Shown here: piece after piece, positions 1 to 64,000 of the stretch
Layout of the letters: each line of letters starts with the position of its first letter
How positions within the stretch are numbered: position 1 is the first letter of the stretch
Source: Promethearchaeota archaeon
Lineage (GTDB): Archaea; Asgardarchaeota; Lokiarchaeia; Sigyniarchaeales; SOKP01
Assembly (NCBI GenBank): GCA_016839555.1
Contig: JAEOUA010000006.1
Span: 224,001 to 288,000, forward strand
Length of the DNA stretch: 64,000 bases
Direction: 5' to 3'
Notes under the pieces: generated by a model
Told to the model about the DNA's origin: nothing
Seen by the model: the letters and a program-made list of their open reading frames with translations, nothing else
Databases searched by the model: none
Position numbers and translations under genes: made by a program

Positions 1-100
1 AATGGTTTGATGTAAAAAAGAAATGCAAAATCTTCTAAAAATCTTGTTCCATTTTTAATAATTTATGATTTATTTTTTGTTATTAATAATTGCGTACATC

Positions 101-215
101 TTAATTAACTTCAAGATATTTTTCTGGCTCCTTTTGCATAACTTTATATATTATATCTATTACCTTTTCTATCCCCCCAGCAGAATTAATTTCTTCCTCA
201 ATTTTTTGAGAATTC
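101..215 (-). pseudogene. possible C-terminal remnant of a GT1/MGT-type glycosyltransferase
   Basis: Minus-strand reading NSQKIEEEINSAGGIEKVIDIIYKVMQKEPEKYLEVN* resembles the GT1 C-terminal AGG...ADII helix. Stops lie immediately upstream in frame and there is no start. Confidence 0.25.
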
Positions 216-427
216 TATATTTCATCCTATTTAATCGAGAATATGAGATTCTAACTTAAAATGATTTACTTTATAAAATATTAAATTCAAAGTATTAAGA
301 TTTAAGAATTAATAGTCTGGAAGTGAAAGTGTAAAAAAAAGGAGAAACTAGGAATATAACAAGGAATTTATATTATATCATTATAATTATATATGTAGAG
401 AATGAGAAAACAGAGTTAAGAATAATT

Positions 428-718
428 TTGACCATGAAAGAGGATTCCGAAATAATATCTAAGAAAGAGCTGTATAAAATAAGAATAAAAAAGATTAAAA
501 ATGAAATCTCGGCAGCAAACAAACTTTTAAAACAAAATATTGAACCACTTGAGATTGCCGATAAATTTTTACATGAGTCATTTAAAATAATGAAAGAGGG
601 ACTATCAAATCGATATCCGAAACTTTCCGAACAAGAAATAAACCAAAAAATACGTAATATTCTTTCTCTTCAAGAAAAAATTAAAATTTATCAAAAAAAA
701 GTGAAAAATTCTGGCTGA
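428..718 (+). CDS. small helical protein, putative antitoxin partner of the downstream nucleotidyltransferase
   Basis: 96 aa with a GLSNRYPKLSEQEI segment; its stop overlaps the start region of the next gene. Confidence 0.5.
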   Translation: MTMKEDSEIISKKELYKIRIKKIKNEISAANKLLKQNIEPLEIADKFLHESFKIMKEGLSNRYPKLSEQEINQKIRNILSLQEKIKIYQKKVKNSG

Positions 719-1295
719 ATTAGAGGATATCTTATCCAGATTAGAAAAGATTTTTACAGATATAGAACTTAAATATGTTATTGTAGGAGGGTTAGCAGTA
801 ATTCATTATGGACATATAAGAGCCACCCAATATATTGATCTCATTATTGAGGATAATCCTTCTAAATTTTCAAAGTTTTTAAAATTACTCCAATCATATG
901 GATTTGATGTGATGCATGATCAATTTCAAATGGCTTATCAGGAAAAAACAAATTTTTCTATTTTTGACAAAAAAAGTTTCTTAAGATTAGATATTAAGGT
1001 CGCTTATAAGCAGAGAGAGCATGAAGTGTTAAATAATGCAATTCAGGACAGTATTTTAGGAAAAAAATTATGGATCGCTCCTTTAGAATATATATTAATT
1101 GGAAAAATATTATATATAGGACAAATTGCAGATATTCCTAAATCTGAACTATTAGAATATCAAGATATTATTGATTTTTTAACTCTTTTTCATGCCAATA
1201 GGGAAAAGCTAGATATTAAGTTTTTAAAAAAGAAAGTAAAGGACATGAATCTAGAAAAAACATTTATAAAATTGCTTAAAATAGAGTTTGAATAG
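711..1295 (+). CDS. DNA pol-beta-like nucleotidyltransferase (DUF6036/AbiEii/MenT-like); longer than the ORF-track call of 909..1295
   Basis: Open frame from CTG at 711 (in-frame TGA at 702) reads LAELEDILSRLEKIF...YVIVGGLAVIHYGHIRATQYIDLII, the GG-x-A-x4-G-x2-R-x-T-x-D-x-D motif. C-terminal LIGK and YQDIID motifs are present. Confidence 0.75.
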   Translation: MAELEDILSRLEKIFTDIELKYVIVGGLAVIHYGHIRATQYIDLIIEDNPSKFSKFLKLLQSYGFDVMHDQFQMAYQEKTNFSIFDKKSFLRLDIKVAYKQREHEVLNNAIQDSILGKKLWIAPLEYILIGKILYIGQIADIPKSELLEYQDIIDFLTLFHANREKLDIKFLKKKVKDMNLEKTFIKLLKIEFE

Positions 1296-1377
1296 ATTTA
1301 TTTTATTTTAACAAGTTCTATGTGCAAAAATTAGCGAGATTTTAAATAAAAAGAAAAAAATAAAGAAATAAAAAAAT

Positions 1378-1761
1378 TTAGAGAAAAGTAGCAATTCCTA
1401 TTAAAATTACAATCAAGAAGTAGATATAGAGAACTCTACCAAACCAGATATGAACTTTTCGAAGTTTTGGTTCTTGTCTTTTTGTAGCGAATAATCCTCC
1501 CAGGGCGGAAAAAGCCAGCAGGATAAGGCCGATTAAGCCGAGAATTGAATGGAGGAGCATAAATTTTAGACCTCCGAGCAAAATAAGACCGATCACACCA
1601 AAAATTAACGCAATCACTATAAAGATTTTATGTATTAAGAACCACTGTTTAGGTTTATGGAATGCAACAGCAATTAATGCTATTGATAAAGAAACTAATA
1701 ATCCTAACATCATAAGAAAATGCGGAGAGGTAAATAGATCAATTAAACTCATTATATGCAC
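1378..1761 (-). CDS. cytochrome b561-like 4-TM membrane protein
   Basis: Four TM helices with His motifs SPHF, WFLIHK, LLHSILG and KVHIWFGR. Confidence 0.65.
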   Translation of the reverse strand: MHIMSLIDLFTSPHFLMMLGLLVSLSIALIAVAFHKPKQWFLIHKIFIVIALIFGVIGLILLGGLKFMLLHSILGLIGLILLAFSALGGLFATKRQEPKLRKVHIWFGRVLYIYFLIVILIGIATFL

Positions 1762-1974
1762 CCTATAGTTTTTTAATTAAATATTTTTATGAAGTTATTA
1801 ATTAGCTCATATTTAATCTTTTATTCTATTTTTTATAAAAGTATAAAATTTAGTGAAAAAGTCTTAATTTGAGAGATTTTATTTTCTTTTGGATAAATAG
1901 CAATTAAATTCAGAAAAAATCAATAGATTAATTAAATAAAATTTAAATTCCATGAGTTAAAATAACACTTAATC

Positions 1975-3438
1975 ATGCAAGATAAAGAAAAAATTATTCG
2001 GGAATTAAGCAAAGGATACGCTCCTCAAGGAGAAGGGGCAAAACCCCAAATCGCTAAAGTTTATGACCTTACATTTAAACCACTTGTTAATAGTAAAAAG
2101 CTGGACTTTTTTTTTGAGTTATATGAGGAGAGTGATCCTATCCTAAAGGCATGGGCATTCTTAGGAATATATCAAATTTTAGAGAATAAATCTTATGAAA
2201 CAGAAAAGACCTTAAATCTATTGCATGAAATTATCATTGATATATTAAATAAAGATCAAAATATTTCATTTTGGAGTGGATCAATTAAAACGGAAACAAC
2301 CTTACGGGAACATCATGCGAAACGGATAAGCTGGTTGGATCATTATTTTGTTTTCGAACCAGTCTTTGATTATTGTAAAGCTTCCATCGGGCAATTGGAC
2401 AATGTGATCGGAGAATTATTAGAGGATGTCCTTTCTAAGAGATCCGACTCAAGGGTAGAAGACTTATTAATTGATCATGGGAAACAGGTAAGCAAATACA
2501 ATTACGATGCAAAGCTGCATTTAATTAGGGCATTCGAGAATTTAAATCAATATTCAGAATTAAAAGAGAAACAACAGATCACAGAGATTTTTAAGCAGTT
2601 CTTACATGGACTTAAAGAGGAATTAAAAGAATTACGTGAAATAGATACTGAAGATAAGAAAAAAAGGATTTTGAATGATGAAATTATACGAATTGCTGCA
2701 AAACTGGACCTTGATTTAGAGCAGGAAACACTTTTATTTATAGAACAATTAGATCGCCCATTTAATGCATTAAATCAAGTTGCTGAAAAATACAAAGATA
2801 ATGAGCAATTCCGTTCTCTTTTATTAAAAAAAATAAAACAAACCAAGAATCGTTATTTTATTACAGATATCTTGCGAGCATTCTTGGTAATTAAGGATAG
2901 AATCGGAAATTGGAAAGAAATGGTAATAGATTATGTGAAAAAGTATGAATTAAATGATGCTGATTTAATTATTGATTTAAATAAAGCGGATCTGTTGAGT
3001 GAAGAGATGTTAGTTAATTATCTAAAAAAAGGAAGCCAGTGGCACCTCGAATTTATCCGCGAATTTTTAACCACCCATCCGGAAAAAATAAACGAATGGA
3101 AAGGGTTACGAAATGAACTTGTTTCAATTCTGCAAACTTTTAAGGATGATCAAGCTCAAGTAAGACCTGGTTCGTTATTTTATGAAAAAAAGAAGTTAGC
3201 ATTGCGATTAATCATCGATTTAAAATGGGATGAAATGATAGACTTCGCATTAAAGAATTTTGAAAAATTATCTGATGATGAACTGATGAAAATTGCACTC
3301 TTCTCAGTTATTACTTCTAGAAACAAAAAACTTCTGGATGATTTACGAGCGTTAATGGATAAGGATGAGCAAACCAAAGCATATGTCAAAAAATTCTGGA
3401 AATATCTTGAAGCTCGAGATTGGCAGTTTTTTTATTAA
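1975..3438 (+). CDS. alpha-helical (HEAT-like) hypothetical protein
   Basis: 487 aa, helix-rich L/E/K composition, DPILKAWAFLGI HEAT-like motif. Confidence 0.55.
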   Translation: MQDKEKIIRELSKGYAPQGEGAKPQIAKVYDLTFKPLVNSKKLDFFFELYEESDPILKAWAFLGIYQILENKSYETEKTLNLLHEIIIDILNKDQNISFWSGSIKTETTLREHHAKRISWLDHYFVFEPVFDYCKASIGQLDNVIGELLEDVLSKRSDSRVEDLLIDHGKQVSKYNYDAKLHLIRAFENLNQYSELKEKQQITEIFKQFLHGLKEELKELREIDTEDKKKRILNDEIIRIAAKLDLDLEQETLLFIEQLDRPFNALNQVAEKYKDNEQFRSLLLKKIKQTKNRYFITDILRAFLVIKDRIGNWKEMVIDYVKKYELNDADLIIDLNKADLLSEEMLVNYLKKGSQWHLEFIREFLTTHPEKINEWKGLRNELVSILQTFKDDQAQVRPGSLFYEKKKLALRLIIDLKWDEMIDFALKNFEKLSDDELMKIALFSVITSRNKKLLDDLRALMDKDEQTKAYVKKFWKYLEARDWQFFY

Positions 3439-3487
3439 ATATTCACAAATTTAAATTATATTCTATTGAGAAAAATAGATACTAATT

Positions 3488-4435
3488 CTAATCATCAAGG
3501 GTGTCTATAAAATTCTCTAGAGAATATTTATATTGAAATCCTAATTTCTGCAATTTAGTAGTATCCGCTAGATTCCGTTTCAATTCATTAATCCCGGAAT
3601 TTTTATATTCCGTTTTTGGTTCTTTTCCAAGTTTATGAGCAATCATCTCAACCAGCGTATTTACAGAATATTCTTTAGGACCTGAGAGATTATATTCCTC
3701 ATTAAAGCATGATTGATTTCCCAAAATCAGTCGAACTGCGCTACAAATATCATTTATATGCATAAAAGCTCGGGTTTGAGAGCCATCTCCAAAAATAGTA
3801 AGAGGCTCACTAGTCTTGATTTTGTTAATAATGATACTGATAATGTTGCTTTGTTCTTTTCCATACACAGAAAATGGTCTTATAATTGTATAATTCAATC
3901 CGAATGTACCAAATACTTTTACCACTTCTTCACCCATGAGTTTAGTAAATCCATACAAATTTATGGGTTCTTTCGGAGTTTTATCATTAATAGGTAACTT
4001 ATCAGGTTTCCCATAGATTTGTCCAGAAGAGAGGTGAATAAAATGGGATATGTTATTATCTAACGCTTTTTCAGCAATAATTTTAGTTCCAAGGACATTC
4101 ACAGTAAAATACTTATGATAATTCTCTCTTATCCCCTTGCGAACGCTAGTTAGTGCAGCACAATGTATTATATAATCTATTTTTTGGAAGTTTGGAAATA
4201 TCCACCGCTTAGCTATAAAATTTTGCTCCCAAAACTCTAAATTCCCCAATGAATATCCTTGCTGCTCGAGTTTATGTTTCAGTTTCATAACTGTACTCTT
4301 TGAGCTTCCGTGTGCGATAATATTAAATTGATTATTCAAGAAATATCTGGTAAGCCAAGAACCGATATATCCCGTCGCTCCAGTAATTAAAATAGTTTTC
4401 TTTTTATTTTTCATGAGTGTAATAGTAAAAAACAA
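3488..4435 (-). CDS. NAD-dependent epimerase/dehydratase (extended SDR)
   Basis: ITGATGYIG, YGFTK (YxxxK), RPFSVYG, GDGSQTR; start probably at MKNKK (~4414). Confidence 0.92.
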   Translation of the reverse strand: MFFTITLMKNKKKTILITGATGYIGSWLTRYFLNNQFNIIAHGSSKSTVMKLKHKLEQQGYSLGNLEFWEQNFIAKRWIFPNFQKIDYIIHCAALTSVRKGIRENYHKYFTVNVLGTKIIAEKALDNNISHFIHLSSGQIYGKPDKLPINDKTPKEPINLYGFTKLMGEEVVKVFGTFGLNYTIIRPFSVYGKEQSNIISIIINKIKTSEPLTIFGDGSQTRAFMHINDICSAVRLILGNQSCFNEEYNLSGPKEYSVNTLVEMIAHKLGKEPKTEYKNSGINELKRNLADTTKLQKLGFQYKYSLENFIDTLDD

Positions 4436-4619
4436 CTATTTATATTAAGTTAAATAAATAACCATAAGTATTATTTCTTAATTTTTTATTTTCTGCTACG
4501 ATTGAATATTTAAAAAAAAAACTAAGCTATAAATTTCGGTCTCCAATAAATATTTATGTTCTATAAACTTTTTTTCATAATAATTAAACAAAATTAGTTA
4601 GTATTCTTAACTATTAATT

Positions 4620-5207
4620 GTGAAAAAGATGAGAGCATTACTTTTAAATGGCACAATAGATACAAATCCAGAAATCGAGAAAATTCATAATATAGTTATA
4701 AATTTATTACGGCAAGCTCAGTTTCATGTGAATGACATACTCTTAAAAGAGAGAAATATTGCCCCTTGTCAAGGATGTTTTGATTGTTGGGTAAAAACGC
4801 CAGGGCAGTGTATAATTGATGATTATGGTCGGAAAATAACTGAACAATTGATACGCAATGAGTTAGTGGTTCATTTAAGCCCTATAACTTTTGGCGGATA
4901 TTCTTCGGAATTAAAAAAAGTAATAGACAGGTCCATTCCTATAGTTTTACCTTTTTTTAGAAAATTTGAAGGAGAGATTCATCATGAGCAACGTTATAAA
5001 GAGAGACCATCTCTAATTGTTATAGGGTATCAAGATAGTCAAAACTCGAAACAAGAAGAGACATTCAGAGAACTTGTCTATAGAAATTCATTAAATATGG
5101 TACCCCTAATTTATAAAGCCTTAATTTATACGAAAAATCAAGATATATCTGGTTTTCAAACTGACTTTAAAAACATTTTGGAGGAGGTAAAAAGATATTA
5201 TGAGTGA
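4620..5207 (+). CDS. flavodoxin-like / iron-sulfur flavoprotein (NADPH-dependent FMN reductase family)
   Basis: PCQGCFDCWVKTPGQCIIDD Cys motif; SPITFGGYSSELKKVIDR. Confidence 0.85.
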   Translation: MKKMRALLLNGTIDTNPEIEKIHNIVINLLRQAQFHVNDILLKERNIAPCQGCFDCWVKTPGQCIIDDYGRKITEQLIRNELVVHLSPITFGGYSSELKKVIDRSIPIVLPFFRKFEGEIHHEQRYKERPSLIVIGYQDSQNSKQEETFRELVYRNSLNMVPLIYKALIYTKNQDISGFQTDFKNILEEVKRYYE

Positions 5208-5880
5208 AAAAGGAAACGTACTTTTATTAGTGGGAAGTCCCAGAGCAAAAAAGAGCACATCCTCATCACTTGGTAAATATCTGTGCGAAAAGTTAGAGGA
5301 GGCAGGTCTTTCAATTGAATATGGTTATATTCACAGGTTAATGATGAGAAAAGAAAAGCAAGACCAATTTATCGAAATGGTCAATGACGCCTATATGATT
5401 ATTCTATCATTTCCGCTCTACGTAGATCAATTACCAGCGCCAGTTATTAGAGCTATAGAGCTTTTATATAAAAATAAAGAAAAGATAGTAAAGTGCGAAG
5501 AGAAAAAGTTCCTTGCAATTTGTAATTGCGGTTTTCCTGAAGCTTCTCAAATTGATTTATCACTAGAGATATGCAATAATTTTTCAGATGCTATGAATTT
5601 TCAATGGAGAGGCGGAATTAAATTGGGAGGTGGAGAGGCTATTCACGGAAGGGATTTAAAAAAGATGGGGAGGATGGTTCGAAATCAAATGCAGGGATTA
5701 GACTTAGCTGCTGATGCATTATTAATCGATAAACCAATTCCTATGGAAGCTAAAGAGTTAATTTCTAAACCTATTATCCCTGCACGAATGTATAAAGTAT
5801 TGGGCAATATTGGTTGGAGAATGCGAGCGATTAAAAATTGGAACTTTTTCAATTTGAAAGAGCAACCTTATAAAGATTGA
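5200..5880 (+). CDS. flavodoxin-like protein (FMN reductase family), coupled to the upstream gene
   Basis: LVGSPRAKKSTS, FPLYVDQLP, NCGFPE; overlaps the upstream stop. Confidence 0.85.
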   Translation: MSEKGNVLLLVGSPRAKKSTSSSLGKYLCEKLEEAGLSIEYGYIHRLMMRKEKQDQFIEMVNDAYMIILSFPLYVDQLPAPVIRAIELLYKNKEKIVKCEEKKFLAICNCGFPEASQIDLSLEICNNFSDAMNFQWRGGIKLGGGEAIHGRDLKKMGRMVRNQMQGLDLAADALLIDKPIPMEAKELISKPIIPARMYKVLGNIGWRMRAIKNWNFFNLKEQPYKD

Positions 5881-6005
5881 ATATAAAGAATATTTGACCT
5901 ATAAAGTGCCAATAGATTTTCTCCTTATTTTGCTTATTTAAATATCACTATATAATTTCCATTTATTAATTTGAATCCATTTATTAATATTTGTGAGTTA
6001 AAAAA

Positions 6006-6755
6006 ATGGATTGTAAAAATTGTGGCAAATGCTGCATGGATGTCGATGCTATTTTGCTTTTACCATCAGATTATGAAAAATTAACGAGAATCGATGAAAA
6101 AATTAAAGATAAAACACAAAAGGTTTCAGATATCTTCTATCTCATACCTAATGATCATAATATTTGTCCTTATTTTGATATGAATTCAAAAAAATGTTCT
6201 ATCCATAAATTCCGCCCAAAAGTGTGTAGAGCATATCCCTTTTCTTATCGAACGCCGAGTGCGGGTCCTTCTTCTTCAGCTGTCAATTCAGTTCCGATTA
6301 ATCCTCAAAGCTTATATCTTACTCTTTGCGAGAGATTCTGGACTATCAATCAAGAAGATTATAATGAAGGCATTAAGGCCATATTTCAATTAAGAAGAGA
6401 AAAGTTCAATTTGGGAATTTTATCAGAAAAAGGAACGGCTACTGAGAAAGAAAGAGAAATAAGAGCCTTTGAACAATCATTAGACGGAGAAACAAAACAA
6501 AAGAAGTTTCCCTTTGACTTATATCTATTTATGATAGAGCAAAATAAAATGTTATTTTTAATGTTTCTGAAGCTATTTGACGCCTATTTTGATAATCCTG
6601 AAGAGCAAAAAGAAGAATATGAAGATTTTATTGAAAATTACATCGCAAAGTTTAAAGAGAATCCAAAAATACTCCAAAATGCTTTTGAAGAATTACAAAA
6701 CCGATGGAAAAAGAATAAAAAGAGATCTTTTAAGTTCTCTCTTACTTTTTATTAA
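6006..6755 (+). CDS. YkgJ-family cysteine-cluster (Fe-S/Zn) protein
   Basis: CKNCGKCC...CPYF...CSIHKFRPKVCRAYPF. Confidence 0.85.
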   Translation: MDCKNCGKCCMDVDAILLLPSDYEKLTRIDEKIKDKTQKVSDIFYLIPNDHNICPYFDMNSKKCSIHKFRPKVCRAYPFSYRTPSAGPSSSAVNSVPINPQSLYLTLCERFWTINQEDYNEGIKAIFQLRREKFNLGILSEKGTATEKEREIRAFEQSLDGETKQKKFPFDLYLFMIEQNKMLFLMFLKLFDAYFDNPEEQKEEYEDFIENYIAKFKENPKILQNAFEELQNRWKKNKKRSFKFSLTFY

Positions 6756-6791
6756 AAATAATTTTAAAAATAAAAATTAATTTTTTTAATT

Positions 6792-8852
6792 ATGAGCGAT
6801 CAAGAGTATGAATTCCAAGCAGAAATTAGAAAATTACTTGATATTTTAAGCAAGTCACTCTATAAACACAAAGAAATTTTCTTAAGAGAGTTAATAAGCA
6901 ATGCGGTGGATGCGGTAAAAAAAGTTAAATTCATTTTATTAACAAATAGGGACATTGAAGATCCAGAACAAGAGCAACGAATCGATATCTATTTTAATCC
7001 TGACAAGAATATTTTAACAGTGCGGGATTATGGAGTAGGAATGACAAAAATGGAATTAATAAACGACTTGGGTACTATTGCGGGTAGTGGTACTGAAAAG
7101 TTCATAAAAAAGCTGAAGGAAATGAGGGAAGAGGAGGAAGAAACGATCGATCTTGATATTATTGGGCAATTTGGGATCGGGTTTTATTCGATTTATATGG
7201 TTGCTAAAAATGTAAAAGTAAGGACAAAATCATATTTAAAGGAAGAAGAAGCTTATGAATGGGAATCCGATGGTACAGGGAAATTTAAAATAAGACCCAT
7301 AGAAAAGGATAAGCGGGGAACTGATGTAATTCTCTATTTCCATGAAGAAGACAAAGAATATCTTAATAGATTTAGGATAGAGAATATTATAAACAAATAT
7401 TCTACTTTTGTGCCGTTTCCAATCTATGTATATGAATTAGAAGAAGGGGAAATCCCCGAAAAAGGTAAGATTAAGGTTGAAGAAAAGGAAGGTGAAGAGA
7501 AGGAAGAAATTAAACCCATTAATAAGGTTGCTCCTTTATGGACAAAAAACAAGAATGAAATAACGGATGAAGAATATAAGGAGTTTTATCATTACGTTTC
7601 CAATCGCTATGATGACTATTTGCATGTGATTAATTATCAAGTGGGAGGACAAGTGCGTTTTCGCTCAATATTGTTCATTCCAGAATCACCCTCTCAAGAA
7701 ATATTTCTACCAGAAACGGATTATGGATTATCTCTATATTCGAAAAATGTAATGATCATGAAGAATTGTAAGGAGTTAATCCCCCAGTGGATGAGATTCG
7801 TCAAAGGTATATTAGAATCAGATGATATCCCTTTAAATATTTCCCGAGAAACCATTCAAGCAAACCGTAAAATAATGAAAATGAGTAATCTAATTGTTAA
7901 AAGAGTTATTCGAGAGTTAAAGGAAATCGCTGAAAAGGATGAAGAGAAATATCTAAAAATTTGGGAAAAATTTGGCCATTTTATCAAGGAAGGAGTTATT
8001 TCTGATGTTGCTCGAAAGGATAAACTAAAAGACCTTCTTAGAGTTAAAACTTCTAAAACAGAGAAAGAGGAATTAATTGGGCTTAAAGAGTATGTAGATC
8101 GAATGAAAGATGATCAAGAAGAGATATTTTATTTGGTAGGAGAGGATCTTGAAACAATGAAATTATCGCCACATTTAGGCTATTACGAAAAAAATAATTT
8201 AGAGGTTATTTTATTGGATGAACCTATCGATAACTTTTTAATGATGAATATCAATGACTACAAAGTAACTATAGGCAAAGAAGAAAAGGGAGAAGGCGAG
8301 GAAGAGGCAGAAGAGGAAATCAAATACATTCAATTTTCACCAATAGATGTCACCGAACGGAAAAAAGAAAAAGAGGAGGAAGAAGAGGCGAAAGAGAAGA
8401 AAACAGAGGACAAAAAAGAGGAGCTTCCTGAAAATCTACAGAAATTTTTAAAATTTGTTGAAGATGTTTTAGAGGATAAAATAATAGAAGCGAAAACATC
8501 TGATCGTTTATACGGAAGCGCATGCCGCTTAGCAAATCCCGCAGGAGGACCTACCTCGAGTCAACAGCGCGTGATACGTTATTGGACCCAAACCCAGTCG
8601 GGAAAACGCTTTAATATCCCTAAAAAAATACTCGAATTCAATCCAGAGTATCCTACAGTGAAAAAATTAGTAGAATTACATGAGAAAAACCCGGACAATA
8701 AGATCCTTAAACCGGTGATTATTCAGTTATTTGAAAATTGTCTGCTGGCCGAAGGAGATTTGCCAAATCCTTCTTCTATGGTGCCACGAATTAATCAGCT
8801 TATTAACTTTTTAATAGGCAAAGATAAAGATGTAGATACAACAGATTCTTAG
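6792..8852 (+). CDS. htpG: molecular chaperone HtpG (Hsp90)
   Basis: FQAE, FLRELISNA, DYGVGM, LGTIAGSGT, IGQFGIGFYS and IPLNISRE motifs. Confidence 0.97.
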   Translation: MSDQEYEFQAEIRKLLDILSKSLYKHKEIFLRELISNAVDAVKKVKFILLTNRDIEDPEQEQRIDIYFNPDKNILTVRDYGVGMTKMELINDLGTIAGSGTEKFIKKLKEMREEEEETIDLDIIGQFGIGFYSIYMVAKNVKVRTKSYLKEEEAYEWESDGTGKFKIRPIEKDKRGTDVILYFHEEDKEYLNRFRIENIINKYSTFVPFPIYVYELEEGEIPEKGKIKVEEKEGEEKEEIKPINKVAPLWTKNKNEITDEEYKEFYHYVSNRYDDYLHVINYQVGGQVRFRSILFIPESPSQEIFLPETDYGLSLYSKNVMIMKNCKELIPQWMRFVKGILESDDIPLNISRETIQANRKIMKMSNLIVKRVIRELKEIAEKDEEKYLKIWEKFGHFIKEGVISDVARKDKLKDLLRVKTSKTEKEELIGLKEYVDRMKDDQEEIFYLVGEDLETMKLSPHLGYYEKNNLEVILLDEPIDNFLMMNINDYKVTIGKEEKGEGEEEAEEEIKYIQFSPIDVTERKKEKEEEEEAKEKKTEDKKEELPENLQKFLKFVEDVLEDKIIEAKTSDRLYGSACRLANPAGGPTSSQQRVIRYWTQTQSGKRFNIPKKILEFNPEYPTVKKLVELHEKNPDNKILKPVIIQLFENCLLAEGDLPNPSSMVPRINQLINFLIGKDKDVDTTDS

Positions 8853-8925
8853 ACAACATTCTTTTATAATTATTAAAATGCAAAATATCAATATTTTTAT
8901 TCATTTTAAAGACTAGTACCATTTA

Positions 8926-8953
8926 GTCAATATTTCTTGACAAAAGGTCAAGA
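8926..8953. promoter_or_regulatory. palindromic operator upstream of the ArsR-type regulator
   Basis: TCTTGAC-AAAAG-GTCAAGA (8935-8953), with an overlapping GTCAA-N6-TTGAC (8926-8941). Confidence 0.55.
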
Positions 8954-8989
8954 CATTTAGAAATAAATTGATTAATTCTTTTAATATAC

Positions 8990-9457
8990 TTGATAAAAAT
9001 GAATGCAAGTGACATATTTGATAAAATTTCTCATCCAATGCGAATCAATATCCTGAAGGTGTTAGCTAAAAATCCTATGGGCTTTTCCGAGCTTAAAAGA
9101 ACTTTTAATATTAGCAGTAGTGGACAATTAGATTTTCACCTCAAAAAGCTTGATGATCTTATAATGGTAAATGAAAATGGGAATTATGACCTAACGGAAA
9201 GTGGGTATTCCGCTCTCAAAATGTTGAAGATGATTCGAAGGCAAGGATGGCATAAACGATCCTTTCTTATTAATATAGTGGTTTATATTTTATTCAATAG
9301 TTATTTTCTATTTTTATCCTTTTACGGAGGAATTAACATGGAAATCCTAGTGATTTACCTTCCCTTTATTTTACCGATACATACTGGATGGATTATTTTC
9401 TACACCTATTGGACGATTGTGAAACGACGAGTAGATTTTAACACTTATCAAGATTGA
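8990..9457 (+). CDS. ArsR-type winged-HTH regulator fused to two C-terminal TM helices
   Basis: ISHPMRINILKVL...GFSELKR...GQLDFHLKKL...YDLTESG, followed by two hydrophobic helices. Confidence 0.8.
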   Translation: MIKMNASDIFDKISHPMRINILKVLAKNPMGFSELKRTFNISSSGQLDFHLKKLDDLIMVNENGNYDLTESGYSALKMLKMIRRQGWHKRSFLINIVVYILFNSYFLFLSFYGGINMEILVIYLPFILPIHTGWIIFYTYWTIVKRRVDFNTYQD

Positions 9458-9599
9458 ATATTTTTCTTTTTTTTTAATAATTGAGTTAATTCATGATAAT
9501 GATATGAAGATATTTTAATATTTGAAGAAATATGTTTTACGCTAATATTAGAACACAGAATGTTTAAAAAAAAAATAAAAAAATAAAATATTTTTAAAA

Positions 9600-11213
9600 T
9601 TACCATATAAAAAATCCAAATAATTGCATCAATATACTTTGAGCAAACACCACGATGAGTAAAATATATTTTTCTCGCCGAGAGATTCTTTTCTCATTTA
9701 GAAATGCCGCTATAGGCAAAAGCAAGAAAATATAAATAAACATAGCACCCCTTGCTGTTTCTCCGTGATCATATGCACCCGTTAGGAAAATGAACACAAT
9801 TGAAATGATTGCTGAGAGTGCAAACATATATATTGTAGAGGAGGTATCATTATTAGCCCTATTACTTCTTAACACGCGTAGACCATAATACATAAGAACA
9901 ATTAAGACAGGTCCAGAGAAAATAAGAATATCTAATATGTTTGAAGCTCTTGTAATTATATAGCTTAATGGAGAGGCGAATGCGAAGCCTTGACTTTCAG
10001 AGGAGGATGTAATGAGAAAATTTTCGAGATAATTAAACCCAGATATGAGAAAAAATAATGTATAAATCAATAAAATGCTTGTACAAATGATAAACAATTT
10101 TGTGCAATTTATTATGTAGGTGATGAATTTATCCTTTCTTTTCATGGTCTTATTAGACTTATTAGTGAAATATGATTTAAGAATTTCAAAAATAAAAAGA
10201 CAAATAAGGATAAAGCCCGCCATAAATGATACAAAGCTTGCTAGAAACCCGCATATCACACACCCTATTATACTTATTTTTGCATTTAGATTGATGTAGA
10301 AATAAAACACACCCAGAATTAAGGTAGTTATAATAGCATAGATGTTTGCTAAATAATATATTTGAATAGCGGGTAATAATAAATAGAGAAATGCCATATA
10401 ATGGGATAATTCTTTGTTAAAAAAACGTTTAAAAATTCCATTAAGAAAATATATCGAAAAAGTAGATGATATAACACATATAGCTATAGCAATAAGCCCA
10501 GGGTCTTTAAAGATTAGATATAGTAAATATATTATACTTACTGCTCCCGGAGGATGAGTCCGCGTATGAGTCCCAAGTGTGGTTTGTATATCATTATAAT
10601 CGCTGATAAATTGAAATACATTCTCTATATTAAGCGCATCATTATATAGTCCACCCATTTCTCCTATTGATCCAGATATCCCAGCAGACCAGCCATTTAT
10701 TAAATTCGAGCAAATAATAAGAATAATCCCTGAAATAGTGATAATCCATAGTTTGTTATATTTTTCATCTTTATAAATAAAATATGTGATTAAAAAGAAT
10801 AGAACCCCTGTTCCCATAAATACACTGAATTGAAGGATGTTTGGTATAGAAAAATATCCCCATATAGGCCAGATCCTAAAATTGGTGGGCATTGGAAATC
10901 TTCTTCCTATCGGGGGTACTCTAGCTAATTGATTATTTGGGGGTACTGGTATAGTTAATTAAATTCCCAGAGGGAGCTTGGCTCTCATTTGATTTGCCAC
11001 ATTCACTCCAGCAAGAGGCACATTAAAAAGTACTGCAAGAAAATAGAAAAAACATATGAATCCAATGAGAGCAAATATAGCTAAAATGTAATTAAATATA
11101 TTTTCAGAGCCGAAAAGCTTCATTAAATCTTCCGAATTAGAGTTATTAATATCTAAAATTTTAGATTTTTTATTATAATTTGTTTTATTTTCCATTTCTT
11201 TCAATTCATTCAT
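9600..11213 (-). pseudogene. GT-C fold membrane glycosyltransferase interrupted by one in-frame TAA (10959-10961)
   Basis: ORFs 10959..11213 and 9600..10892 are in the same frame, and the gap reads *LTIPVPPNNQLARVPPIGRRFP with no further stop. THPPG motif and 11+ TM helices. Confidence 0.65.
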
Positions 11214-11318
11214 CTTTTATACTCCATCTAAATAATCATAAAATGTTTATTCTAATTATTAACCAATTCCAAATTAAATATTAAAAAAAATATAAAAAAT
11301 AAAAAAACATAATAAAAT

Positions 11319-12299
11319 TTAAGATTCCATTCGTTCGAGCGATTCTTTGAACTTCTTGTTTCTTTTTACCCTCTTGATAATGATATACGATACGACTGCC
11401 ACTATAGCGATAATAATGATTCCTAAGATGAGCCAGACTATCCAGCGCATATTACTATAATCAGTGGTAATTCCATAGAAAGGCATATTATTTTCATCCA
11501 AGAAGATAATATAAGAGCTTAATCCCATCTCATCAAAACCTATCCTAACGGTATAGTTTGAAACCCCTTCCAAATCCAGAATGAGCTCATTATTTCCCAT
11601 CCTTACATCCTCATCATTGAAAAGATCTACAAGAATATATAAATAAAAATTAGCCGGAGTCGCGACCGCGCTTTGATTGACAAAGAAATGAAATAAAAAT
11701 TCTTCGGCAGTAAAGTTAGAGAGTTGGGGCGTATAAGGATTGGTGTCATTGTTAACATGCTCGACATAGGAATTATAATCATCGAAAAATTTTTTTAAAT
11801 ACTGAGGATATTGGAAGACATAAAAGACTTGTGGTCTGCTTGTATCATCTTCAAATGCAGGGGTAGTATATATTTGATTTACCACATACAAGCCAAAATA
11901 ATTCTTATCAATATATGTCTTATTAAATTGGCTATTTAAGATTCCTAATTGCTTTCTTGGAATTAAGAAATAGGTAAATATTTCTGATGCATTCCAAATA
12001 TCATTGCTCCAGCTCCTTATTACAAATTCACCTGAGAGGCCGGGAAGTATTGAATAGTCTCCAAAATAGTTGTTTGGGAGATATGAACTGCTTACTGTAG
12101 AGTTCCATGAATTATAATTGAATAGAGCGATTTTCTTTTCCACGCTAGTCTTTTCAAGGTTGCTTTCCGGTGTTAAAGTTATAGGTTGCCCCATACCAGG
12201 ACGAGGACCGCTTATTGAAAAGATAATCCCTGGAAGGAAAAAAAGCCCTATTAAAACGACAACTACAACAATTATTATGATCTTCTTCTTTTTTTCCAT
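11319..12299 (-). CDS. membrane-anchored extracellular protein (N- and C-terminal TM), last gene of the ABC operon
   Basis: Hydrophobic N-terminus, polar N/S/Y-rich core, C-terminal TM followed by a KRVKR tail. Confidence 0.7.
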   Translation of the reverse strand: MEKKKKIIIIVVVVVLIGLFFLPGIIFSISGPRPGMGQPITLTPESNLEKTSVEKKIALFNYNSWNSTVSSSYLPNNYFGDYSILPGLSGEFVIRSWSNDIWNASEIFTYFLIPRKQLGILNSQFNKTYIDKNYFGLYVVNQIYTTPAFEDDTSRPQVFYVFQYPQYLKKFFDDYNSYVEHVNNDTNPYTPQLSNFTAEEFLFHFFVNQSAVATPANFYLYILVDLFNDEDVRMGNNELILDLEGVSNYTVRIGFDEMGLSSYIIFLDENNMPFYGITTDYSNMRWIVWLILGIIIIAIVAVVSYIIIKRVKRNKKFKESLERMES

Positions 12300-12335
12300 A
12301 TTTTTACCTCGTCAACTTTTTTTTAAGTTTTAATT

Positions 12336-13187
12336 TCATAATTGTTTCCTCTTGAAAATTATTGCTGCTAAAGTGAAAGAGACTCCCGCATAGATCAGCA
12401 TAATTAATATCCCCGCTAAAATCGTAGGTGTTTGCCATGTCCTCATAGCAAACCTTCCAAATGATATCTCAGTAAATCTTTCTTCAACTGTGGTAGGGAA
12501 GTCTTCATAAATAATCGAACCCATTAATCTGCCAGCATAATCTAATGAGTAAAGAGGTTCTATTTCCGGAGAGAGTAGCGTTAAGAGCTGTGTAACTATA
12601 CTAAAACCCACAAGCAAAACCAATATAGAGGATATAATCGTTATATTTACTGTTTTCATAACAGAGCTAAATAAAACAACCACACAACTTACAGAAAAGA
12701 TAAATAACAAAGCAATTCCGAAGGAATAAAAAATGGTAATAGGGATGGGGCCTCCATAATAGTAAAAACCAGCTAATATTGCTATAAAATAAAAAATTGC
12801 CGATAATCCAATCATTAAAGTATAATTCGCAAAATATTTTCCAATAATCAATTTATACCTATTTATTTTCGGAAACATGATATATCCCGTTTCATTATCA
12901 TATTCTGAGCAAATAATACCAGAGAATAAAAGACATATGGCGAAAATGAGCATATAAGAAAAAATACTGACTGGACCTCCTCCAATACTGTTATTCAAAT
13001 ATTCAATGAGATTTTCTGGAAGTGGATTTCCAGAAACTAAAGAGTTTGGTAATACGCATGATATTAAACCTACAGCAACCATGACTATTGCGAAAAATAC
13101 GAACTTTTTCCATTGTTTCTTTAATATGAAAAAATATGTATAAGAAATGGGACGGAGTTCCCGTGACAAATAACTTAATGTTTTCAT
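12336..13187 (-). CDS. ABC-2 type exporter permease
   Basis: Six TM helices; SEYDNETG...INRYKLIIGKY motif; coupled to the ATPase gene. Confidence 0.88.
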   Translation of the reverse strand: MKTLSYLSRELRPISYTYFFILKKQWKKFVFFAIVMVAVGLISCVLPNSLVSGNPLPENLIEYLNNSIGGGPVSIFSYMLIFAICLLFSGIICSEYDNETGYIMFPKINRYKLIIGKYFANYTLMIGLSAIFYFIAILAGFYYYGGPIPITIFYSFGIALLFIFSVSCVVVLFSSVMKTVNITIISSILVLLVGFSIVTQLLTLLSPEIEPLYSLDYAGRLMGSIIYEDFPTTVEERFTEISFGRFAMRTWQTPTILAGILIMLIYAGVSFTLAAIIFKRKQL

Positions 13188-14239
13188 TATATTACCCTCC
13201 CTTCTTCTATTTGAGATCGAGTAGGCTCTTTTTGGATTAATTCTTCATATATTCTTTCTAATTGAGCTGTTCTAGGTTGAGAGAATGATGTAACTTTAAA
13301 ATCAGATTGGAATTCTTGTAATAAAATTTTTAGTATTTCCGCTTTCGACTCATTTTTGCCGTCAAAATAGATTCTAAATTCTTTAGTTAGTGGATAATAA
13401 TTTATAGATTGTTTAGATATATTAGGATCTAAACTTTTAACCAAATAGGGATTTAATTTCTGGATCATCTTATTTTGTATTTCTGGTAAATCTGCCTCCT
13501 TTATCTCATTAAGAATGTTTACAATTACTTCATTTGTTCTCAGATTTACTCCTAAATTTTCAATCGTATCAAATTTAATTATTTTGCCAAGATTAATCAA
13601 AGCAATCTTATTGCAAATTTCCGAAATTTCATGAAGAAGATGAGAAGCTAGAAAAATAGTTTTTCCTCTCGCTTGTAATAGTTTTAAGAACCTTCGAAGC
13701 TCGAGTCGAGCATTAGGATCTAAGCCCATTTGTGGTTCATCCAGAATAATAATCTCAGGATCATGGATTATTGCTTGAATAATTCCTAGTTTTTGATTCA
13801 TCCCTTTAGAGAACTTATCAACTCTGGTATATTTCCATTGGTATAGATTAAAAAGTTTAAGCAATTCATCTATGCGATCATCTATTTTATTCCTTGGATA
13901 ATCAGTAAGTTTCGCAAAATACTTCAATAAATCATATGCTGTCATTTTATAAAAGGAGGGGATATCGATTAGAAAGCCCTGAGGTATTAAGTGTCGTGAA
14001 TTTTTCACGAGATTTTGAAGATTCCCCTTCTGATTTTTTATTAGAATTTCCCCTTTATCCGGTTTTAGGATATTTGCGATCATTTTTATGGTTGTTGTTT
14101 TTCCGGCTCCATTTGGACCAACCAATCCGATGAGCTCACCTTTTTGAACTTCCAGATTTATATTATCCACTGCTTTTAGTTTTCCATAGCTTTTACTTAA
14201 ATTAACCAGTTTCAAAATAGTTTCAGATATTGTTTTCAC
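13187..14239 (-). CDS. ABC transporter ATP-binding protein
   Basis: GPNGAGKTT, FSKGMNQK, ILDEP, SH motifs. Confidence 0.95.
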   Translation of the reverse strand: MKTISETILKLVNLSKSYGKLKAVDNINLEVQKGELIGLVGPNGAGKTTTIKMIANILKPDKGEILIKNQKGNLQNLVKNSRHLIPQGFLIDIPSFYKMTAYDLLKYFAKLTDYPRNKIDDRIDELLKLFNLYQWKYTRVDKFSKGMNQKLGIIQAIIHDPEIIILDEPQMGLDPNARLELRRFLKLLQARGKTIFLASHLLHEISEICNKIALINLGKIIKFDTIENLGVNLRTNEVIVNILNEIKEADLPEIQNKMIQKLNPYLVKSLDPNISKQSINYYPLTKEFRIYFDGKNESKAEILKILLQEFQSDFKVTSFSQPRTAQLERIYEELIQKEPTRSQIEEGRVI

Positions 14240-14563
14240 CTTTTTTCATAATCTCTTTCGAGTTTTTTAGTAGTTTTTATTTGATTTTTTTTAAAGTATA
14301 ATTATTTGAAGGATAAGTGCTTGTTTTTTAATAGATAATTTAGACCTTTTTCAAATAATTTTTTAGAGATTATTCTAATTTAAAAGGTAAAAATTATTAT
14401 AGATACTTAAATGCTTTCGCACCAATCTTCCAATAAAAGGTTGTTATCAGACCATTGGTATGAAATATTTTAAGAATAATTATAAATAATTATATTAGGA
14501 TAGCATTAATACAATGGCTTTAGCAGAGTGAACCTAATATAACTTCATCATTCCCTTTAAGAT

Positions 14564-14881
14564 TTGATTACAATGGATAAGAAAAAATATAGAACTGCAA
14601 ATATCATTATTCAGACCATTTTAGAGGGAATTATAAGAGCAGAGCGAAACAGAGCAAATGAAAAAAAGGGAATTGTGAAATCTCATCTCATTGATTATTG
14701 TAAATTAAAAACTTCAACCGCAGAGAAATATTTATCAAAATTAATAAATGCGGGATATATTGATTCTTATGAGGAACCATGGGGTGAGAGAACTATTAAT
14801 ATTTATAAAACGACAGAAAAAGGCAGAGAACGATATGAATGGTTTGTAAAGATTAATACAGAGATGGGGGAAACAATTTAA
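14564..14881 (+). CDS. winged-HTH transcription regulator (archaeal HTH_45/DUF4364-like)
   Basis: KSHLIDYCKLKTSTAEKYLSKLINAGYI...YKTTEKG. Confidence 0.75.
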   Translation: MITMDKKKYRTANIIIQTILEGIIRAERNRANEKKGIVKSHLIDYCKLKTSTAEKYLSKLINAGYIDSYEEPWGERTINIYKTTEKGRERYEWFVKINTEMGETI

Positions 14882-14916
14882 TGAATGAATATAAAAAAAT
14901 AAAAATATAAGTTAGA

Positions 14917-15630
14917 ATGAAATTGACTGAAAAAGAAAAAAATAATAAAAATAATCTAGAAAAAAAATCTTCGTGGTACTTAAAATTAGAAGAAAGTGGA
15001 ATAAATTATATCAATAAATATAAATATTATTTGATTTTAAGCGCTTTACTTCCAATATTTCTTATTATTATTCAAATAATCAATACCTCTTTCATTGCAT
15101 TAGTAGAAAAGGATATACCGCTAATAGGCTTCAAGTATTTGATAGGATTTGAAATATTTGCTCCAAGATTTAAACTGATGACTATATCAGTGATTGGTTT
15201 GGTTAAATTTATTTACCTATTTAACTGGAATAGAAAGCTTATTGATTATCGAGAACAATATAAAAATTTCATGAAAAATAACAATTCCGTGAAGGAGGAA
15301 CCCCTCCCAAAAGAAAGTTTTCCTCTTACCAGATTATTTTATGAGATTATCTCACAAATGAAGATTTCCAAGGTAATCTTCATTCTTATTAATGTAATTT
15401 GCTTTGTCTATTTTTTCTGGAATTTTGTATTTTTCTTAGTATCTCCTCCCATCCCTCAACCATTATTTCCATTATTTCGTATAATTGGATTATTTAATTT
15501 TATCTCTCAGTTGATTTTGATTGCTTATTTAATTTTTGAATGGAGACACTTTTATCGTTGGAATAAAAAATTAAAGAAACTATCTAATTTTGAGAAAAAA
15601 ATATATTCCGAATTATTTCAATCTGAATAA
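14917..15630 (+). CDS. 4-TM membrane protein
   Basis: Two TM hairpins separated by a charged loop; C-terminal RWNKKLKKL..EKKI helix. Confidence 0.7.
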   Translation: MKLTEKEKNNKNNLEKKSSWYLKLEESGINYINKYKYYLILSALLPIFLIIIQIINTSFIALVEKDIPLIGFKYLIGFEIFAPRFKLMTISVIGLVKFIYLFNWNRKLIDYREQYKNFMKNNNSVKEEPLPKESFPLTRLFYEIISQMKISKVIFILINVICFVYFFWNFVFFLVSPPIPQPLFPLFRIIGLFNFISQLILIAYLIFEWRHFYRWNKKLKKLSNFEKKIYSELFQSE

Positions 15631-15759
15631 TATAAGAAATTTCTCAAATTATTTTTTCTAAGTAAAAATATTTTCAATTCTCTCTAATTACTCATAATTA
15701 GATATTTTAATTTTCAAGATTTATCTGTTTTAAAATTAATAAAAATTATATAAATTAAA

Positions 15760-16680
15760 GTGTTTTTTTTGAGTCATAATGAAAGAAAAGCTAAAGAAAT
15801 AGATAATGCAATAATTCATATTGATCTAGAGGGCTGCATTAAATGTAAAGCTTGTATAGATGTATGTCCAGCACGATTATATTATTTTAAATCGGATCAA
15901 TTGCAAATTTTGGATATATTTGAGGATACCTGTATTGAATGCGGGCATTGCACTGCTATATGCCCGGTGGAAGTTATTCACTTAAAAATTCATCAAGATA
16001 AACTATTAGAAAACGTTAAACCAAGAGAAAGTCTTCCCTCCTATGAAGAATTTTATAATCTATCATTTAATAGGAGATCTATAAGGCAATTCAAAGAAGA
16101 GCCTATTCCTAAAGATCTATTCGAAAAATTATTAAAAATCGTTAATTATTCACCTACTGCAAGTAATAGCGAGAATGTGTGTCTAACTATCATACAAGAT
16201 AAACAAAGAGTATCAAAAATTTCGGAAACTATTACCACTCAAATGAAAAATTTTATTACATTAGCCGAGACACCCCAAGGACAAAAGGCATTAGAAGAAA
16301 TGCTATCAAAACAAGTATATAAGACGGCAATGGAGCGTCTCCCACAAATTAAGGACATCCTTAAGATTATTAATCAAGGAGTAGATTTCTGGTGTTGGAA
16401 TGGTGAACTTATTATTTTGCATGGGGACATAGAAACAGATTTTATAAAAGAAAATTGTTCATTAGCTGCGGCCCATATAATGCTTGCTGCAGAATTATTG
16501 GATTTGGCTACTTGTTCCTTAGGTTTTCTTACTTATTTCTCTAATCAATTTCCACAAATTAAAAAATTATTAAAGGTCCCAAATAAAAATCATATTGGAT
16601 ATGCTCTCGCTATAGGATATCCTGATGTTGAGTATAAAAGGATTCCAGCGAGAAAACCACTAAAAATAGAATGGATTTGA
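15760..16680 (+). CDS. nitroreductase family protein with N-terminal 2x[4Fe-4S] ferredoxin domain
   Basis: CIKCKACIDVCP and CIECGHCTAICP; RRSIRQF, SPTASN, AIGYP. Confidence 0.92.
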   Translation: MFFLSHNERKAKEIDNAIIHIDLEGCIKCKACIDVCPARLYYFKSDQLQILDIFEDTCIECGHCTAICPVEVIHLKIHQDKLLENVKPRESLPSYEEFYNLSFNRRSIRQFKEEPIPKDLFEKLLKIVNYSPTASNSENVCLTIIQDKQRVSKISETITTQMKNFITLAETPQGQKALEEMLSKQVYKTAMERLPQIKDILKIINQGVDFWCWNGELIILHGDIETDFIKENCSLAAAHIMLAAELLDLATCSLGFLTYFSNQFPQIKKLLKVPNKNHIGYALAIGYPDVEYKRIPARKPLKIEWI

Positions 16681-16706
16681 TTTAACTTTAAGGTGATCCA
16701 AAAAAA

Positions 16707-16991
16707 ATGAAAGAGATAGTATTGAGAGATGAAAAATGGGGGGAAAATGAGCATCATATTTTAAAGGCAGTGTTAAAGGATAATGGTGAATTAGTGTTTG
16801 AGGGTATTGATATGGGAGATTCGGTTAAGGAAAGGTTTGATGATTTTGATTTTGAATACTGGCATACCATAGAAGAAAAATACATACACGATATTTTGTT
16901 ATTTCTCATTAAAGAGAAATTTAATAAAATCTCAGAAGTGTTAAAGTGGTTAAAAAGTAAAAATATTCCCTATACTTCTCAGAGTTTTTAG
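16707..16991 (+). CDS. hypothetical protein
   Basis: 94 aa acidic ORF with an AGGTGA RBS upstream. Confidence 0.6.
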   Translation: MKEIVLRDEKWGENEHHILKAVLKDNGELVFEGIDMGDSVKERFDDFDFEYWHTIEEKYIHDILLFLIKEKFNKISEVLKWLKSKNIPYTSQSF

Positions 16992-17015
16992 CGCATTTTT
17001 TTAAGAACTTTATAA

Positions 17016-18509
17016 TTATCTTTCTAATTTTTTACCCCTAATCATGCTAAATTCTACATTATCTCCCGTTTTTTCTCTCCATTTTTTTAGTCTGTTTTTC
17101 ATATCTTCGAGCATATCTTTATAATCATTTTTATTAATTAAATTTTGTAATTCCCAAGGATCATTTTTTAAATCATAGAGTTCATCCATATATCCTTCAT
17201 TATAGATATATTTATAGCGGTCAGTAATCACTAATCTTCCCACAATAGTAGTAAAATGGCCATGGGTTTCGACGAAAAGATCTTCCCTCCAGTCAATATC
17301 CGCTTTCGTACATAGGGGCAAAAGACTTTTGCCATCGATGGGGTTATCAAATGATGTTTCTGCAATATCTAAAAAAGTGGGTCCGTAATCTACATTGCTT
17401 ACTAAATTCTCGCAGGGTCCCGGCTCAAATAAATCGGGATATCTCATAGCTAAGGGAACTCGTATTAATTCTTGTGGCATATAAGCATCTTTATCAAAAT
17501 GTCCTCCATGACATGCAAGCGCATCGCCATGGTCAGCTGCCCATATGACAACTGTATTGTCTGTTAGTCCCAATTCATCTAATGTATTTAAAAGAATACC
17601 ACCTGCTTCATCAATTAAAGTTTGTTCAGCGTAATTTACTGCTAATACTTTTTGCCATTCTTCCCATGGTAAGGGATTTGGTAAAATAAGTTGTTTATCT
17701 TTACTTAAGAGATATCCATTTTGTTTTTTATAGAGTTCTGGCTTACTATCCAAATGATCTATAAAATTAGGGTGCTGAGGGATTTTTTCAGGATCATACA
17801 TATCTATATATTCTTGAGATGCAACATATGGCTCATGCGGACCCCAAAAATCAATACGCATATGAAATGGTTGCTTATTTCCCTCTTTTGCGATTTTTTT
17901 TAAAGTATCACACGCCATACTCACCAAAAAAAAAGCCTCATGAGTTTCTTTTGGCGTGGTCATTACAGAGGAGACATATTCTGAATACGCCGGAAATTTG
18001 AAAGAATAGAGATCTCCCTCTTTTATTCCGAGATTTCTCGAAATAGGGTCAATAAAATTCTTTTTAATACGAACTTGAATATATTCCAAATCATTTTCTT
18101 TTAAATACTTCTTATATTCGGGAGTGGTGTAGGGATTTCCATATCCAGGTACAGAAAACCCTTTACAATTGAAATCCAAAGCCGTACCTCTTCCCGCATG
18201 CCACTTACCAAAATAATAGTTTTCATAGCCTGCATGCGCTAATTTATCAAAATATAATTCATCTTTATAATCTTCATTTGACTCATTTTTTATTTCACCA
18301 TGATTATGCGGATAAAGCCCCGTTAAAAGGGTTCTTCGAGCAGGTCCACATAGGGGGGATGCAGTATAAGAATTGGTGAACTCAACCCCTTCTTTCGCTA
18401 CTCTCTCAAAGTTCGGTTTATGAATCTCTGGACCATGACCCATTTGCCCATGCCCATAATATGCCTTATGATCTTCAAAAAGTAGAATAATATTTGGTTT
18501 TTTGCTCAT
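17016..18509 (-). CDS. sulfatase (Cys-type, formylglycine-dependent)
   Basis: KPNII, CGPARRTLLTG (CxPxR), GKWH, PHEP, ADHG, ELYDLKNDPWE. Confidence 0.93.
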   Translation of the reverse strand: MSKKPNIILLFEDHKAYYGHGQMGHGPEIHKPNFERVAKEGVEFTNSYTASPLCGPARRTLLTGLYPHNHGEIKNESNEDYKDELYFDKLAHAGYENYYFGKWHAGRGTALDFNCKGFSVPGYGNPYTTPEYKKYLKENDLEYIQVRIKKNFIDPISRNLGIKEGDLYSFKFPAYSEYVSSVMTTPKETHEAFFLVSMACDTLKKIAKEGNKQPFHMRIDFWGPHEPYVASQEYIDMYDPEKIPQHPNFIDHLDSKPELYKKQNGYLLSKDKQLILPNPLPWEEWQKVLAVNYAEQTLIDEAGGILLNTLDELGLTDNTVVIWAADHGDALACHGGHFDKDAYMPQELIRVPLAMRYPDLFEPGPCENLVSNVDYGPTFLDIAETSFDNPIDGKSLLPLCTKADIDWREDLFVETHGHFTTIVGRLVITDRYKYIYNEGYMDELYDLKNDPWELQNLINKNDYKDMLEDMKNRLKKWREKTGDNVEFSMIRGKKLER

Positions 18510-18867
18510 ATTACTTAATTTAATTTTAAAAAATTATATAGTTTTTTTATTATATTCCTATAGTGAATAAAAAAGTATTAAGGTTTTTAAAAAGAGATTA
18601 AATTATACACTAACTCTCATCAGTTTTATAATCAATAGGTACTTGGATTTCAGTTATTTATTCTTCTTGCTTTTTTTCTCTAAGATTAGTTAAAAAAATA
18701 AAGTTTTTTAAAATAAAGAAAATAATAGGATTATAGTTTAAAATTCTTATTTATATATTTTTTAATTATATAAAATATATTTTCAATTTTAATATCATAT
18801 CTTATCAACAGATTTAGTAAAAAATTTGTATTAACCTTCCTTAAAAGGTATAAGAATATAGAAATAC

Positions 18868-19449
18868 TTGAAGAGTATGGATGAATTAATAAAAATATTA
18901 CGAAATTCGATTGAAGGGGAAAAAGTAGCAAATTTTAAATATGAATTATTTTCAGAACAAGCACTAAAAGAAAATTTGCCAGTGATTGCGTATGTATTTA
19001 AGGTAGTAGCATATGCAGAAACCATCCATTTAAGGATTCATATGGATTCCCTTGAACGAATTAAAGAAGATTCTTCGGCAATCGAAAAACAAATACAAAT
19101 AAATAAAGTAGAATTGAAAAATCAAGTCAATAGGACAATAGTAAACTTATTAAATTCTCGAGTAAGTGAAACTTTTGAATTTTTAGATAAATACAGGAAT
19201 TTTGCGTTAATAGCAAAAAAATACCAGGAACCGATAATCGAAAAGAATTTTTCAAACGTAAAACGAGCAGAACGTTCTCATGCTGAATTATTTCAAGATT
19301 ATTTGATTTTTCTGGATGATAATAAAGAAATCGAATTTAAAAAACTCTATGTTTGCGAGAAATGTGGGACTGTTAGAACCGAAATTCCATCAGAAAGATG
19401 TCCAGGTTGTGAAAATCTTTCTAATTTCTTTATTGAAATACATAAATAG
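18868..19449 (+). CDS. rubrerythrin
   Basis: GE...AETIH and E...AERSH di-iron motifs; C-terminal CEKC...CPGC rubredoxin domain. Confidence 0.85.
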   Translation: MKSMDELIKILRNSIEGEKVANFKYELFSEQALKENLPVIAYVFKVVAYAETIHLRIHMDSLERIKEDSSAIEKQIQINKVELKNQVNRTIVNLLNSRVSETFEFLDKYRNFALIAKKYQEPIIEKNFSNVKRAERSHAELFQDYLIFLDDNKEIEFKKLYVCEKCGTVRTEIPSERCPGCENLSNFFIEIHK

Positions 19450-19613
19450 CTCATTATTTATACGCTCTTTCTATCGTAACATATCAGAATTTAGGACCAT
19501 TTTATCGAGATTAATAAAATATTATTTCAAGATATAAAAAATATAATAAACATATTTTATTTGAGCTTTTATTATCAAATTGTAATTTATCCCAATATAT
19601 AGGAGTTTAATAG

Positions 19614-20075
19614 ATGTTGGAATTAAATCAAGAGAAAATTCATGTAAAATCTAAGCCAGAATTAGAAAAAAAGGAGTCATTTATTCCCAGAATGTATAGC
19701 CTCACTCATTCTGATATCACTGGTGATTTATTCCTAACGGTTGATATGGAGTATGAGGAGGAGGAGCTTTCCAATTTTTATACTAAAATAATGCGTGATG
19801 AAGTGCTAGCACAATGGCAGATCAACAATGGAGTAGATGAATTTCATATATATGTTCATGTAAGTGGAGGATTCGTCATTAGATGGGCGGGAATGAGAGA
19901 TAGAATCCTCCGGCATTATTTACCTCATACAATAAGAGTTATGAGATATGGTGATGCTCAATTGTTTGATACATTTCCTTTTTTGGATGACGCACCTATC
20001 TTCGTTCATTTTAAATCAAATAAAAAAAAATATAATAAAGTTGAGAAATACGGGATATTTAAAGACTATACCTAA
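19614..20075 (+). CDS. staygreen-family protein (metal-dechelatase homolog)
   Basis: PRMYSLTHSDITGDLFLTV, RDEVLAQW, HIYVHVSG, YGD. Confidence 0.88.
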   Translation: MLELNQEKIHVKSKPELEKKESFIPRMYSLTHSDITGDLFLTVDMEYEEEELSNFYTKIMRDEVLAQWQINNGVDEFHIYVHVSGGFVIRWAGMRDRILRHYLPHTIRVMRYGDAQLFDTFPFLDDAPIFVHFKSNKKKYNKVEKYGIFKDYT

Positions 20076-20154
20076 TTTAGATTAGTTTATAGCGAATAAC
20101 AGGTTTCATATAATTCTATTTGTATTTAAAAAATATTACAAAAGGTACATAAAA

Positions 20155-20613
20155 ATGATTCATGAAGAGAATACAAAAGTAAGTATTAAATTAGATAAGG
20201 ATCTGATATTTAAGTCCAAATTTGATTTTGAGAAAACAAATGAAATTTTTATCGACGAAACTTTAGAAAAATCGGGACAATTGATTGGTCCTGATGCTGC
20301 AAGCTTATTAGGAATGGCGATTATAAGTTGCTTGAGTGCAAGTTTTTTATTTTGCTTGTATAAGCGAGATCTCTCTCTCGACGATTTAGAAGCGCATGCA
20401 GATATTTCATTTTTTAAAAATGATAAGGGATATACTAGAATACATCAAATTAATGTGAAAATCATTCCAAAAACAGATAATCCTAATGTATTAAAGCGAA
20501 TAAAACAATGTACACGAGAAATGCGAAGCGGAGATATGTTTTTTGAAGAAACATGCATAATTACCCCCTCAGTAAAAGAAGGCATTATGATTAATGTCAA
20601 TGTGGATATTTAA
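20155..20613 (+). CDS. OsmC-family protein
   Basis: GPDAASLLGMAIISCLSAS and FEETCIITPSVKEG. Confidence 0.8.
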   Translation: MIHEENTKVSIKLDKDLIFKSKFDFEKTNEIFIDETLEKSGQLIGPDAASLLGMAIISCLSASFLFCLYKRDLSLDDLEAHADISFFKNDKGYTRIHQINVKIIPKTDNPNVLKRIKQCTREMRSGDMFFEETCIITPSVKEGIMINVNVDI

Positions 20614-20775
20614 CCTTATTATATTTCCGGTAGAAAATATTATTAAGGGCTTATTGCAGAAATTAATTAATAAATTCATTAAAATGAGGATTATAAGTCC
20701 CTAGCCATTATTTATCCTTACATACTTAAATAGGATTATGCCCTTGTATTATTTAATACCTTTTGAGGTAATATT

Positions 20776-21507
20776 ATGAAAGGTCTGGATAATAAAAAAA
20801 ATAGATTACTAGATAGCCAAAAATTATTATTTGGAAAATTAAAGAAATTAAATCAATTATTTAAAATACATTATACATCATTAGTTTTGTTTTTCTTATT
20901 TGCCCTTAGTAATATTATTTTTTGGATGGCTTTATTAATTATAGGACAAGCTAAACCGGAATTATTTCAGAGATATGGCATCTTCGGAATGGTAGTGACT
21001 TTTATTCTAATAATCGTTCTTTTTCTTCTATTAATTGTTTTAGCACTACAAATATATTATTATAGTTTTTTTATTATTAGAGGAGATCGCTCTCTTAAAC
21101 AGTTTAAAGGTGATAAAGAGGCGAAAAATACTCATTATAATGGAATAGTCCCTTATATTAATAATTTCTATGCCTTTTTCAATCGATATTCAAAAGAGAA
21201 AACAAATTATAGTCAATTAGTTTTTAGCTTTTTATTAGTCAATTTCTTTTTGGGATTTTTTATATTTTTTATAGCCACGCGATTCATCGATCCTAGTATT
21301 ACGATGTTATCGGTAAAAATTTGCGGTCCTATATTATTCCTCCTGATGGTAATCTCTTGGATCATGGACATAATAATCTCAATGAAAATTAGAATTAAAA
21401 TCGTGAAATGGGAAAATCTTTTTCCTAAATTAGAAGAATGGGCTCAAGAATTAGAAAAAAATTTTATAAGAAATTCGAATCATAAAGATAAGGAGGATGC
21501 CTTATAA
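20776..21507 (+). CDS. 4-TM membrane protein, similar in architecture to 14917..15630
   Basis: Two TM hairpins, charged central loop, C-terminal KWENLFPKLEEW..ELEK helix. Confidence 0.7.
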   Translation: MKGLDNKKNRLLDSQKLLFGKLKKLNQLFKIHYTSLVLFFLFALSNIIFWMALLIIGQAKPELFQRYGIFGMVVTFILIIVLFLLLIVLALQIYYYSFFIIRGDRSLKQFKGDKEAKNTHYNGIVPYINNFYAFFNRYSKEKTNYSQLVFSFLLVNFFLGFFIFFIATRFIDPSITMLSVKICGPILFLLMVISWIMDIIISMKIRIKIVKWENLFPKLEEWAQELEKNFIRNSNHKDKEDAL

Positions 21508-21528
21508 TTCTTAGGTTGGTGTTTTTCA

Positions 21529-21822
21529 ATGAGCTCTTCAAGGCGTAGTAAATTCGAAATTTGGTCCGAGATATTAGAATATTGTTTAAGAAAAAAAAGA
21601 AGTCAAACATGGCTATTACGAAATACCCGTTTAAATACTAATGCAATAAAAGATAATCTTCAATTTCTCTTATCTCGAAATTTAATTGACCAGATAAATG
21701 AGGGTGAGGTAATAAAATATCATATAACATATAAAGGGGAAGAAGCATTACAGAAATTTTATACTCTAATAAATGATTATTTTAATTTAAATCAAGAAAG
21801 TAGAAAAAAAAAGAATTATTAA
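21529..21822 (+). CDS. winged-HTH regulator (HTH_45 family)
   Basis: RRSKFEIWSEILE...TRLN...LQFLLSRNLI...YHITYKGEEAL. Confidence 0.85.
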   Translation: MSSSRRSKFEIWSEILEYCLRKKRSQTWLLRNTRLNTNAIKDNLQFLLSRNLIDQINEGEVIKYHITYKGEEALQKFYTLINDYFNLNQESRKKKNY

Positions 21823-21927
21823 ATAAAACATATTTTTAAATTATTTCTTTTTTTTTAAACTTTTAACTACTACATTTATAATAGTTAGAAAAAAAAGGGG
21901 ATATAAAAAAAATAAGGATTTTGGATC

Positions 21928-23010
21928 TTAAAAAATCCTATTATTAATGTTGGTTTGGAAATGTGGAAAATGAGAGGGTCTATTTTGGGAGATTACTCCT
22001 CGTTTTGAAACTAAGTAAAATTGGACGGGCACATTATCATAGATTAATGTTATTCCACGCCATTCATTATTGCCATTTGAATTAATTTCCACTACATCTC
22101 CTAATCCAACTCCTTCTCTTACTGAAAATTCTACTTGTAATTGTTTCAAAGCTTTAATAAATGTCTTATAATAGTTGATCTCCCCTTCTTTAAGGGGTTT
22201 ATCTCTAAATCTTAATGCTTCAATTGCGAACGCATTTAAAATATCAGCCCCCATATAATTCCAAGCTTTTGGATTTGCATAAAATTCAATTCCAATGAAT
22301 TCATTATTAATAAAACATGCAATCCCGCATTGATTTTCTATATTTGTAAAATGTTTGACAATCTCTTGCGTTTGATTTTGAGAAGTTTTTGTCATATCAA
22401 GATAACTCTGAGTTGGAGCGAGATTTGGAGCGAAATTCATCTCAGATCTATAAGACTGGATCTCTCCCCATACAGCACCTTGTCCTGCGGAAGATATTGC
22501 ATCAAATGCGATATTGGGATGGAGCCGCATACTTGATGACTTAAATCCGCGTGCCTTCTTATAATTCCATCGTGATTGTTCTATGCATTTTGCAGGTATA
22601 CTATATTTATGTGGTTGTGGATGAGGGTTTGGTGGTGGTGGAGGATTTGTTCCTATTGGAGGAGTTGATTGTTTGCTGAATACTTGATGTTTTTCACCAG
22701 GAGGTAATAAGATAGGTTCCCAAATGGTTCGATCTTGTTTTCCTCCATGAACGGTCATTCCAAACGGGATTAAAATTTGTTTATTACTCTTATTAATTAC
22801 TTCTAATTGATTTACTGAATTGGTTTCTAATACTTCAATTAATTCTAATTTTTCTGCTTCTTTGATACTAATGAAATCAATAAATTTATTTTCTTGAAGG
22901 ATAATAGGAATAATTGTCATATTCTTATGAGTTTGAGGAGCTTCAAAACTAAGCAATACGGATGGTTCAATAAAAATAGACTCGGCAATCTGAATACTTT
23001 CTGCTTTCAC
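21928..23010 (-). CDS. ARPP-1 family (DUF6569-like) domain protein
   Basis: GGKQDRTI, IPAKCIEQSRW, QGAVWGEI, QCGIACFINNEFIGIEFY; Pro-rich insertion. Confidence 0.75.
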   Translation of the reverse strand: MKAESIQIAESIFIEPSVLLSFEAPQTHKNMTIIPIILQENKFIDFISIKEAEKLELIEVLETNSVNQLEVINKSNKQILIPFGMTVHGGKQDRTIWEPILLPPGEKHQVFSKQSTPPIGTNPPPPPNPHPQPHKYSIPAKCIEQSRWNYKKARGFKSSSMRLHPNIAFDAISSAGQGAVWGEIQSYRSEMNFAPNLAPTQSYLDMTKTSQNQTQEIVKHFTNIENQCGIACFINNEFIGIEFYANPKAWNYMGADILNAFAIEALRFRDKPLKEGEINYYKTFIKALKQLQVEFSVREGVGLGDVVEINSNGNNEWRGITLIYDNVPVQFYLVSKRGVISQNRPSHFPHFQTNINNRIF

Positions 23011-23012
23011 AC

Positions 23013-23438
23013 TTATTTCACCTCTTTTTTATTTTTATTAATATTTTCACTTTCTTTTTTATTAACAGATTTTTCTTCATAAAGTTGGTTTATAAATTTA
23101 TTAACAATATCTTTTCCATTAGGTGTTAATTCTACCCCATAAGAATATTTGACTTTTCCATTTTCAGTCGCTCCATTAATTCGAATACCACGATCTGAAG
23201 GCAATTCTTCTGATTTTCGTATTTCTTGATGAGTTTTTACTAACCCACCTTTTTTTAATTCGTTTAAATGGTAATTAAGCCGTTGTTTTTGAACTCCTAT
23301 CTCATCGGCAATATCTATGGGCCTTTTCGCTTCTTCTGAGATTTCCTTCAAAATATCAGCTCTTATAGGGTTTCTAAATACAAGACCAACTTTTTCGAAT
23401 ATAGGTTTCTTTTTTTCTTTTCTACCCATATTTTTCAC
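23013..23438 (-). CDS. ArsR-type winged-HTH regulator
   Basis: NPIRADILKEI...IADEIGVQKQRLNYHLNELKKGGLV; ends 2 bp before the ARPP-1 gene. Confidence 0.85.
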   Translation of the reverse strand: MKNMGRKEKKKPIFEKVGLVFRNPIRADILKEISEEAKRPIDIADEIGVQKQRLNYHLNELKKGGLVKTHQEIRKSEELPSDRGIRINGATENGKVKYSYGVELTPNGKDIVNKFINQLYEEKSVNKKESENINKNKKEVK

Positions 23439-23460
23439 TTATATTTATATATTTTTTTAT

Positions 23461-23479
23461 AGTAAAAATATTTTTTACT
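23461..23479. promoter_or_regulatory. inverted repeat upstream of the HTH-ARPP-1 operon
   Basis: AGTAAAAA-TAT-TTTTTACT; AT-rich, so moderately likely to occur by chance. Confidence 0.3.
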
Positions 23480-23749
23480 GTATAACAAAAACAAAACTAT
23501 ATATTTAAATCTATCGATTTTTTTAAAATCCGTAAAAAGTTCATATATAGTTAATAAGATGAAAATATGAAGTTTGAAATAAAATAGAAATAAAATTTGG
23601 TTAATTTATATTCTTTTCTTGCTTATTTTTTATTGATTTAATGCATCTAAGAATTTTAGAATTCAATATTTTCAATAATTAAAAAACATTAATAATACTA
23701 ACATACAGAAATTATATATTATAGAATTTAAAGCGTATATCAAGCTAAT

Positions 23750-24547
23750 ATGAATATTCTTTGTAGCGGATTGAAAGAATTTAAATCGGGAAAAACCACT
23801 TTAACCTTAAGTTTAATCAAATATTTAAAAGAAGAAGGAGAATCAGTTTGTGGATTTAAACCAAAAGCAGGGAATAATATATGGTATCACTGGAACGCGG
23901 TAATGACTTCCCTAAAAAAGGGAACGATTTATGGAATAGATGTTCAAAAATATTATGATGCTTGCGACAGAACAATTCCTATTACAACCTTAAATCCAAT
24001 TCATCGTTTATGGGTTCCGGAATCCCGGGATATTGTTTGGGAAGAACTTCCGAGCTTCCTTTTAGATCGTATAACCCTAAAGGAGAAGCAATTTATAATT
24101 ATCAATACACATTGTAAATTTCCCGTGAATAAGGATTATTTTAACGAAATTTTACGGAATAGTGAACAGATAAAAATATCAGATAGAGAGGATCTAAATC
24201 AAATTACTAACCTTTATGAGGAGTCAGATGAATGGGCATTTTCAGTCCTTTCAAATAAATTTGACTCAATAGTTTTTGAGAGTTATGCGGATATTGGATT
24301 ACCTTGGACGGGATTATCGGAATTAGATTTTGTATTTGTGGTTGAACCTTTTAAAATTTATATTTATGAGGGAAAGCGCTATTTAAATGCATCTAAAATT
24401 GTTTCCAGTATTTCTATAGAGCAGAAAACAGAGGAATTAATCGAACTTATAAAACCGATTACATCTATAAGAATCCCTCCTTTTGCTGATAATATTATAG
24501 GAAAAATTACGAATTATCTCAGACCTCATTTAAAAGAGTTGTTTTAA
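23750..24547 (+). CDS. archaeal predicted P-loop ATPase (COG4028-like)
   Basis: SGLKEFKSGKTT, GFKPKAGNNIWYH, NPIHRLW. Confidence 0.75.
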   Translation: MNILCSGLKEFKSGKTTLTLSLIKYLKEEGESVCGFKPKAGNNIWYHWNAVMTSLKKGTIYGIDVQKYYDACDRTIPITTLNPIHRLWVPESRDIVWEELPSFLLDRITLKEKQFIIINTHCKFPVNKDYFNEILRNSEQIKISDREDLNQITNLYEESDEWAFSVLSNKFDSIVFESYADIGLPWTGLSELDFVFVVEPFKIYIYEGKRYLNASKIVSSISIEQKTEELIELIKPITSIRIPPFADNIIGKITNYLRPHLKELF

Positions 24548-24699
24548 TAATTTCTTTTTTATTTTTTAGAAAAATATAATAAACTGTCCGTTTTTTATTA
24601 GAATTCTAAGATTATGCCCAAAACGTAATATTATGAGTATTTTAACCCATTTTTTCTTGTTTACCAATATATTTATATACAAGTTTTTCTTAAATCTTT

Positions 24700-24870
24700 A
24701 TGAGATCTAACTATAAAAAAAGTGGAAATTGTGGTATAAGTCCACATGAAGCCGTCTAAAACAAGATTTCTTCGATGGGCTTTTTTGCCGACTGTGGGCA
24801 TCTAAGGTAAAACCTTACCAACCATCCAAGACTTTTTGGCATTTCGCCATTATTTTTTTACTTTTTTTTC
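24700..24870 (+). ncRNA. candidate structured small RNA
   Basis: TTTATATA box at ~24672, a GC-richer island with five or more hairpins, then a T-rich terminator-like tract. Confidence 0.35.
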
Positions 24871-24988
24871 TATATTTTTTACATTATATTCTTTTAATAA
24901 CAGTTTTATGGGATATTATATTCAGAATTTTGTGATTAATTTGCTTTTTTTTTATTTTTCTAAGTAAAGAAAATATTCTGTTTCTTTT

Positions 24989-25756
24989 ATGGTGATAATG
25001 ATGATTTTATATATAATTCTTGGAGTTATTGGTTTTATAATTTTGTTTCTAATAATACTAAGCTTGCCTCGAAAAGAAAATGAAAGAATTCATAATATTG
25101 AAGCTATTGATAATCCGGACGTGGTGAAAGGATTTGAAACAATGGCAAAGACACCGGCTTTTGCATGGATTCATAAAAAAATAGTTTCAAAATTAACTGA
25201 ATTCCTTCCTGAAGGAATTATTGTAGATTTAGGCTGCGGCTCTGGAAATTTAATAGTTAGATTAGCTAAAAAATTTCCAAATTCAGAAATAATTGGGGTA
25301 GACAATTCTTCGGAGATGCTTAAAACGGCTAAAGAGAGAGCTGAAAAAAAGATAAAAAGCCGAAAAATAAAGTTTAAAAAAGGTTCAGCCAATAAACTGC
25401 CCTTCAATGATAATTCCATAGATTTTGTAGTCAGTTCTTTATCACTTCATCATTGGATAAATCCTACTGAGGCATTGCAGGAGATATATCGTGTTTTAAA
25501 GAAGCACGGATATCTTATAATTTTTGATTTCAGGCGTAATTCTCGGAAATTTTTTTATGGACTTCTAAAATTTGCCACGACAATCGTTGTTCCAAAAGCA
25601 TTAAAAGATATAAATGAACCTTTAGGATCTCTGCTTTCCAGTTATACCGAAAATGAAATGAGGGAAATATTCAACCACACTTCTTTCGATAAGATTGATA
25701 TTGAGGCTCTAATGGCGTGGGTGTTCATTATCGCAAAAAAAAATAAAGATATTTAA
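24989..25756 (+). CDS. class I SAM-dependent methyltransferase with N-terminal TM anchor
   Basis: VDLGCGSG, GVDNSSEML, LPFNDNSIDFVVSSLSLHHW. Confidence 0.92.
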   Translation: MVIMMILYIILGVIGFIILFLIILSLPRKENERIHNIEAIDNPDVVKGFETMAKTPAFAWIHKKIVSKLTEFLPEGIIVDLGCGSGNLIVRLAKKFPNSEIIGVDNSSEMLKTAKERAEKKIKSRKIKFKKGSANKLPFNDNSIDFVVSSLSLHHWINPTEALQEIYRVLKKHGYLIIFDFRRNSRKFFYGLLKFATTIVVPKALKDINEPLGSLLSSYTENEMREIFNHTSFDKIDIEALMAWVFIIAKKNKDI

Positions 25757-25766
25757 TTTTATAATA

Positions 25767-26285
25767 TTATTCGCTCTCATATTTTTTTATTTTGGGAATT
25801 AATTTTGGAACATGCTCCTTATATACTCTATATTCCTCTTCAAAAAGATCTTCTAAGATCTCTTCTTCGCGGTTAATCATCCAATTATAAATAATTATCG
25901 CAATGATAAAGATCCCAGCACTTAATAGAGAGATTGAGAGGAATATAAATGCCGCATAAAATAATAATATAGCAAGATATAATGGATTTCTCACATGTCC
26001 CAAAATGCCGTTGGTAATAAGAGTTTCTGAAGGTTCATGTTCATGGAATAATAGTTTATGGGAGGGAACTCCAAAAATTATAGCTAAAATCACAAAAAAA
26101 ACAAAGAGAGAAATTCGAATATATATGAGAACATATTGATTTAAAAATGTTGAAAATTGAAGCCAGATAGAATCAATTATCCAAATTGCTGTAAAAACCA
26201 ATGGAATAATGGCTTGAATAACATGTGAATAAGGAGCTTCTCGCTCTAATCCTTTTTTACGGTTTCTTTTCATGTTAATTTTCAC
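25767..26285 (-). CDS. isoprenylcysteine carboxyl methyltransferase / PEMT-family membrane protein
   Basis: LITNG...VRNPLY, EEEIL...YRVYKEHVPK. Confidence 0.85.
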   Translation of the reverse strand: MKINMKRNRKKGLEREAPYSHVIQAIIPLVFTAIWIIDSIWLQFSTFLNQYVLIYIRISLFVFFVILAIIFGVPSHKLLFHEHEPSETLITNGILGHVRNPLYLAILLFYAAFIFLSISLLSAGIFIIAIIIYNWMINREEEILEDLFEEEYRVYKEHVPKLIPKIKKYESE

Positions 26286-26446
26286 CTTATAGAAAAAAAT
26301 CCATATATGTCTATATTATTAAATATCTTAATAATCTATTCAATTCTATTTTAAAAAGACGCGAATTTTATCATTGGTAAAGAAATATTTTCTGGTTATA
26401 GAGAGAGTTCTATTACTATATTGCTTTCTTTCAAAATCTTGAAATA

Positions 26447-27970
26447 CTAAAATTGATATTTCTCCCCATTTTGTAAAATAACAGTATTATCAAACGAATT
26501 CTTAAACCAATCAGGATTTTCCGTGTGAACGGGAATTAGAACCTCTGGATCAATGGTATCAATAGCCCATAATAATCCTGTTGTTGAAGCATGACCAGAA
26601 GTATGGAATTTTTTATCAAATACCGGCTTACCTTGTATAATATCAAAACCATAGGTGTTAATATTCAAATGGTTCAACCAATTTTTTAGCCTAATGAAGT
26701 CAAATTCTGATTCTTCTTCAAATGCTTCACTTGAAGAATATATATAAGCAGCATCTTCAGGTTTAATATCTAACAAATTATTAATATCATAGAAGGAAAA
26801 AGATACGATATAATTTTTAGGATCTTTGGAAACTTCGAAGGGGTCAACATATTCTATTTTTTTTTGGATTTTGAAAATATTTTCTTCCCAATTACGAGGT
26901 CTTGTTCTTAGATCCTTATAGACTTTTATATTTTTTAGTCTATCAAGACCATCAGCGTTCTCGAGAGCATATAATAAGTAGGCAGTTTTTGCCGTTATTA
27001 GGAGTGTCCTCCCTAATTTTTCTGCAATTTTTTGAAATATTTTTAACCGCTCAAAGTTCCTTCCAGCAAAATCAGCAATAATTAGACCTTTTGTTCTTTC
27101 AGCAGCATCTAAACAATTTTCATAAACTTCATCTTCTGTTTTATTATTAGGATCCTCTATAGAAGTCCTCGTCCCTTCGATAATTAAAATAGAAGCATCT
27201 TTTGAATTCTGAAAAAATTGTTTACTTTTATATCCTTCTGTTCCATGGAGTCTAAAATCTCCAGTATACGCAAGTGTGATATCTCCTTCCAATTTGTAAG
27301 CAGTAGAACCAAGAATAGAATGATCTACTTCGAAGGGATTTATGGCAAATTTAAAGGAGTAATCACATAATTCGCATATATCACCATAATCATAAGGCTT
27401 CCAGTTACTTTTATTTTTTCTGAAAAAATCAAAAAATGGTGGAGGAATATCTTCTGCTGTGCAGATAAATTCTCTTCCCTTATACATATTATTTTTTTTT
27501 TGATCTGATTTAATACATCTATCATCATTAGTGGGTACTCTCATTGAAAAATATGCTGTTTCCGAATCGAAGGTAGGTCTATAACAATCTCGGATTGCTT
27601 TGAGTAAAGCTATTGTTTTTAAGGATGAAATTATGGGAATAGTTGGATCTAATAACCCTATATTACCATAATGGTCTTTATGAGCATGGCTAAGTAATAC
27701 TCCTTTAACATTTAAAGATGGATATACAGAAATATCCAAATCTGAAGGAATTAGATCTCTACGATAAATATTAAGCTTTGGAATAAGATTAAGGTTAAAT
27801 AAATCATAAATACCTCTGGAGGTTCTTGCCTTCAAATATTCTTGAAAATATTTTCCATAAGTTTTAAAATTCATTCCAAAATCAAGAAAAATACCTTCTC
27901 CCTCCTGTTCTAAATATATTTTAGTACCTCCTATGGTATCTGCTCCATCATAAATAGTTATAGATCCCAT
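26447..27970 (-). CDS. metallo-beta-lactamase / beta-CASP nuclease (RNase J-like)
   Basis: TIGG, LDFG, SHAHKDHYG, VDHS, YTGDFR, HTSGHAS, IPVHTE. Confidence 0.9.
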   Translation of the reverse strand: MGSITIYDGADTIGGTKIYLEQEGEGIFLDFGMNFKTYGKYFQEYLKARTSRGIYDLFNLNLIPKLNIYRRDLIPSDLDISVYPSLNVKGVLLSHAHKDHYGNIGLLDPTIPIISSLKTIALLKAIRDCYRPTFDSETAYFSMRVPTNDDRCIKSDQKKNNMYKGREFICTAEDIPPPFFDFFRKNKSNWKPYDYGDICELCDYSFKFAINPFEVDHSILGSTAYKLEGDITLAYTGDFRLHGTEGYKSKQFFQNSKDASILIIEGTRTSIEDPNNKTEDEVYENCLDAAERTKGLIIADFAGRNFERLKIFQKIAEKLGRTLLITAKTAYLLYALENADGLDRLKNIKVYKDLRTRPRNWEENIFKIQKKIEYVDPFEVSKDPKNYIVSFSFYDINNLLDIKPEDAAYIYSSSEAFEEESEFDFIRLKNWLNHLNINTYGFDIIQGKPVFDKKFHTSGHASTTGLLWAIDTIDPEVLIPVHTENPDWFKNSFDNTVILQNGEKYQF

Positions 27971-28134
27971 TACTTATTCACCATAGATTCTTTTACTATT
28001 TAAATAATAATAAAAAGCGTTTTTAATATTATGGGATTTAACAAGATTATTATAATTTAGATTAATCTTTTTCTCTAAAAATAGTTAAGAAAGATTGCAA
28101 GAAATTTTTAAAGCAAGATAATATTTCTCTAAAT

Positions 28135-29319
28135 GTGTTAATACCTCCGTTTTTAAGTTTTCTTATTGTTATTATATTAATTTTAGTATTTTCTAAATAC
28201 GAGCTAAGTATCACGTTAACTATTGGAGCTATCGTGTTCGGAATTTTAGCAGATGTTAATGTGATTGATGCTATCTTAACGGTGGGGTTGGATCCTTCGA
28301 TTATTTTATTAACAATTGCAATACTCTTTATTCCTATCTTAGGGGGCTTAATGGGTGAATCGGGATTAATGAATGAATTGATTGATAATATGGATGTATC
28401 AAAAAAAACCTCATTAATGGTATCCCCCGCTCTTTACGGCTTATTACCAGTTGCCGGAGGTGCTTTAATGTCTGCACCAATTGTAGATAATATTGCGCCT
28501 GAGATGAATTCTAGTCGAAAAATATCTATAAACGTGTGGTATCGTCATATCTTTATTCTTATTTACCCCTTATCTTTACTTGTAATAAGCGAAATAGCGA
28601 ACATAAATCTGTATTTAATCGTGGTAGCAATGATTATTCCATTTATCCTATTAATTCTTATTGGATATTTTTTTCTAATCAAATCCATTCCAGAGGAAAA
28701 GGAACAACATGAAAGAAATTTAAAGCGGGTGTTCAGAAACTTGATTCCCATAATTATTGCCCCTATTTTTGATTTTATTGGGAGACTTTTCATTAATTTT
28801 TCTTATCCCGAGATCTTTCTGATAATCGGTTTGCTTTTAAGTATTTTTATAAGCTTAAAAATGGGTAATCTTCCCCTTAAAAGTGTTGGAAAAATATCAA
28901 AAGGCATGAAAATATGGAGGTTTCCTCTTTTAATTTTTGCTATGTTCCTATTTCTTGAGGTTTTTATAAGGTCCAGCGTACCAGATACAATTGGAAACCT
29001 TAACTTGCCTTATATCTTGCTTTTATGCATTGGTTTTTTTTTAGGTGTGGGCACGGGACGCATACAGCTCCCATTATCAATAATGGTACCGATTTATACC
29101 ATTCAAAATAGTTTAATGGCTATGCCTCTATTAGATTTTTCCTTTCTCTATCTAGCGATATTTTTAGGCTATATTATCACACCTATCCATCCATGTGTGG
29201 CTTATAGTATAAATTATTTCAATGATTCCTATAAAAACGTGTTAAAAGATATTTCTCTGCCCACATTTTTAAGTTTTGGAGTTTTATTAGGCGTATATGC
29301 GATAATATCATTATTTTAA
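28135..29319 (+). CDS. DUF401-family membrane transporter
   Basis: PALYGLLPVAGGALMSAP, NVWYRH, TPIHPC. Confidence 0.85.
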   Translation: MLIPPFLSFLIVIILILVFSKYELSITLTIGAIVFGILADVNVIDAILTVGLDPSIILLTIAILFIPILGGLMGESGLMNELIDNMDVSKKTSLMVSPALYGLLPVAGGALMSAPIVDNIAPEMNSSRKISINVWYRHIFILIYPLSLLVISEIANINLYLIVVAMIIPFILLILIGYFFLIKSIPEEKEQHERNLKRVFRNLIPIIIAPIFDFIGRLFINFSYPEIFLIIGLLLSIFISLKMGNLPLKSVGKISKGMKIWRFPLLIFAMFLFLEVFIRSSVPDTIGNLNLPYILLLCIGFFLGVGTGRIQLPLSIMVPIYTIQNSLMAMPLLDFSFLYLAIFLGYIITPIHPCVAYSINYFNDSYKNVLKDISLPTFLSFGVLLGVYAIISLF

Positions 29320-29380
29320 GAAATTGTCTCTTCTCCTCTTCCAAAAATTTCAAATAGAAATTTATCCTTATTTGATTTGA

Positions 29381-31390
29381 ATGAATAAATATAAAAGAGA
29401 AAGAGGAATTTACTATACTCCTCAGAAAATTGCTGCTTATTTAACCAGAAAAGCCCTAATTTATTATTTGTATGATGATAATAATAAAATTATCGATTCT
29501 TTCAATCAATTGATTAGTTCTTTTAGGGGAAATCTTTCAAAACTACAGTATTCTATTAATTCTCTAAAAATATTGGATCCCGCATGCGGAACGGGAATAT
29601 TTTTGAAGTGTGCAGTTGACTTAATAACTGAATTAAAATTGAAAATTAGGAATTTTTTGGGAGAAAATAATCAAAATAATAACTTTACAAAAGCTCATAT
29701 GGAGCAAGATATAATTTTAAATAATATATATGGGGTAGATATCGATAAAAATGCTATTAGAAAGACCCAGCAATATTTTCTAGCAAAAATTAATATTTTT
29801 GATAATATAAGCATAGATCTTATGTCTAAGTTCAATGTGGGCAATAGTATCGTAAACGGGAGTTTTAAGACGATTAAAGGAATTAATTGGTATAATGAAT
29901 TTAAAAGTATCATGGATGAGGGAGGATTTGATATAATTATTGGAAATCCTCCTTGGGGCGCTGATTTAAGTGGGATACGAGAGTACTTACAAAAAGAATA
30001 TCCAATTGTCGCAAGGGGACAATTTGATTCATATTCCGTCTTTCTTTATATGGCTCTTAGAGACTTATTAAAAGAAAATGGTGTACTTGGGTTTGTTTTA
30101 CCGAATGAGTTTTGTTTTTTAGACCAATATAAATCATTTCGGGAATATTTATTAAATTTCGAGATTTGTGAGTTAATTAATTTAGGGTTTAATATTTTCA
30201 ATGACGTGCAGAAACCGGCCTTATTATTTCTCATTAAGAACTCTAAAAAAGAAGATTTAAATGAAAATAAAAAATCAAAGAAAATTTTTATTTCAGTAGG
30301 CATATCCGATGCAGAGAAAAAGATTTTATTAGCAAAACACACCAATCTCCAAGAAATAATAAAGAAAAAATCATATTTTCGATCTCAACAAGATTTTGTA
30401 GAAAATAGAAATTATATTTTCGATATCTTTTCAGACCCTATCGATAGGGAAATAATAGAAATTATAAAATCTCAAGATTTTCCTCCCTTGAAGCACTATT
30501 TTATTAATGGGCGAGGAATAGATACAAATAGGAAAGGAAAATATTTCATTTGTCCAAAATGTGGCCTTTTAAATCCACCATTCGGGAGAGGCCATTCTGG
30601 AAGAATTTCTGAAAAGAAATGTATTGCTGGCAATTGTAATTTTATTTTTCAAAAAAAGAACAAAGAACAATATGAAAAAATTGAATTAATTTCTGAAGAA
30701 GACTTTCCTAAAGCAGGCTATACCGCTCCAGGTTATATAGGAGAAGATTTGTATAAACTTCATTTTGCAAGAGCCCCTCGAGCTGTAAAATATTATGGAT
30801 ATAGATTTAATAATTCCGTTGATAAAAATCTTTTTCAGCGCTATTCCGGAATTCAATGGGGTAAACATGAATTATATGATGGTGAAAAATTATTAATGAG
30901 AAAAGTTTCCAGCGGGCATAACCTACAAGTTATGGTTCATAATGGTTTTCTCGTGACTAATCAACAAATCTATATTTTCAAAAAGAAAACCATATTCAAT
31001 TCTCTCTCGATTTATTATTTTCTAGGAGTTCTTGCTTCTCGATTAATCCATTATTACTATCTGAAACAATATGGAGATCCCGATAAAAAAGTATTACCTC
31101 ATTTTACTCAAGCTAATATTAAATCCCTCCCCATTCCTCTGGTAAGCATTGAAAATGTTGCTTATAAAAATATTGTTAACATTTCAAAAAAACTTACAGT
31201 AACGATTTCAAAATATTTCATGAACAACATGCATCCAAGGCTTAATATTAATAAAGAATTTATCCAAAAAATTGAGAGACTTTATGCAACATTAGATGAA
31301 AGTGTATTTTCAATCTTTAATATTGAAAATGACTATATAAAGCATGAGATTGTAATTCGAGCGAATAAAAATAGTTTTTCTCTCTTTTAA
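29381..31390 (+). CDS. N6-adenine DNA methyltransferase (gamma class, Eco57I/TaqI-like) with C-terminal TRD
   Basis: GIYYTP, LDPACGTGIF, YGVDID, IGNPPW; no nuclease domain evident. Confidence 0.9.
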   Translation: MNKYKRERGIYYTPQKIAAYLTRKALIYYLYDDNNKIIDSFNQLISSFRGNLSKLQYSINSLKILDPACGTGIFLKCAVDLITELKLKIRNFLGENNQNNNFTKAHMEQDIILNNIYGVDIDKNAIRKTQQYFLAKINIFDNISIDLMSKFNVGNSIVNGSFKTIKGINWYNEFKSIMDEGGFDIIIGNPPWGADLSGIREYLQKEYPIVARGQFDSYSVFLYMALRDLLKENGVLGFVLPNEFCFLDQYKSFREYLLNFEICELINLGFNIFNDVQKPALLFLIKNSKKEDLNENKKSKKIFISVGISDAEKKILLAKHTNLQEIIKKKSYFRSQQDFVENRNYIFDIFSDPIDREIIEIIKSQDFPPLKHYFINGRGIDTNRKGKYFICPKCGLLNPPFGRGHSGRISEKKCIAGNCNFIFQKKNKEQYEKIELISEEDFPKAGYTAPGYIGEDLYKLHFARAPRAVKYYGYRFNNSVDKNLFQRYSGIQWGKHELYDGEKLLMRKVSSGHNLQVMVHNGFLVTNQQIYIFKKKTIFNSLSIYYFLGVLASRLIHYYYLKQYGDPDKKVLPHFTQANIKSLPIPLVSIENVAYKNIVNISKKLTVTISKYFMNNMHPRLNINKEFIQKIERLYATLDESVFSIFNIENDYIKHEIVIRANKNSFSLF

Positions 31391-31499
31391 ATATTAACAT
31401 CAAAATAGTCATAACCTAAAAATTAAATAAAAATCCATTCTATTTTTATTATTATATTTATAATAAAAGTTACCAATTCCTTATAGAAATTTAAATCCT

Positions 31500-31823
31500 A
31501 TGTCTCAACAAGAAAAATTGTATAACCTACTCTCTAAAAATGAACAGCTTGAATGTAAAACTAAATTATTAGAAGTGACATTAAATCAAAGAGAGCTTAT
31601 CATAGAAAATTTAAAGCGCCAACTTCTAAAAATCATGGAAAAGTTGGAAAAAAGGGAATTTATAATTAAATCATTAACCGAAAAATCCAACAAATTGGAG
31701 GTTATGATGAGAGAAAAAGACAGTACGATTAAAGATTTGAAACAATCTGTCCAAAATTTAGAGTTATTATATAATAAAGCTCAAAAGACTCTTAAAAAAT
31801 TGAAAATCAAAAATAAAAAGTAA
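31500..31823 (+). CDS. coiled-coil protein
   Basis: Continuous heptad pattern. Confidence 0.6.
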   Translation: MSQQEKLYNLLSKNEQLECKTKLLEVTLNQRELIIENLKRQLLKIMEKLEKREFIIKSLTEKSNKLEVMMREKDSTIKDLKQSVQNLELLYNKAQKTLKKLKIKNKK

Positions 31824-31862
31824 GATTTCAACGATTTTTTAAAAAAAAACCAATTATTCTAT

Positions 31863-32267
31863 TTACATAAATCTCTCAGCTCTCTTAGTCCCGCGAATAT
31901 GTTCTTCAAGATCTATCTTAAGAATGTCCTTCACTCTCTTTTGTATTTCTTCTGATAAATCCTCTAGCTTAAAATAATTATGTTCGAAACAATAATGAAT
32001 CACCCCGATTGTGTCACTATAATCGAAATATTTAGCTTGAGGTAAACGCCCGTGTTCATCACGTTTAATTTTAATTTGTTCTGCTGGATAAAAGATGGCA
32101 TTCTTTAAACATTTTTGTTTTTTTAGGTTTTTAATAAACACAGATTCCACTTTTCCGGGTAAAATCGTGTCAATCCATAGCACCATTCCATATAATATAT
32201 TTCCATCAGGTACTTCAATAAGCCTATCTCCGCACTGGATGGATTCTAATAGTATAAAATCCCTCAT
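31863..32267 (-). CDS. hypothetical protein (start likely MRDF at 32267 rather than 32390)
   Basis: Globular-looking sequence after M42 of the ORF-track call. Confidence 0.5.
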   Translation of the reverse strand: MRDFILLESIQCGDRLIEVPDGNILYGMVLWIDTILPGKVESVFIKNLKKQKCLKNAIFYPAEQIKIKRDEHGRLPQAKYFDYSDTIGVIHYCFEHNYFKLEDLSEEIQKRVKDILKIDLEEHIRGTKRAERFM

Positions 32268-32399
32268 AATAGTAACTTTTAACCCAAAAGATAATCCAAT
32301 ATATCTAGAGCCATCTAAATAATCCGATATGTTTTTAAAGAAACATAAATATGAAAGCCTTTTCATATATTCATATATATAAAAACCCATTTATATATA

Positions 32400-32561
32400 A
32401 AGGCTGAGGGATCATATTTAAGTAAAAAAAAGAGAAGAAGAGAGTTTAAATCCGAATCTTTTTTGAAGAAAAAGTTTATATTAAACTTATTTTTAATTAT
32501 TTTTAGTTTAATAGAGGGCGAAATCCAATGTTGGATTCGGATTCATCACTTCCTCAGCTTT
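32400..32561. ncRNA. nested inverted-repeat element: candidate structured RNA (K-turn/C-D-like) or MITE
   Basis: 32400-32411 pairs with 32550-32561, and 32449-32458 pairs perfectly with 32534-32543. Confidence 0.4.
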
Positions 32562-32688
32562 AATTTATTAATATTAACATATATTTATATAATTTTATTT
32601 TATTTTATATATGTTCTACCATCACGAACAAATAAAAATCTATATATCATTTAGATTAATTATATAGTTAACATTTTGGATTATAATT

Positions 32689-32814
32689 ATGAAAAAAAGA
32701 TGCAAAAAATGTGGGATGATACGTGCTTTGAAAGACTTAGTTCATTTAGCTGACAATACCTATCTCTGTTTTTCATGTTGGAACAAACAAAATAAAGCTG
32801 AAGACGAGAAATAG
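32689..32814 (+). CDS. 41-aa zinc-finger microprotein (not in the ORF track)
   Basis: MKKRCKKCGMIRALKDLVHLADNTYLCFSCWNKQNKAEDEK*; CxxC...CxxC. Confidence 0.75.
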   Translation: MKKRCKKCGMIRALKDLVHLADNTYLCFSCWNKQNKAEDEK

Positions 32815-32909
32815 ATTGATATATCTCTTTATTATGGCAAAATATAAGTATATAAATGAACTTAAAGAAAACTTTTTGAAATGGGAAAGCTGTTATTTGA
32901 GTTTACATT

Positions 32910-33128
32910 TTAATAGTCAAGAAGATATGTGTATTTTGGTAAATCAAACGGTTCAATTATAATTTTCTCTTGAGAAGCCTTTTCATCTGGAAGAGGTAGA
33001 GGTATTTTAATGACTAATTTCTCATTTTTAAGATAGATATTATCATAAAATATTTCTGTTTTTTTATCCAAGTCAATAAATTTACTTATGTTAATATCCT
33101 CTTTCTTTAAAGGTTCTAGGAAAGCCAC
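32910..33128 (-). CDS. small protein with weak resemblance to the Hsp20 C-terminal half
   Basis: GGAGG RBS before GTG; YLKNEKLVIKIP and an IxI-like EKIIIE. Confidence 0.5.
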   Translation of the reverse strand: MAFLEPLKKEDINISKFIDLDKKTEIFYDNIYLKNEKLVIKIPLPLPDEKASQEKIIIEPFDLPKYTYLLDY

Positions 33129-33380
33129 CTATTTATTTCCTCCCTCTTTTTCGAGCTTAATTAATTTAGGGAACCGAATCATTACATTTTGACTGTTACT
33201 CGGCCCTTAATAAAGTCTAGCGCATTAAATTTACGCATTGGACTTGATTTCAAATAGATTTTGGAATAAATTTAAAATCCACATATTATATGAATACTTT
33301 AATATTTAAATTTAACCCGAATATTTTATATTTTTAAATGAAATTATTAATAAGTTTTGAAATTTTTATAGGTATAAGAT

Positions 33381-35357
33381 ATGGATAAAGGTTATTTTGG
33401 TAAGATTTTATGGATAAATCTCTCTCAGGGAGAGATAGAGTTCAAAGACATAAATATTTCCGATGAAACATATCGTCAATATATTGGGGGTTATGGATTA
33501 GGTTGTAAAATTTTATTTGAGCATATGAAGCCCAAAATTGATCCATTTAGTGAGAATTCTTTATTAGGATTTTTTCCAGGATTATTAACTGGTACAATGG
33601 CTTCATTAACCGGAAGGTATATGGTAGTGGGAAAATCTCCATTAACAGGATCCTGGGGTGATGCAAACAGTGGGGGAACCTTTGGTCCTGAGATTAAGAA
33701 ATGCGGCTATGATGGAATTATTATAGAAGGGAAAGCAGATACTCCGAAATATGTTTCAATAATAGAAGGACAGAAAGAGATTATAGATGCTTCTGAAATT
33801 TGGGGCTCAAATATTGTCACGGCAGAAGAGAGGCTACAAGAAAAGCATGGGAAATATATCAAAACAGCAGGAATAGGACAGGCAGGAGAAAAACTCTCAA
33901 AGATATCTGGAATCGTTAACGATCGAGGGCGAATAGCAGCCCGATGTGGTCTAGGCGCGATAATGGGATCGAAAAACCTTAAAGCGTTAATCTTAAAAGG
34001 ATCTGAAAAAATCCCGATATATGACAAGAAAAGACTTATAGATTTAACAAAAGAATATAATAAGGTGGTAGGCCAAGAAGAACCGGGATTCTTTTCTAAA
34101 TTAATCTTAAATATTATACCAAACATGGGAAAATTATTGCGTCGATTAGGTGTAAATATGGCTGGATCGGGAGGATTAGTAAGGACTATTTATCATAATT
34201 TTGGGACCTCCCTTGCTAATACTTTGAGTGCTGAAATAGGAGACTCACCAGTGAAGAATTGGGGGGGAATAGGTCAGTATGATTTTCCCATGGAAAAATC
34301 CAAAGCAATCTCAGCAAATGAAATTATAGAATACAAATTAAAGGAGTATGGGTGTTTTAGTTGTCCAATACAATGCGGGGGGATTTGTAAGGTTCCCGAG
34401 CTTGATCTTGAGGAGACACATCAGCCAGAATATGAGACTTGTGCTGCTTTTGGAACGATGCTTCTTAATAATGATTTAATGTCATTATTTAAGATAAATG
34501 AGATGTGTAATCGAGCGGGATTAGATACTATTTCTACGGGCACTACTGTTGCATTTGCAATTGAATGTTTTGAGAATGGAATATTAAATTTGGAAGATAC
34601 TGATGGCTTAGATTTAAGCTGGGGAAATTCAGAAGCCATTGTAGCCATAGTAAAAAAAATTATAGATAGAGAGGGTATCGGGGATCTTTTAGCGGATGGG
34701 GTGAAAATTGCTGCTCAAAAGATTGGGAAAGGAAGTGAGAAATATGCTATAGAATCAATGGGTCAAGAAATTGCAATGCACAACCCCAGATTGTTAAACT
34801 CATTAGCGTTTTCATATGCATACGATCCCACTCCGGGACGACATACGACAGCAAGCATTGACTATCTTGAGATGGCTAAAATTGATAAGAATAAATATAT
34901 TGAGGGTTTTTCTTACCCGAAAGGGTGGAAGAAAGAAGATAAAAAGAAAGTTAAAGCACAAAAGCTGACTACAGAACTCCATCAAATTATAAGTTGTGCC
35001 GGATTATGCCAATTTACGAGCTTCTTTGGAAAATATCCCTTGGTAGAATTTATTAATGCATATACTGGCTGGGATATTAGCTTGGAAGAATTACTTAGGA
35101 GTGGATATAGGATCCAGACTCTTCGCCAAGCTTTCGCAGTAAGAGAGGGAATAAATTTTGGGGAGAATGAATTACCAGGGAGGGTAACTGGACATCCTCC
35201 CGATGAGAGGGGTCCTACGAAAGGGATTTCTGTTGAATATAAGCAATTTTATCGTGATTATTGCAAGGAAATGGGATGGAATGAGGAAAATGGATATCCT
35301 CTTAAAGAAACCCTTAATAAATTAGATTTAGAATTTGCTATAAAGGATCTCTACTGA
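33381..35357 (+). CDS. aor: tungsten aldehyde:ferredoxin oxidoreductase family
   Basis: KSPLTG, GAIMGSKNLKA, CFSCPIQC, PEYET, GLDTISTG. Confidence 0.93.
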   Translation: MDKGYFGKILWINLSQGEIEFKDINISDETYRQYIGGYGLGCKILFEHMKPKIDPFSENSLLGFFPGLLTGTMASLTGRYMVVGKSPLTGSWGDANSGGTFGPEIKKCGYDGIIIEGKADTPKYVSIIEGQKEIIDASEIWGSNIVTAEERLQEKHGKYIKTAGIGQAGEKLSKISGIVNDRGRIAARCGLGAIMGSKNLKALILKGSEKIPIYDKKRLIDLTKEYNKVVGQEEPGFFSKLILNIIPNMGKLLRRLGVNMAGSGGLVRTIYHNFGTSLANTLSAEIGDSPVKNWGGIGQYDFPMEKSKAISANEIIEYKLKEYGCFSCPIQCGGICKVPELDLEETHQPEYETCAAFGTMLLNNDLMSLFKINEMCNRAGLDTISTGTTVAFAIECFENGILNLEDTDGLDLSWGNSEAIVAIVKKIIDREGIGDLLADGVKIAAQKIGKGSEKYAIESMGQEIAMHNPRLLNSLAFSYAYDPTPGRHTTASIDYLEMAKIDKNKYIEGFSYPKGWKKEDKKKVKAQKLTTELHQIISCAGLCQFTSFFGKYPLVEFINAYTGWDISLEELLRSGYRIQTLRQAFAVREGINFGENELPGRVTGHPPDERGPTKGISVEYKQFYRDYCKEMGWNEENGYPLKETLNKLDLEFAIKDLY

Positions 35358-35412
35358 AATTTTCTTTTGTTTTATAAAATTTTATCAATCAGAAATCAGA
35401 AGAATAAATAGG

Positions 35413-35850
35413 ATGACTAAAAGAGAATTAGATCAATTTATAAAAAATTTAAATAAAAATAAATTAAAATCAGCAAGAAGATTCTCTGCTATTTCGGAAG
35501 TTCGAAATAAAGAGAGATTTCGGTTAAAAGTAAAAAATATATATATCCTTAAAGATATCCTTAAAGATACATATTTAATGGTTGTAAAGAACTATAAAAA
35601 AGACCCGAAATATAGATATTTCCTCGCCCACTCCTTAGCGTCTGTGAGTTCCGATTTGCTGGTTTATTTAGCTAAGGATTTTGCGGTAGAGCATGACCTT
35701 AAATTAATCCAATACAGTTTATATCCAAAACTTTTACGTTTGAACTTATTAAGTCTAAAAGAAATAATAGATATTGAAAATTACTCCAATATACTCACTC
35801 TTTTTAAGGAGTTTGACGATATCTTTAAAAAGAGATTAAAAAATATATAA
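35413..35850 (+). CDS. hypothetical protein
   Basis: 145 aa basic ORF between aor and pyk. Confidence 0.6.
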   Translation: MTKRELDQFIKNLNKNKLKSARRFSAISEVRNKERFRLKVKNIYILKDILKDTYLMVVKNYKKDPKYRYFLAHSLASVSSDLLVYLAKDFAVEHDLKLIQYSLYPKLLRLNLLSLKEIIDIENYSNILTLFKEFDDIFKKRLKNI

Positions 35851-35949
35851 AAGTTGATAATAAAAAACAAATAATTTTTAATGAATCTCTTTCAATAATT
35901 ATATTAACAAAATTATAAAGATTTTAAGAAATAGTTCGAGACCGATATT

Positions 35950-37410
35950 ATGTCTTTTCGTGAAAATACTATAAAAATAATTGCAACCTTAGGACCTGTG
36001 AGTGAAAACGAAGACACAATTAAAGATTTAATTAAAGCAGGAGTTGATATTTTTAGATTAAACTTTTCCCATGGTACTTATGAAGAAAAGGAAACTATTA
36101 TAAAAAAAATTAGAAAAATTAATAATAATGTTGCTATTATAGCTGATATTCAAGGCCCAAAAATTAGGGTGGGGAATTTTAAGAACGATGAATCCTTTCA
36201 TTTAACTACAGGAGAAGAGATTAAAATCTATGAAAAAGATATTTTAGGAGATAAAGGGCAATTTTCTATTCCTTTAGAAGGATTCTTGAATTCTATAGAT
36301 CAAGGAGATGTATTTTTCGTAAACGATGGAATAATTAAAATCAAGGTTAAAGAAAAAAAAGAAGAATATTTGATTGGAGAAATCCTAACAGGAGGAAATA
36401 TAAGTAGCAATAAAGGTGTAAATATTCCTTCTGGGGAATTAAAGCAGAAAGTTCCCACAGAAAAGGACATCAAAGATCTAGAATTCATTGCTACATTAAA
36501 TGTGGAATATGTTGCTATCTCATTTGTTTCAGGAGGAGATGACGTATTACGAGTTAAAAAACTTCTTGAAAATCAAGGGAATACTGATATTAAACTTATT
36601 TCTAAGATTGAACGTAGCGCAGCATTAGATAATTTTGATCAAATCCTCGAGGTATCTGATGCTATCATGGTGGCTCGAGGTGATTTAGGAGTAGAAATTT
36701 CGCCCGATCAAGTCCCACTAAAGCAAAAAGAATTAATTTATAGGTGTAATAGGGAGGGAAAACCAGTTATTGTTGCTACTCAAATGTTGGAGTCCATGAC
36801 TAACTCTCCCATACCTACTCGAGCAGAGGCTGCTGATGTGTTTAATGCCGTACTGGACGGTACAGATGCTGTAATGCTTTCCGGAGAAACTGCCATAGGA
36901 AAATATCCTATAAATGCGGTGCTTTTTATGAATCGTATTGCATATACCGCTAATGAAAACATGCCCATGAGGATCCCGGATGAATATGATTCTGATAGAT
37001 TAACCCATACTCAGACTTTGGGACATGCGATTCATTCATTAGCAAAAGAAATGCAAGAACTTAATTTTCGTGGCAAGATTCTTGTTATTACTCGTGGTGG
37101 TTATGGCGCTCGCATGATCTCTAAATATAGACCTCATTTACCCATCATAGCAATAACACCTTTTAAAAAAACTGCTCGAGAATTAAATCTTGTATATGGA
37201 GTCCAACCATATCATATTGCAAATATCGATTTCTTTCAAATGGACGCAGAAAGTATTATTACACATTCGGTAAGATATGCTGTCAATATAGGAGCGGTAG
37301 ACGAGAATGAACATGTCATTATTTTATTGGTATCGAGGAAATATGAGGAAAGGGGAAACCTCGTTGGGCTTTATTATGTTGGAGAAATCTTAGAAAAATC
37401 CAATAAATAA
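35950..37410 (+). CDS. pyk: pyruvate kinase
   Basis: ATLGP, RLNFSHG, DIQGPKIR, ISKIE, MVARGDLG, ATQMLESM, DAVMLSGETA. Confidence 0.98.
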   Translation: MSFRENTIKIIATLGPVSENEDTIKDLIKAGVDIFRLNFSHGTYEEKETIIKKIRKINNNVAIIADIQGPKIRVGNFKNDESFHLTTGEEIKIYEKDILGDKGQFSIPLEGFLNSIDQGDVFFVNDGIIKIKVKEKKEEYLIGEILTGGNISSNKGVNIPSGELKQKVPTEKDIKDLEFIATLNVEYVAISFVSGGDDVLRVKKLLENQGNTDIKLISKIERSAALDNFDQILEVSDAIMVARGDLGVEISPDQVPLKQKELIYRCNREGKPVIVATQMLESMTNSPIPTRAEAADVFNAVLDGTDAVMLSGETAIGKYPINAVLFMNRIAYTANENMPMRIPDEYDSDRLTHTQTLGHAIHSLAKEMQELNFRGKILVITRGGYGARMISKYRPHLPIIAITPFKKTARELNLVYGVQPYHIANIDFFQMDAESIITHSVRYAVNIGAVDENEHVIILLVSRKYEERGNLVGLYYVGEILEKSNK

Positions 37411-37533
37411 GAATAGAATAAATTAATAGAACAAAGCTATTCTTTTTTATTAAAGGTCGACAAATTTGTAGGCATAAAAGATAAAGATACAACCCTATAG
37501 TTATAATTAGATTAAAAAAAGAAAAAAAATTAA

Positions 37534-38433
37534 TTATTCATTTCCAGATATAAAAATATTTCCAGTGATAATAGCGCACAAGAATTCATAATTGTGTTCT
37601 GCCGGATGATTTGACGATCTATATTCATTTGTAATTCCTGAAACAGCATAATTTAAGAATTCGGCACTTACATTATTACTTGTATCAGAATACTCTATAA
37701 ATATATTCCCTGTAACTATTCCTATGATTCCATCTACATTCGAATTCATAGCTTCATGTTGATTAATACTAAAAAAGATATTCCCGGTTATTCCGTAAAT
37801 ATCGAAATTACAATCATATTGATATGTAGAATTAAGGGATGAGACACTTATTAGTCCATTTATTACTCCAATAGACACATCTCCACCCAGAATTGCATTG
37901 GTAAGATCAGCTTTAATATTTCCTGTGGTACTGAAGAGTCGTAAATTATTAATTTCATTATTTCCAGGAAAGGAAGTAAAAATATTTCCACTCACCGTTG
38001 ACAATTGCACCGTTCCTAAAGAAACATTTTCTGGGACGTTCAGTAATATCGAGCCGTTATTGATAAAAATATTCAGATTATATTTTATATCCGTACGTAA
38101 TTGAACTTTAAGAATTTCTGTTTTTTCAGGAATAAGTATTGTTGATTGATTTTGAGTTTGATAGCTAAATTGAGGGATTCCGATCATATTTTCATAGCCT
38201 AATTGTACAATAAGCTTTTCCTCCATTGGCGTGCTATTATAGCCAACAATCACATCACAAACTCCCACGTCAATCAAAAGATCTTCGTAAGATCCCTGTG
38301 TTTTTGAATAAATATAATTTTGCGAGGGCTCCGAATTTGCTATTGCAGCATACACAAAATAGGATGACACCAAAATACCAGTCGTGATTAATGCCGCAAC
38401 GATTAATATTGGGATTGCTATTTTTTTTTTCAT
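37534..38433 (-). CDS. secreted/anchored beta-repeat protein (DUF4097 adhesin-like)
   Basis: N-terminal TM; repeated xxGNI units (VSGNI, TTGNI, ITGNI, VTGNI). Confidence 0.7.
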   Translation of the reverse strand: MKKKIAIPILIVAALITTGILVSSYFVYAAIANSEPSQNYIYSKTQGSYEDLLIDVGVCDVIVGYNSTPMEEKLIVQLGYENMIGIPQFSYQTQNQSTILIPEKTEILKVQLRTDIKYNLNIFINNGSILLNVPENVSLGTVQLSTVSGNIFTSFPGNNEINNLRLFSTTGNIKADLTNAILGGDVSIGVINGLISVSSLNSTYQYDCNFDIYGITGNIFFSINQHEAMNSNVDGIIGIVTGNIFIEYSDTSNNVSAEFLNYAVSGITNEYRSSNHPAEHNYEFLCAIITGNIFISGNE

Positions 38434-38712
38434 TTTTTTTTAGATTTCGAATAAGTAATTTACTTATGTTGAAGATATCTGATTTTATTTTTAAATTAAA
38501 TTTAAGCCAATCTTTGTCAATTGGTGCATTTTAATTTTTTGGTAAAACCACCATAAAAAAAAAAGATTTAATGATTTTCTTTAAAAAAAGTCATTTATTT
38601 CCTATAAGAAATTCTTTCGATCATTTTTTATAGCATAATTAACCATTAAGATATACTTATAGATTCAGAACATAATATTTAAATAGTTGAAATTATTTTG
38701 TAATAATAAGGA

Positions 38713-38737
38713 TGATGTAAAGAATCGATTTACATCA
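38713..38737. promoter_or_regulatory. perfect 9-bp inverted repeat upstream of grpE
   Basis: TGATGTAAA-GAATCGA-TTTACATCA. Confidence 0.55.
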
Positions 38738-38759
38738 AAACCTTTACAAAAAAAAACGA

Positions 38760-39422
38760 TTGATAAAAATGGTATTTGGAAACAAATTCGATAAAATATT
38801 CGATCCTCAAAAAAATTTACGTTCAAATGACCGAAAGAATAGCATAACATTAGAAGAATTAGAAAAGCTTAAAGAAAACGCGAAAAAATATATTTCTTGT
38901 AAAAATAAAAATGAAGAATTAACCCGAAAAAATAAGGAATTAGAGGAAAAAATTAAAGTTCTGTCAGAAAAAGTCGACGAATTAAAAGATAAAAACGAAA
39001 ATTATTTACAGCGATTGCAAAGACTTCAAGCTGATTTCGAAAATTATAGAAAACGCATAGATCGAGATAATGCTAATCACAAACGATATGCAACAGAGAG
39101 GATTCTTAAAAAGTTAATTAATCATTATGATGATTTGAAAAGGGCAAAGAAAGTAATTAATGCTCTTAAGGTCGAAGATTCGGTGAAGAAAGGATTTGAA
39201 ATGATTACTAAGAATTTTAAAAAGTTATTAGAGGAAGAAGGAGTAAAAGCTATGAAGTGCGAAGGTGAAAAATTTGATCCGTATAAACATGATGCAATGA
39301 TGGTAATGCAAAACGAAAGTGTTCCAGAAAATACAGTACTTGAAGAATTAGAAAAGGGATATTATTTTGATAAAGAGGTCTTACGACCAGCAAAAGTAGT
39401 GGTTTCCAAAAAATCATGTTAA
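38760..39422 (+). CDS. grpE: nucleotide exchange factor GrpE
   Basis: RLQADFENYRKR, FDPYKHDAM, GY...VLRPAKVVV. Confidence 0.96.
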   Translation: MIKMVFGNKFDKIFDPQKNLRSNDRKNSITLEELEKLKENAKKYISCKNKNEELTRKNKELEEKIKVLSEKVDELKDKNENYLQRLQRLQADFENYRKRIDRDNANHKRYATERILKKLINHYDDLKRAKKVINALKVEDSVKKGFEMITKNFKKLLEEEGVKAMKCEGEKFDPYKHDAMMVMQNESVPENTVLEELEKGYYFDKEVLRPAKVVVSKKSC

Positions 39423-39511
39423 TTTAATTATTTAAATTAAAAATAAAGTAGAAAAACCAAAATATAAAAATTTATAAATAAAAATTAAAAAACTATAAGG
39501 AGTGAAAAATT

Positions 39512-41422
39512 ATGGGAAAAATTATTGGTATTGACTTAGGAACTTCTAACTCTGCAGCCGCTGTATTAAGCGGAGGGAGTCCAGAGATTATTCCTAGTAA
39601 AGAAGGAGTAACATTATACGGAAAAGCGTTTCCATCGGTAGTTGCATTCACCAAGGATGGACAAAGAATAGTTGGAGAACCTGCAAGACGACAAGCGATA
39701 TCTAATCCAGAGAGAACAATTACTGGTATTAAAAGGAAGATGGGAACTTCTTATACTGTAGAGATTGACGGTAAAGACTATACACCACAGGAAATTTCAG
39801 CAATGATCTTACGAAAAATAAAAGAAGACGCAAGCGATTATTTGGGAGAAGAAGTAACTGACGTGATTATCACCGTTCCTGCGTATTTTAATGATAATCA
39901 AAGACAAGCAACCAAGGATGCAGGTAAAATTGCGGGATTTAATGTTCGAAGATTAATCAATGAGCCTACTGCTGCTGCGGTGGCATTTGGATTAGATAAG
40001 AAAGGACAACACCTTAACATCGCAGTATTAGACTTAGGAGGTGGTACATTCGATGTTACCATTATGGAAATGGACGATCGAGTCTTTGAAGTTATTTCTA
40101 CTGCAGGCGACACTCAATTGGGAGGTCGCGATATGGATGATTTGTTAGTGGATTACATTGTCGAGGACTTTAAGAAACAGGAAGGAATCGATTTAAAAGA
40201 AGATAAGATGGCTTTACAGAGAGTTAAAGAAGCCGCAGAAAAAGCTAAAATCGAGCTCTCAACAGTTTTAAAGACCGAGATTAACTTACCATACATAACT
40301 GCTACAAATACTGGACCAAAACATCTCACTATGGAAATTACAAGAGCGAAGTTAGAGCAATTAATCCAACCAGTTTTAAAAAGATTGGAAGGACCAATTA
40401 AGAAAGCAATAAGAGATGCGGGGATGAAGAGTGAAGAAATTGATAAGGTGATCCTTGTTGGCGGACCGACTAGAATGCCTTCTGTACAAGAAAAATTCAA
40501 GGAATTTTTAGGTACAAAACCGGAGGGAGGAATTGATCCGATGGAATGTGTCGCGATGGGAGCTGCTATTCAAGGAGGAGTGCTTACCGGCGAAGTTAAA
40601 GACTTACTTCTATTAGATGTGACACCTTTATCTTTAGGAGTAGAAACCCTTGGTGGCGTATTTACGAAATTGATTGATCGAAACACCACAATTCCAACGC
40701 AAGCGACTGAAACATTTACTACAGCTGCCGACAATCAAACAGCAGTCGAAATCAATGTATTACAAGGAGAACGTCCACAAGCGAAAGATAATATTTCTTT
40801 AGGAAAATTTCATTTAACGGGAATTCCACCTGCTCCACGAGGAATACCACAAATTAAAGTGAGTTTTGATATAGATGCTGATGGGATATTGAATGTGACT
40901 GCTCAGGATAAAGCGACTGGTAAATCTCAATCTATTACCATTACTGCCTCTACTAAGATGAATGATGACGAGATTGAGCAAAAAGTCAGAGAAGCAGAGC
41001 GATATGCTGAAGAAGATAAAAAATTCAAAGAACTTGTTGAAACGAGAAATATGGGTGAATCTTTAGTTTATCAAGCGGAGAAAATCCTAAAAGAAAATGC
41101 GGGACTTGTTGGGGATCTCAAAGATAGCATTGAGAAAAAGATTGAAAATCTTAAGGATGTTTTGCAATCTGACAGTAAGCAAAAGATTCAGAGCGCGATT
41201 GACGAATTACAGAAAGCTTTACATGAAGTCTCTTCGAGGATGTATGGTCAAGGTCAGCAACCAGGACAATCATATCAAGGCGCACCTCCTGGAGGAATGG
41301 GAGGAACTCCAGGATCTACCTATAATACTGGAGGATCAAAAAAAACTCAGGACGAGATAGAAGAAGAGAAGTATAGAAGAGCCACAGGTCAAGACGACGT
41401 CGTAGACGCCGATTATGAGTAG
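39512..41422 (+). CDS. dnaK: chaperone DnaK (Hsp70)
   Basis: [36 protein letters not shown]. Confidence 0.99.
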
Positions 41423-41430
41423 AAATAAAA

Positions 41431-41460
41431 ATTTTTTTTATTTTTTTTCAATTTTTTTTT
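41431..41460 (+). terminator. oligo-T terminator-like tract after dnaK
   Basis: Three T8-T9 runs directly downstream of the stop. Confidence 0.45.
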
Positions 41461-41527
41461 GATTATTAATATCAAGATTATTATCTAACGATTATTATTA
41501 TCATTATAAGTAAGAGAGTTCAAATTT

Positions 41528-42562
41528 ATGCCAAAAAAAGATTATTATAAAGTATTAGGAGTCGATAAGAGTGCTTCCAAGGATGAGATAAAGCGAGCAT
41601 TCCGTAAAAAGGCACGAAAATATCATCCAGATGTTAATCCAGATGAACCACGATCGGGAGAAAAATTCAAGGAGATTAATGAGGCATATAGAATATTAAG
41701 CGATGATGAAAAAAGAGAAATGTATGATAAATTTGGTGTTGTAGAGGGCGAAATGCCTTCTCAAGATCAGTGGGGAGGATTTGGTGATACTGGTGAGGGA
41801 GGCGGAAGAGTGTATCGAACTCCTGATGGGAGAACAGTATATTATTCCACCTCTGGGTCTCCAGGAGGAGGATTTGATTTCAGCGATATTTTCGGAGGTG
41901 GAAGAGGTGGTGGAATAGGCGGAGGCTTCGATTTCTTCAGTGATTTAAAAGACATCTTCGATGTGTTTGGTGGAGGATCCAGAGGAGGAAGGAGAACTTC
42001 AGGGCAGCGCTATACCTCCCGAACGACTATGCCACGGGAAGGCGAGGATCTTAAATATGATATGTCGATAGATTTTATGGAAGCATATTATGGAGGAAAG
42101 AAAAGAATTCAATATCGAAATCCCACCACTGGGACAACTGAAACGCTAACAGTTAAGATTCCGCGAGGAATTATGGAAGGACAAAAATTACGATTAAAAG
42201 GCAAGGGAATGCCAGGAAGTGATGGAGGAAAGGCGGGAGATTTATATATAAATATTCATATCAACGACCATCCCGTTTTTGAAAGAAGAGGTGATGATAT
42301 TTATATAACTGAAGAAATTCCCTTTACCACCGCAGTTCTTGGAGGTAAAGTTTCCGTGCAGGGAATTGATAGAAGCTTAAATGTAACCGTTCCTGCGGGA
42401 ACAGAAGACTCCACCACATTACGCCTAAAAAACCAAGGATTTCCAAAAGTTAATTCGAACGAAAGGGGAAATTTAATGGTAAAAATTAAAATTAAAGTGC
42501 CCAGTAAATTAAATAAAAAACAAAAAGAGTTATTAAGACAATTAAAAGAAACTGGGTTATAG
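41528..42562 (+). CDS. dnaJ: DnaJ class B (CbpA-like, no zinc finger)
   Basis: J domain with HPD, G/F-rich region, C-terminal domains; no CxxCxGxG repeats. Confidence 0.93.
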
Positions 42563-42578
42563 ATGAGGTGAATAAAGT

Positions 42579-45191
42579 ATGTTAAAATTTGATAAATTAA
42601 CAATTAAGGGGCAAGAAGCGCTTGTTTCTGCCCAATCATTAGCAGAGAATAACAATCATCAAAGAATTGAGCCGGTTCATATATTAATTTCATTAATAGA
42701 ACAACAAGATGGTATTACTCGGCCTTTATTGCAAAAATTAGGGATTAACATTGACCATCTTTTAGATGATTTAAACCTTGAATTGGAAAGATTACCTAAA
42801 GTGACGGGTCCAGGAGCCGGTCAATTAGCTATATCTTCACAAACTAAAAAAATGTTTGACGCGGCCTGGGAAGAAGCAGAAAAAATGAGAGACGAATATC
42901 TAAGTACCGAGCATCTTTTAATCGCAATGGCCTCCATTGAGTCATTATCCATCTATTCTATCATGAAAAACTTCGGAATTTCAAGAGATAGAATTTTACA
43001 AGCTTTAAAAGCTGTACGCGGCAGTAAGCGTATTATAGACCAGAATCCAGAAGCAAAATACCGTGCAATTGATAAATATAGTAGAAATCTTACCCATTTA
43101 GCACAGAGAGGGAAAATTGACCCCGTCATCGGGCGCGATCGGGAAATCAGACGATTAATGCATATTTTATGCCGGCGAACCAAAAATAATCCGGTACTCA
43201 TTGGTGAAGCGGGTGTGGGAAAGACGGCCATTGTAGAGGGTCTTGCTCAGAGAATTGCCAATGAAGATGTACCAGAATCACTTAAAGATAAGCAAATTAT
43301 TGCATTAGATCTAGCAGCAATGGTAGCTGGAGCAAAATATAGAGGAGAATTCGAGGATCGCTTAAAGGCCTTCTTAAAAGAAGTAGAAGAAGGAGCGGGA
43401 AAATATATTTTGTTTATTGATGAACTTCACACACTTGTTGGAGCAGGAGCAGCTGAAGGTGCGATTGATGCATCCAATATGTTGAAGCCGGCACTAGCAA
43501 GAGGAGAACTACGAGCTATAGGTGCTACAACTTTAGATGAATATCGAAAATATATTGAAAAAGATGCGGCATTAACCAGACGATTTCAAACGGTTTATGT
43601 AGAGGAACCTTCAGTAGAAGACACCATCGCGATTTTGAGAGGATTAAAAGAGAGATACGAAGTCCATCACGGCGTTCGGATATCCGATTCTGCTTTAATC
43701 TCGGCAGCAAAGCTTTCTGATAGATATATCTCAGATCGATTCTTGCCTGATAAAGCAATCGATTTGATGGATGAAGCAGCTTCACGATTACGCATAGAAA
43801 TTGATAGTATGCCCACGGAAATAGATGAGATCGATAGAAAAATCATTCAACTTGAAATTCAAAAAGAAGCATTGAAAAAAGAAACCGGAGAGGCTGCAGA
43901 AGAAAGAAAAAAGCGAATCAATGAAGAATTAGAAAATCTAAAGGAAAAAAGTGAACAACTAAAACTACGTTGGAAAAATGAGAAAAAAATAATTTCTCGA
44001 ATTAGTGAGATCAAAAAGGAAATGGAGCAAACAAAATTACAAGCCGAAAAGGCTGAAAAAAGAGGAGAATTAGAAAAAGCTGCTGAATTGACCTATGGAG
44101 TGTTAAATGATTTGAAAAAAGAATTAGAAAAGAATCAAAAAGAATTAGAAGCGATACAAGAAGAATCTCCTATGCTTAAGGAGGAGGTAGGTGAGGAGGA
44201 TATAGCTGAAGTTGTTTCTTCTTGGACGGGTATTCCTGTATCTAAAATGTTGGAAAGCGAAAGAGAAAAGTTAATAAAGATGGAAGATCGATTAAAAAAG
44301 AGAGTTGTGGGACAAGATCAAGCATTACGAACAGTATCCAATGCGATTCGCCGTTCAAGAGCCGGGATTCAAGATCCAAACAGACCAATTGGAGTATTTA
44401 TATTTTTGGGGCCTACAGGGGTGGGAAAAACGGAAACGGCAAAAGCCTTAGCGGAATTCTTATTTGATGATGAGGATGCAATGGTTCGAATTGATATGTC
44501 GGAATTTATGGAAAAGCATAGTGTTGCTCGATTAATTGGGGCGCCTCCTGGATATGTGGGTTTTGAGCAGGGAGGCTACTTAACAGAAGCGATACGTAGA
44601 CGACCCTATTCAGTTATATTATTTGATGAAATTGAAAAAGCCCATCCGGAAGTGTTTAATATTCTTCTACAAATTATGGACGATGGCAGGCTTACAGATG
44701 GTCATGGTAGAACGGTGGACTTTAAAAATACCATTCTTATAATGACTAGCAATATTGGAAGTGAATATATTCTAGAGACTCAAGAAAGAAATGAAGAAAT
44801 TGATAGAGATTTAATTTTAAAAACAATGCGAAGACATTTCAAACCTGAGTTTTTAAATAGAGTTGATGATATTATCATCTATAATTTCTTAACAAAAGAC
44901 AATATTAAAGATATCGTTGAGATACAAATAAACCATCTCAATAACACATTAGCGGACCATAAGATTCAAATTAAATTAACTGAAGATGCCAAGGAATTAC
45001 TCGCGAAAAAGGGATTTGATCCTGAATATGGTGCCCGACCATTAAAAAGAACTATACAAAAACTAATTCAAGACCCATTATCGCTAAAAATATTAGAAGG
45101 AAAGTTCATGGAAGGCGACGTAATTGAAATTGATGTAAACAGTCATAATGAATTAGAATTTGAAAAAATTTATAGTAAGAATTTAATATAA
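42579..45191 (+). CDS. clpB: disaggregase ClpB
   Basis: Two AAA+ modules ([16 protein letters not shown]), long M-domain coiled coil, GAPPGYVG. Confidence 0.98.
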
Positions 45192-45226
45192 GTATTGTAT
45201 ATATTATTATGGGGTTGGTATGAGTT

Positions 45227-46126
45227 TTGGAAATAAAAATTGAAAAGAATAATATCGCTGGCACATGTCCCGAATGTGGTGGGGAGATTATTTCTTTAGA
45301 GGAGAAAAAAGAGCTCGTATGCAGCAACTGTGGGCTTGTTATCAGTGAGAGAGGTATGGATTATGCTCATAGTGGAAAACGGGCTTATACTGAAAGTGAA
45401 AAAAATTCCAGAAAGCGAACAGGCTCCCCTATCTCAAATCTCATACCAGATATGGAATTAACCACTATAATTGATAAAAAGAATATTCAAAATCCGGATC
45501 TGAAGAGGGCAGCTAAATGGGACACCAGGATGCCCTGGAAAAAGCGCAATCTCTTAATAGCTACCACTGAATTGAAGCGTATAAGTAGCAATCTTAATTT
45601 ACCTCATCATGTAAAAGAGGAAGCTATTCAACTCTATAAAAAAGCATTTAAAAAGAAATTATTGCGTGGAAGGTCTATTAATGCTATGGTAGCCGCTTCT
45701 TTATATTTTTCTTGCAGGAAAAAAAGAATTCCACGAACCCTTCAGGAGATTTTAGATCAGACATCAGAGAGCGGAAAAGATGTGAGGAGAGCTTATAAAG
45801 CGCTTATTAGAGAATTAAAATTGAAAGCACCGCTGACAGATCCCAGTACTTTAATACCCCGATATATTGCAAATTTAAATTTACCTATTGAAATAGAACG
45901 ATTAGCTATTCAAATTGTAAAAGATTTTCGCAGAATATATCCTACCAGTGGTAAAGATCCTAAGGGAATCTGTGCAGGAGCCATATATTTTGCCTGTCGG
46001 AAAAAGAATATTAATATTACTCAAAAAGAATTAGCAGATACGGTGGGAGTCACAGAAGTAACTCTTCGCTCTAGATATAAAGAAATGAGAAATCTTTCCA
46101 ATATTGCAATTGAAAAAGCACATTAA
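45227..46126 (+). CDS. tfb: transcription initiation factor IIB (TFB)
   Basis: CPECG...CSNCG zinc ribbon; two cyclin repeats (RGRSI, GKDPKG, GVTEVTLRSRYKE). Confidence 0.95.
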   Translation: MEIKIEKNNIAGTCPECGGEIISLEEKKELVCSNCGLVISERGMDYAHSGKRAYTESEKNSRKRTGSPISNLIPDMELTTIIDKKNIQNPDLKRAAKWDTRMPWKKRNLLIATTELKRISSNLNLPHHVKEEAIQLYKKAFKKKLLRGRSINAMVAASLYFSCRKKRIPRTLQEILDQTSESGKDVRRAYKALIRELKLKAPLTDPSTLIPRYIANLNLPIEIERLAIQIVKDFRRIYPTSGKDPKGICAGAIYFACRKKNINITQKELADTVGVTEVTLRSRYKEMRNLSNIAIEKAH

Positions 46127-46144
46127 TACAATTAAAATATTTTT

Positions 46145-46840
46145 TTATGAAATATCTGCTCGATCGAATAGTCTTCTTTTCAATTTTAACAAATTTGTGT
46201 CTTCATTATAATCTATTAAATCGATATTAGCTAATTCATGAATTGCTCGTAAAACCATAGCGCCAGAAATTCCTGTGGTTTTCTTTATTTCATCTCTCGT
46301 CATTTCTTCTTTTTCTCCATGGAGAGTCATTAAAATCCTAAAGTGAGGTTGTCCCTGCCATATTTCCTGTAATAAAACGTTATATATAGACAGCAATGCT
46401 TTGATTTTATTAATGTTAAACTCTTCTTCTTCTTTATCAACAACAATTTTAGAAAGATTTTTTAGTTCTTCCTTGAGGGATTCATATTCTTTAAGTAATT
46501 TTTTTTGTTCCGTAGTTAAATCACCAATTTTTTGATCTCGTTCTTGCTTCTCTCTCTCCAATTTTTTTGTCTCTTCTTCCAATTGTGTTTTATCTTGTTC
46601 TAACTTTATTTTATCATCTTCTAATGCATGTTTTTCTCTCTCTAATTTTTTTGTTTCTTGTTCTAATTGCTGTTTTTCTTTTTCTAAGAGTGCCTTTTCA
46701 TTACTTAATTGTTCCTTATCTTCTTCTAATTGGTTTAATTCTTCTTTAGCTTTTTGAAGAGAAACTTTTATATCCTCAATAGCGTTTAAAGTGTTATTTA
46801 TGACTTTGATAGTATTTTTTTCTTCCGTCATTGTATTCAC
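46145..46840 (-). CDS. coiled-coil protein with C-terminal winged HTH
   Basis: Heptad repeats (ETKKLEREK twice), then PHFRILMTLH...IKKTTGISGAMVLRAIHELAN. Confidence 0.75.
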   Translation of the reverse strand: MNTMTEEKNTIKVINNTLNAIEDIKVSLQKAKEELNQLEEDKEQLSNEKALLEKEKQQLEQETKKLEREKHALEDDKIKLEQDKTQLEEETKKLEREKQERDQKIGDLTTEQKKLLKEYESLKEELKNLSKIVVDKEEEEFNINKIKALLSIYNVLLQEIWQGQPHFRILMTLHGEKEEMTRDEIKKTTGISGAMVLRAIHELANIDLIDYNEDTNLLKLKRRLFDRADIS

Positions 46841-47141
46841 ATGATAATTAATACTCTATTTATATATAAAAATGAGTATTATAATATGCTATTAAACTCA
46901 ATATATCTATGAATAATTATTTCAGTAATTCTAAATGTTTAAAGAGGGATTAGTCTAATCTAAATAATCTATAGAAATTAATTCTCAAATAAATCCTAAT
47001 TTCTATATTTTTTTAGAATTTATATCTTATTTAAAAAATTTTTAAATAATTACAAAAATATATTTTATTAAGTTTTAAAGAACAATCTAATGAAAAGAAC
47101 ATAATTTACAAAAAAAATATTGACTTTAGCAGTGAAATAAA

Positions 47142-49799
47142 ATGAGTAAAGTAGATAATCTAAATAAATTAAATCAACCTTGGACAAGATCTAAAGAAGA
47201 AATCTCAGAACTCTTAAAGGTGGATCCTTCTAGGGGCCTAACAGACATAGAAGCGAAAAAGCGATTGGAAACCTTTGGTCCCAACCAACTTGAAGAGGAG
47301 AGAAAGGTGAGTTTTCTAAAAGTATTGGTTCATGAAATATTTGAACCAATGATACTTCTTTTATTTGGAGTAGGGATTCTTTACACGTTATTCGGTATAT
47401 TCTTTAAGACGGGAGATATTTATGATGCGATTACAATTTTTGTTATCATTGCAGTTCTGGTATTTGTAGAAATCTATAATGAATATCGTGCTAAAAAAAC
47501 TATAGCATCATTAAAAAAATTAGCAGAACCGGAAGTTAACGTCCTCCGAGATAATAGCATTAAAACTATTAAAACCGAAGAATTAATTCCTGGAGATATT
47601 ATTTATTTGAATGTGGGAAAAAAAGTCCCTGCAGATGTAAGATTATTAGAAGCATATGGTTTGCAAATAGATGAATCTCCCCTTACAGGAGAATCTACTC
47701 CGGTAACTAAACAGGTAGATGATGTTTTGAAAGATGATACAGATCTAATGGAAAGAAATAATATGGCATTTGCTGGAACTACGGCGGTTAAGGGAAAGGG
47801 AAAGGGACTCATTGTGGCAACAGCGATGGATACAGAATTAGGAAAAATTGCAGGATTGACAAAAACAATAAAAGAACCAAAAACGCCATTACAGCTCGCT
47901 ATGAAACAATTATCATTGTGGCTTGTAGGGGTTGCATTATTTTTTGCAATTTTAATCCCGGTGATAGGGATCATTCGTAATCCATCAGAATGGTATGAAA
48001 TGGTTTTAACAGGATTAAGTCTTTCTTTTGCCACGATTCCAGAAGAATTGCCGATTATTATCACAATTGTGTTAGCATTAGGATCTTATGCTCTAACTAA
48101 GAATAATGCATTAGTAAAATATTTGAGGACTGCTGAAACTTTGGGAAGTGTAACGGTAATTGCAACTGATAAAACGGGCACTTTAACTAAAAATGAGATG
48201 AAACTGAGTCAGATTTATTCTGATAATGAAATAGTTCAATTAAATGGTAAAAGTTTATCTGAAGGGCAAAAAAAAATATTAGAAATTGGAGCATTGGTAA
48301 ATGACGTATTAATTGATATACAAGAGGGGAAATATTCCTATAAAGGGGATCCTATGGAAATTGCACTAATTAAAGCGGCTAAGGAAGCTCAATTGTCCTA
48401 TTCAGACCTCATTAAAAAATATGAACTGAAACGGGAGTTTACTTTTGATAATAAACGAATGATGATGTCACAAATATATAAAATGAACGGTAATTATACA
48501 TTATTTTTAAAGGGTGCCACTGAAGAAATTCTTACCAGAGCAAATCAAATCTTCTCTAATGGATCGTTAAAACAATTAAATAACGAGATTAAGGAGCAAA
48601 TATTAGAAAAAGTTGAAACCATGGCAGGAGAAGGCTTACGAGTATTAGGTTTTGCCTATAAAGAACTAGAAAATTCAGAACTCTCTCAAGAAGAAGCGGA
48701 GCAAGATCTGATATTTGTGGGTATTGGAGGATTTATAGATCCTCCCAGAGAAGAAGTAAAAGATGCCATTGAAGCATGTAGGAATGCAGGTATTAAAGTT
48801 AAAATGATAACAGGAGATTATGAGAAAACAGCACGAATAATAGCTGATCAACTAGGTATCGAGGTGAAAAACGTGCGTCTCGGAAAGGAGATAGACGCAA
48901 TGGGTGAAGAACTCTTAAAAAACGAAGTTAATCAAGTAAACGTGTTTGCCAGAACAACTCCCGAGCATAAATTAAAGATTGTAACTGCTCTAAAAGAAAA
49001 TAATGAGCGAGTAGCTGTTACTGGTGATGGAATTAATGATGCTCCAGCTCTTAAGAAAGCAGATATTGGTGTGGCAATGGGAGTGAGTGGTACCGATGTA
49101 GCGAGAGAATCTGCCGACATGGTACTATTAGATGATAATTTTGCGACTATCACTCTCGCAGTAAAACAAGGAAGAAAATTATACGATAATTTGCGGAAAG
49201 GAGTAAGATATTATCTTTCAGTCAAAATGGCCTTAATATTTATATTTCTCTTACCTATAATTTTTGGAGTTCAATTACCCTTTGCACCGATTCAAATCAT
49301 TTTATTAGAATTATTTATGGATTTAGCTGCTTCAGCGACCTTCGTTGTTGAACCGAGCGAAACTGATGTGATGAAGTTACCTCCCCGGGATCCTGAAGTG
49401 AAATTTATGGATAGGGAGATGAATTTAGGAATACTTATGGGAGGGTTAAGTTTGATTGGAGCTGTATTGATTATCTATTTCGCATCTCTTCCTATAGTTG
49501 ATGAAGAAACTGCAAGAACAATCGCCTTTGCTACTTGGATGGTAAGTCATGTATTTTTAGCCTTTAATATGAGAACCATGAGAGATCCCTTGATAAAAGT
49601 AGGGTTTTTCTCTAATAAATTCATGATCCTTTGGGCAATTGGAGCAATTGGAGTTACTATTCTATTTATCTACGTTCCCGTTTTACAAGATCTATTGCTT
49701 GTTACAGAAATTGATCCAATTATTTGGCTTGGCATATTCGGAATTTCGATCGCATTCAGTTTTTGGATGGAAATAGTTAAAATATTATTAAAAAAATAA
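47142..49799 (+). CDS. P-type II (Ca2+-like) cation-transporting ATPase
   Basis: TGES, IPEELP, DKTGTLT, KGA, MITGD, TGDGINDAPALK. Confidence 0.96.
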   Translation: MSKVDNLNKLNQPWTRSKEEISELLKVDPSRGLTDIEAKKRLETFGPNQLEEERKVSFLKVLVHEIFEPMILLLFGVGILYTLFGIFFKTGDIYDAITIFVIIAVLVFVEIYNEYRAKKTIASLKKLAEPEVNVLRDNSIKTIKTEELIPGDIIYLNVGKKVPADVRLLEAYGLQIDESPLTGESTPVTKQVDDVLKDDTDLMERNNMAFAGTTAVKGKGKGLIVATAMDTELGKIAGLTKTIKEPKTPLQLAMKQLSLWLVGVALFFAILIPVIGIIRNPSEWYEMVLTGLSLSFATIPEELPIIITIVLALGSYALTKNNALVKYLRTAETLGSVTVIATDKTGTLTKNEMKLSQIYSDNEIVQLNGKSLSEGQKKILEIGALVNDVLIDIQEGKYSYKGDPMEIALIKAAKEAQLSYSDLIKKYELKREFTFDNKRMMMSQIYKMNGNYTLFLKGATEEILTRANQIFSNGSLKQLNNEIKEQILEKVETMAGEGLRVLGFAYKELENSELSQEEAEQDLIFVGIGGFIDPPREEVKDAIEACRNAGIKVKMITGDYEKTARIIADQLGIEVKNVRLGKEIDAMGEELLKNEVNQVNVFARTTPEHKLKIVTALKENNERVAVTGDGINDAPALKKADIGVAMGVSGTDVARESADMVLLDDNFATITLAVKQGRKLYDNLRKGVRYYLSVKMALIFIFLLPIIFGVQLPFAPIQIILLELFMDLAASATFVVEPSETDVMKLPPRDPEVKFMDREMNLGILMGGLSLIGAVLIIYFASLPIVDEETARTIAFATWMVSHVFLAFNMRTMRDPLIKVGFFSNKFMILWAIGAIGVTILFIYVPVLQDLLLVTEIDPIIWLGIFGISIAFSFWMEIVKILLKK

Positions 49800-49973
49800 A
49801 TTTTTAATTTTTTTTTTCTTTTTTTAAAAATAATCAAAAAATCTTTTCTCGGACTGTCTTTTTTAAGATTTAAGTGATTCTTGTGAATTATCTATAACTT
49901 ATATTATAAATCTTTTTAAACATCACTAATTTTAATAATATTAAAAATTAATGCTTGAAAAGCTGCAAAACTA

Positions 49974-50231
49974 GTGTCCATGTCTGAGGCAACATTTTTC
50001 TTATTTATTGCGGGTGCAAATGCATTAATATCTAAGAAAGCATTGAAGAATATTAAAAATAAATTCAAGGAGAAGCATTATTCTCTAATGGTTGTTGATA
50101 TTTTAGAAAATCCTCATGTTGCGGAATCAGTCGGAATTGTGGCGACTCCCTTATTAATGAGGACTTCCCCTGAACCCGTAAGAAGGTTTATAGGGGACTT
50201 TACTAATTCTGAACAAGATTTATTCATTTAA
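49974..50231 (+). CDS. kaiB: KaiB-family protein
   Basis: LFIAG...SKKALKNI...YSLMVVDILENPHVAE..GIVATPLL....PEPVRRFIGDF matches the KaiB pattern LYVAG..S.RAL...VIDVLKNPQLAE...ATPTL...P.PVRRIIGDL. Confidence 0.9.
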   Translation: MSMSEATFFLFIAGANALISKKALKNIKNKFKEKHYSLMVVDILENPHVAESVGIVATPLLMRTSPEPVRRFIGDFTNSEQDLFI

Positions 50232-50260
50232 ATTTTTACTTAAGCTCAATTGGTCTATTC

Positions 50261-51724
50261 ATGAAAAATATAGAAAAGATACCTAGTGGTATTGAAGGAT
50301 TTGATATCATTTCTATGGGGGGGATTCCTAAAAACAAAATGACCTTAATTTCTGGTACACCAGGGAGTGGTAAAACAATTTTTTGCACGCAATTTCTTGT
50401 TGGGGGAATTATCACTTCTAATGAGCCAGCTGTGTTTGTAACTTTTGAAGAATCTCCAGAGGATATCATAATTAATATGGAGCATTTCGGCTGGGATATT
50501 CAACACTATTTAGATGCTAGTCTCTGGAAATTTGTAGATGTTTCACCTCGAATAGATGAAGATTTTTTGATTAGGGGAAATTATGACCTCAGCGGCCTGA
50601 TAGTTCGAATTAAATCCGCAGTGGAAAAGATAAGAGCAAAACGAGTGGTTTTGGACTCTATAAGTGTTCTTTTTAATAAATATCCCGACACAGATATCAT
50701 AAGAAAGGAAATAATAAGGCTTAAATCTTTATTAAAATCTTTATATGTAACTTCGCTAATAACTTCGGAACGCTACGAAGAACTTGGAGGTGGAAGTTCT
50801 CATTATGATGTTCTTGATTTTGTCAGCGATAATGTGATTATCTTCAAAAATTCGATGTTTGAAGAATATCGCCGGCGAACGATCGAGATTATGAAATATC
50901 GGGGTGCCGCCCATAAAAAAGGACAACACTCGTTTACCATCAAAAATAATAAAGGAATAATAGTTATTTCTTTTGAAAGGAATCCTAATAAAAAAAAGCT
51001 TGAGCGAAAAAGGAAATCAACTGGAATAAAAACTTTAGACGAGATCACGGGTGGTGGATTTTTCGAAGGATCATCCGTTCTTGTTTCAGGTCAGACAGGC
51101 ACTGGAAAAACCCTTTTAGCGCTTTCAATGCTTGATGGGGCACTCCAACATGGAGAAAAATGCATATTGTTCAATTATGAAGAAAGTCGCGAACAAATCC
51201 TCCAGAAAGCTCGTACTTGGGACATAGATTTAATAGATGCTGAAAAAAATGGAAATCTTAAAATAATATGCATATATCCAGAATCACAAGGAATCGAGGA
51301 TCTTATTGTAGATATGAAATCGATAATACAAACTTTTAAACCAGAACGAATATTTATCGACAGTATTTCTGCTTTAGAACGTATTACCACCAAGCTTACG
51401 TTTAGACAATCGCTTATTAATCTCTTTCTCCTTGCGAAAGAAGAAAATATAATTGCAGTTTTTACCACTACGGCTCCCACTTTTTCTGGACCCTTTTTAG
51501 AGACAAAAAAACATGTTACTACCCTTTCTGATGCGATTCTCTTGCTAAGATATTTTGAGCGAGAAGGAGAAATGATTCGCGGCATCGCTATCATGAAAAT
51601 GAGAGATTCTGTCCATTCAAAGCGATTTTTAGAATATTCTATCGATAATAAAGGCTTTCATATCCTTTCGCCTATAGAGGATAATGCAGGAATATGTGAT
51701 TTTTTTAGAATAGAAAAAATGTAA
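50261..51724 (+). CDS. kaiC: double-domain KaiC ATPase/autokinase
   Basis: Two RecA-like domains (GTPGSGKT, GQTGTGKT), catalytic FEE/YEE, KYRG/KMR fingers, HVTTLSD phosphosite region. Confidence 0.92.
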   Translation: MKNIEKIPSGIEGFDIISMGGIPKNKMTLISGTPGSGKTIFCTQFLVGGIITSNEPAVFVTFEESPEDIIINMEHFGWDIQHYLDASLWKFVDVSPRIDEDFLIRGNYDLSGLIVRIKSAVEKIRAKRVVLDSISVLFNKYPDTDIIRKEIIRLKSLLKSLYVTSLITSERYEELGGGSSHYDVLDFVSDNVIIFKNSMFEEYRRRTIEIMKYRGAAHKKGQHSFTIKNNKGIIVISFERNPNKKKLERKRKSTGIKTLDEITGGGFFEGSSVLVSGQTGTGKTLLALSMLDGALQHGEKCILFNYEESREQILQKARTWDIDLIDAEKNGNLKIICIYPESQGIEDLIVDMKSIIQTFKPERIFIDSISALERITTKLTFRQSLINLFLLAKEENIIAVFTTTAPTFSGPFLETKKHVTTLSDAILLLRYFEREGEMIRGIAIMKMRDSVHSKRFLEYSIDNKGFHILSPIEDNAGICDFFRIEKM

Positions 51725-51792
51725 ATTATTCAATATTAGAGATAATAACAAACATAATAAAATAGTAAAAGAAAAAAAAAATAAAGTATAAA

Positions 51793-52398
51793 TTACCAAA
51801 TTTCGAATTTCTCATCAAGTTTGCCCTTAAATACTATTAAATATGGTATCAGTAAGTCCCATATGGATTGCAGGATATTAAAGACAAATGCAAATAAAAT
51901 CCATCCACCAATCCCCTCCATTGATCCAGTAATATATGGGTAAACAATAATATTTAATGGAATCATAATCCCTAATCTTAAGAGAATTGAAAGAACTCCT
52001 ACTATTGCGTATTTTTTAGGATTTTTTAGTTTTTCACTGCCATATCCATCCTTTTTATAAAGTTTTAGAATAATAGTGGGTCCAATAATCATGGGAATGG
52101 TAGCTGCGAATTTTAAGAAGGGTCCTAATGGTGCGAAAGGATCAAATGGCATTAATCCTAACATACCAATTATAGAGCATAAAATTCCTGCTAATGGTCC
52201 AAATAACTGAAAACATAATACCCATATTATTGAAACTGGATCAAAATATGCAAATCCTAAGGGATGTCGAGGTATAAACGCAGCTATAAAAGAAATAGCT
52301 ATTGATAATCCTCCGAATATTGCAGCCCCAACTATTTTCAAAGTTAATTGAGACTTAGCGCTCCTTACAGTTTCTATTTCTTGTGTTTCTTCACTCAA
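51793..52398 (-). CDS. ECF transporter S component
   Basis: AAIFGGLS...YFDPVSI...FGPLAG; 5-6 TM helices. Confidence 0.75.
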   Translation of the reverse strand: MSEETQEIETVRSAKSQLTLKIVGAAIFGGLSIAISFIAAFIPRHPLGFAYFDPVSIIWVLCFQLFGPLAGILCSIIGMLGLMPFDPFAPLGPFLKFAATIPMIIGPTIILKLYKKDGYGSEKLKNPKKYAIVGVLSILLRLGIMIPLNIIVYPYITGSMEGIGGWILFAFVFNILQSIWDLLIPYLIVFKGKLDEKFEIW

Positions 52399-52661
52399 TT
52401 TTTTTCACGTATAATTTTATATGAGATAATAATTTACCTTTTTTAAACATTTTTAGGTAGACTTAATTTATTATTAGCGACTTGTAAACATTTGAGTTCC
52501 TAAACATTAAAGGATATAATAATTTTTGGTTTAGAAATATTTCTTACTTTGCTAATATGAATAATATAAAGTTTGATTCGAGTTTTGAAGGTTTTAAATC
52601 ATAAATCTTCGCTATCCATTTATGAGTAGGATATTAAAAAGGAAGAAAAATAAAGAGTGAA

Positions 52662-53561
52662 TTAGATATTATATATATTTGCAGCGTTTTCTCCTAGGAT
52701 CATCTCTTTTTCTTCTTTATTTAACTCCGGCAATCCCATTAATTTCAAAGGAGGAGGCAATTTTAATTTTTTAATCCCCTCTACCCACTCCTTTAATGAG
52801 ACTATTGGCGTAAATAATGGCCAATCTGAACCAAATAGCACTTTTTTAATCCCACATCCTAATTTTGCTTGTGCAAGAGTTTGCATCAGAGCCACAGGAG
52901 CAAACTTGAATTGTCCCTCCCAACCTGAAATATCAAAATAAATGTTAAAATTTTTTGTGGCTACGGAAAGTGCTTCACTTATCCAAGGATTTCCTACATG
53001 AGCCATTATTATTTTAAGATCTGGAAAGTCTATCGCAACTTTATCGAGGTTAACGGGATGACAATATTTTAAATAAGTTCCAGGAGGGGGTGCTCCGGTA
53101 TGACACAAAATAATTGCTCCAAGTTCTTGCGCACGTTCATAGAATGGATAATAGGAATAATCATCGGGAAAAAAACCTGTTTGAGGCCATAATTTTACAC
53201 CTCTCATACCTAATTCATTCATACATCTATCAAGCTCTTGAATACCTTCTTTGCCTCTTCTAGGATCAATCCCTGCCAAACCTATCAACCTATCTGGATA
53301 TTCTTGTATAAGATTTGCCACATAATCATTATATCCCTTATATGGAACTTTACCTCTAAAAAGAAATCCATAGTCTATTCCAACGATCACAGTTTTATCT
53401 ATTCCTGCTTCATCCATTTCTCGAATCAATCGCTCCACGGTAGCATTAAATAATTGAGAAGGATCAAAATCTTTTCGAGCGCATATATCTAATATGATTT
53501 TCCTTAATTCTTCTGACATTAATTCTTCTTCCCAAATATGACAATGAGCATCTATTATCAA
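52662..53561 (-). CDS. amidohydrolase_2 family metallohydrolase
   Basis: IIDAHCH, GVKLWP, CHTG, MAHVG, FGSDWP. Confidence 0.92.
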   Translation of the reverse strand: MIIDAHCHIWEEELMSEELRKIILDICARKDFDPSQLFNATVERLIREMDEAGIDKTVIVGIDYGFLFRGKVPYKGYNDYVANLIQEYPDRLIGLAGIDPRRGKEGIQELDRCMNELGMRGVKLWPQTGFFPDDYSYYPFYERAQELGAIILCHTGAPPPGTYLKYCHPVNLDKVAIDFPDLKIIMAHVGNPWISEALSVATKNFNIYFDISGWEGQFKFAPVALMQTLAQAKLGCGIKKVLFGSDWPLFTPIVSLKEWVEGIKKLKLPPPLKLMGLPELNKEEKEMILGENAANIYNI

Positions 53562-53751
53562 TATTCATCACCTAATTTATTAGGAATAATATATTGGATT
53601 AAAAGTATGCTATGAAATTAAATATTTAAACTTTCTTTATTATTTTTTAGATTTTGATGTTAAAAATCTTGACTCATAAATCTTAACTATTCATTTTAAA
53701 TGAATAGATTAAAAAAAAATAAAATAAAACTAATAAATTATTATCTAAACT

Positions 53752-54144
53752 ATGATTTTAAAAATCAATACAATAGATCAACTTGAGGATAATATCTCAA
53801 ATCATCTTGTCGCCGTGATTTTTTTTATAGAACAGGATTCTGATATGTGCAATGAATTGCTGGGAAGGATAAAGTTGGAATTGCTTCCTTATATAAAAGA
53901 GATAGATGGAGTATCCTTAATGAAAATTTCATTAGATTGCGAGATTGATTTTTTTGACCATTTTAATATTAATGAAATACCAAGTACTCTCATTTTTTAT
54001 AAGGGAAAACAAGTCTTATTTTTCGAGCAAGATAAGGAAGGAATTATGTATAAGACCGATAGATTTATTGGAAATGATCCAGACCTTCCGAATAAATTAT
54101 TTCGCTTTATCTTACATCTTTATAAGCGATTTGATAAGGAATAG
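53752..54144 (+). CDS. thioredoxin-fold protein lacking CxxC
   Basis: VIFF...SDMC, FNINEIPSTLIFYKG cis-Pro region. Confidence 0.7.
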   Translation: MILKINTIDQLEDNISNHLVAVIFFIEQDSDMCNELLGRIKLELLPYIKEIDGVSLMKISLDCEIDFFDHFNINEIPSTLIFYKGKQVLFFEQDKEGIMYKTDRFIGNDPDLPNKLFRFILHLYKRFDKE

Positions 54145-54181
54145 TTTTATAAATTTAAGGATTTAGGAAAGGATTAATAAT

Positions 54182-54907
54182 CTATCCCATTATTCCATGT
54201 GCAATACCCGCAGATAGAAGATTTCCACGATATTGTACTAATAAGCCAAAAATAATGCCAAAAATAAAACGAAATCCGATTAAAAATATAATGTTTACCC
54301 ATGAATTATTAATATCAATTCCAAAATGAGTTATAGAGAACAAAAGAGCTTGGATAAAGAGAGCAAACCACTTCCCTTTTTTTTCAGTGAGTAATCTCTG
54401 CAAAAAACCACGAAAAAGAGTTTCTTCTGGAAATGATGCAATTAAAAATCCAAAAAATAATCCTAATAAGAAATTAATTAAAATTTGACCCATATTTAAT
54501 TCGGCATCCGTTGTATCTGGTAATGATAATCCTAATAACTGTGCAATAAATGAAAAAAAACCTGAAATAATAAATAAAGCAATAATAGCTAAAAAAGCCC
54601 ACCCAATATCTCCTAAAACTTTACCTTTTTTAAACCAAAGCTCTTTTAAATTGATTTTTAAAATAAATTTAAATCCAAAACCAACTAATAGAACAGATCC
54701 TAAAAGAAAACTTATTATAAGAAAGAAAATAAATTCGAATGTAAGGTGATATTCATAATTAAAAAAAATGATCCAAATCTGAGCTATTATGAATCTTAAT
54801 ACAATAAAAATAATAAGAATTATAATTCCTTTTATAATCTGAGATTTTGTTAATTCTTTTTCTTTTTTTTCAGGTTCACCATTTTTTTCTTTAAACATAT
54901 CTTCCAA
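54182..54907 (-). CDS. CPBP (CAAX/Abi) intramembrane metalloprotease
   Basis: EETLFRG, FSITH, AGIAH. Confidence 0.9.
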   Translation of the reverse strand: MEDMFKEKNGEPEKKEKELTKSQIIKGIIILIIFIVLRFIIAQIWIIFFNYEYHLTFEFIFFLIISFLLGSVLLVGFGFKFILKINLKELWFKKGKVLGDIGWAFLAIIALFIISGFFSFIAQLLGLSLPDTTDAELNMGQILINFLLGLFFGFLIASFPEETLFRGFLQRLLTEKKGKWFALFIQALLFSITHFGIDINNSWVNIIFLIGFRFIFGIIFGLLVQYRGNLLSAGIAHGIMG

Positions 54908-55271
54908 TTTTCTATACTAATAACTTTTCTTAGTTTAATGAAATTTATACTATTTTATTTTTTGTATTTTTAAATACTGTTAGATTTAAAAATTTAACGT
55001 GTAATCGAAAGGAGATATCATACTTTATTTAAGGCAGGGATAAAATTCGCTGAGTATTTCTTATCTAAAATATCCTAAATTATCCTTTTGAATCATTCGA
55101 ATATCATAAATAGAGTATAATATTTTTTAAAAGAAAAAAAAGTTAAAAATGAAAATGCGATTACTATATGGAAATAATCTTAATGTTTTATTAATATATA
55201 TTTAAATATTAATTATGGTTTTAGATTTACAGAATTAAACTATTTTTAATTATTTTTTAAACTATAAAAAA

Positions 55272-56120
55272 ATGAAGGATTCAGCGAAAGTTTTAATAGC
55301 TGGGCTCGATTATGCTGGTAAAACTTCTATTATGATCGCATTGAATGAACAGAAGGATTATATAGATAAGGTTCTAAATCTTGCAACAACCATCCGTGTC
55401 GACCATATAGAAATTAAGTTTCTTGGAGGATCTGTGATTTTCTGGGATATGGGGGGGCAAAAAGAATATAGAGAGTTATATAAAAAACGAAAAGAATTTT
55501 ATTTTGGGGATGCTGATATTTTAATTTATGCCATTGATATACAAGATGCTGAACGTTTTTCAGAGTCTCTAGATTATTTAGATACTATTTTTAATTATTT
55601 TCGTGAGGATGGAGAAATAATTCCTATAGTCGTTACCTTTCACAAATCAGATCCAGAAGTAATAGAAAATCCAGAAATAAAAAGAAATGTGGATGAATTA
55701 ACCGAGAAAATTAAGAAAAATTATCCAGATTTCGAGATTCTTTTCCAACAAACCTCCATTTATGATATTGTATCAATTATTAAGATGATTTCCTACGGAT
55801 TGGCTGTATTAAATGAGGACTTCTTTGAGTTATACAATTTACTTGAAGAATATTCAATGAATTTAGATTGTATAGGGTTATTTTTGCTTGATAGAAATGG
55901 AATGATAATTTGTAAGTATTTTAAGAATCAAATTGAGGAAGAAATTTATTCTAGATTAGAAAAATCTCTAAAACAACATATTTATGAACTTAAGGATAAG
56001 AAAGAAAAAGGAGAAGCGATTGAGCGTAAGATTTTTGAGGATGAAAATGAGATACGCTCTTATCTCCATCCCATAAAATATCGGGAAGAGGAATATTATG
56101 TATCAATTCTTCTTGATTAA
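55272..56120 (+). CDS. Asgard small GTPase (Arf/Rag-like) with C-terminal roadblock-like region
   Basis: GLDYAGKTS, WDMGGQ, HKSD, TSI; C-terminal CIGLFLLDRNGMII. Confidence 0.88.
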   Translation: MKDSAKVLIAGLDYAGKTSIMIALNEQKDYIDKVLNLATTIRVDHIEIKFLGGSVIFWDMGGQKEYRELYKKRKEFYFGDADILIYAIDIQDAERFSESLDYLDTIFNYFREDGEIIPIVVTFHKSDPEVIENPEIKRNVDELTEKIKKNYPDFEILFQQTSIYDIVSIIKMISYGLAVLNEDFFELYNLLEEYSMNLDCIGLFLLDRNGMIICKYFKNQIEEEIYSRLEKSLKQHIYELKDKKEKGEAIERKIFEDENEIRSYLHPIKYREEEYYVSILLD

Positions 56121-56198
56121 GATAATAATATTAAGATCAATTAGAGTCTAATAGGGAGGATAATATAAAAAAGGATACACATAAAAGATTGTTTTATT

Positions 56199-57563
56199 TT
56201 ATTTCAACAGATTTTTTTCAACAGACGCAAGCTCTAAAAATTCACTAATTTCTTTTAATTTTCTTCTAGAAGTAGAGCTTAGATATTTTAAAAAAGGAAT
56301 TAAATCTCGAAATGCTTCATTCTGAGAAATAGGGTAATGTTCTTGAATCTTTTCTATTAATCCTTTTTCAGCATTATTTAGAGACATATAATAAGAGGAA
56401 ATATATCTTGGAAAGCGGATGGGGCGATATTTTTTAGAAGAACTACTTTTCGCTGCAAGTGCTACTCCCCCCGCAAAAAGATCAAAGAAATAAGGCAATA
56501 AGGACCATTCCATATTTTTTCTAATCCGTCCAAAAATAACATCTGCTTTGGAAAGGCGCTCATAGGCAGTTGCTAATTCCGATTTAGAATAGATAAATGA
56601 AGGAATATTTTCATTCACCCATTTATAGAGGAAATTATAATCAACATCTGATTTATCCGTCAACTTGCGCGCTTCATTTAAAGAAGAAACTTTTTGAAAT
56701 AAGTCGCGAAGGAGTCCAAAGATTTCTTCTGTGGTATCCCTATGGAGATTATAGATCATCTCCTCCGTAATTTCTTCACTCTTATCGGAGATAAGGCTAA
56801 TTGCCTGAAGATCATTAATAACTCCCCTTAAATCTCCTCCATTTTTCTCAATTATTAAATCTATTTCTTCTTTAGAAATATTGGTGATTTTCTCTTTTTT
56901 AATAATGTTTTCAACGATATTGATGATTTTATTTTTAGATAGAGGATGAACTTCATATTTTGGAATAGTATTATAGACCGTGCTAAGAGTTGATTTATAT
57001 TCATTTGCACACATAATAATTGGAAATTGAGTAGTTTTAATCAAATCCATAATGGCGGGTATCGCCCCTCTATCTTGTGTGCCGTAGATTCCATCCACTT
57101 CATCAATTAGAATTAGCTTTTTCTTTTTTTCTGTGATAAAGTCCATTATTCCCCTCGATTTCGAGGTTTCTTTCAACCCTGCTTCTATTGCGTCTTTAGT
57201 TCTGGTATCAGAAGCATTGGTTTCAATCACTTCCATATTTAGATCATTAGCAAGAGCATAGACAATAGAGGTTTTTCCAATCCCTGGTTGTCCTTCTAAT
57301 AATACAGCTGCCTTTTCTGGTGGAAGGGTTTGTTCCTCTTTTTGCTCTTTTTCGCTCGCAGTCCTATTATCTGCTCTGATTTGACGGTTTTTTTCGTTGA
57401 GTTCTGCTTTTTGTTTAAAAAAATTCTTGATAAACTCTTTTAAGTCTTCTGCTAAATCTACTTTTTTTCGATTTAATTTTGCAGTAGGTAAAGCCATTTC
57501 TTTTAAACTTTTTGGCCTATATTTCTCTACCCACGGGGTTTCCGATGTTTTTTCCTCACTCAT
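56199..57563 (-). CDS. rfcL: replication factor C large subunit
   Basis: WVEKYRP, GQPGIGKT, ETNASD, LIDEVDG, GDLRGVINDLQ, WVNENIP. Confidence 0.93.
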   Translation of the reverse strand: MSEEKTSETPWVEKYRPKSLKEMALPTAKLNRKKVDLAEDLKEFIKNFFKQKAELNEKNRQIRADNRTASEKEQKEEQTLPPEKAAVLLEGQPGIGKTSIVYALANDLNMEVIETNASDTRTKDAIEAGLKETSKSRGIMDFITEKKKKLILIDEVDGIYGTQDRGAIPAIMDLIKTTQFPIIMCANEYKSTLSTVYNTIPKYEVHPLSKNKIINIVENIIKKEKITNISKEEIDLIIEKNGGDLRGVINDLQAISLISDKSEEITEEMIYNLHRDTTEEIFGLLRDLFQKVSSLNEARKLTDKSDVDYNFLYKWVNENIPSFIYSKSELATAYERLSKADVIFGRIRKNMEWSLLPYFFDLFAGGVALAAKSSSSKKYRPIRFPRYISSYYMSLNNAEKGLIEKIQEHYPISQNEAFRDLIPFLKYLSSTSRRKLKEISEFLELASVEKNLLK

Positions 57564-57588
57564 TTATATCATCTCTCTTATATATTAT

Positions 57589-58635
57589 TTACATATTTTG
57601 CGCGAATGAGTTTAATCTTGTCAATAAATAGGAAATCTGAATATCATCGTCCCGCCCATCTATAGCACGAAAATCTGCCTCCGCAATCATATTCATTAAT
57701 TTTATTTTCGCATATTTTGAAAGTGGAAAGGTATTTAATACCTCCATGAATTCAATAAAAAAATCTTGCACACTATATTTATAATTAGATAATAATTCTC
57801 TAAAGTTTTCTCTGATTTCTGAAAAATCTCCTGTAAGGCTTTTCACCAAAAGATCCTTAATTTCTTGGTTTTGATATTTTTTTAAGATATTATATAATTT
57901 AGTTAAGTCAATAATATTTCCAGTAACACTACATATTTGTAAGAGGTCTATTGCTTTCGCAATTTTTCCTTCAGAAATTTGATAAAGATAATCAATTACT
58001 CCATTTTCTAATTGAAGAGACTCTTGATTTACAATATCTTGAATTAATGTTTTAAAATCTTCATATTTTATTTGAGGAATTAAAAATAATTGACACCTGG
58101 ATACAATAGGATCTATAATACCTGAAATCTTGGTGGTAATTAATATCATTCTACAATTTGAACCGTAGATTTCCATCAACCTTCTGAAACCTTGCTGGTT
58201 TGATTCTAAAGCTTCGAAATTCTTTACTACAAGGATTTTATAAGGCACATCCCCAATCGCTTTTAATTGAACAAATGGTTTGACTTTCACTTGTAAAAAC
58301 GCAGGAGTTGTGATTCGCCTTCCTGCCATACTGCCTATTTTACTAGTGGAAATATATGCTTCTGAACGGGCTTGGTCCCTTTCTTCAGAGCTGAGAGGTT
58401 CATCAGCATATACTAATTTGAAGTTTGCATCATAAAATCTACCTAAGAATTCTCTTGCGAATAATTGCGCAATAAGAGTCTTTCCAATTGCTTCTGACCC
58501 GACAAATAATAAATGTGGAAAATTCCTTTTTTTAATAACCTCTTTTAGCCTGGCAATTATTTCCAATCTTCCACATATCTCATCTAACTTTTTTGGGAGA
58601 TATTTAAAACGCCATATAGGAATTTTATTTGACAT
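57589..58635 (-). CDS. replication factor C small subunit 2 (degenerate Walker B)
   Basis: WRFKYLP, GSEAIGKT, VVKNFE in place of LDEAD, QQGFRRLME, SRC retained. Confidence 0.85.
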   Translation of the reverse strand: MSNKIPIWRFKYLPKKLDEICGRLEIIARLKEVIKKRNFPHLLFVGSEAIGKTLIAQLFAREFLGRFYDANFKLVYADEPLSSEERDQARSEAYISTSKIGSMAGRRITTPAFLQVKVKPFVQLKAIGDVPYKILVVKNFEALESNQQGFRRLMEIYGSNCRMILITTKISGIIDPIVSRCQLFLIPQIKYEDFKTLIQDIVNQESLQLENGVIDYLYQISEGKIAKAIDLLQICSVTGNIIDLTKLYNILKKYQNQEIKDLLVKSLTGDFSEIRENFRELLSNYKYSVQDFFIEFMEVLNTFPLSKYAKIKLMNMIAEADFRAIDGRDDDIQISYLLTRLNSFAQNM

Positions 58636-58707
58636 TTTTAAGTTTTTTGGCTTTCTTATTTCTTACAAATATTTTAATTAATTAACTGAAAGAGTAAATT
58701 TTTTATG

Positions 58708-59685
58708 CTAGGGGTTAATTAGTTCCGCTAATAAAGCGGTAAGCTGAATTCTCTCATCCGCTCCTTGCGATATCCGAAAATCAACTTTTCCAAAACACTT
58801 TAGTAATTGGAAATAATAGAAATTTTTCTGATTTCCTAAATCAGGAACAACTTTCATCAACTGGCGAATAAAATTACGAGAATCTAAAAAATCAATCGAA
58901 TAAAGCAATTCTCTTGCAGTTTTAAAATTTTTTTCCTCAATACTTCTTTTTAATTGATCTAAAAGGGATTGTTCGACGAATCCCGATATTTTTAGAAGTT
59001 CATTAATGTCTAAATCTTCTAATAACTCGAGCGCGACCGCCATTTGCAAGGCATTAATTGCTTTTCGTAAATCACCAGCAGAAATAAAATATAACGCCTC
59101 AAAAAATTCTTTTTCTTTTGCCTTTGGAATAGTTATATTTTCTTTCTTTAATATCAATTTTAATCTCTCAATAATTTTTTCTTTCGGGAGGTTAACAAAT
59201 CTAAAAACAGCACAGCGAGATATAATTGGATCTATTATTTCATTAATATAATTACACATAAGGATAAATTTTACATTATTCGGCGCACTCTCAATTATTC
59301 TTCTTAATGTTTGCTGAACGGTTTTTGGAATATTATCCGCTTCATCTAAAATGACCATTTTTAATTCATTTTCGGTCAAAATCATATTCTGAGAGACAAA
59401 ATCCTTCAATTTCTCTCTGACAAACTTCATTCTAACCGTATCAGAGGCATTTAATTCCATTACATTTCTATAATATTTTTCCCCCCTCAACAGTTTATTG
59501 GCAATTATTAACGCACAAGAAGTTTTACCCGTACCCGCTGGCCCAGCGAAGATCATATGAGGCATGTCGAATTTCTTAGATACAAATTTTTTCAAATTAT
59601 TGATAGCAATATTCTGGCTGACAATCTCCTCGAAATCCTTTGGACGGTATTTTTCGACCCACGGTGTTTCTAAATCTATTGCCAT
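58708..59685 (-). CDS. rfcS: replication factor C small subunit
   Basis: WVEKYRP, GPAGTGKT, ELNASD, LDEAD, SRC, GDLRKAINALQ. Confidence 0.95.
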   Translation of the reverse strand: MAIDLETPWVEKYRPKDFEEIVSQNIAINNLKKFVSKKFDMPHMIFAGPAGTGKTSCALIIANKLLRGEKYYRNVMELNASDTVRMKFVREKLKDFVSQNMILTENELKMVILDEADNIPKTVQQTLRRIIESAPNNVKFILMCNYINEIIDPIISRCAVFRFVNLPKEKIIERLKLILKKENITIPKAKEKEFFEALYFISAGDLRKAINALQMAVALELLEDLDINELLKISGFVEQSLLDQLKRSIEEKNFKTARELLYSIDFLDSRNFIRQLMKVVPDLGNQKNFYYFQLLKCFGKVDFRISQGADERIQLTALLAELINP

Positions 59686-59717
59686 TTTATTGTTCGTATT
59701 TTTATTTAATTATGGGG

Positions 59718-60188
59718 CTAGTCTTTTTCGAGATTTAACTCAAGAACTTCATATTTCTTCTTAAAATTCATTTGTTTATAGAGTTTCGCGGCTTTTCTCG
59801 CCTCATCTTCTCTTAAATTAACCTTTACTTTTTCGACCTTTATTTTTTTTAAGTGTTCTAAAGCCTGTTTGAGAAGAGTATATCCTATTCCTTTTTGCCT
59901 ATATTCTTCCTTTAAGTAAAATTGTTTTATATAACCCTCAGATTTCCCGAACGGATCAATACGTAGCTCAGCAATTATCATTCCAACTACCTCATCATTT
60001 GCTTCATCAGTCGCAATAATAATACCATGTCTCTGTAAAGGATCGAATAAGCGCCTACGTATACCCCAATCAAACCGCTTTGGTTCAAACTCTTCATTTA
60101 AACTCTCTACTAATAAACGGGTTAATTCCTCGAGAGCATCAATTTGTTCTGGAGACGCCACTTCTATTTTTATATTTTCATTAGTCAT
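59718..60188 (-). CDS. GNAT N-acetyltransferase
   Basis: YLKEEYRQKGIG, AAKLYKQMNF. Confidence 0.9.
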   Translation of the reverse strand: MTNENIKIEVASPEQIDALEELTRLLVESLNEEFEPKRFDWGIRRRLFDPLQRHGIIIATDEANDEVVGMIIAELRIDPFGKSEGYIKQFYLKEEYRQKGIGYTLLKQALEHLKKIKVEKVKVNLREDEARKAAKLYKQMNFKKKYEVLELNLEKD

Positions 60189-60490
60189 ACTCGTTCATGA
60201 AAAAATGTAATCTTTATTTTATCATTTATGAAAGTTATTATGAAATTTAAATCTTCTTTAAATCTACTTGAATAAATATTAAGGTTTTTGATCATTTTTT
60301 TAATTTTCTAATAATCTTTTGATAATTTATTTTACTGATAACAGCATTGCTTGTTAATTCCTCGATTATACACTATTTCAATAAAGAAAATTGAGGAAAA
60401 GAATAGAAATAGGAGATACTTTATTGAGGTTCTTATTAACATCTAGTAATCAAAAAAGTATGGGGATTAATAATATTATACATCACGCCC

Positions 60491-60772
60491 TTAACGTGCC
60501 GATACTCCGTCCCATGCCTTCACTTCGGGATCCACATGTCCACAAGAAGGACACTTTTTTGAAACCTCCCACGCTTCTAATGCGGGATGAACCCGTGTAT
60601 ATAAATTTCCGCAGTTTTCACATACAAGGAATTTTGCTCCGCATCCTTCACACATTTTTAAAGTTCCACGTTCAACAAATCTAAAAGTTCTTTTCATCCA
60701 CTCATCATTCACGATTCTGAATATGGTCCCTCCGCATTCCGAACAACTTTTTCCATTCCAACCTTCTGCCAT
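60491..60772 (-). CDS. multi-zinc-ribbon protein
   Basis: CSECG, CEGCG, CENCG, CPSCG. Confidence 0.85.
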   Translation of the reverse strand: MAEGWNGKSCSECGGTIFRIVNDEWMKRTFRFVERGTLKMCEGCGAKFLVCENCGNLYTRVHPALEAWEVSKKCPSCGHVDPEVKAWDGVSAR

Positions 60773-60961
60773 TTCTACATCAACCCAAGGAAATTTTCAA
60801 ACTTTTACTATTAATGTTTAATATAGTTATAATAATTTTCTAAGAATTTATAATTTACTTAAAATATTTAAATTAAATTTATGATATATCTTTTTCGTCA
60901 TTAAATTTCATTTAACTCATCATAAAAGTAATTTTTCCAGAAAAAAACAAAAACTAATATT

Positions 60962-61282
60962 CTACATTTTTAATTTTTTAGATTTTTTCGTTTTTCGGTC
61001 TGGATTGACTTCCTCTAATTCCTTTATTAAGCGCACCACTTTATCATCCGTTAATGCTTCACTAAATTTAACCAGCATTTCGAAATCGCTAACGAATAGC
61101 CCCTTTTTTTTCATAGGCGTTCCATCTTGCTTGAGAGGATTGATCTCTAAAAATAACATCGCTGGTCTTGTTTTAGTTTCTGGCACTTTCACTACATATA
61201 CTCCAGGTATGGGAGTCTCCATTTTCCCCCATTCTTTAGCATTTGCTAGATGATCATTCAATTGTGCTTGAATATCTGCCAT
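60962..61282 (-). CDS. conserved hypothetical protein, possibly PC4-like nucleic-acid-binding fold
   Basis: Beta-rich LFLEINP...PMKKKGLFV followed by helices; GAGTGA RBS. Confidence 0.55.
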   Translation of the reverse strand: MADIQAQLNDHLANAKEWGKMETPIPGVYVVKVPETKTRPAMLFLEINPLKQDGTPMKKKGLFVSDFEMLVKFSEALTDDKVVRLIKELEEVNPDRKTKKSKKLKM

Positions 61283-61323
61283 ATTTTAATCACTCTTAAT
61301 TTTTATTCTTTAAATCTAAATTA

Positions 61324-61340
61324 TATTGTGTTACACAATA
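61324..61340. promoter_or_regulatory. palindrome between divergent genes, candidate RHH operator
   Basis: TATTGTG-TTA-CACAATA next to a TATA-like TATATAAA. Confidence 0.45.
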
Positions 61341-61590
61341 CATGTATGCATATATAAATAATCCTATTATAATTTTTTTATGCATTAAAATTAGATCTAA
61401 AGGAGCTCTAAATGCGATTCTTTATCATTAATTACCAGTTCTAAGAAATCTTATATTTTATTCATATATTCTTATTATATTGACCCTCTTAGCGATTCGT
61501 CGGGCTTCTATGGGCTCATTTCCACTGAATACTTAAATATCACGGAGAGATATATTAGTATATTAAAAAAAAATAAGTAGGTGCAAAAGC

Positions 61591-61815
61591 ATGAAATTAA
61601 TTTCAGTTAATTTACCTGAATCCTATTTAGAAGTGTTAGAGATTTTAGTTTCGGAAGGAAAATTTCCAAATCGCTCGGAGGCAATTCGTATGGGTATTAG
61701 AGACTTAATTAAAACCGAATATTTAATTGATGAGAAAATCAAAACAAAATACGAAACAAAAGTTGAGAACACTCTAACTATGAAGGAGGAAGTAAACGAA
61801 AAATTAATAGCATAA
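61591..61815 (+). CDS. ribbon-helix-helix (CopG/MetJ) regulator
   Basis: MKLISVNLPE..L..LV.EGKFPNRSEAIRMGIRDL. Confidence 0.92.
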   Translation: MKLISVNLPESYLEVLEILVSEGKFPNRSEAIRMGIRDLIKTEYLIDEKIKTKYETKVENTLTMKEEVNEKLIA

Positions 61816-61855
61816 AGTATTATTTTTTATTTTTTTATCTTTTTAATTAGAATTC

Positions 61856-62251
61856 TTAAAATTCTAATTCTCCTAAGTGTTTATTTAAAAAATCATCGCA
61901 TATTTTTCCGCCATCCCCTTTCAGGATCCATCCTTCTTCTTTTTTTTCTATGAGATTCAATTTTTCAATGTTTTCAAGCATTTGTTTTACTTTTTCTTCA
62001 GATTGTTTAATATTAAAATCTGCCCTTAGGCAAAAGAGAATATCATCAATAGAAACTGGTTTAGCTAATTCATCTTCCATAACTCCGATTGCTGCAATTA
62101 TTTCCTCCTCATCTTCCATTGCTTCATCGATTTCCTCAGAAACCTCTTCTAATAACCATGGATATTCTTCGAGCATTTGTTTAATTTTTTTCTGATCTCC
62201 ACTTTTGAAAATCTCATCAAAATCTTCCCGTATCTTCTTTTTTTTAAACAT
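61856..62251 (-). CDS. hypothetical protein with C-terminal winged-helix-like region
   Basis: VSIDDI...LENIEKLNLIE...WILKGDG. Confidence 0.6.
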   Translation of the reverse strand: MFKKKKIREDFDEIFKSGDQKKIKQMLEEYPWLLEEVSEEIDEAMEDEEEIIAAIGVMEDELAKPVSIDDILFCLRADFNIKQSEEKVKQMLENIEKLNLIEKKEEGWILKGDGGKICDDFLNKHLGELEF

Positions 62252-62470
62252 CTCTATACATCTTCCTTACACTTAGTTACACATAGTCAATAAGATAATT
62301 GATATTTATAATTTTTACTTATTAACTTATGTTTTTGATATGTATAAATATCTCAAATTATAATTAATATTTTTCAATTAATTCGCTTTACACACGAAAA
62401 AAAGAGTTATGATAAATTATAAAGATTTAGAATTAAATAAAAATAATTTTCCAGTTATTATTAACTATAT

Positions 62471-62917
62471 CTATTCATTTTTTAATTTATAGGTGGTGTC
62501 ACAGCGGGCATCTCCATCTGCAACACTGCGATATATTGTTAATTTAATTTTATCGCTTACTGCTGTACGGAAATATTCATAATCAATTTCCATTGCAGCT
62601 TCGCATAATTCCCTCGAAGTATTTTCCAAACCAAAGGGACATTTAGTACCTTGAATTCGAAATTTTTCATCGGAAAGAAACATTACTTTCACATTATTCG
62701 GATCATAACTTTGTGAAAATGCTTTTGCAACCGTTGAGAGCTTGTTATTAGACAATTTATTTTTTATTTTTAGTCCTAGAGCACGACCTTGCTTACCACA
62801 TATTTCTTTGATAATGGGTAATGCCTCTTTTCCAAATTTTTCATAAAATGCCTTCATTAACATTCCTTGAGCTTCAATTGGATTTTTTGGTAAATTTTCA
62901 TTATTTTTCTGTTTCAT
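62471..62917 (-). CDS. V4R / ATC-hydrolase-like small-molecule-binding protein
   Basis: KCPFG, LCEAAMEID, GDARC. Confidence 0.75.
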   Translation of the reverse strand: MKQKNNENLPKNPIEAQGMLMKAFYEKFGKEALPIIKEICGKQGRALGLKIKNKLSNNKLSTVAKAFSQSYDPNNVKVMFLSDEKFRIQGTKCPFGLENTSRELCEAAMEIDYEYFRTAVSDKIKLTIYRSVADGDARCDTTYKLKNE

Positions 62918-63041
62918 AGTTTATCATATATCCTTAAAAAGATAATTATATCCAGCTTCTTAATATATGTAATTATCAGTAGAAGATATTTCTACATTAA
63001 AAATGAATAAAGAGCAAAATAAATGAGAAAAAATAACTAAG

Positions 63042-63761
63042 TTATTTAGTTCCACTTAAGAATTGTGCTATTTCATCTTTAGTGGCAACCGTGAATTTTT
63101 TATCTTCGATCTTAATATAGACAAGGCGAGTGTTTTCTTTTGTTGCTTCTTCATCAGTTGCGGATTTTAATGCATCTAAGGTTAAATGCACCAAATCGTT
63201 AAATCCCAGGCTTTCGCTATAATTTTCACGTAAATATTCTCGTGCAGCGGCTTCACCATTACCCATCGCATACGCTTTAAATGAACGATAAATTCCGCTA
63301 GGAGAAACCGTATAGATTTGAGTGCCCATGGAATCAATACCAATGAAAAATAATGCGCAACCCCAGGGTCTAATTCCTCCATATTGGGTATATTGTTGAA
63401 TGACATCCGCCACATCTTTCACCAGCATACTTAAACGGACAGGCTCATCATATGTTAATCGATATGTTTGCGCTTGGACTCGAGTATAGCCAATAAGAGT
63501 GCGAGAATCAGCGTGAAGGCCCGAAATTGCTACGCCTATATGTTCATCTATTTGAAATATTTTGTCTATTTCATCACCATCCATCAATGGTGAAGCAATT
63601 TTAATTTGAGCTGCTAAGCATACCGCATTCTTGGATTTTGCTGCTACCGCCAGAGTTCCTCGTCGAACAGCTTCTAATGCATACTCTACTTGATATAACC
63701 GACCTTCTGGGCTAAATACCGTTAATGCCCTGTCATATTTAAGTTGACCTCCACCAAACAT
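63042..63761 (-). CDS. psmA: proteasome alpha subunit
   Basis: YDRALTVFSPEGRLYQVEYA, SGLHAD, YTQYGGIRPWG, PSG. Confidence 0.97.
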   Translation of the reverse strand: MFGGGQLKYDRALTVFSPEGRLYQVEYALEAVRRGTLAVAAKSKNAVCLAAQIKIASPLMDGDEIDKIFQIDEHIGVAISGLHADSRTLIGYTRVQAQTYRLTYDEPVRLSMLVKDVADVIQQYTQYGGIRPWGCALFFIGIDSMGTQIYTVSPSGIYRSFKAYAMGNGEAAAREYLRENYSESLGFNDLVHLTLDALKSATDEEATKENTRLVYIKIEDKKFTVATKDEIAQFLSGTK

Positions 63762-64000
63762 TATTTAGTCACGTTAAGGTAATTTTTATTTTATAATTAC
63801 TATGAAAAATGATATGTTTAATTTTAATTTTTAGATTTTCATTTATTAGTGAGTATCTATTCCTTTTAAATTAAGATTCACATACATTTATATATTGATT
63901 TTTGCTCACTATTATTATCCCACTTGAGCTAAATAAACCACTTTTTAGAGAAAGAACAATTTAAATCTTACCTAAGCTTTTTAAGATACCTCTTGTAATC

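Follow-up and report, generated by a model that had tools for sequence, protein, structure and literature searches.

What role would a kaiB-kaiC pair play in a non-photosynthetic archaeon that carries no kaiA? We addressed this question in a window of 64,000 nucleotides, the whole stretch of DNA analyzed here. The pair sits mid-contig on a 604-kb Promethearchaeota (Lokiarchaeial) contig of a 3.74-Mb genome that is 92% complete, with an estimated contamination of 6%. A KaiBC pair without KaiA may represent the simplest kind of biological timer; to our knowledge, few such pairs have been studied, and the known ones are bacterial. Our literature search, the coverage of which was incomplete, found nothing on KaiBC in Asgard archaea.

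A first-pass annotation of the locus had proposed an Asgard host. This is supported by the closest homologues of the pair, which bear Promethearchaeota or Lokiarchaeota names, and by the flanking archaeal genes encoding TFIIB, RFC, and a RagA-like GTPase. The intact kaiB followed after a short spacer by kaiC that it had described was found in place (Table 1), both reading frames scoring above their family cut-offs. Its start codon for kaiB was not upheld: the GTG at 49974 would give a protein of 85 aa, and public gene calls use the ATG at 49980.

Table 1. Features of the kaiBC locus, in coordinates of the window
Feature	Position	Strand	Basis or remark
AT-rich intergenic region upstream of kaiB	49800..49979	+	Read from the sequence
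kaiB, 83 aa, probable ATG start	49980..50231	+	PF07689 match, public gene calls
kaiB-kaiC spacer, 29 bp	50232..50260	+	Without a strong ribosome-binding site
kaiC, 487 aa, two RecA-like domains (CI and CII)	50261..51724	+	PF06745 twice, NF006799
CI Walker A, GTPGSGKT, residues 32-39	50354..50377	+	Alignment, position
CI catalytic Glu pair, E63/E64	50447..50452	+	Aligned with the first EE pair of solved KaiC
CI B-loop region, residues 95-110, ending G-N-Y-D-L	50543..50590	+	Alignment
CI Lys/Arg finger pair, K212/R214	50894..50905	+	Invariant alignment columns
CII Walker A, GQTGTGKT, residues 277-284	51089..51112	+	Alignment, position
CII catalytic Glu pair, E307/E308	51179..51184	+	Alignment
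T415	51503-51505	+	Aligned with T426 of S. elongatus KaiC
Phosphosite pair T420/T421 (HVTTLSD vs HISTITD)	51518..51523	+	Aligned with S. elongatus S431/T432
CII Lys/Arg finger pair, K446/R448, within K-M-R-D	51596..51607	+	Alignment
Short KaiC C-terminal end, GICDFFRIEKM	51689..51721	+	Tail comparison

The pairing of kaiB with kaiC is kept in all Loki relatives examined, and they are probably cotranscribed. Upstream of kaiB lie a cation P-type ATPase gene and a dnaK/clpB cluster. The P-type ATPase gene is followed by an oligo-T run in the intergenic region, which also contains TATA-like stretches ∼30-50 nt before the kaiB ATG and is a candidate archaeal promoter; the kaiB mRNA may carry only a short leader or none at all. 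A link of kaiBC to the RagA-like GTPase gene (55272-56120), which is located 3.5 kb downstream, was set aside: the genes in between point other ways, and small GTPase genes occur at several loci in the host genome and its relatives. A defense-system role for kaiBC was also considered and rejected, as PADLOC gave partial P-loop matches only.

The KaiC sequence scored 544 bits against the NCBIfam model NF006799, “circadian clock protein KaiC” (cut-off 408), and remained below the stricter TIGR02655 model (467.8 versus a cut-off of 546.25). PF06745 matched it at residues 7-237 and again in the second half. A full-length alignment to solved KaiC covered residues 4-474, and searches against PDB sequences gave 504 bits for 8zn5, 417 for S. 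elongatus KaiC, and 252 for Rhodobacter KaiC. Alignment to solved KaiC and position corroborated both Walker A motifs, both EE pairs, and the finger residues of the first-pass annotation, and placed the Thr-Thr pair opposite Ser-431/Thr-432 exactly as it had stated. This Thr-Thr phosphosite is peculiar to the host genome; Ser-Thr occupies the site in all other Loki-clade sequences aligned, an 83%-identical relative among them. In the K-M-R-D motif, the Asp replaces the Gly of bacterial KaiC in all Loki f1 members checked but one, which has Gly. The B-loop is the KaiB docking site in cyanobacterial KaiC (KaiB-CI complexes, PDB entry 5jwo), and by analogy the CI B-loop of Loki KaiC is a putative KaiB-binding site.

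KaiB matched Pfam PF07689 with 60.9 bits (cut-off 27) and T. elongatus KaiB (PDB) with 54.9 bits, and it fell under the equivalog cut-offs for cyanobacterial clock KaiB (TIGR02654, 51.4 versus 145.3; NF006798, 53.6 versus 110). In the alignment, the protein ends ...DLFI where bacterial KaiB goes on ...LLGLDL..., and neither the Gly/Asp residues of the fold switch nor the acidic tail known from cyanobacterial KaiB is present at its C terminus. We built an AlphaFold2 model from a 23-sequence alignment (pLDDT 80.8), which showed a beta-alpha-beta-alpha-beta-beta order. The whole model could be aligned with fold-switched or thioredoxin-like KaiB (79-85 columns, TM 0.56-0.60), whereas only the N-terminal 55-63 columns aligned with ground-state KaiB. 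The short KaiB is thus predicted to be in or near the thioredoxin-like, binding-competent fold.

Both genes are under purifying selection. The dN/dS of KaiC was 0.16 relative to the 83%-identical relative (dS 0.57), and that of KaiB was 0.18-0.34. Neither frameshifts nor losses of catalytic residues were found in kaiBC, and its GC3 (0.28-0.30) is close to that of the neighboring genes (0.23-0.28). Downstream, the gene order is shared between the host locus and a 4.4-kb metagenome contig (L155). That Asgard archaea of dark sediments keep kaiBC under selection points to a role in energy or stress sensing and not in the sensing of daylight.

To place the pair, we compared KaiC sequences in two trees. 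In the careful tree of 44 rows, the 14 Loki KaiC sequences formed one clade with support of 100/100, and in a quick tree of 104 rows, all 19 Loki KaiCs grouped together (SH-aLRT 100). The clade emerges from a bush of bacterial KaiC3-type sequences, far from KaiC2, with a backbone that is a polytomy; the Loki sequences have a deviant amino acid composition, which can distort tree placement. Bit scores were 435-452 for the KaiA-unlinked cyanobacterial copy, 395-405 for KaiA-linked KaiC1, and 179-255 for KaiC2-type proteins. Among 400 Asgard genomes, a close two-domain KaiC was found in seven and a KaiB-linked KaiC of any form in nine, all from one class, which we read as Lokiarchaeia. The descent from bacterial KaiC3-type proteins is drawn from similarity scores, branch lengths, and rarity in Asgard genomes, the backbone node being polytomous. 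The tree itself gives no direction, and the most parsimonious scenario is an old transfer of kaiBC out of bacteria. The suggestion that the pair might be a trait relevant to eukaryotes or shared across Asgard archaea does not agree with this distribution, which fits bacterial acquisition. Given the few genomes, the single Asgard class, and the probable bacterial source, the pair has no bearing on the origin of eukaryotic clocks.

Next to be considered is the activator. No match to KaiA (PF07688) was found in the host genome, at its 92% completeness, whereas the S. elongatus control matched. The absence of kaiA noted in the first-pass annotation thus extends genome-wide, but the activator that matters is not KaiA alone: KaiA3, a receiver domain joined to a C-terminal domain like that of KaiA, is encoded upstream of kaiB in most bacterial relatives. 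We found 63 KaiA3-like ORFs across 79 bacterial loci, and in the ten loci inspected, the ORF lay directly upstream of kaiB. In the Loki locus, this position is occupied by the P-type ATPase gene. A KaiA3 profile, for which genome G128 served as positive control (E 3e-53), found nothing in five genomes of the host's family, that of the host included.

The KaiC tail is reduced as well. Loki KaiC stops 13-21 residues short of the ends of bacterial KaiC3-type proteins, and the tail motif S-E-[VIM]-[DE]-R-x-x-x-L-F, conserved in all six KaiA3-linked bacterial KaiCs, was present in none of nine Loki KaiCs. The short tail had been taken as a sign of KaiA-independent autophosphorylation. Independence from a KaiA-type partner is what the tail shows; autophosphorylation does not follow. 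KaiC3 of Synechocystis, the closest studied relative, stays hypophosphorylated in the absence of KaiA3 (PMC11372060). Without KaiA3, a descendant KaiC might stay fixed in a single state, unless the loss of the tail freed it.

Together, these data suggest the following history. An ancestor in the Lokiarchaeia family of the host most likely received a bacterial KaiC3-type kaiA3-kaiB-kaiC cluster. The Loki lineage would then have lost kaiA3 together with the KaiC C-terminal peptide that goes with it in bacteria, and its KaiB would have been shortened to end before the residues that control the cyanobacterial fold switch. The Loki clade is in this sense a natural experiment, as the activator gene, the likely KaiC docking peptide, and the slow-switching end of KaiB are gone together, and the pair could reveal how a KaiC3-type protein behaves when stripped to two parts.

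By analogy with studied systems, the Loki KaiBC is most likely a KaiA-independent switch or hourglass and not a self-sustained clock. As in the rest of the family, KaiC would form a hexamer in which the CI ring hydrolyzes ATP slowly and the CII ring phosphorylates and dephosphorylates Thr-420 and Thr-421. Without a KaiA-type partner, intrinsic properties, the ATP/ADP ratio, and temperature would set the balance between the two reactions. The short KaiB would bind the CI B-loop of one phospho-state and push KaiC back, and the outcome would be a resettable hourglass or an energy-state switch. We consider this explanation as a whole, with kaiBC as a functional two-gene module maintained in the host lineage, reasonably probable.

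For the KaiBC homologues of Legionella and Pseudomonas, KaiC has been reported to regulate stress tolerance depending on its phosphorylation. The strongest alternative is that the Loki KaiC is likewise a stress or energy-homeostasis ATPase without a timing role, with a KaiB that does not bind it or only tunes its ATPase activity. The host lives without light, and its genome contains no SasA-type kinase with a KaiB-like N-terminal domain, the single match to the KaiB-domain family being kaiB itself. Legionella KaiB (4kun) is as good a match to the KaiB model as fold-switched KaiB is, the upstream P-type ATPase and dnaK/clpB genes would suit such a role, and according to a review, stress resistance in Legionella is increased by KaiC with no KaiB interaction involved (PMC10671191). 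However, no Loki lineage has separated kaiB from kaiC, and the CI B-loop is retained, which argues for a physical partnership between the two proteins. We therefore regard a pure stress ATPase as unlikely, although it retains an appreciable share of the probability, and it overlaps with the preferred explanation, since an energy-state switch is a stress module too.

How a switch or hourglass might be read out was assessed from the neighborhoods of kaiBC. The first-pass annotation had seen no sensor kinase beside the pair, and indeed no HisKA kinase is encoded within about 30 kb; in sister Loki lineages, by contrast, kinases and response regulators do flank kaiBC. There, kaiBC is found beside genes for histidine kinases, a Rag/Arf-like GTPase, and a new family of receiver-domain proteins, which we call REC-X and in which a receiver domain is followed by an X domain. 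In four genomes (G163, G272, G164 at two loci, and G128), REC-X genes are located no more than 8 kb away from kaiB or kaiBC, with only 3-6 of these genes per genome, and in two sister lineages, a REC-X gene is directly upstream of kaiB, the position of kaiA3 in bacteria. The host genome has two REC-X genes, one TPR-X gene, and 21 HisKA-type histidine kinases (Pfam cut-off). The 21 kinases and the two REC-X proteins are candidates for output in the host; none is encoded beside kaiBC.

The X domain was not named by Pfam (E up to 10), by a profile search of PDB sequences, or in the ESM Atlas, and the hits of a structure search with the full REC-X model were taken up by receiver domains. By the order of its predicted secondary-structure elements alone, it resembles a longin domain. 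We also examined REC-X as a diverged KaiA3 and rejected it: hhalign of the X domain against the KaiA3 C-terminal domain gave a probability of 0.4%, the X domain is predicted to be mixed alpha/beta and not a helical bundle, and the receiver part resembles KaiA3 receivers no more than it does other receivers.

These results bear on a second alternative, in which the Loki system would be a full oscillator with an unrecognized activator, an unrelated protein such as REC-X, with its gene at another place in the genome, having taken the role of KaiA or KaiA3. The linkage of REC-X to kaiB or kaiBC, its presence in the host genome alongside TPR-X, and the receiver domain at its N terminus, as in KaiA3, would speak for such a partner, and an unlinked one could be encoded in the missing part of the genome. 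On the other hand, the X domain has no similarity to the C-terminal domain of KaiA3, the receiver part shows no special closeness to KaiA3, the C-terminal KaiC peptide on which KaiA-type activators rely is gone, and no REC-X gene is linked to kaiBC in the host's own subclade. We judge this alternative improbable.

REC-X may instead act downstream. In sister lineages, the proximity of kaiBC to REC-X and small GTPase genes offers a route to output partners, and one could envisage KaiBC wired into an Asgard chain from histidine kinase through REC-X to a Rag/Arf-like small GTPase, for which the host would use unlinked loci (a REC-X and GTPase pair on contig 6). This arrangement is rather doubtful, but if true, GTPase signaling of the eukaryotic type would in Lokiarchaeia come under the control of a phospho-timer or energy sensor of bacterial descent.

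The weakest alternative, that the pair is in decay, was binned by mistake from a bacterium, or arrived very recently in a single genome and has no function there, a worry already raised in the first-pass annotation, could appeal to the patchy spread among Asgard genomes and the contamination estimate of the bin, but it is hardly credible for an intact, selected pair of host-like GC3 that lies among archaeal genes in the middle of a long contig, shares synteny with its 83% relative, and belongs to a deep clade of at least 14 related Loki sequences.

Like KaiA3-KaiB3-KaiC3 of Synechocystis sp. PCC 6803 (Kobler et al. 2024, PMC11372060), homologues of which occur in Chroococcales, Chloroflexota, and others, Loki kaiBC has a two-domain KaiC with kaiB directly upstream of kaiC. 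Loki KaiC also scores highest to the KaiA-unlinked cyanobacterial copy, and its CI B-loop is one residue longer than that of KaiC1. In contrast to the Synechocystis system, the Loki locus lacks kaiA3 and the KaiC tail motif, its KaiB has 83 aa and not about 94-100 and lacks the G-L-D-L segment, and nearly all Loki-clade KaiCs have K-M-R-D instead of K-M-R-G.

Prochlorococcus KaiBC, in which kaiA was lost, has been described as an hourglass (cited in PMC11372060). It is likewise a three-gene Kai system secondarily reduced to kaiBC by loss of the activator, but it started from KaiA/KaiC1, whereas the Loki pair would have started from a KaiA3/KaiC3-like system, and the Loki host is non-photosynthetic, with no daily light reset evident.

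The C-terminal extension of Rhodobacter KaiC forms a coiled coil. Loki KaiC, with 487 aa against the 568 aa of the Rhodobacter chain, has no C-terminal extension. The KaiBC of Rhodobacter (Cereibacter) sphaeroides, of the KaiC2 type, is the functional model of an hourglass driven by ATP/ADP (Pitsawong et al. 2023, PMC10076222; PDB entries 8dba and 8fwj). It is also KaiA-independent, and its short KaiB (92 aa) binds in the thioredoxin-like fold. Loki KaiC is not of this type, as it scores 252 bits to 8dba versus 417-504 to KaiC1 and ancestral KaiC.

The best-scoring solved structure was the reconstructed ancestor KaiC-beta (PDB entry 8ZN5, 504 bits), and Loki KaiC is 49% identical to a 518-aa synthetic-construct KaiC that we took as the 8ZN5 sequence. 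This ancestor did not oscillate, and its ATPase was temperature-dependent (Mukaiyama et al. 2025, PMC12081879). Unlike Loki KaiC, it is a synthetic, inferred sequence that retains a long C-terminal tail. Finally, the KaiBC stress module of Legionella pneumophila (4kun) resembles the Loki pair in its short thioredoxin-like KaiB (TM 0.58 to our model) and its non-photosynthetic host. An interaction between KaiB and KaiC is reported to be absent in Legionella (PMC10671191), and Loki KaiB scores 39 bits to the Legionella KaiB versus 55 to T. elongatus KaiB.

The first-pass annotation had described a recognisable KaiB followed after 29 bp by a two-domain KaiC, and both open reading frames were recovered with their expected family matches. 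KaiB scored 60.9 bits against the Pfam KaiB model (gathering score, 27); KaiC carries PF06745 twice and scored 544 bits against the NCBIfam KaiC model NF006799 (cut-off, 408), and it fell below the stricter model TIGR02655. An alignment to solved KaiC structures and 21 homologues bore out the motifs claimed earlier: both Walker A motifs, both catalytic glutamate pairs (E63/E64 and E307/E308), both Lys/Arg finger pairs (K212/R214 and K446/R448), and T420/T421, which align with S431/T432. The CI B-loop is also present. Only this genome has a Thr-Thr phosphosite: every other Loki-clade KaiC in the alignment, the 83%-identical relative among them, has Ser-Thr. The first-pass observation holds, and the kaiB-kaiC pair is real and functional-looking.

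Coordinates of the kaiB-kaiC pair and related genes (L, extracted loci; L155, metagenome contig of the 83%-identical KaiC relative; G000, the window's own genome; G128 and G164, other Asgard genomes)
Feature	Location	Strand	Remarks
kaiB	Window, ATG start 49980 in public gene calls	+	83 aa; 29 bp ahead of kaiC
kaiC	Window 50261-51724	+	487 aa; two-domain KaiC
Membrane protein	Window 51793-52398	-	201 aa; convergent with kaiC; position kept in L155; only a sub-threshold match, to ECF-transporter S component
ORF	Window 53752-54144	+	130 aa; no Pfam match; position kept in the relative (L155:3772-4164)
Gtr1/RagA-like GTPase	Window 55272-56120	+	282 aa, extended at the C terminus; kaiC lies 3.5 kb upstream
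REC-X	L154:7149-8051 (G000 contig 6, around 196-198 kb)	-	Adjoins Rag/Arf-like GTPase L154:8397-8933 (-)
REC-X	L153:10261-10980 (G000 contig 7)	+	Standard start codons place the start mid-receiver domain; open frame 322 aa
X-family gene	L153:5318-7399 (G000 contig 7)	-	
Tandem kaiA3-kaiB-kaiC-kaiB-kaiC	L053 (G128 contig 1, 463-468 kb)		On a 605-kb contig; surrounded by kinases and one REC-X gene
kaiB	L054:9002-9271	-	Followed by single-domain kaiC
Single-domain CI-like kaiC	L054:8281-9012	-	243 aa; 47% identity to the window's CI; no CII after it, next gene on opposite strand
KaiC	L055:3129-3860	-	96% identical to the L054 single-domain KaiC
Orphan kaiB	L056:1942-2193 (G164 contig 344)	-	Window's subtype, ~65% identical; no kaiC downstream; directly after REC-X gene, receiver gene, Rag/Arf-like GTPase and ArsR-type regulator

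The genome (3.74 Mb in 12 contigs, 92% complete, 6% contamination) places kaiC on a 604-kb contig. Contamination and a recent single-genome transfer, which the first-pass annotation had named as counting against the pair, are both unlikely, as is decay, because the flanking genes are archaeal (among them TFIIB, a RagA-like GTPase, and RFC subunits), GC3 of kaiB (0.30) and kaiC (0.28) matches that of neighbouring genes (0.23-0.28), dN/dS is 0.16 for KaiC (at dS 0.57, versus the 83%-identical relative) and 0.18-0.34 for KaiB, and three genes downstream of kaiC are common to the window and L155. The nearest KaiC and KaiB homologues carry the source names Promethearchaeota or Candidatus Lokiarchaeota. 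The Gtr1/RagA-like GTPase downstream shares 34-36% identity with kaiBC-flanking GTPases of three sister genomes (G163, G272, and G164); its nearness to kaiC may be chance.

The genome has one two-domain KaiC. The proposed search for kaiA- and sasA-like genes returned a single KaiB-domain match and, genome-wide in this 92% complete genome, no KaiA, in agreement with the earlier statement that no kaiA adjoins the pair. Nor does a sensor kinase: HisKA matched 22 times (21 over the Pfam cut-off), the nearest gene lying ~34 kb before the window.

A second activator, KaiA3, is usually encoded directly upstream of kaiB. Among 79 bacterial loci we found 63 KaiA3-like ORFs, and all 10 loci inspected had a receiver-domain gene of roughly 290 aa directly upstream of kaiB. 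In the Crocosphaera upstream protein, the C-terminal half matches KaiA and RsbU_N faintly, a make-up that fits KaiA3 of Kobler et al. (PMC11372060). A profile of the C-terminal domain of these bacterial proteins found no match in five genomes (the window's own, G276, G163, G272, and G164); a match in G128 (E 3e-53), right upstream of kaiB, indicates that the profile works. The nine Loki-family KaiCs examined all stop 13-21 residues short of six KaiA3-linked bacterial KaiCs, and none has the S-E-x-[DE]-R-x-x-x-L-F motif conserved in the latter. KaiA docks on the tail of KaiC1, and by analogy this motif is probably where KaiA3 docks. The short tail thus stands as observed and is what a KaiC independent of any KaiA-type partner would be expected to have; the autophosphorylation read from it does not follow, since the tail does not reveal the default phospho-state. 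Synechocystis KaiC3 without KaiA3 dephosphorylates and stays so (PMC11372060).

KaiBs of the window's subclade have 83 aa, with ...DLFI as their last residues; bacterial KaiB runs on from this point through ...LLGLDL into a tail. The LLGLDL segment is also missing from other Loki KaiBs. Mutations that lock cyanobacterial KaiB in its binding-competent state fall within this segment. An AlphaFold2 model from a 23-sequence alignment (pLDDT 80.8) had the order beta-alpha-beta-alpha-beta-beta and aligned over 79-85 columns (TM 0.56-0.60) with fold-switched or thioredoxin-like KaiBs (5jyt, 5jwo, 4kun, and 8fwj), versus just 55-63 columns with ground-state KaiBs. These features are a weak hint that this KaiB may have little or no slow fold switch; a fast switch or an hourglass would then be likelier than a clock built on delay.

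In sister genomes (G276, G163, G128, G272, and G164), kaiBC neighbours encode PAS-HisKA-HATPase kinases, single receiver proteins, an ArsR-type regulator, a RagA/Arf-like GTPase, and REC-X proteins of roughly 300 aa. In REC-X, a receiver domain is followed by a long helix and then by X, an unnamed domain at the C terminus that bears a W-D-D-x-x-G-P motif. The X family is small (136 clusters in 1.84 billion representatives), with three to six genes per genome; four of the five sister genomes (G163, G272, G164, and G128) have one or two within 8 kb of kaiB, and in the window's genome other contigs carry two REC-X genes and one TPR-X gene. In a model of its own REC-X (pLDDT 88.8), X is predicted to run beta-beta-alpha-beta-beta-beta-alpha-alpha, an order that resembles longin domains; a structure search with this model returned a list filled by the receiver domain. 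Profile comparison showed no relation of X to the KaiA3 C-terminal domain, and receiver comparison likewise rejected a KaiA3-derived REC part.

Across 400 genomes of the phylum-level Asgard group, strong KaiB matches occurred in 10 besides the window's own and a close two-domain KaiC in seven, each KaiC adjoining a KaiB. All bearers belong to the window's class (read here as Lokiarchaeia), and the majority are members of its family. The gene relationships conflict with those of the species: KaiC of the congener G276 is only 51% identical to the window's, that of two other congeners 68-71%. G277 and G274 have a common gene order around the pair, which differs from the window's. KaiB has been reported solely alongside full-length KaiC (Schmelling et al. 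2017); one locus here pairs it with a single-domain KaiC (L054). These proteins are already annotated as KaiB and KaiC in public databases; our literature search found no paper discussing them in Asgard archaea.

The nearest non-Asgard relatives of the window's KaiC are bacterial (44-48% identity; Chloroflexota, Thermodesulfobacteriota, Planctomycetota, Cyanobacteria, and others). In three two-copy cyanobacteria it scored 435-452 bits to the kaiA-unlinked copy versus 395-405 to the kaiA-linked KaiC1; two KaiC2-like outgroups scored only 255 and 179. In the phylogeny that had been suggested (IQ-TREE, LG+C20, 44 rows), all 14 included KaiCs of the window's family formed one clade (support 100/100; stem, 0.95 substitutions per site). 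This clade and KaiC1 (100/100), both long-stemmed, arise without supported order from a short-branched bacterial KaiC3-type bush; a quick 104-row tree was consistent. The 44-row tree gives neither donor nor direction, and we infer transfer from bacteria to archaea because the gene is widespread in bacteria and rare in Asgard genomes. G128, of another family, has two KaiC copies placed among bacteria, whose 72-75% identity to Chloroflexota KaiC points to a second, separate, recent bacterial acquisition.

Together, these results are best explained if the window's pair is a KaiBC module that came from bacteria, was reduced, is independent of KaiA and KaiA3, and has been kept in a few Lokiarchaeia. 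It would most likely act as a phosphorylation switch or hourglass reporting energy state. The best PDB match of its KaiC is 8ZN5, the reconstructed ancestor KaiC-beta, which does not oscillate and has a temperature-dependent ATPase (Mukaiyama et al., PMC12081879).
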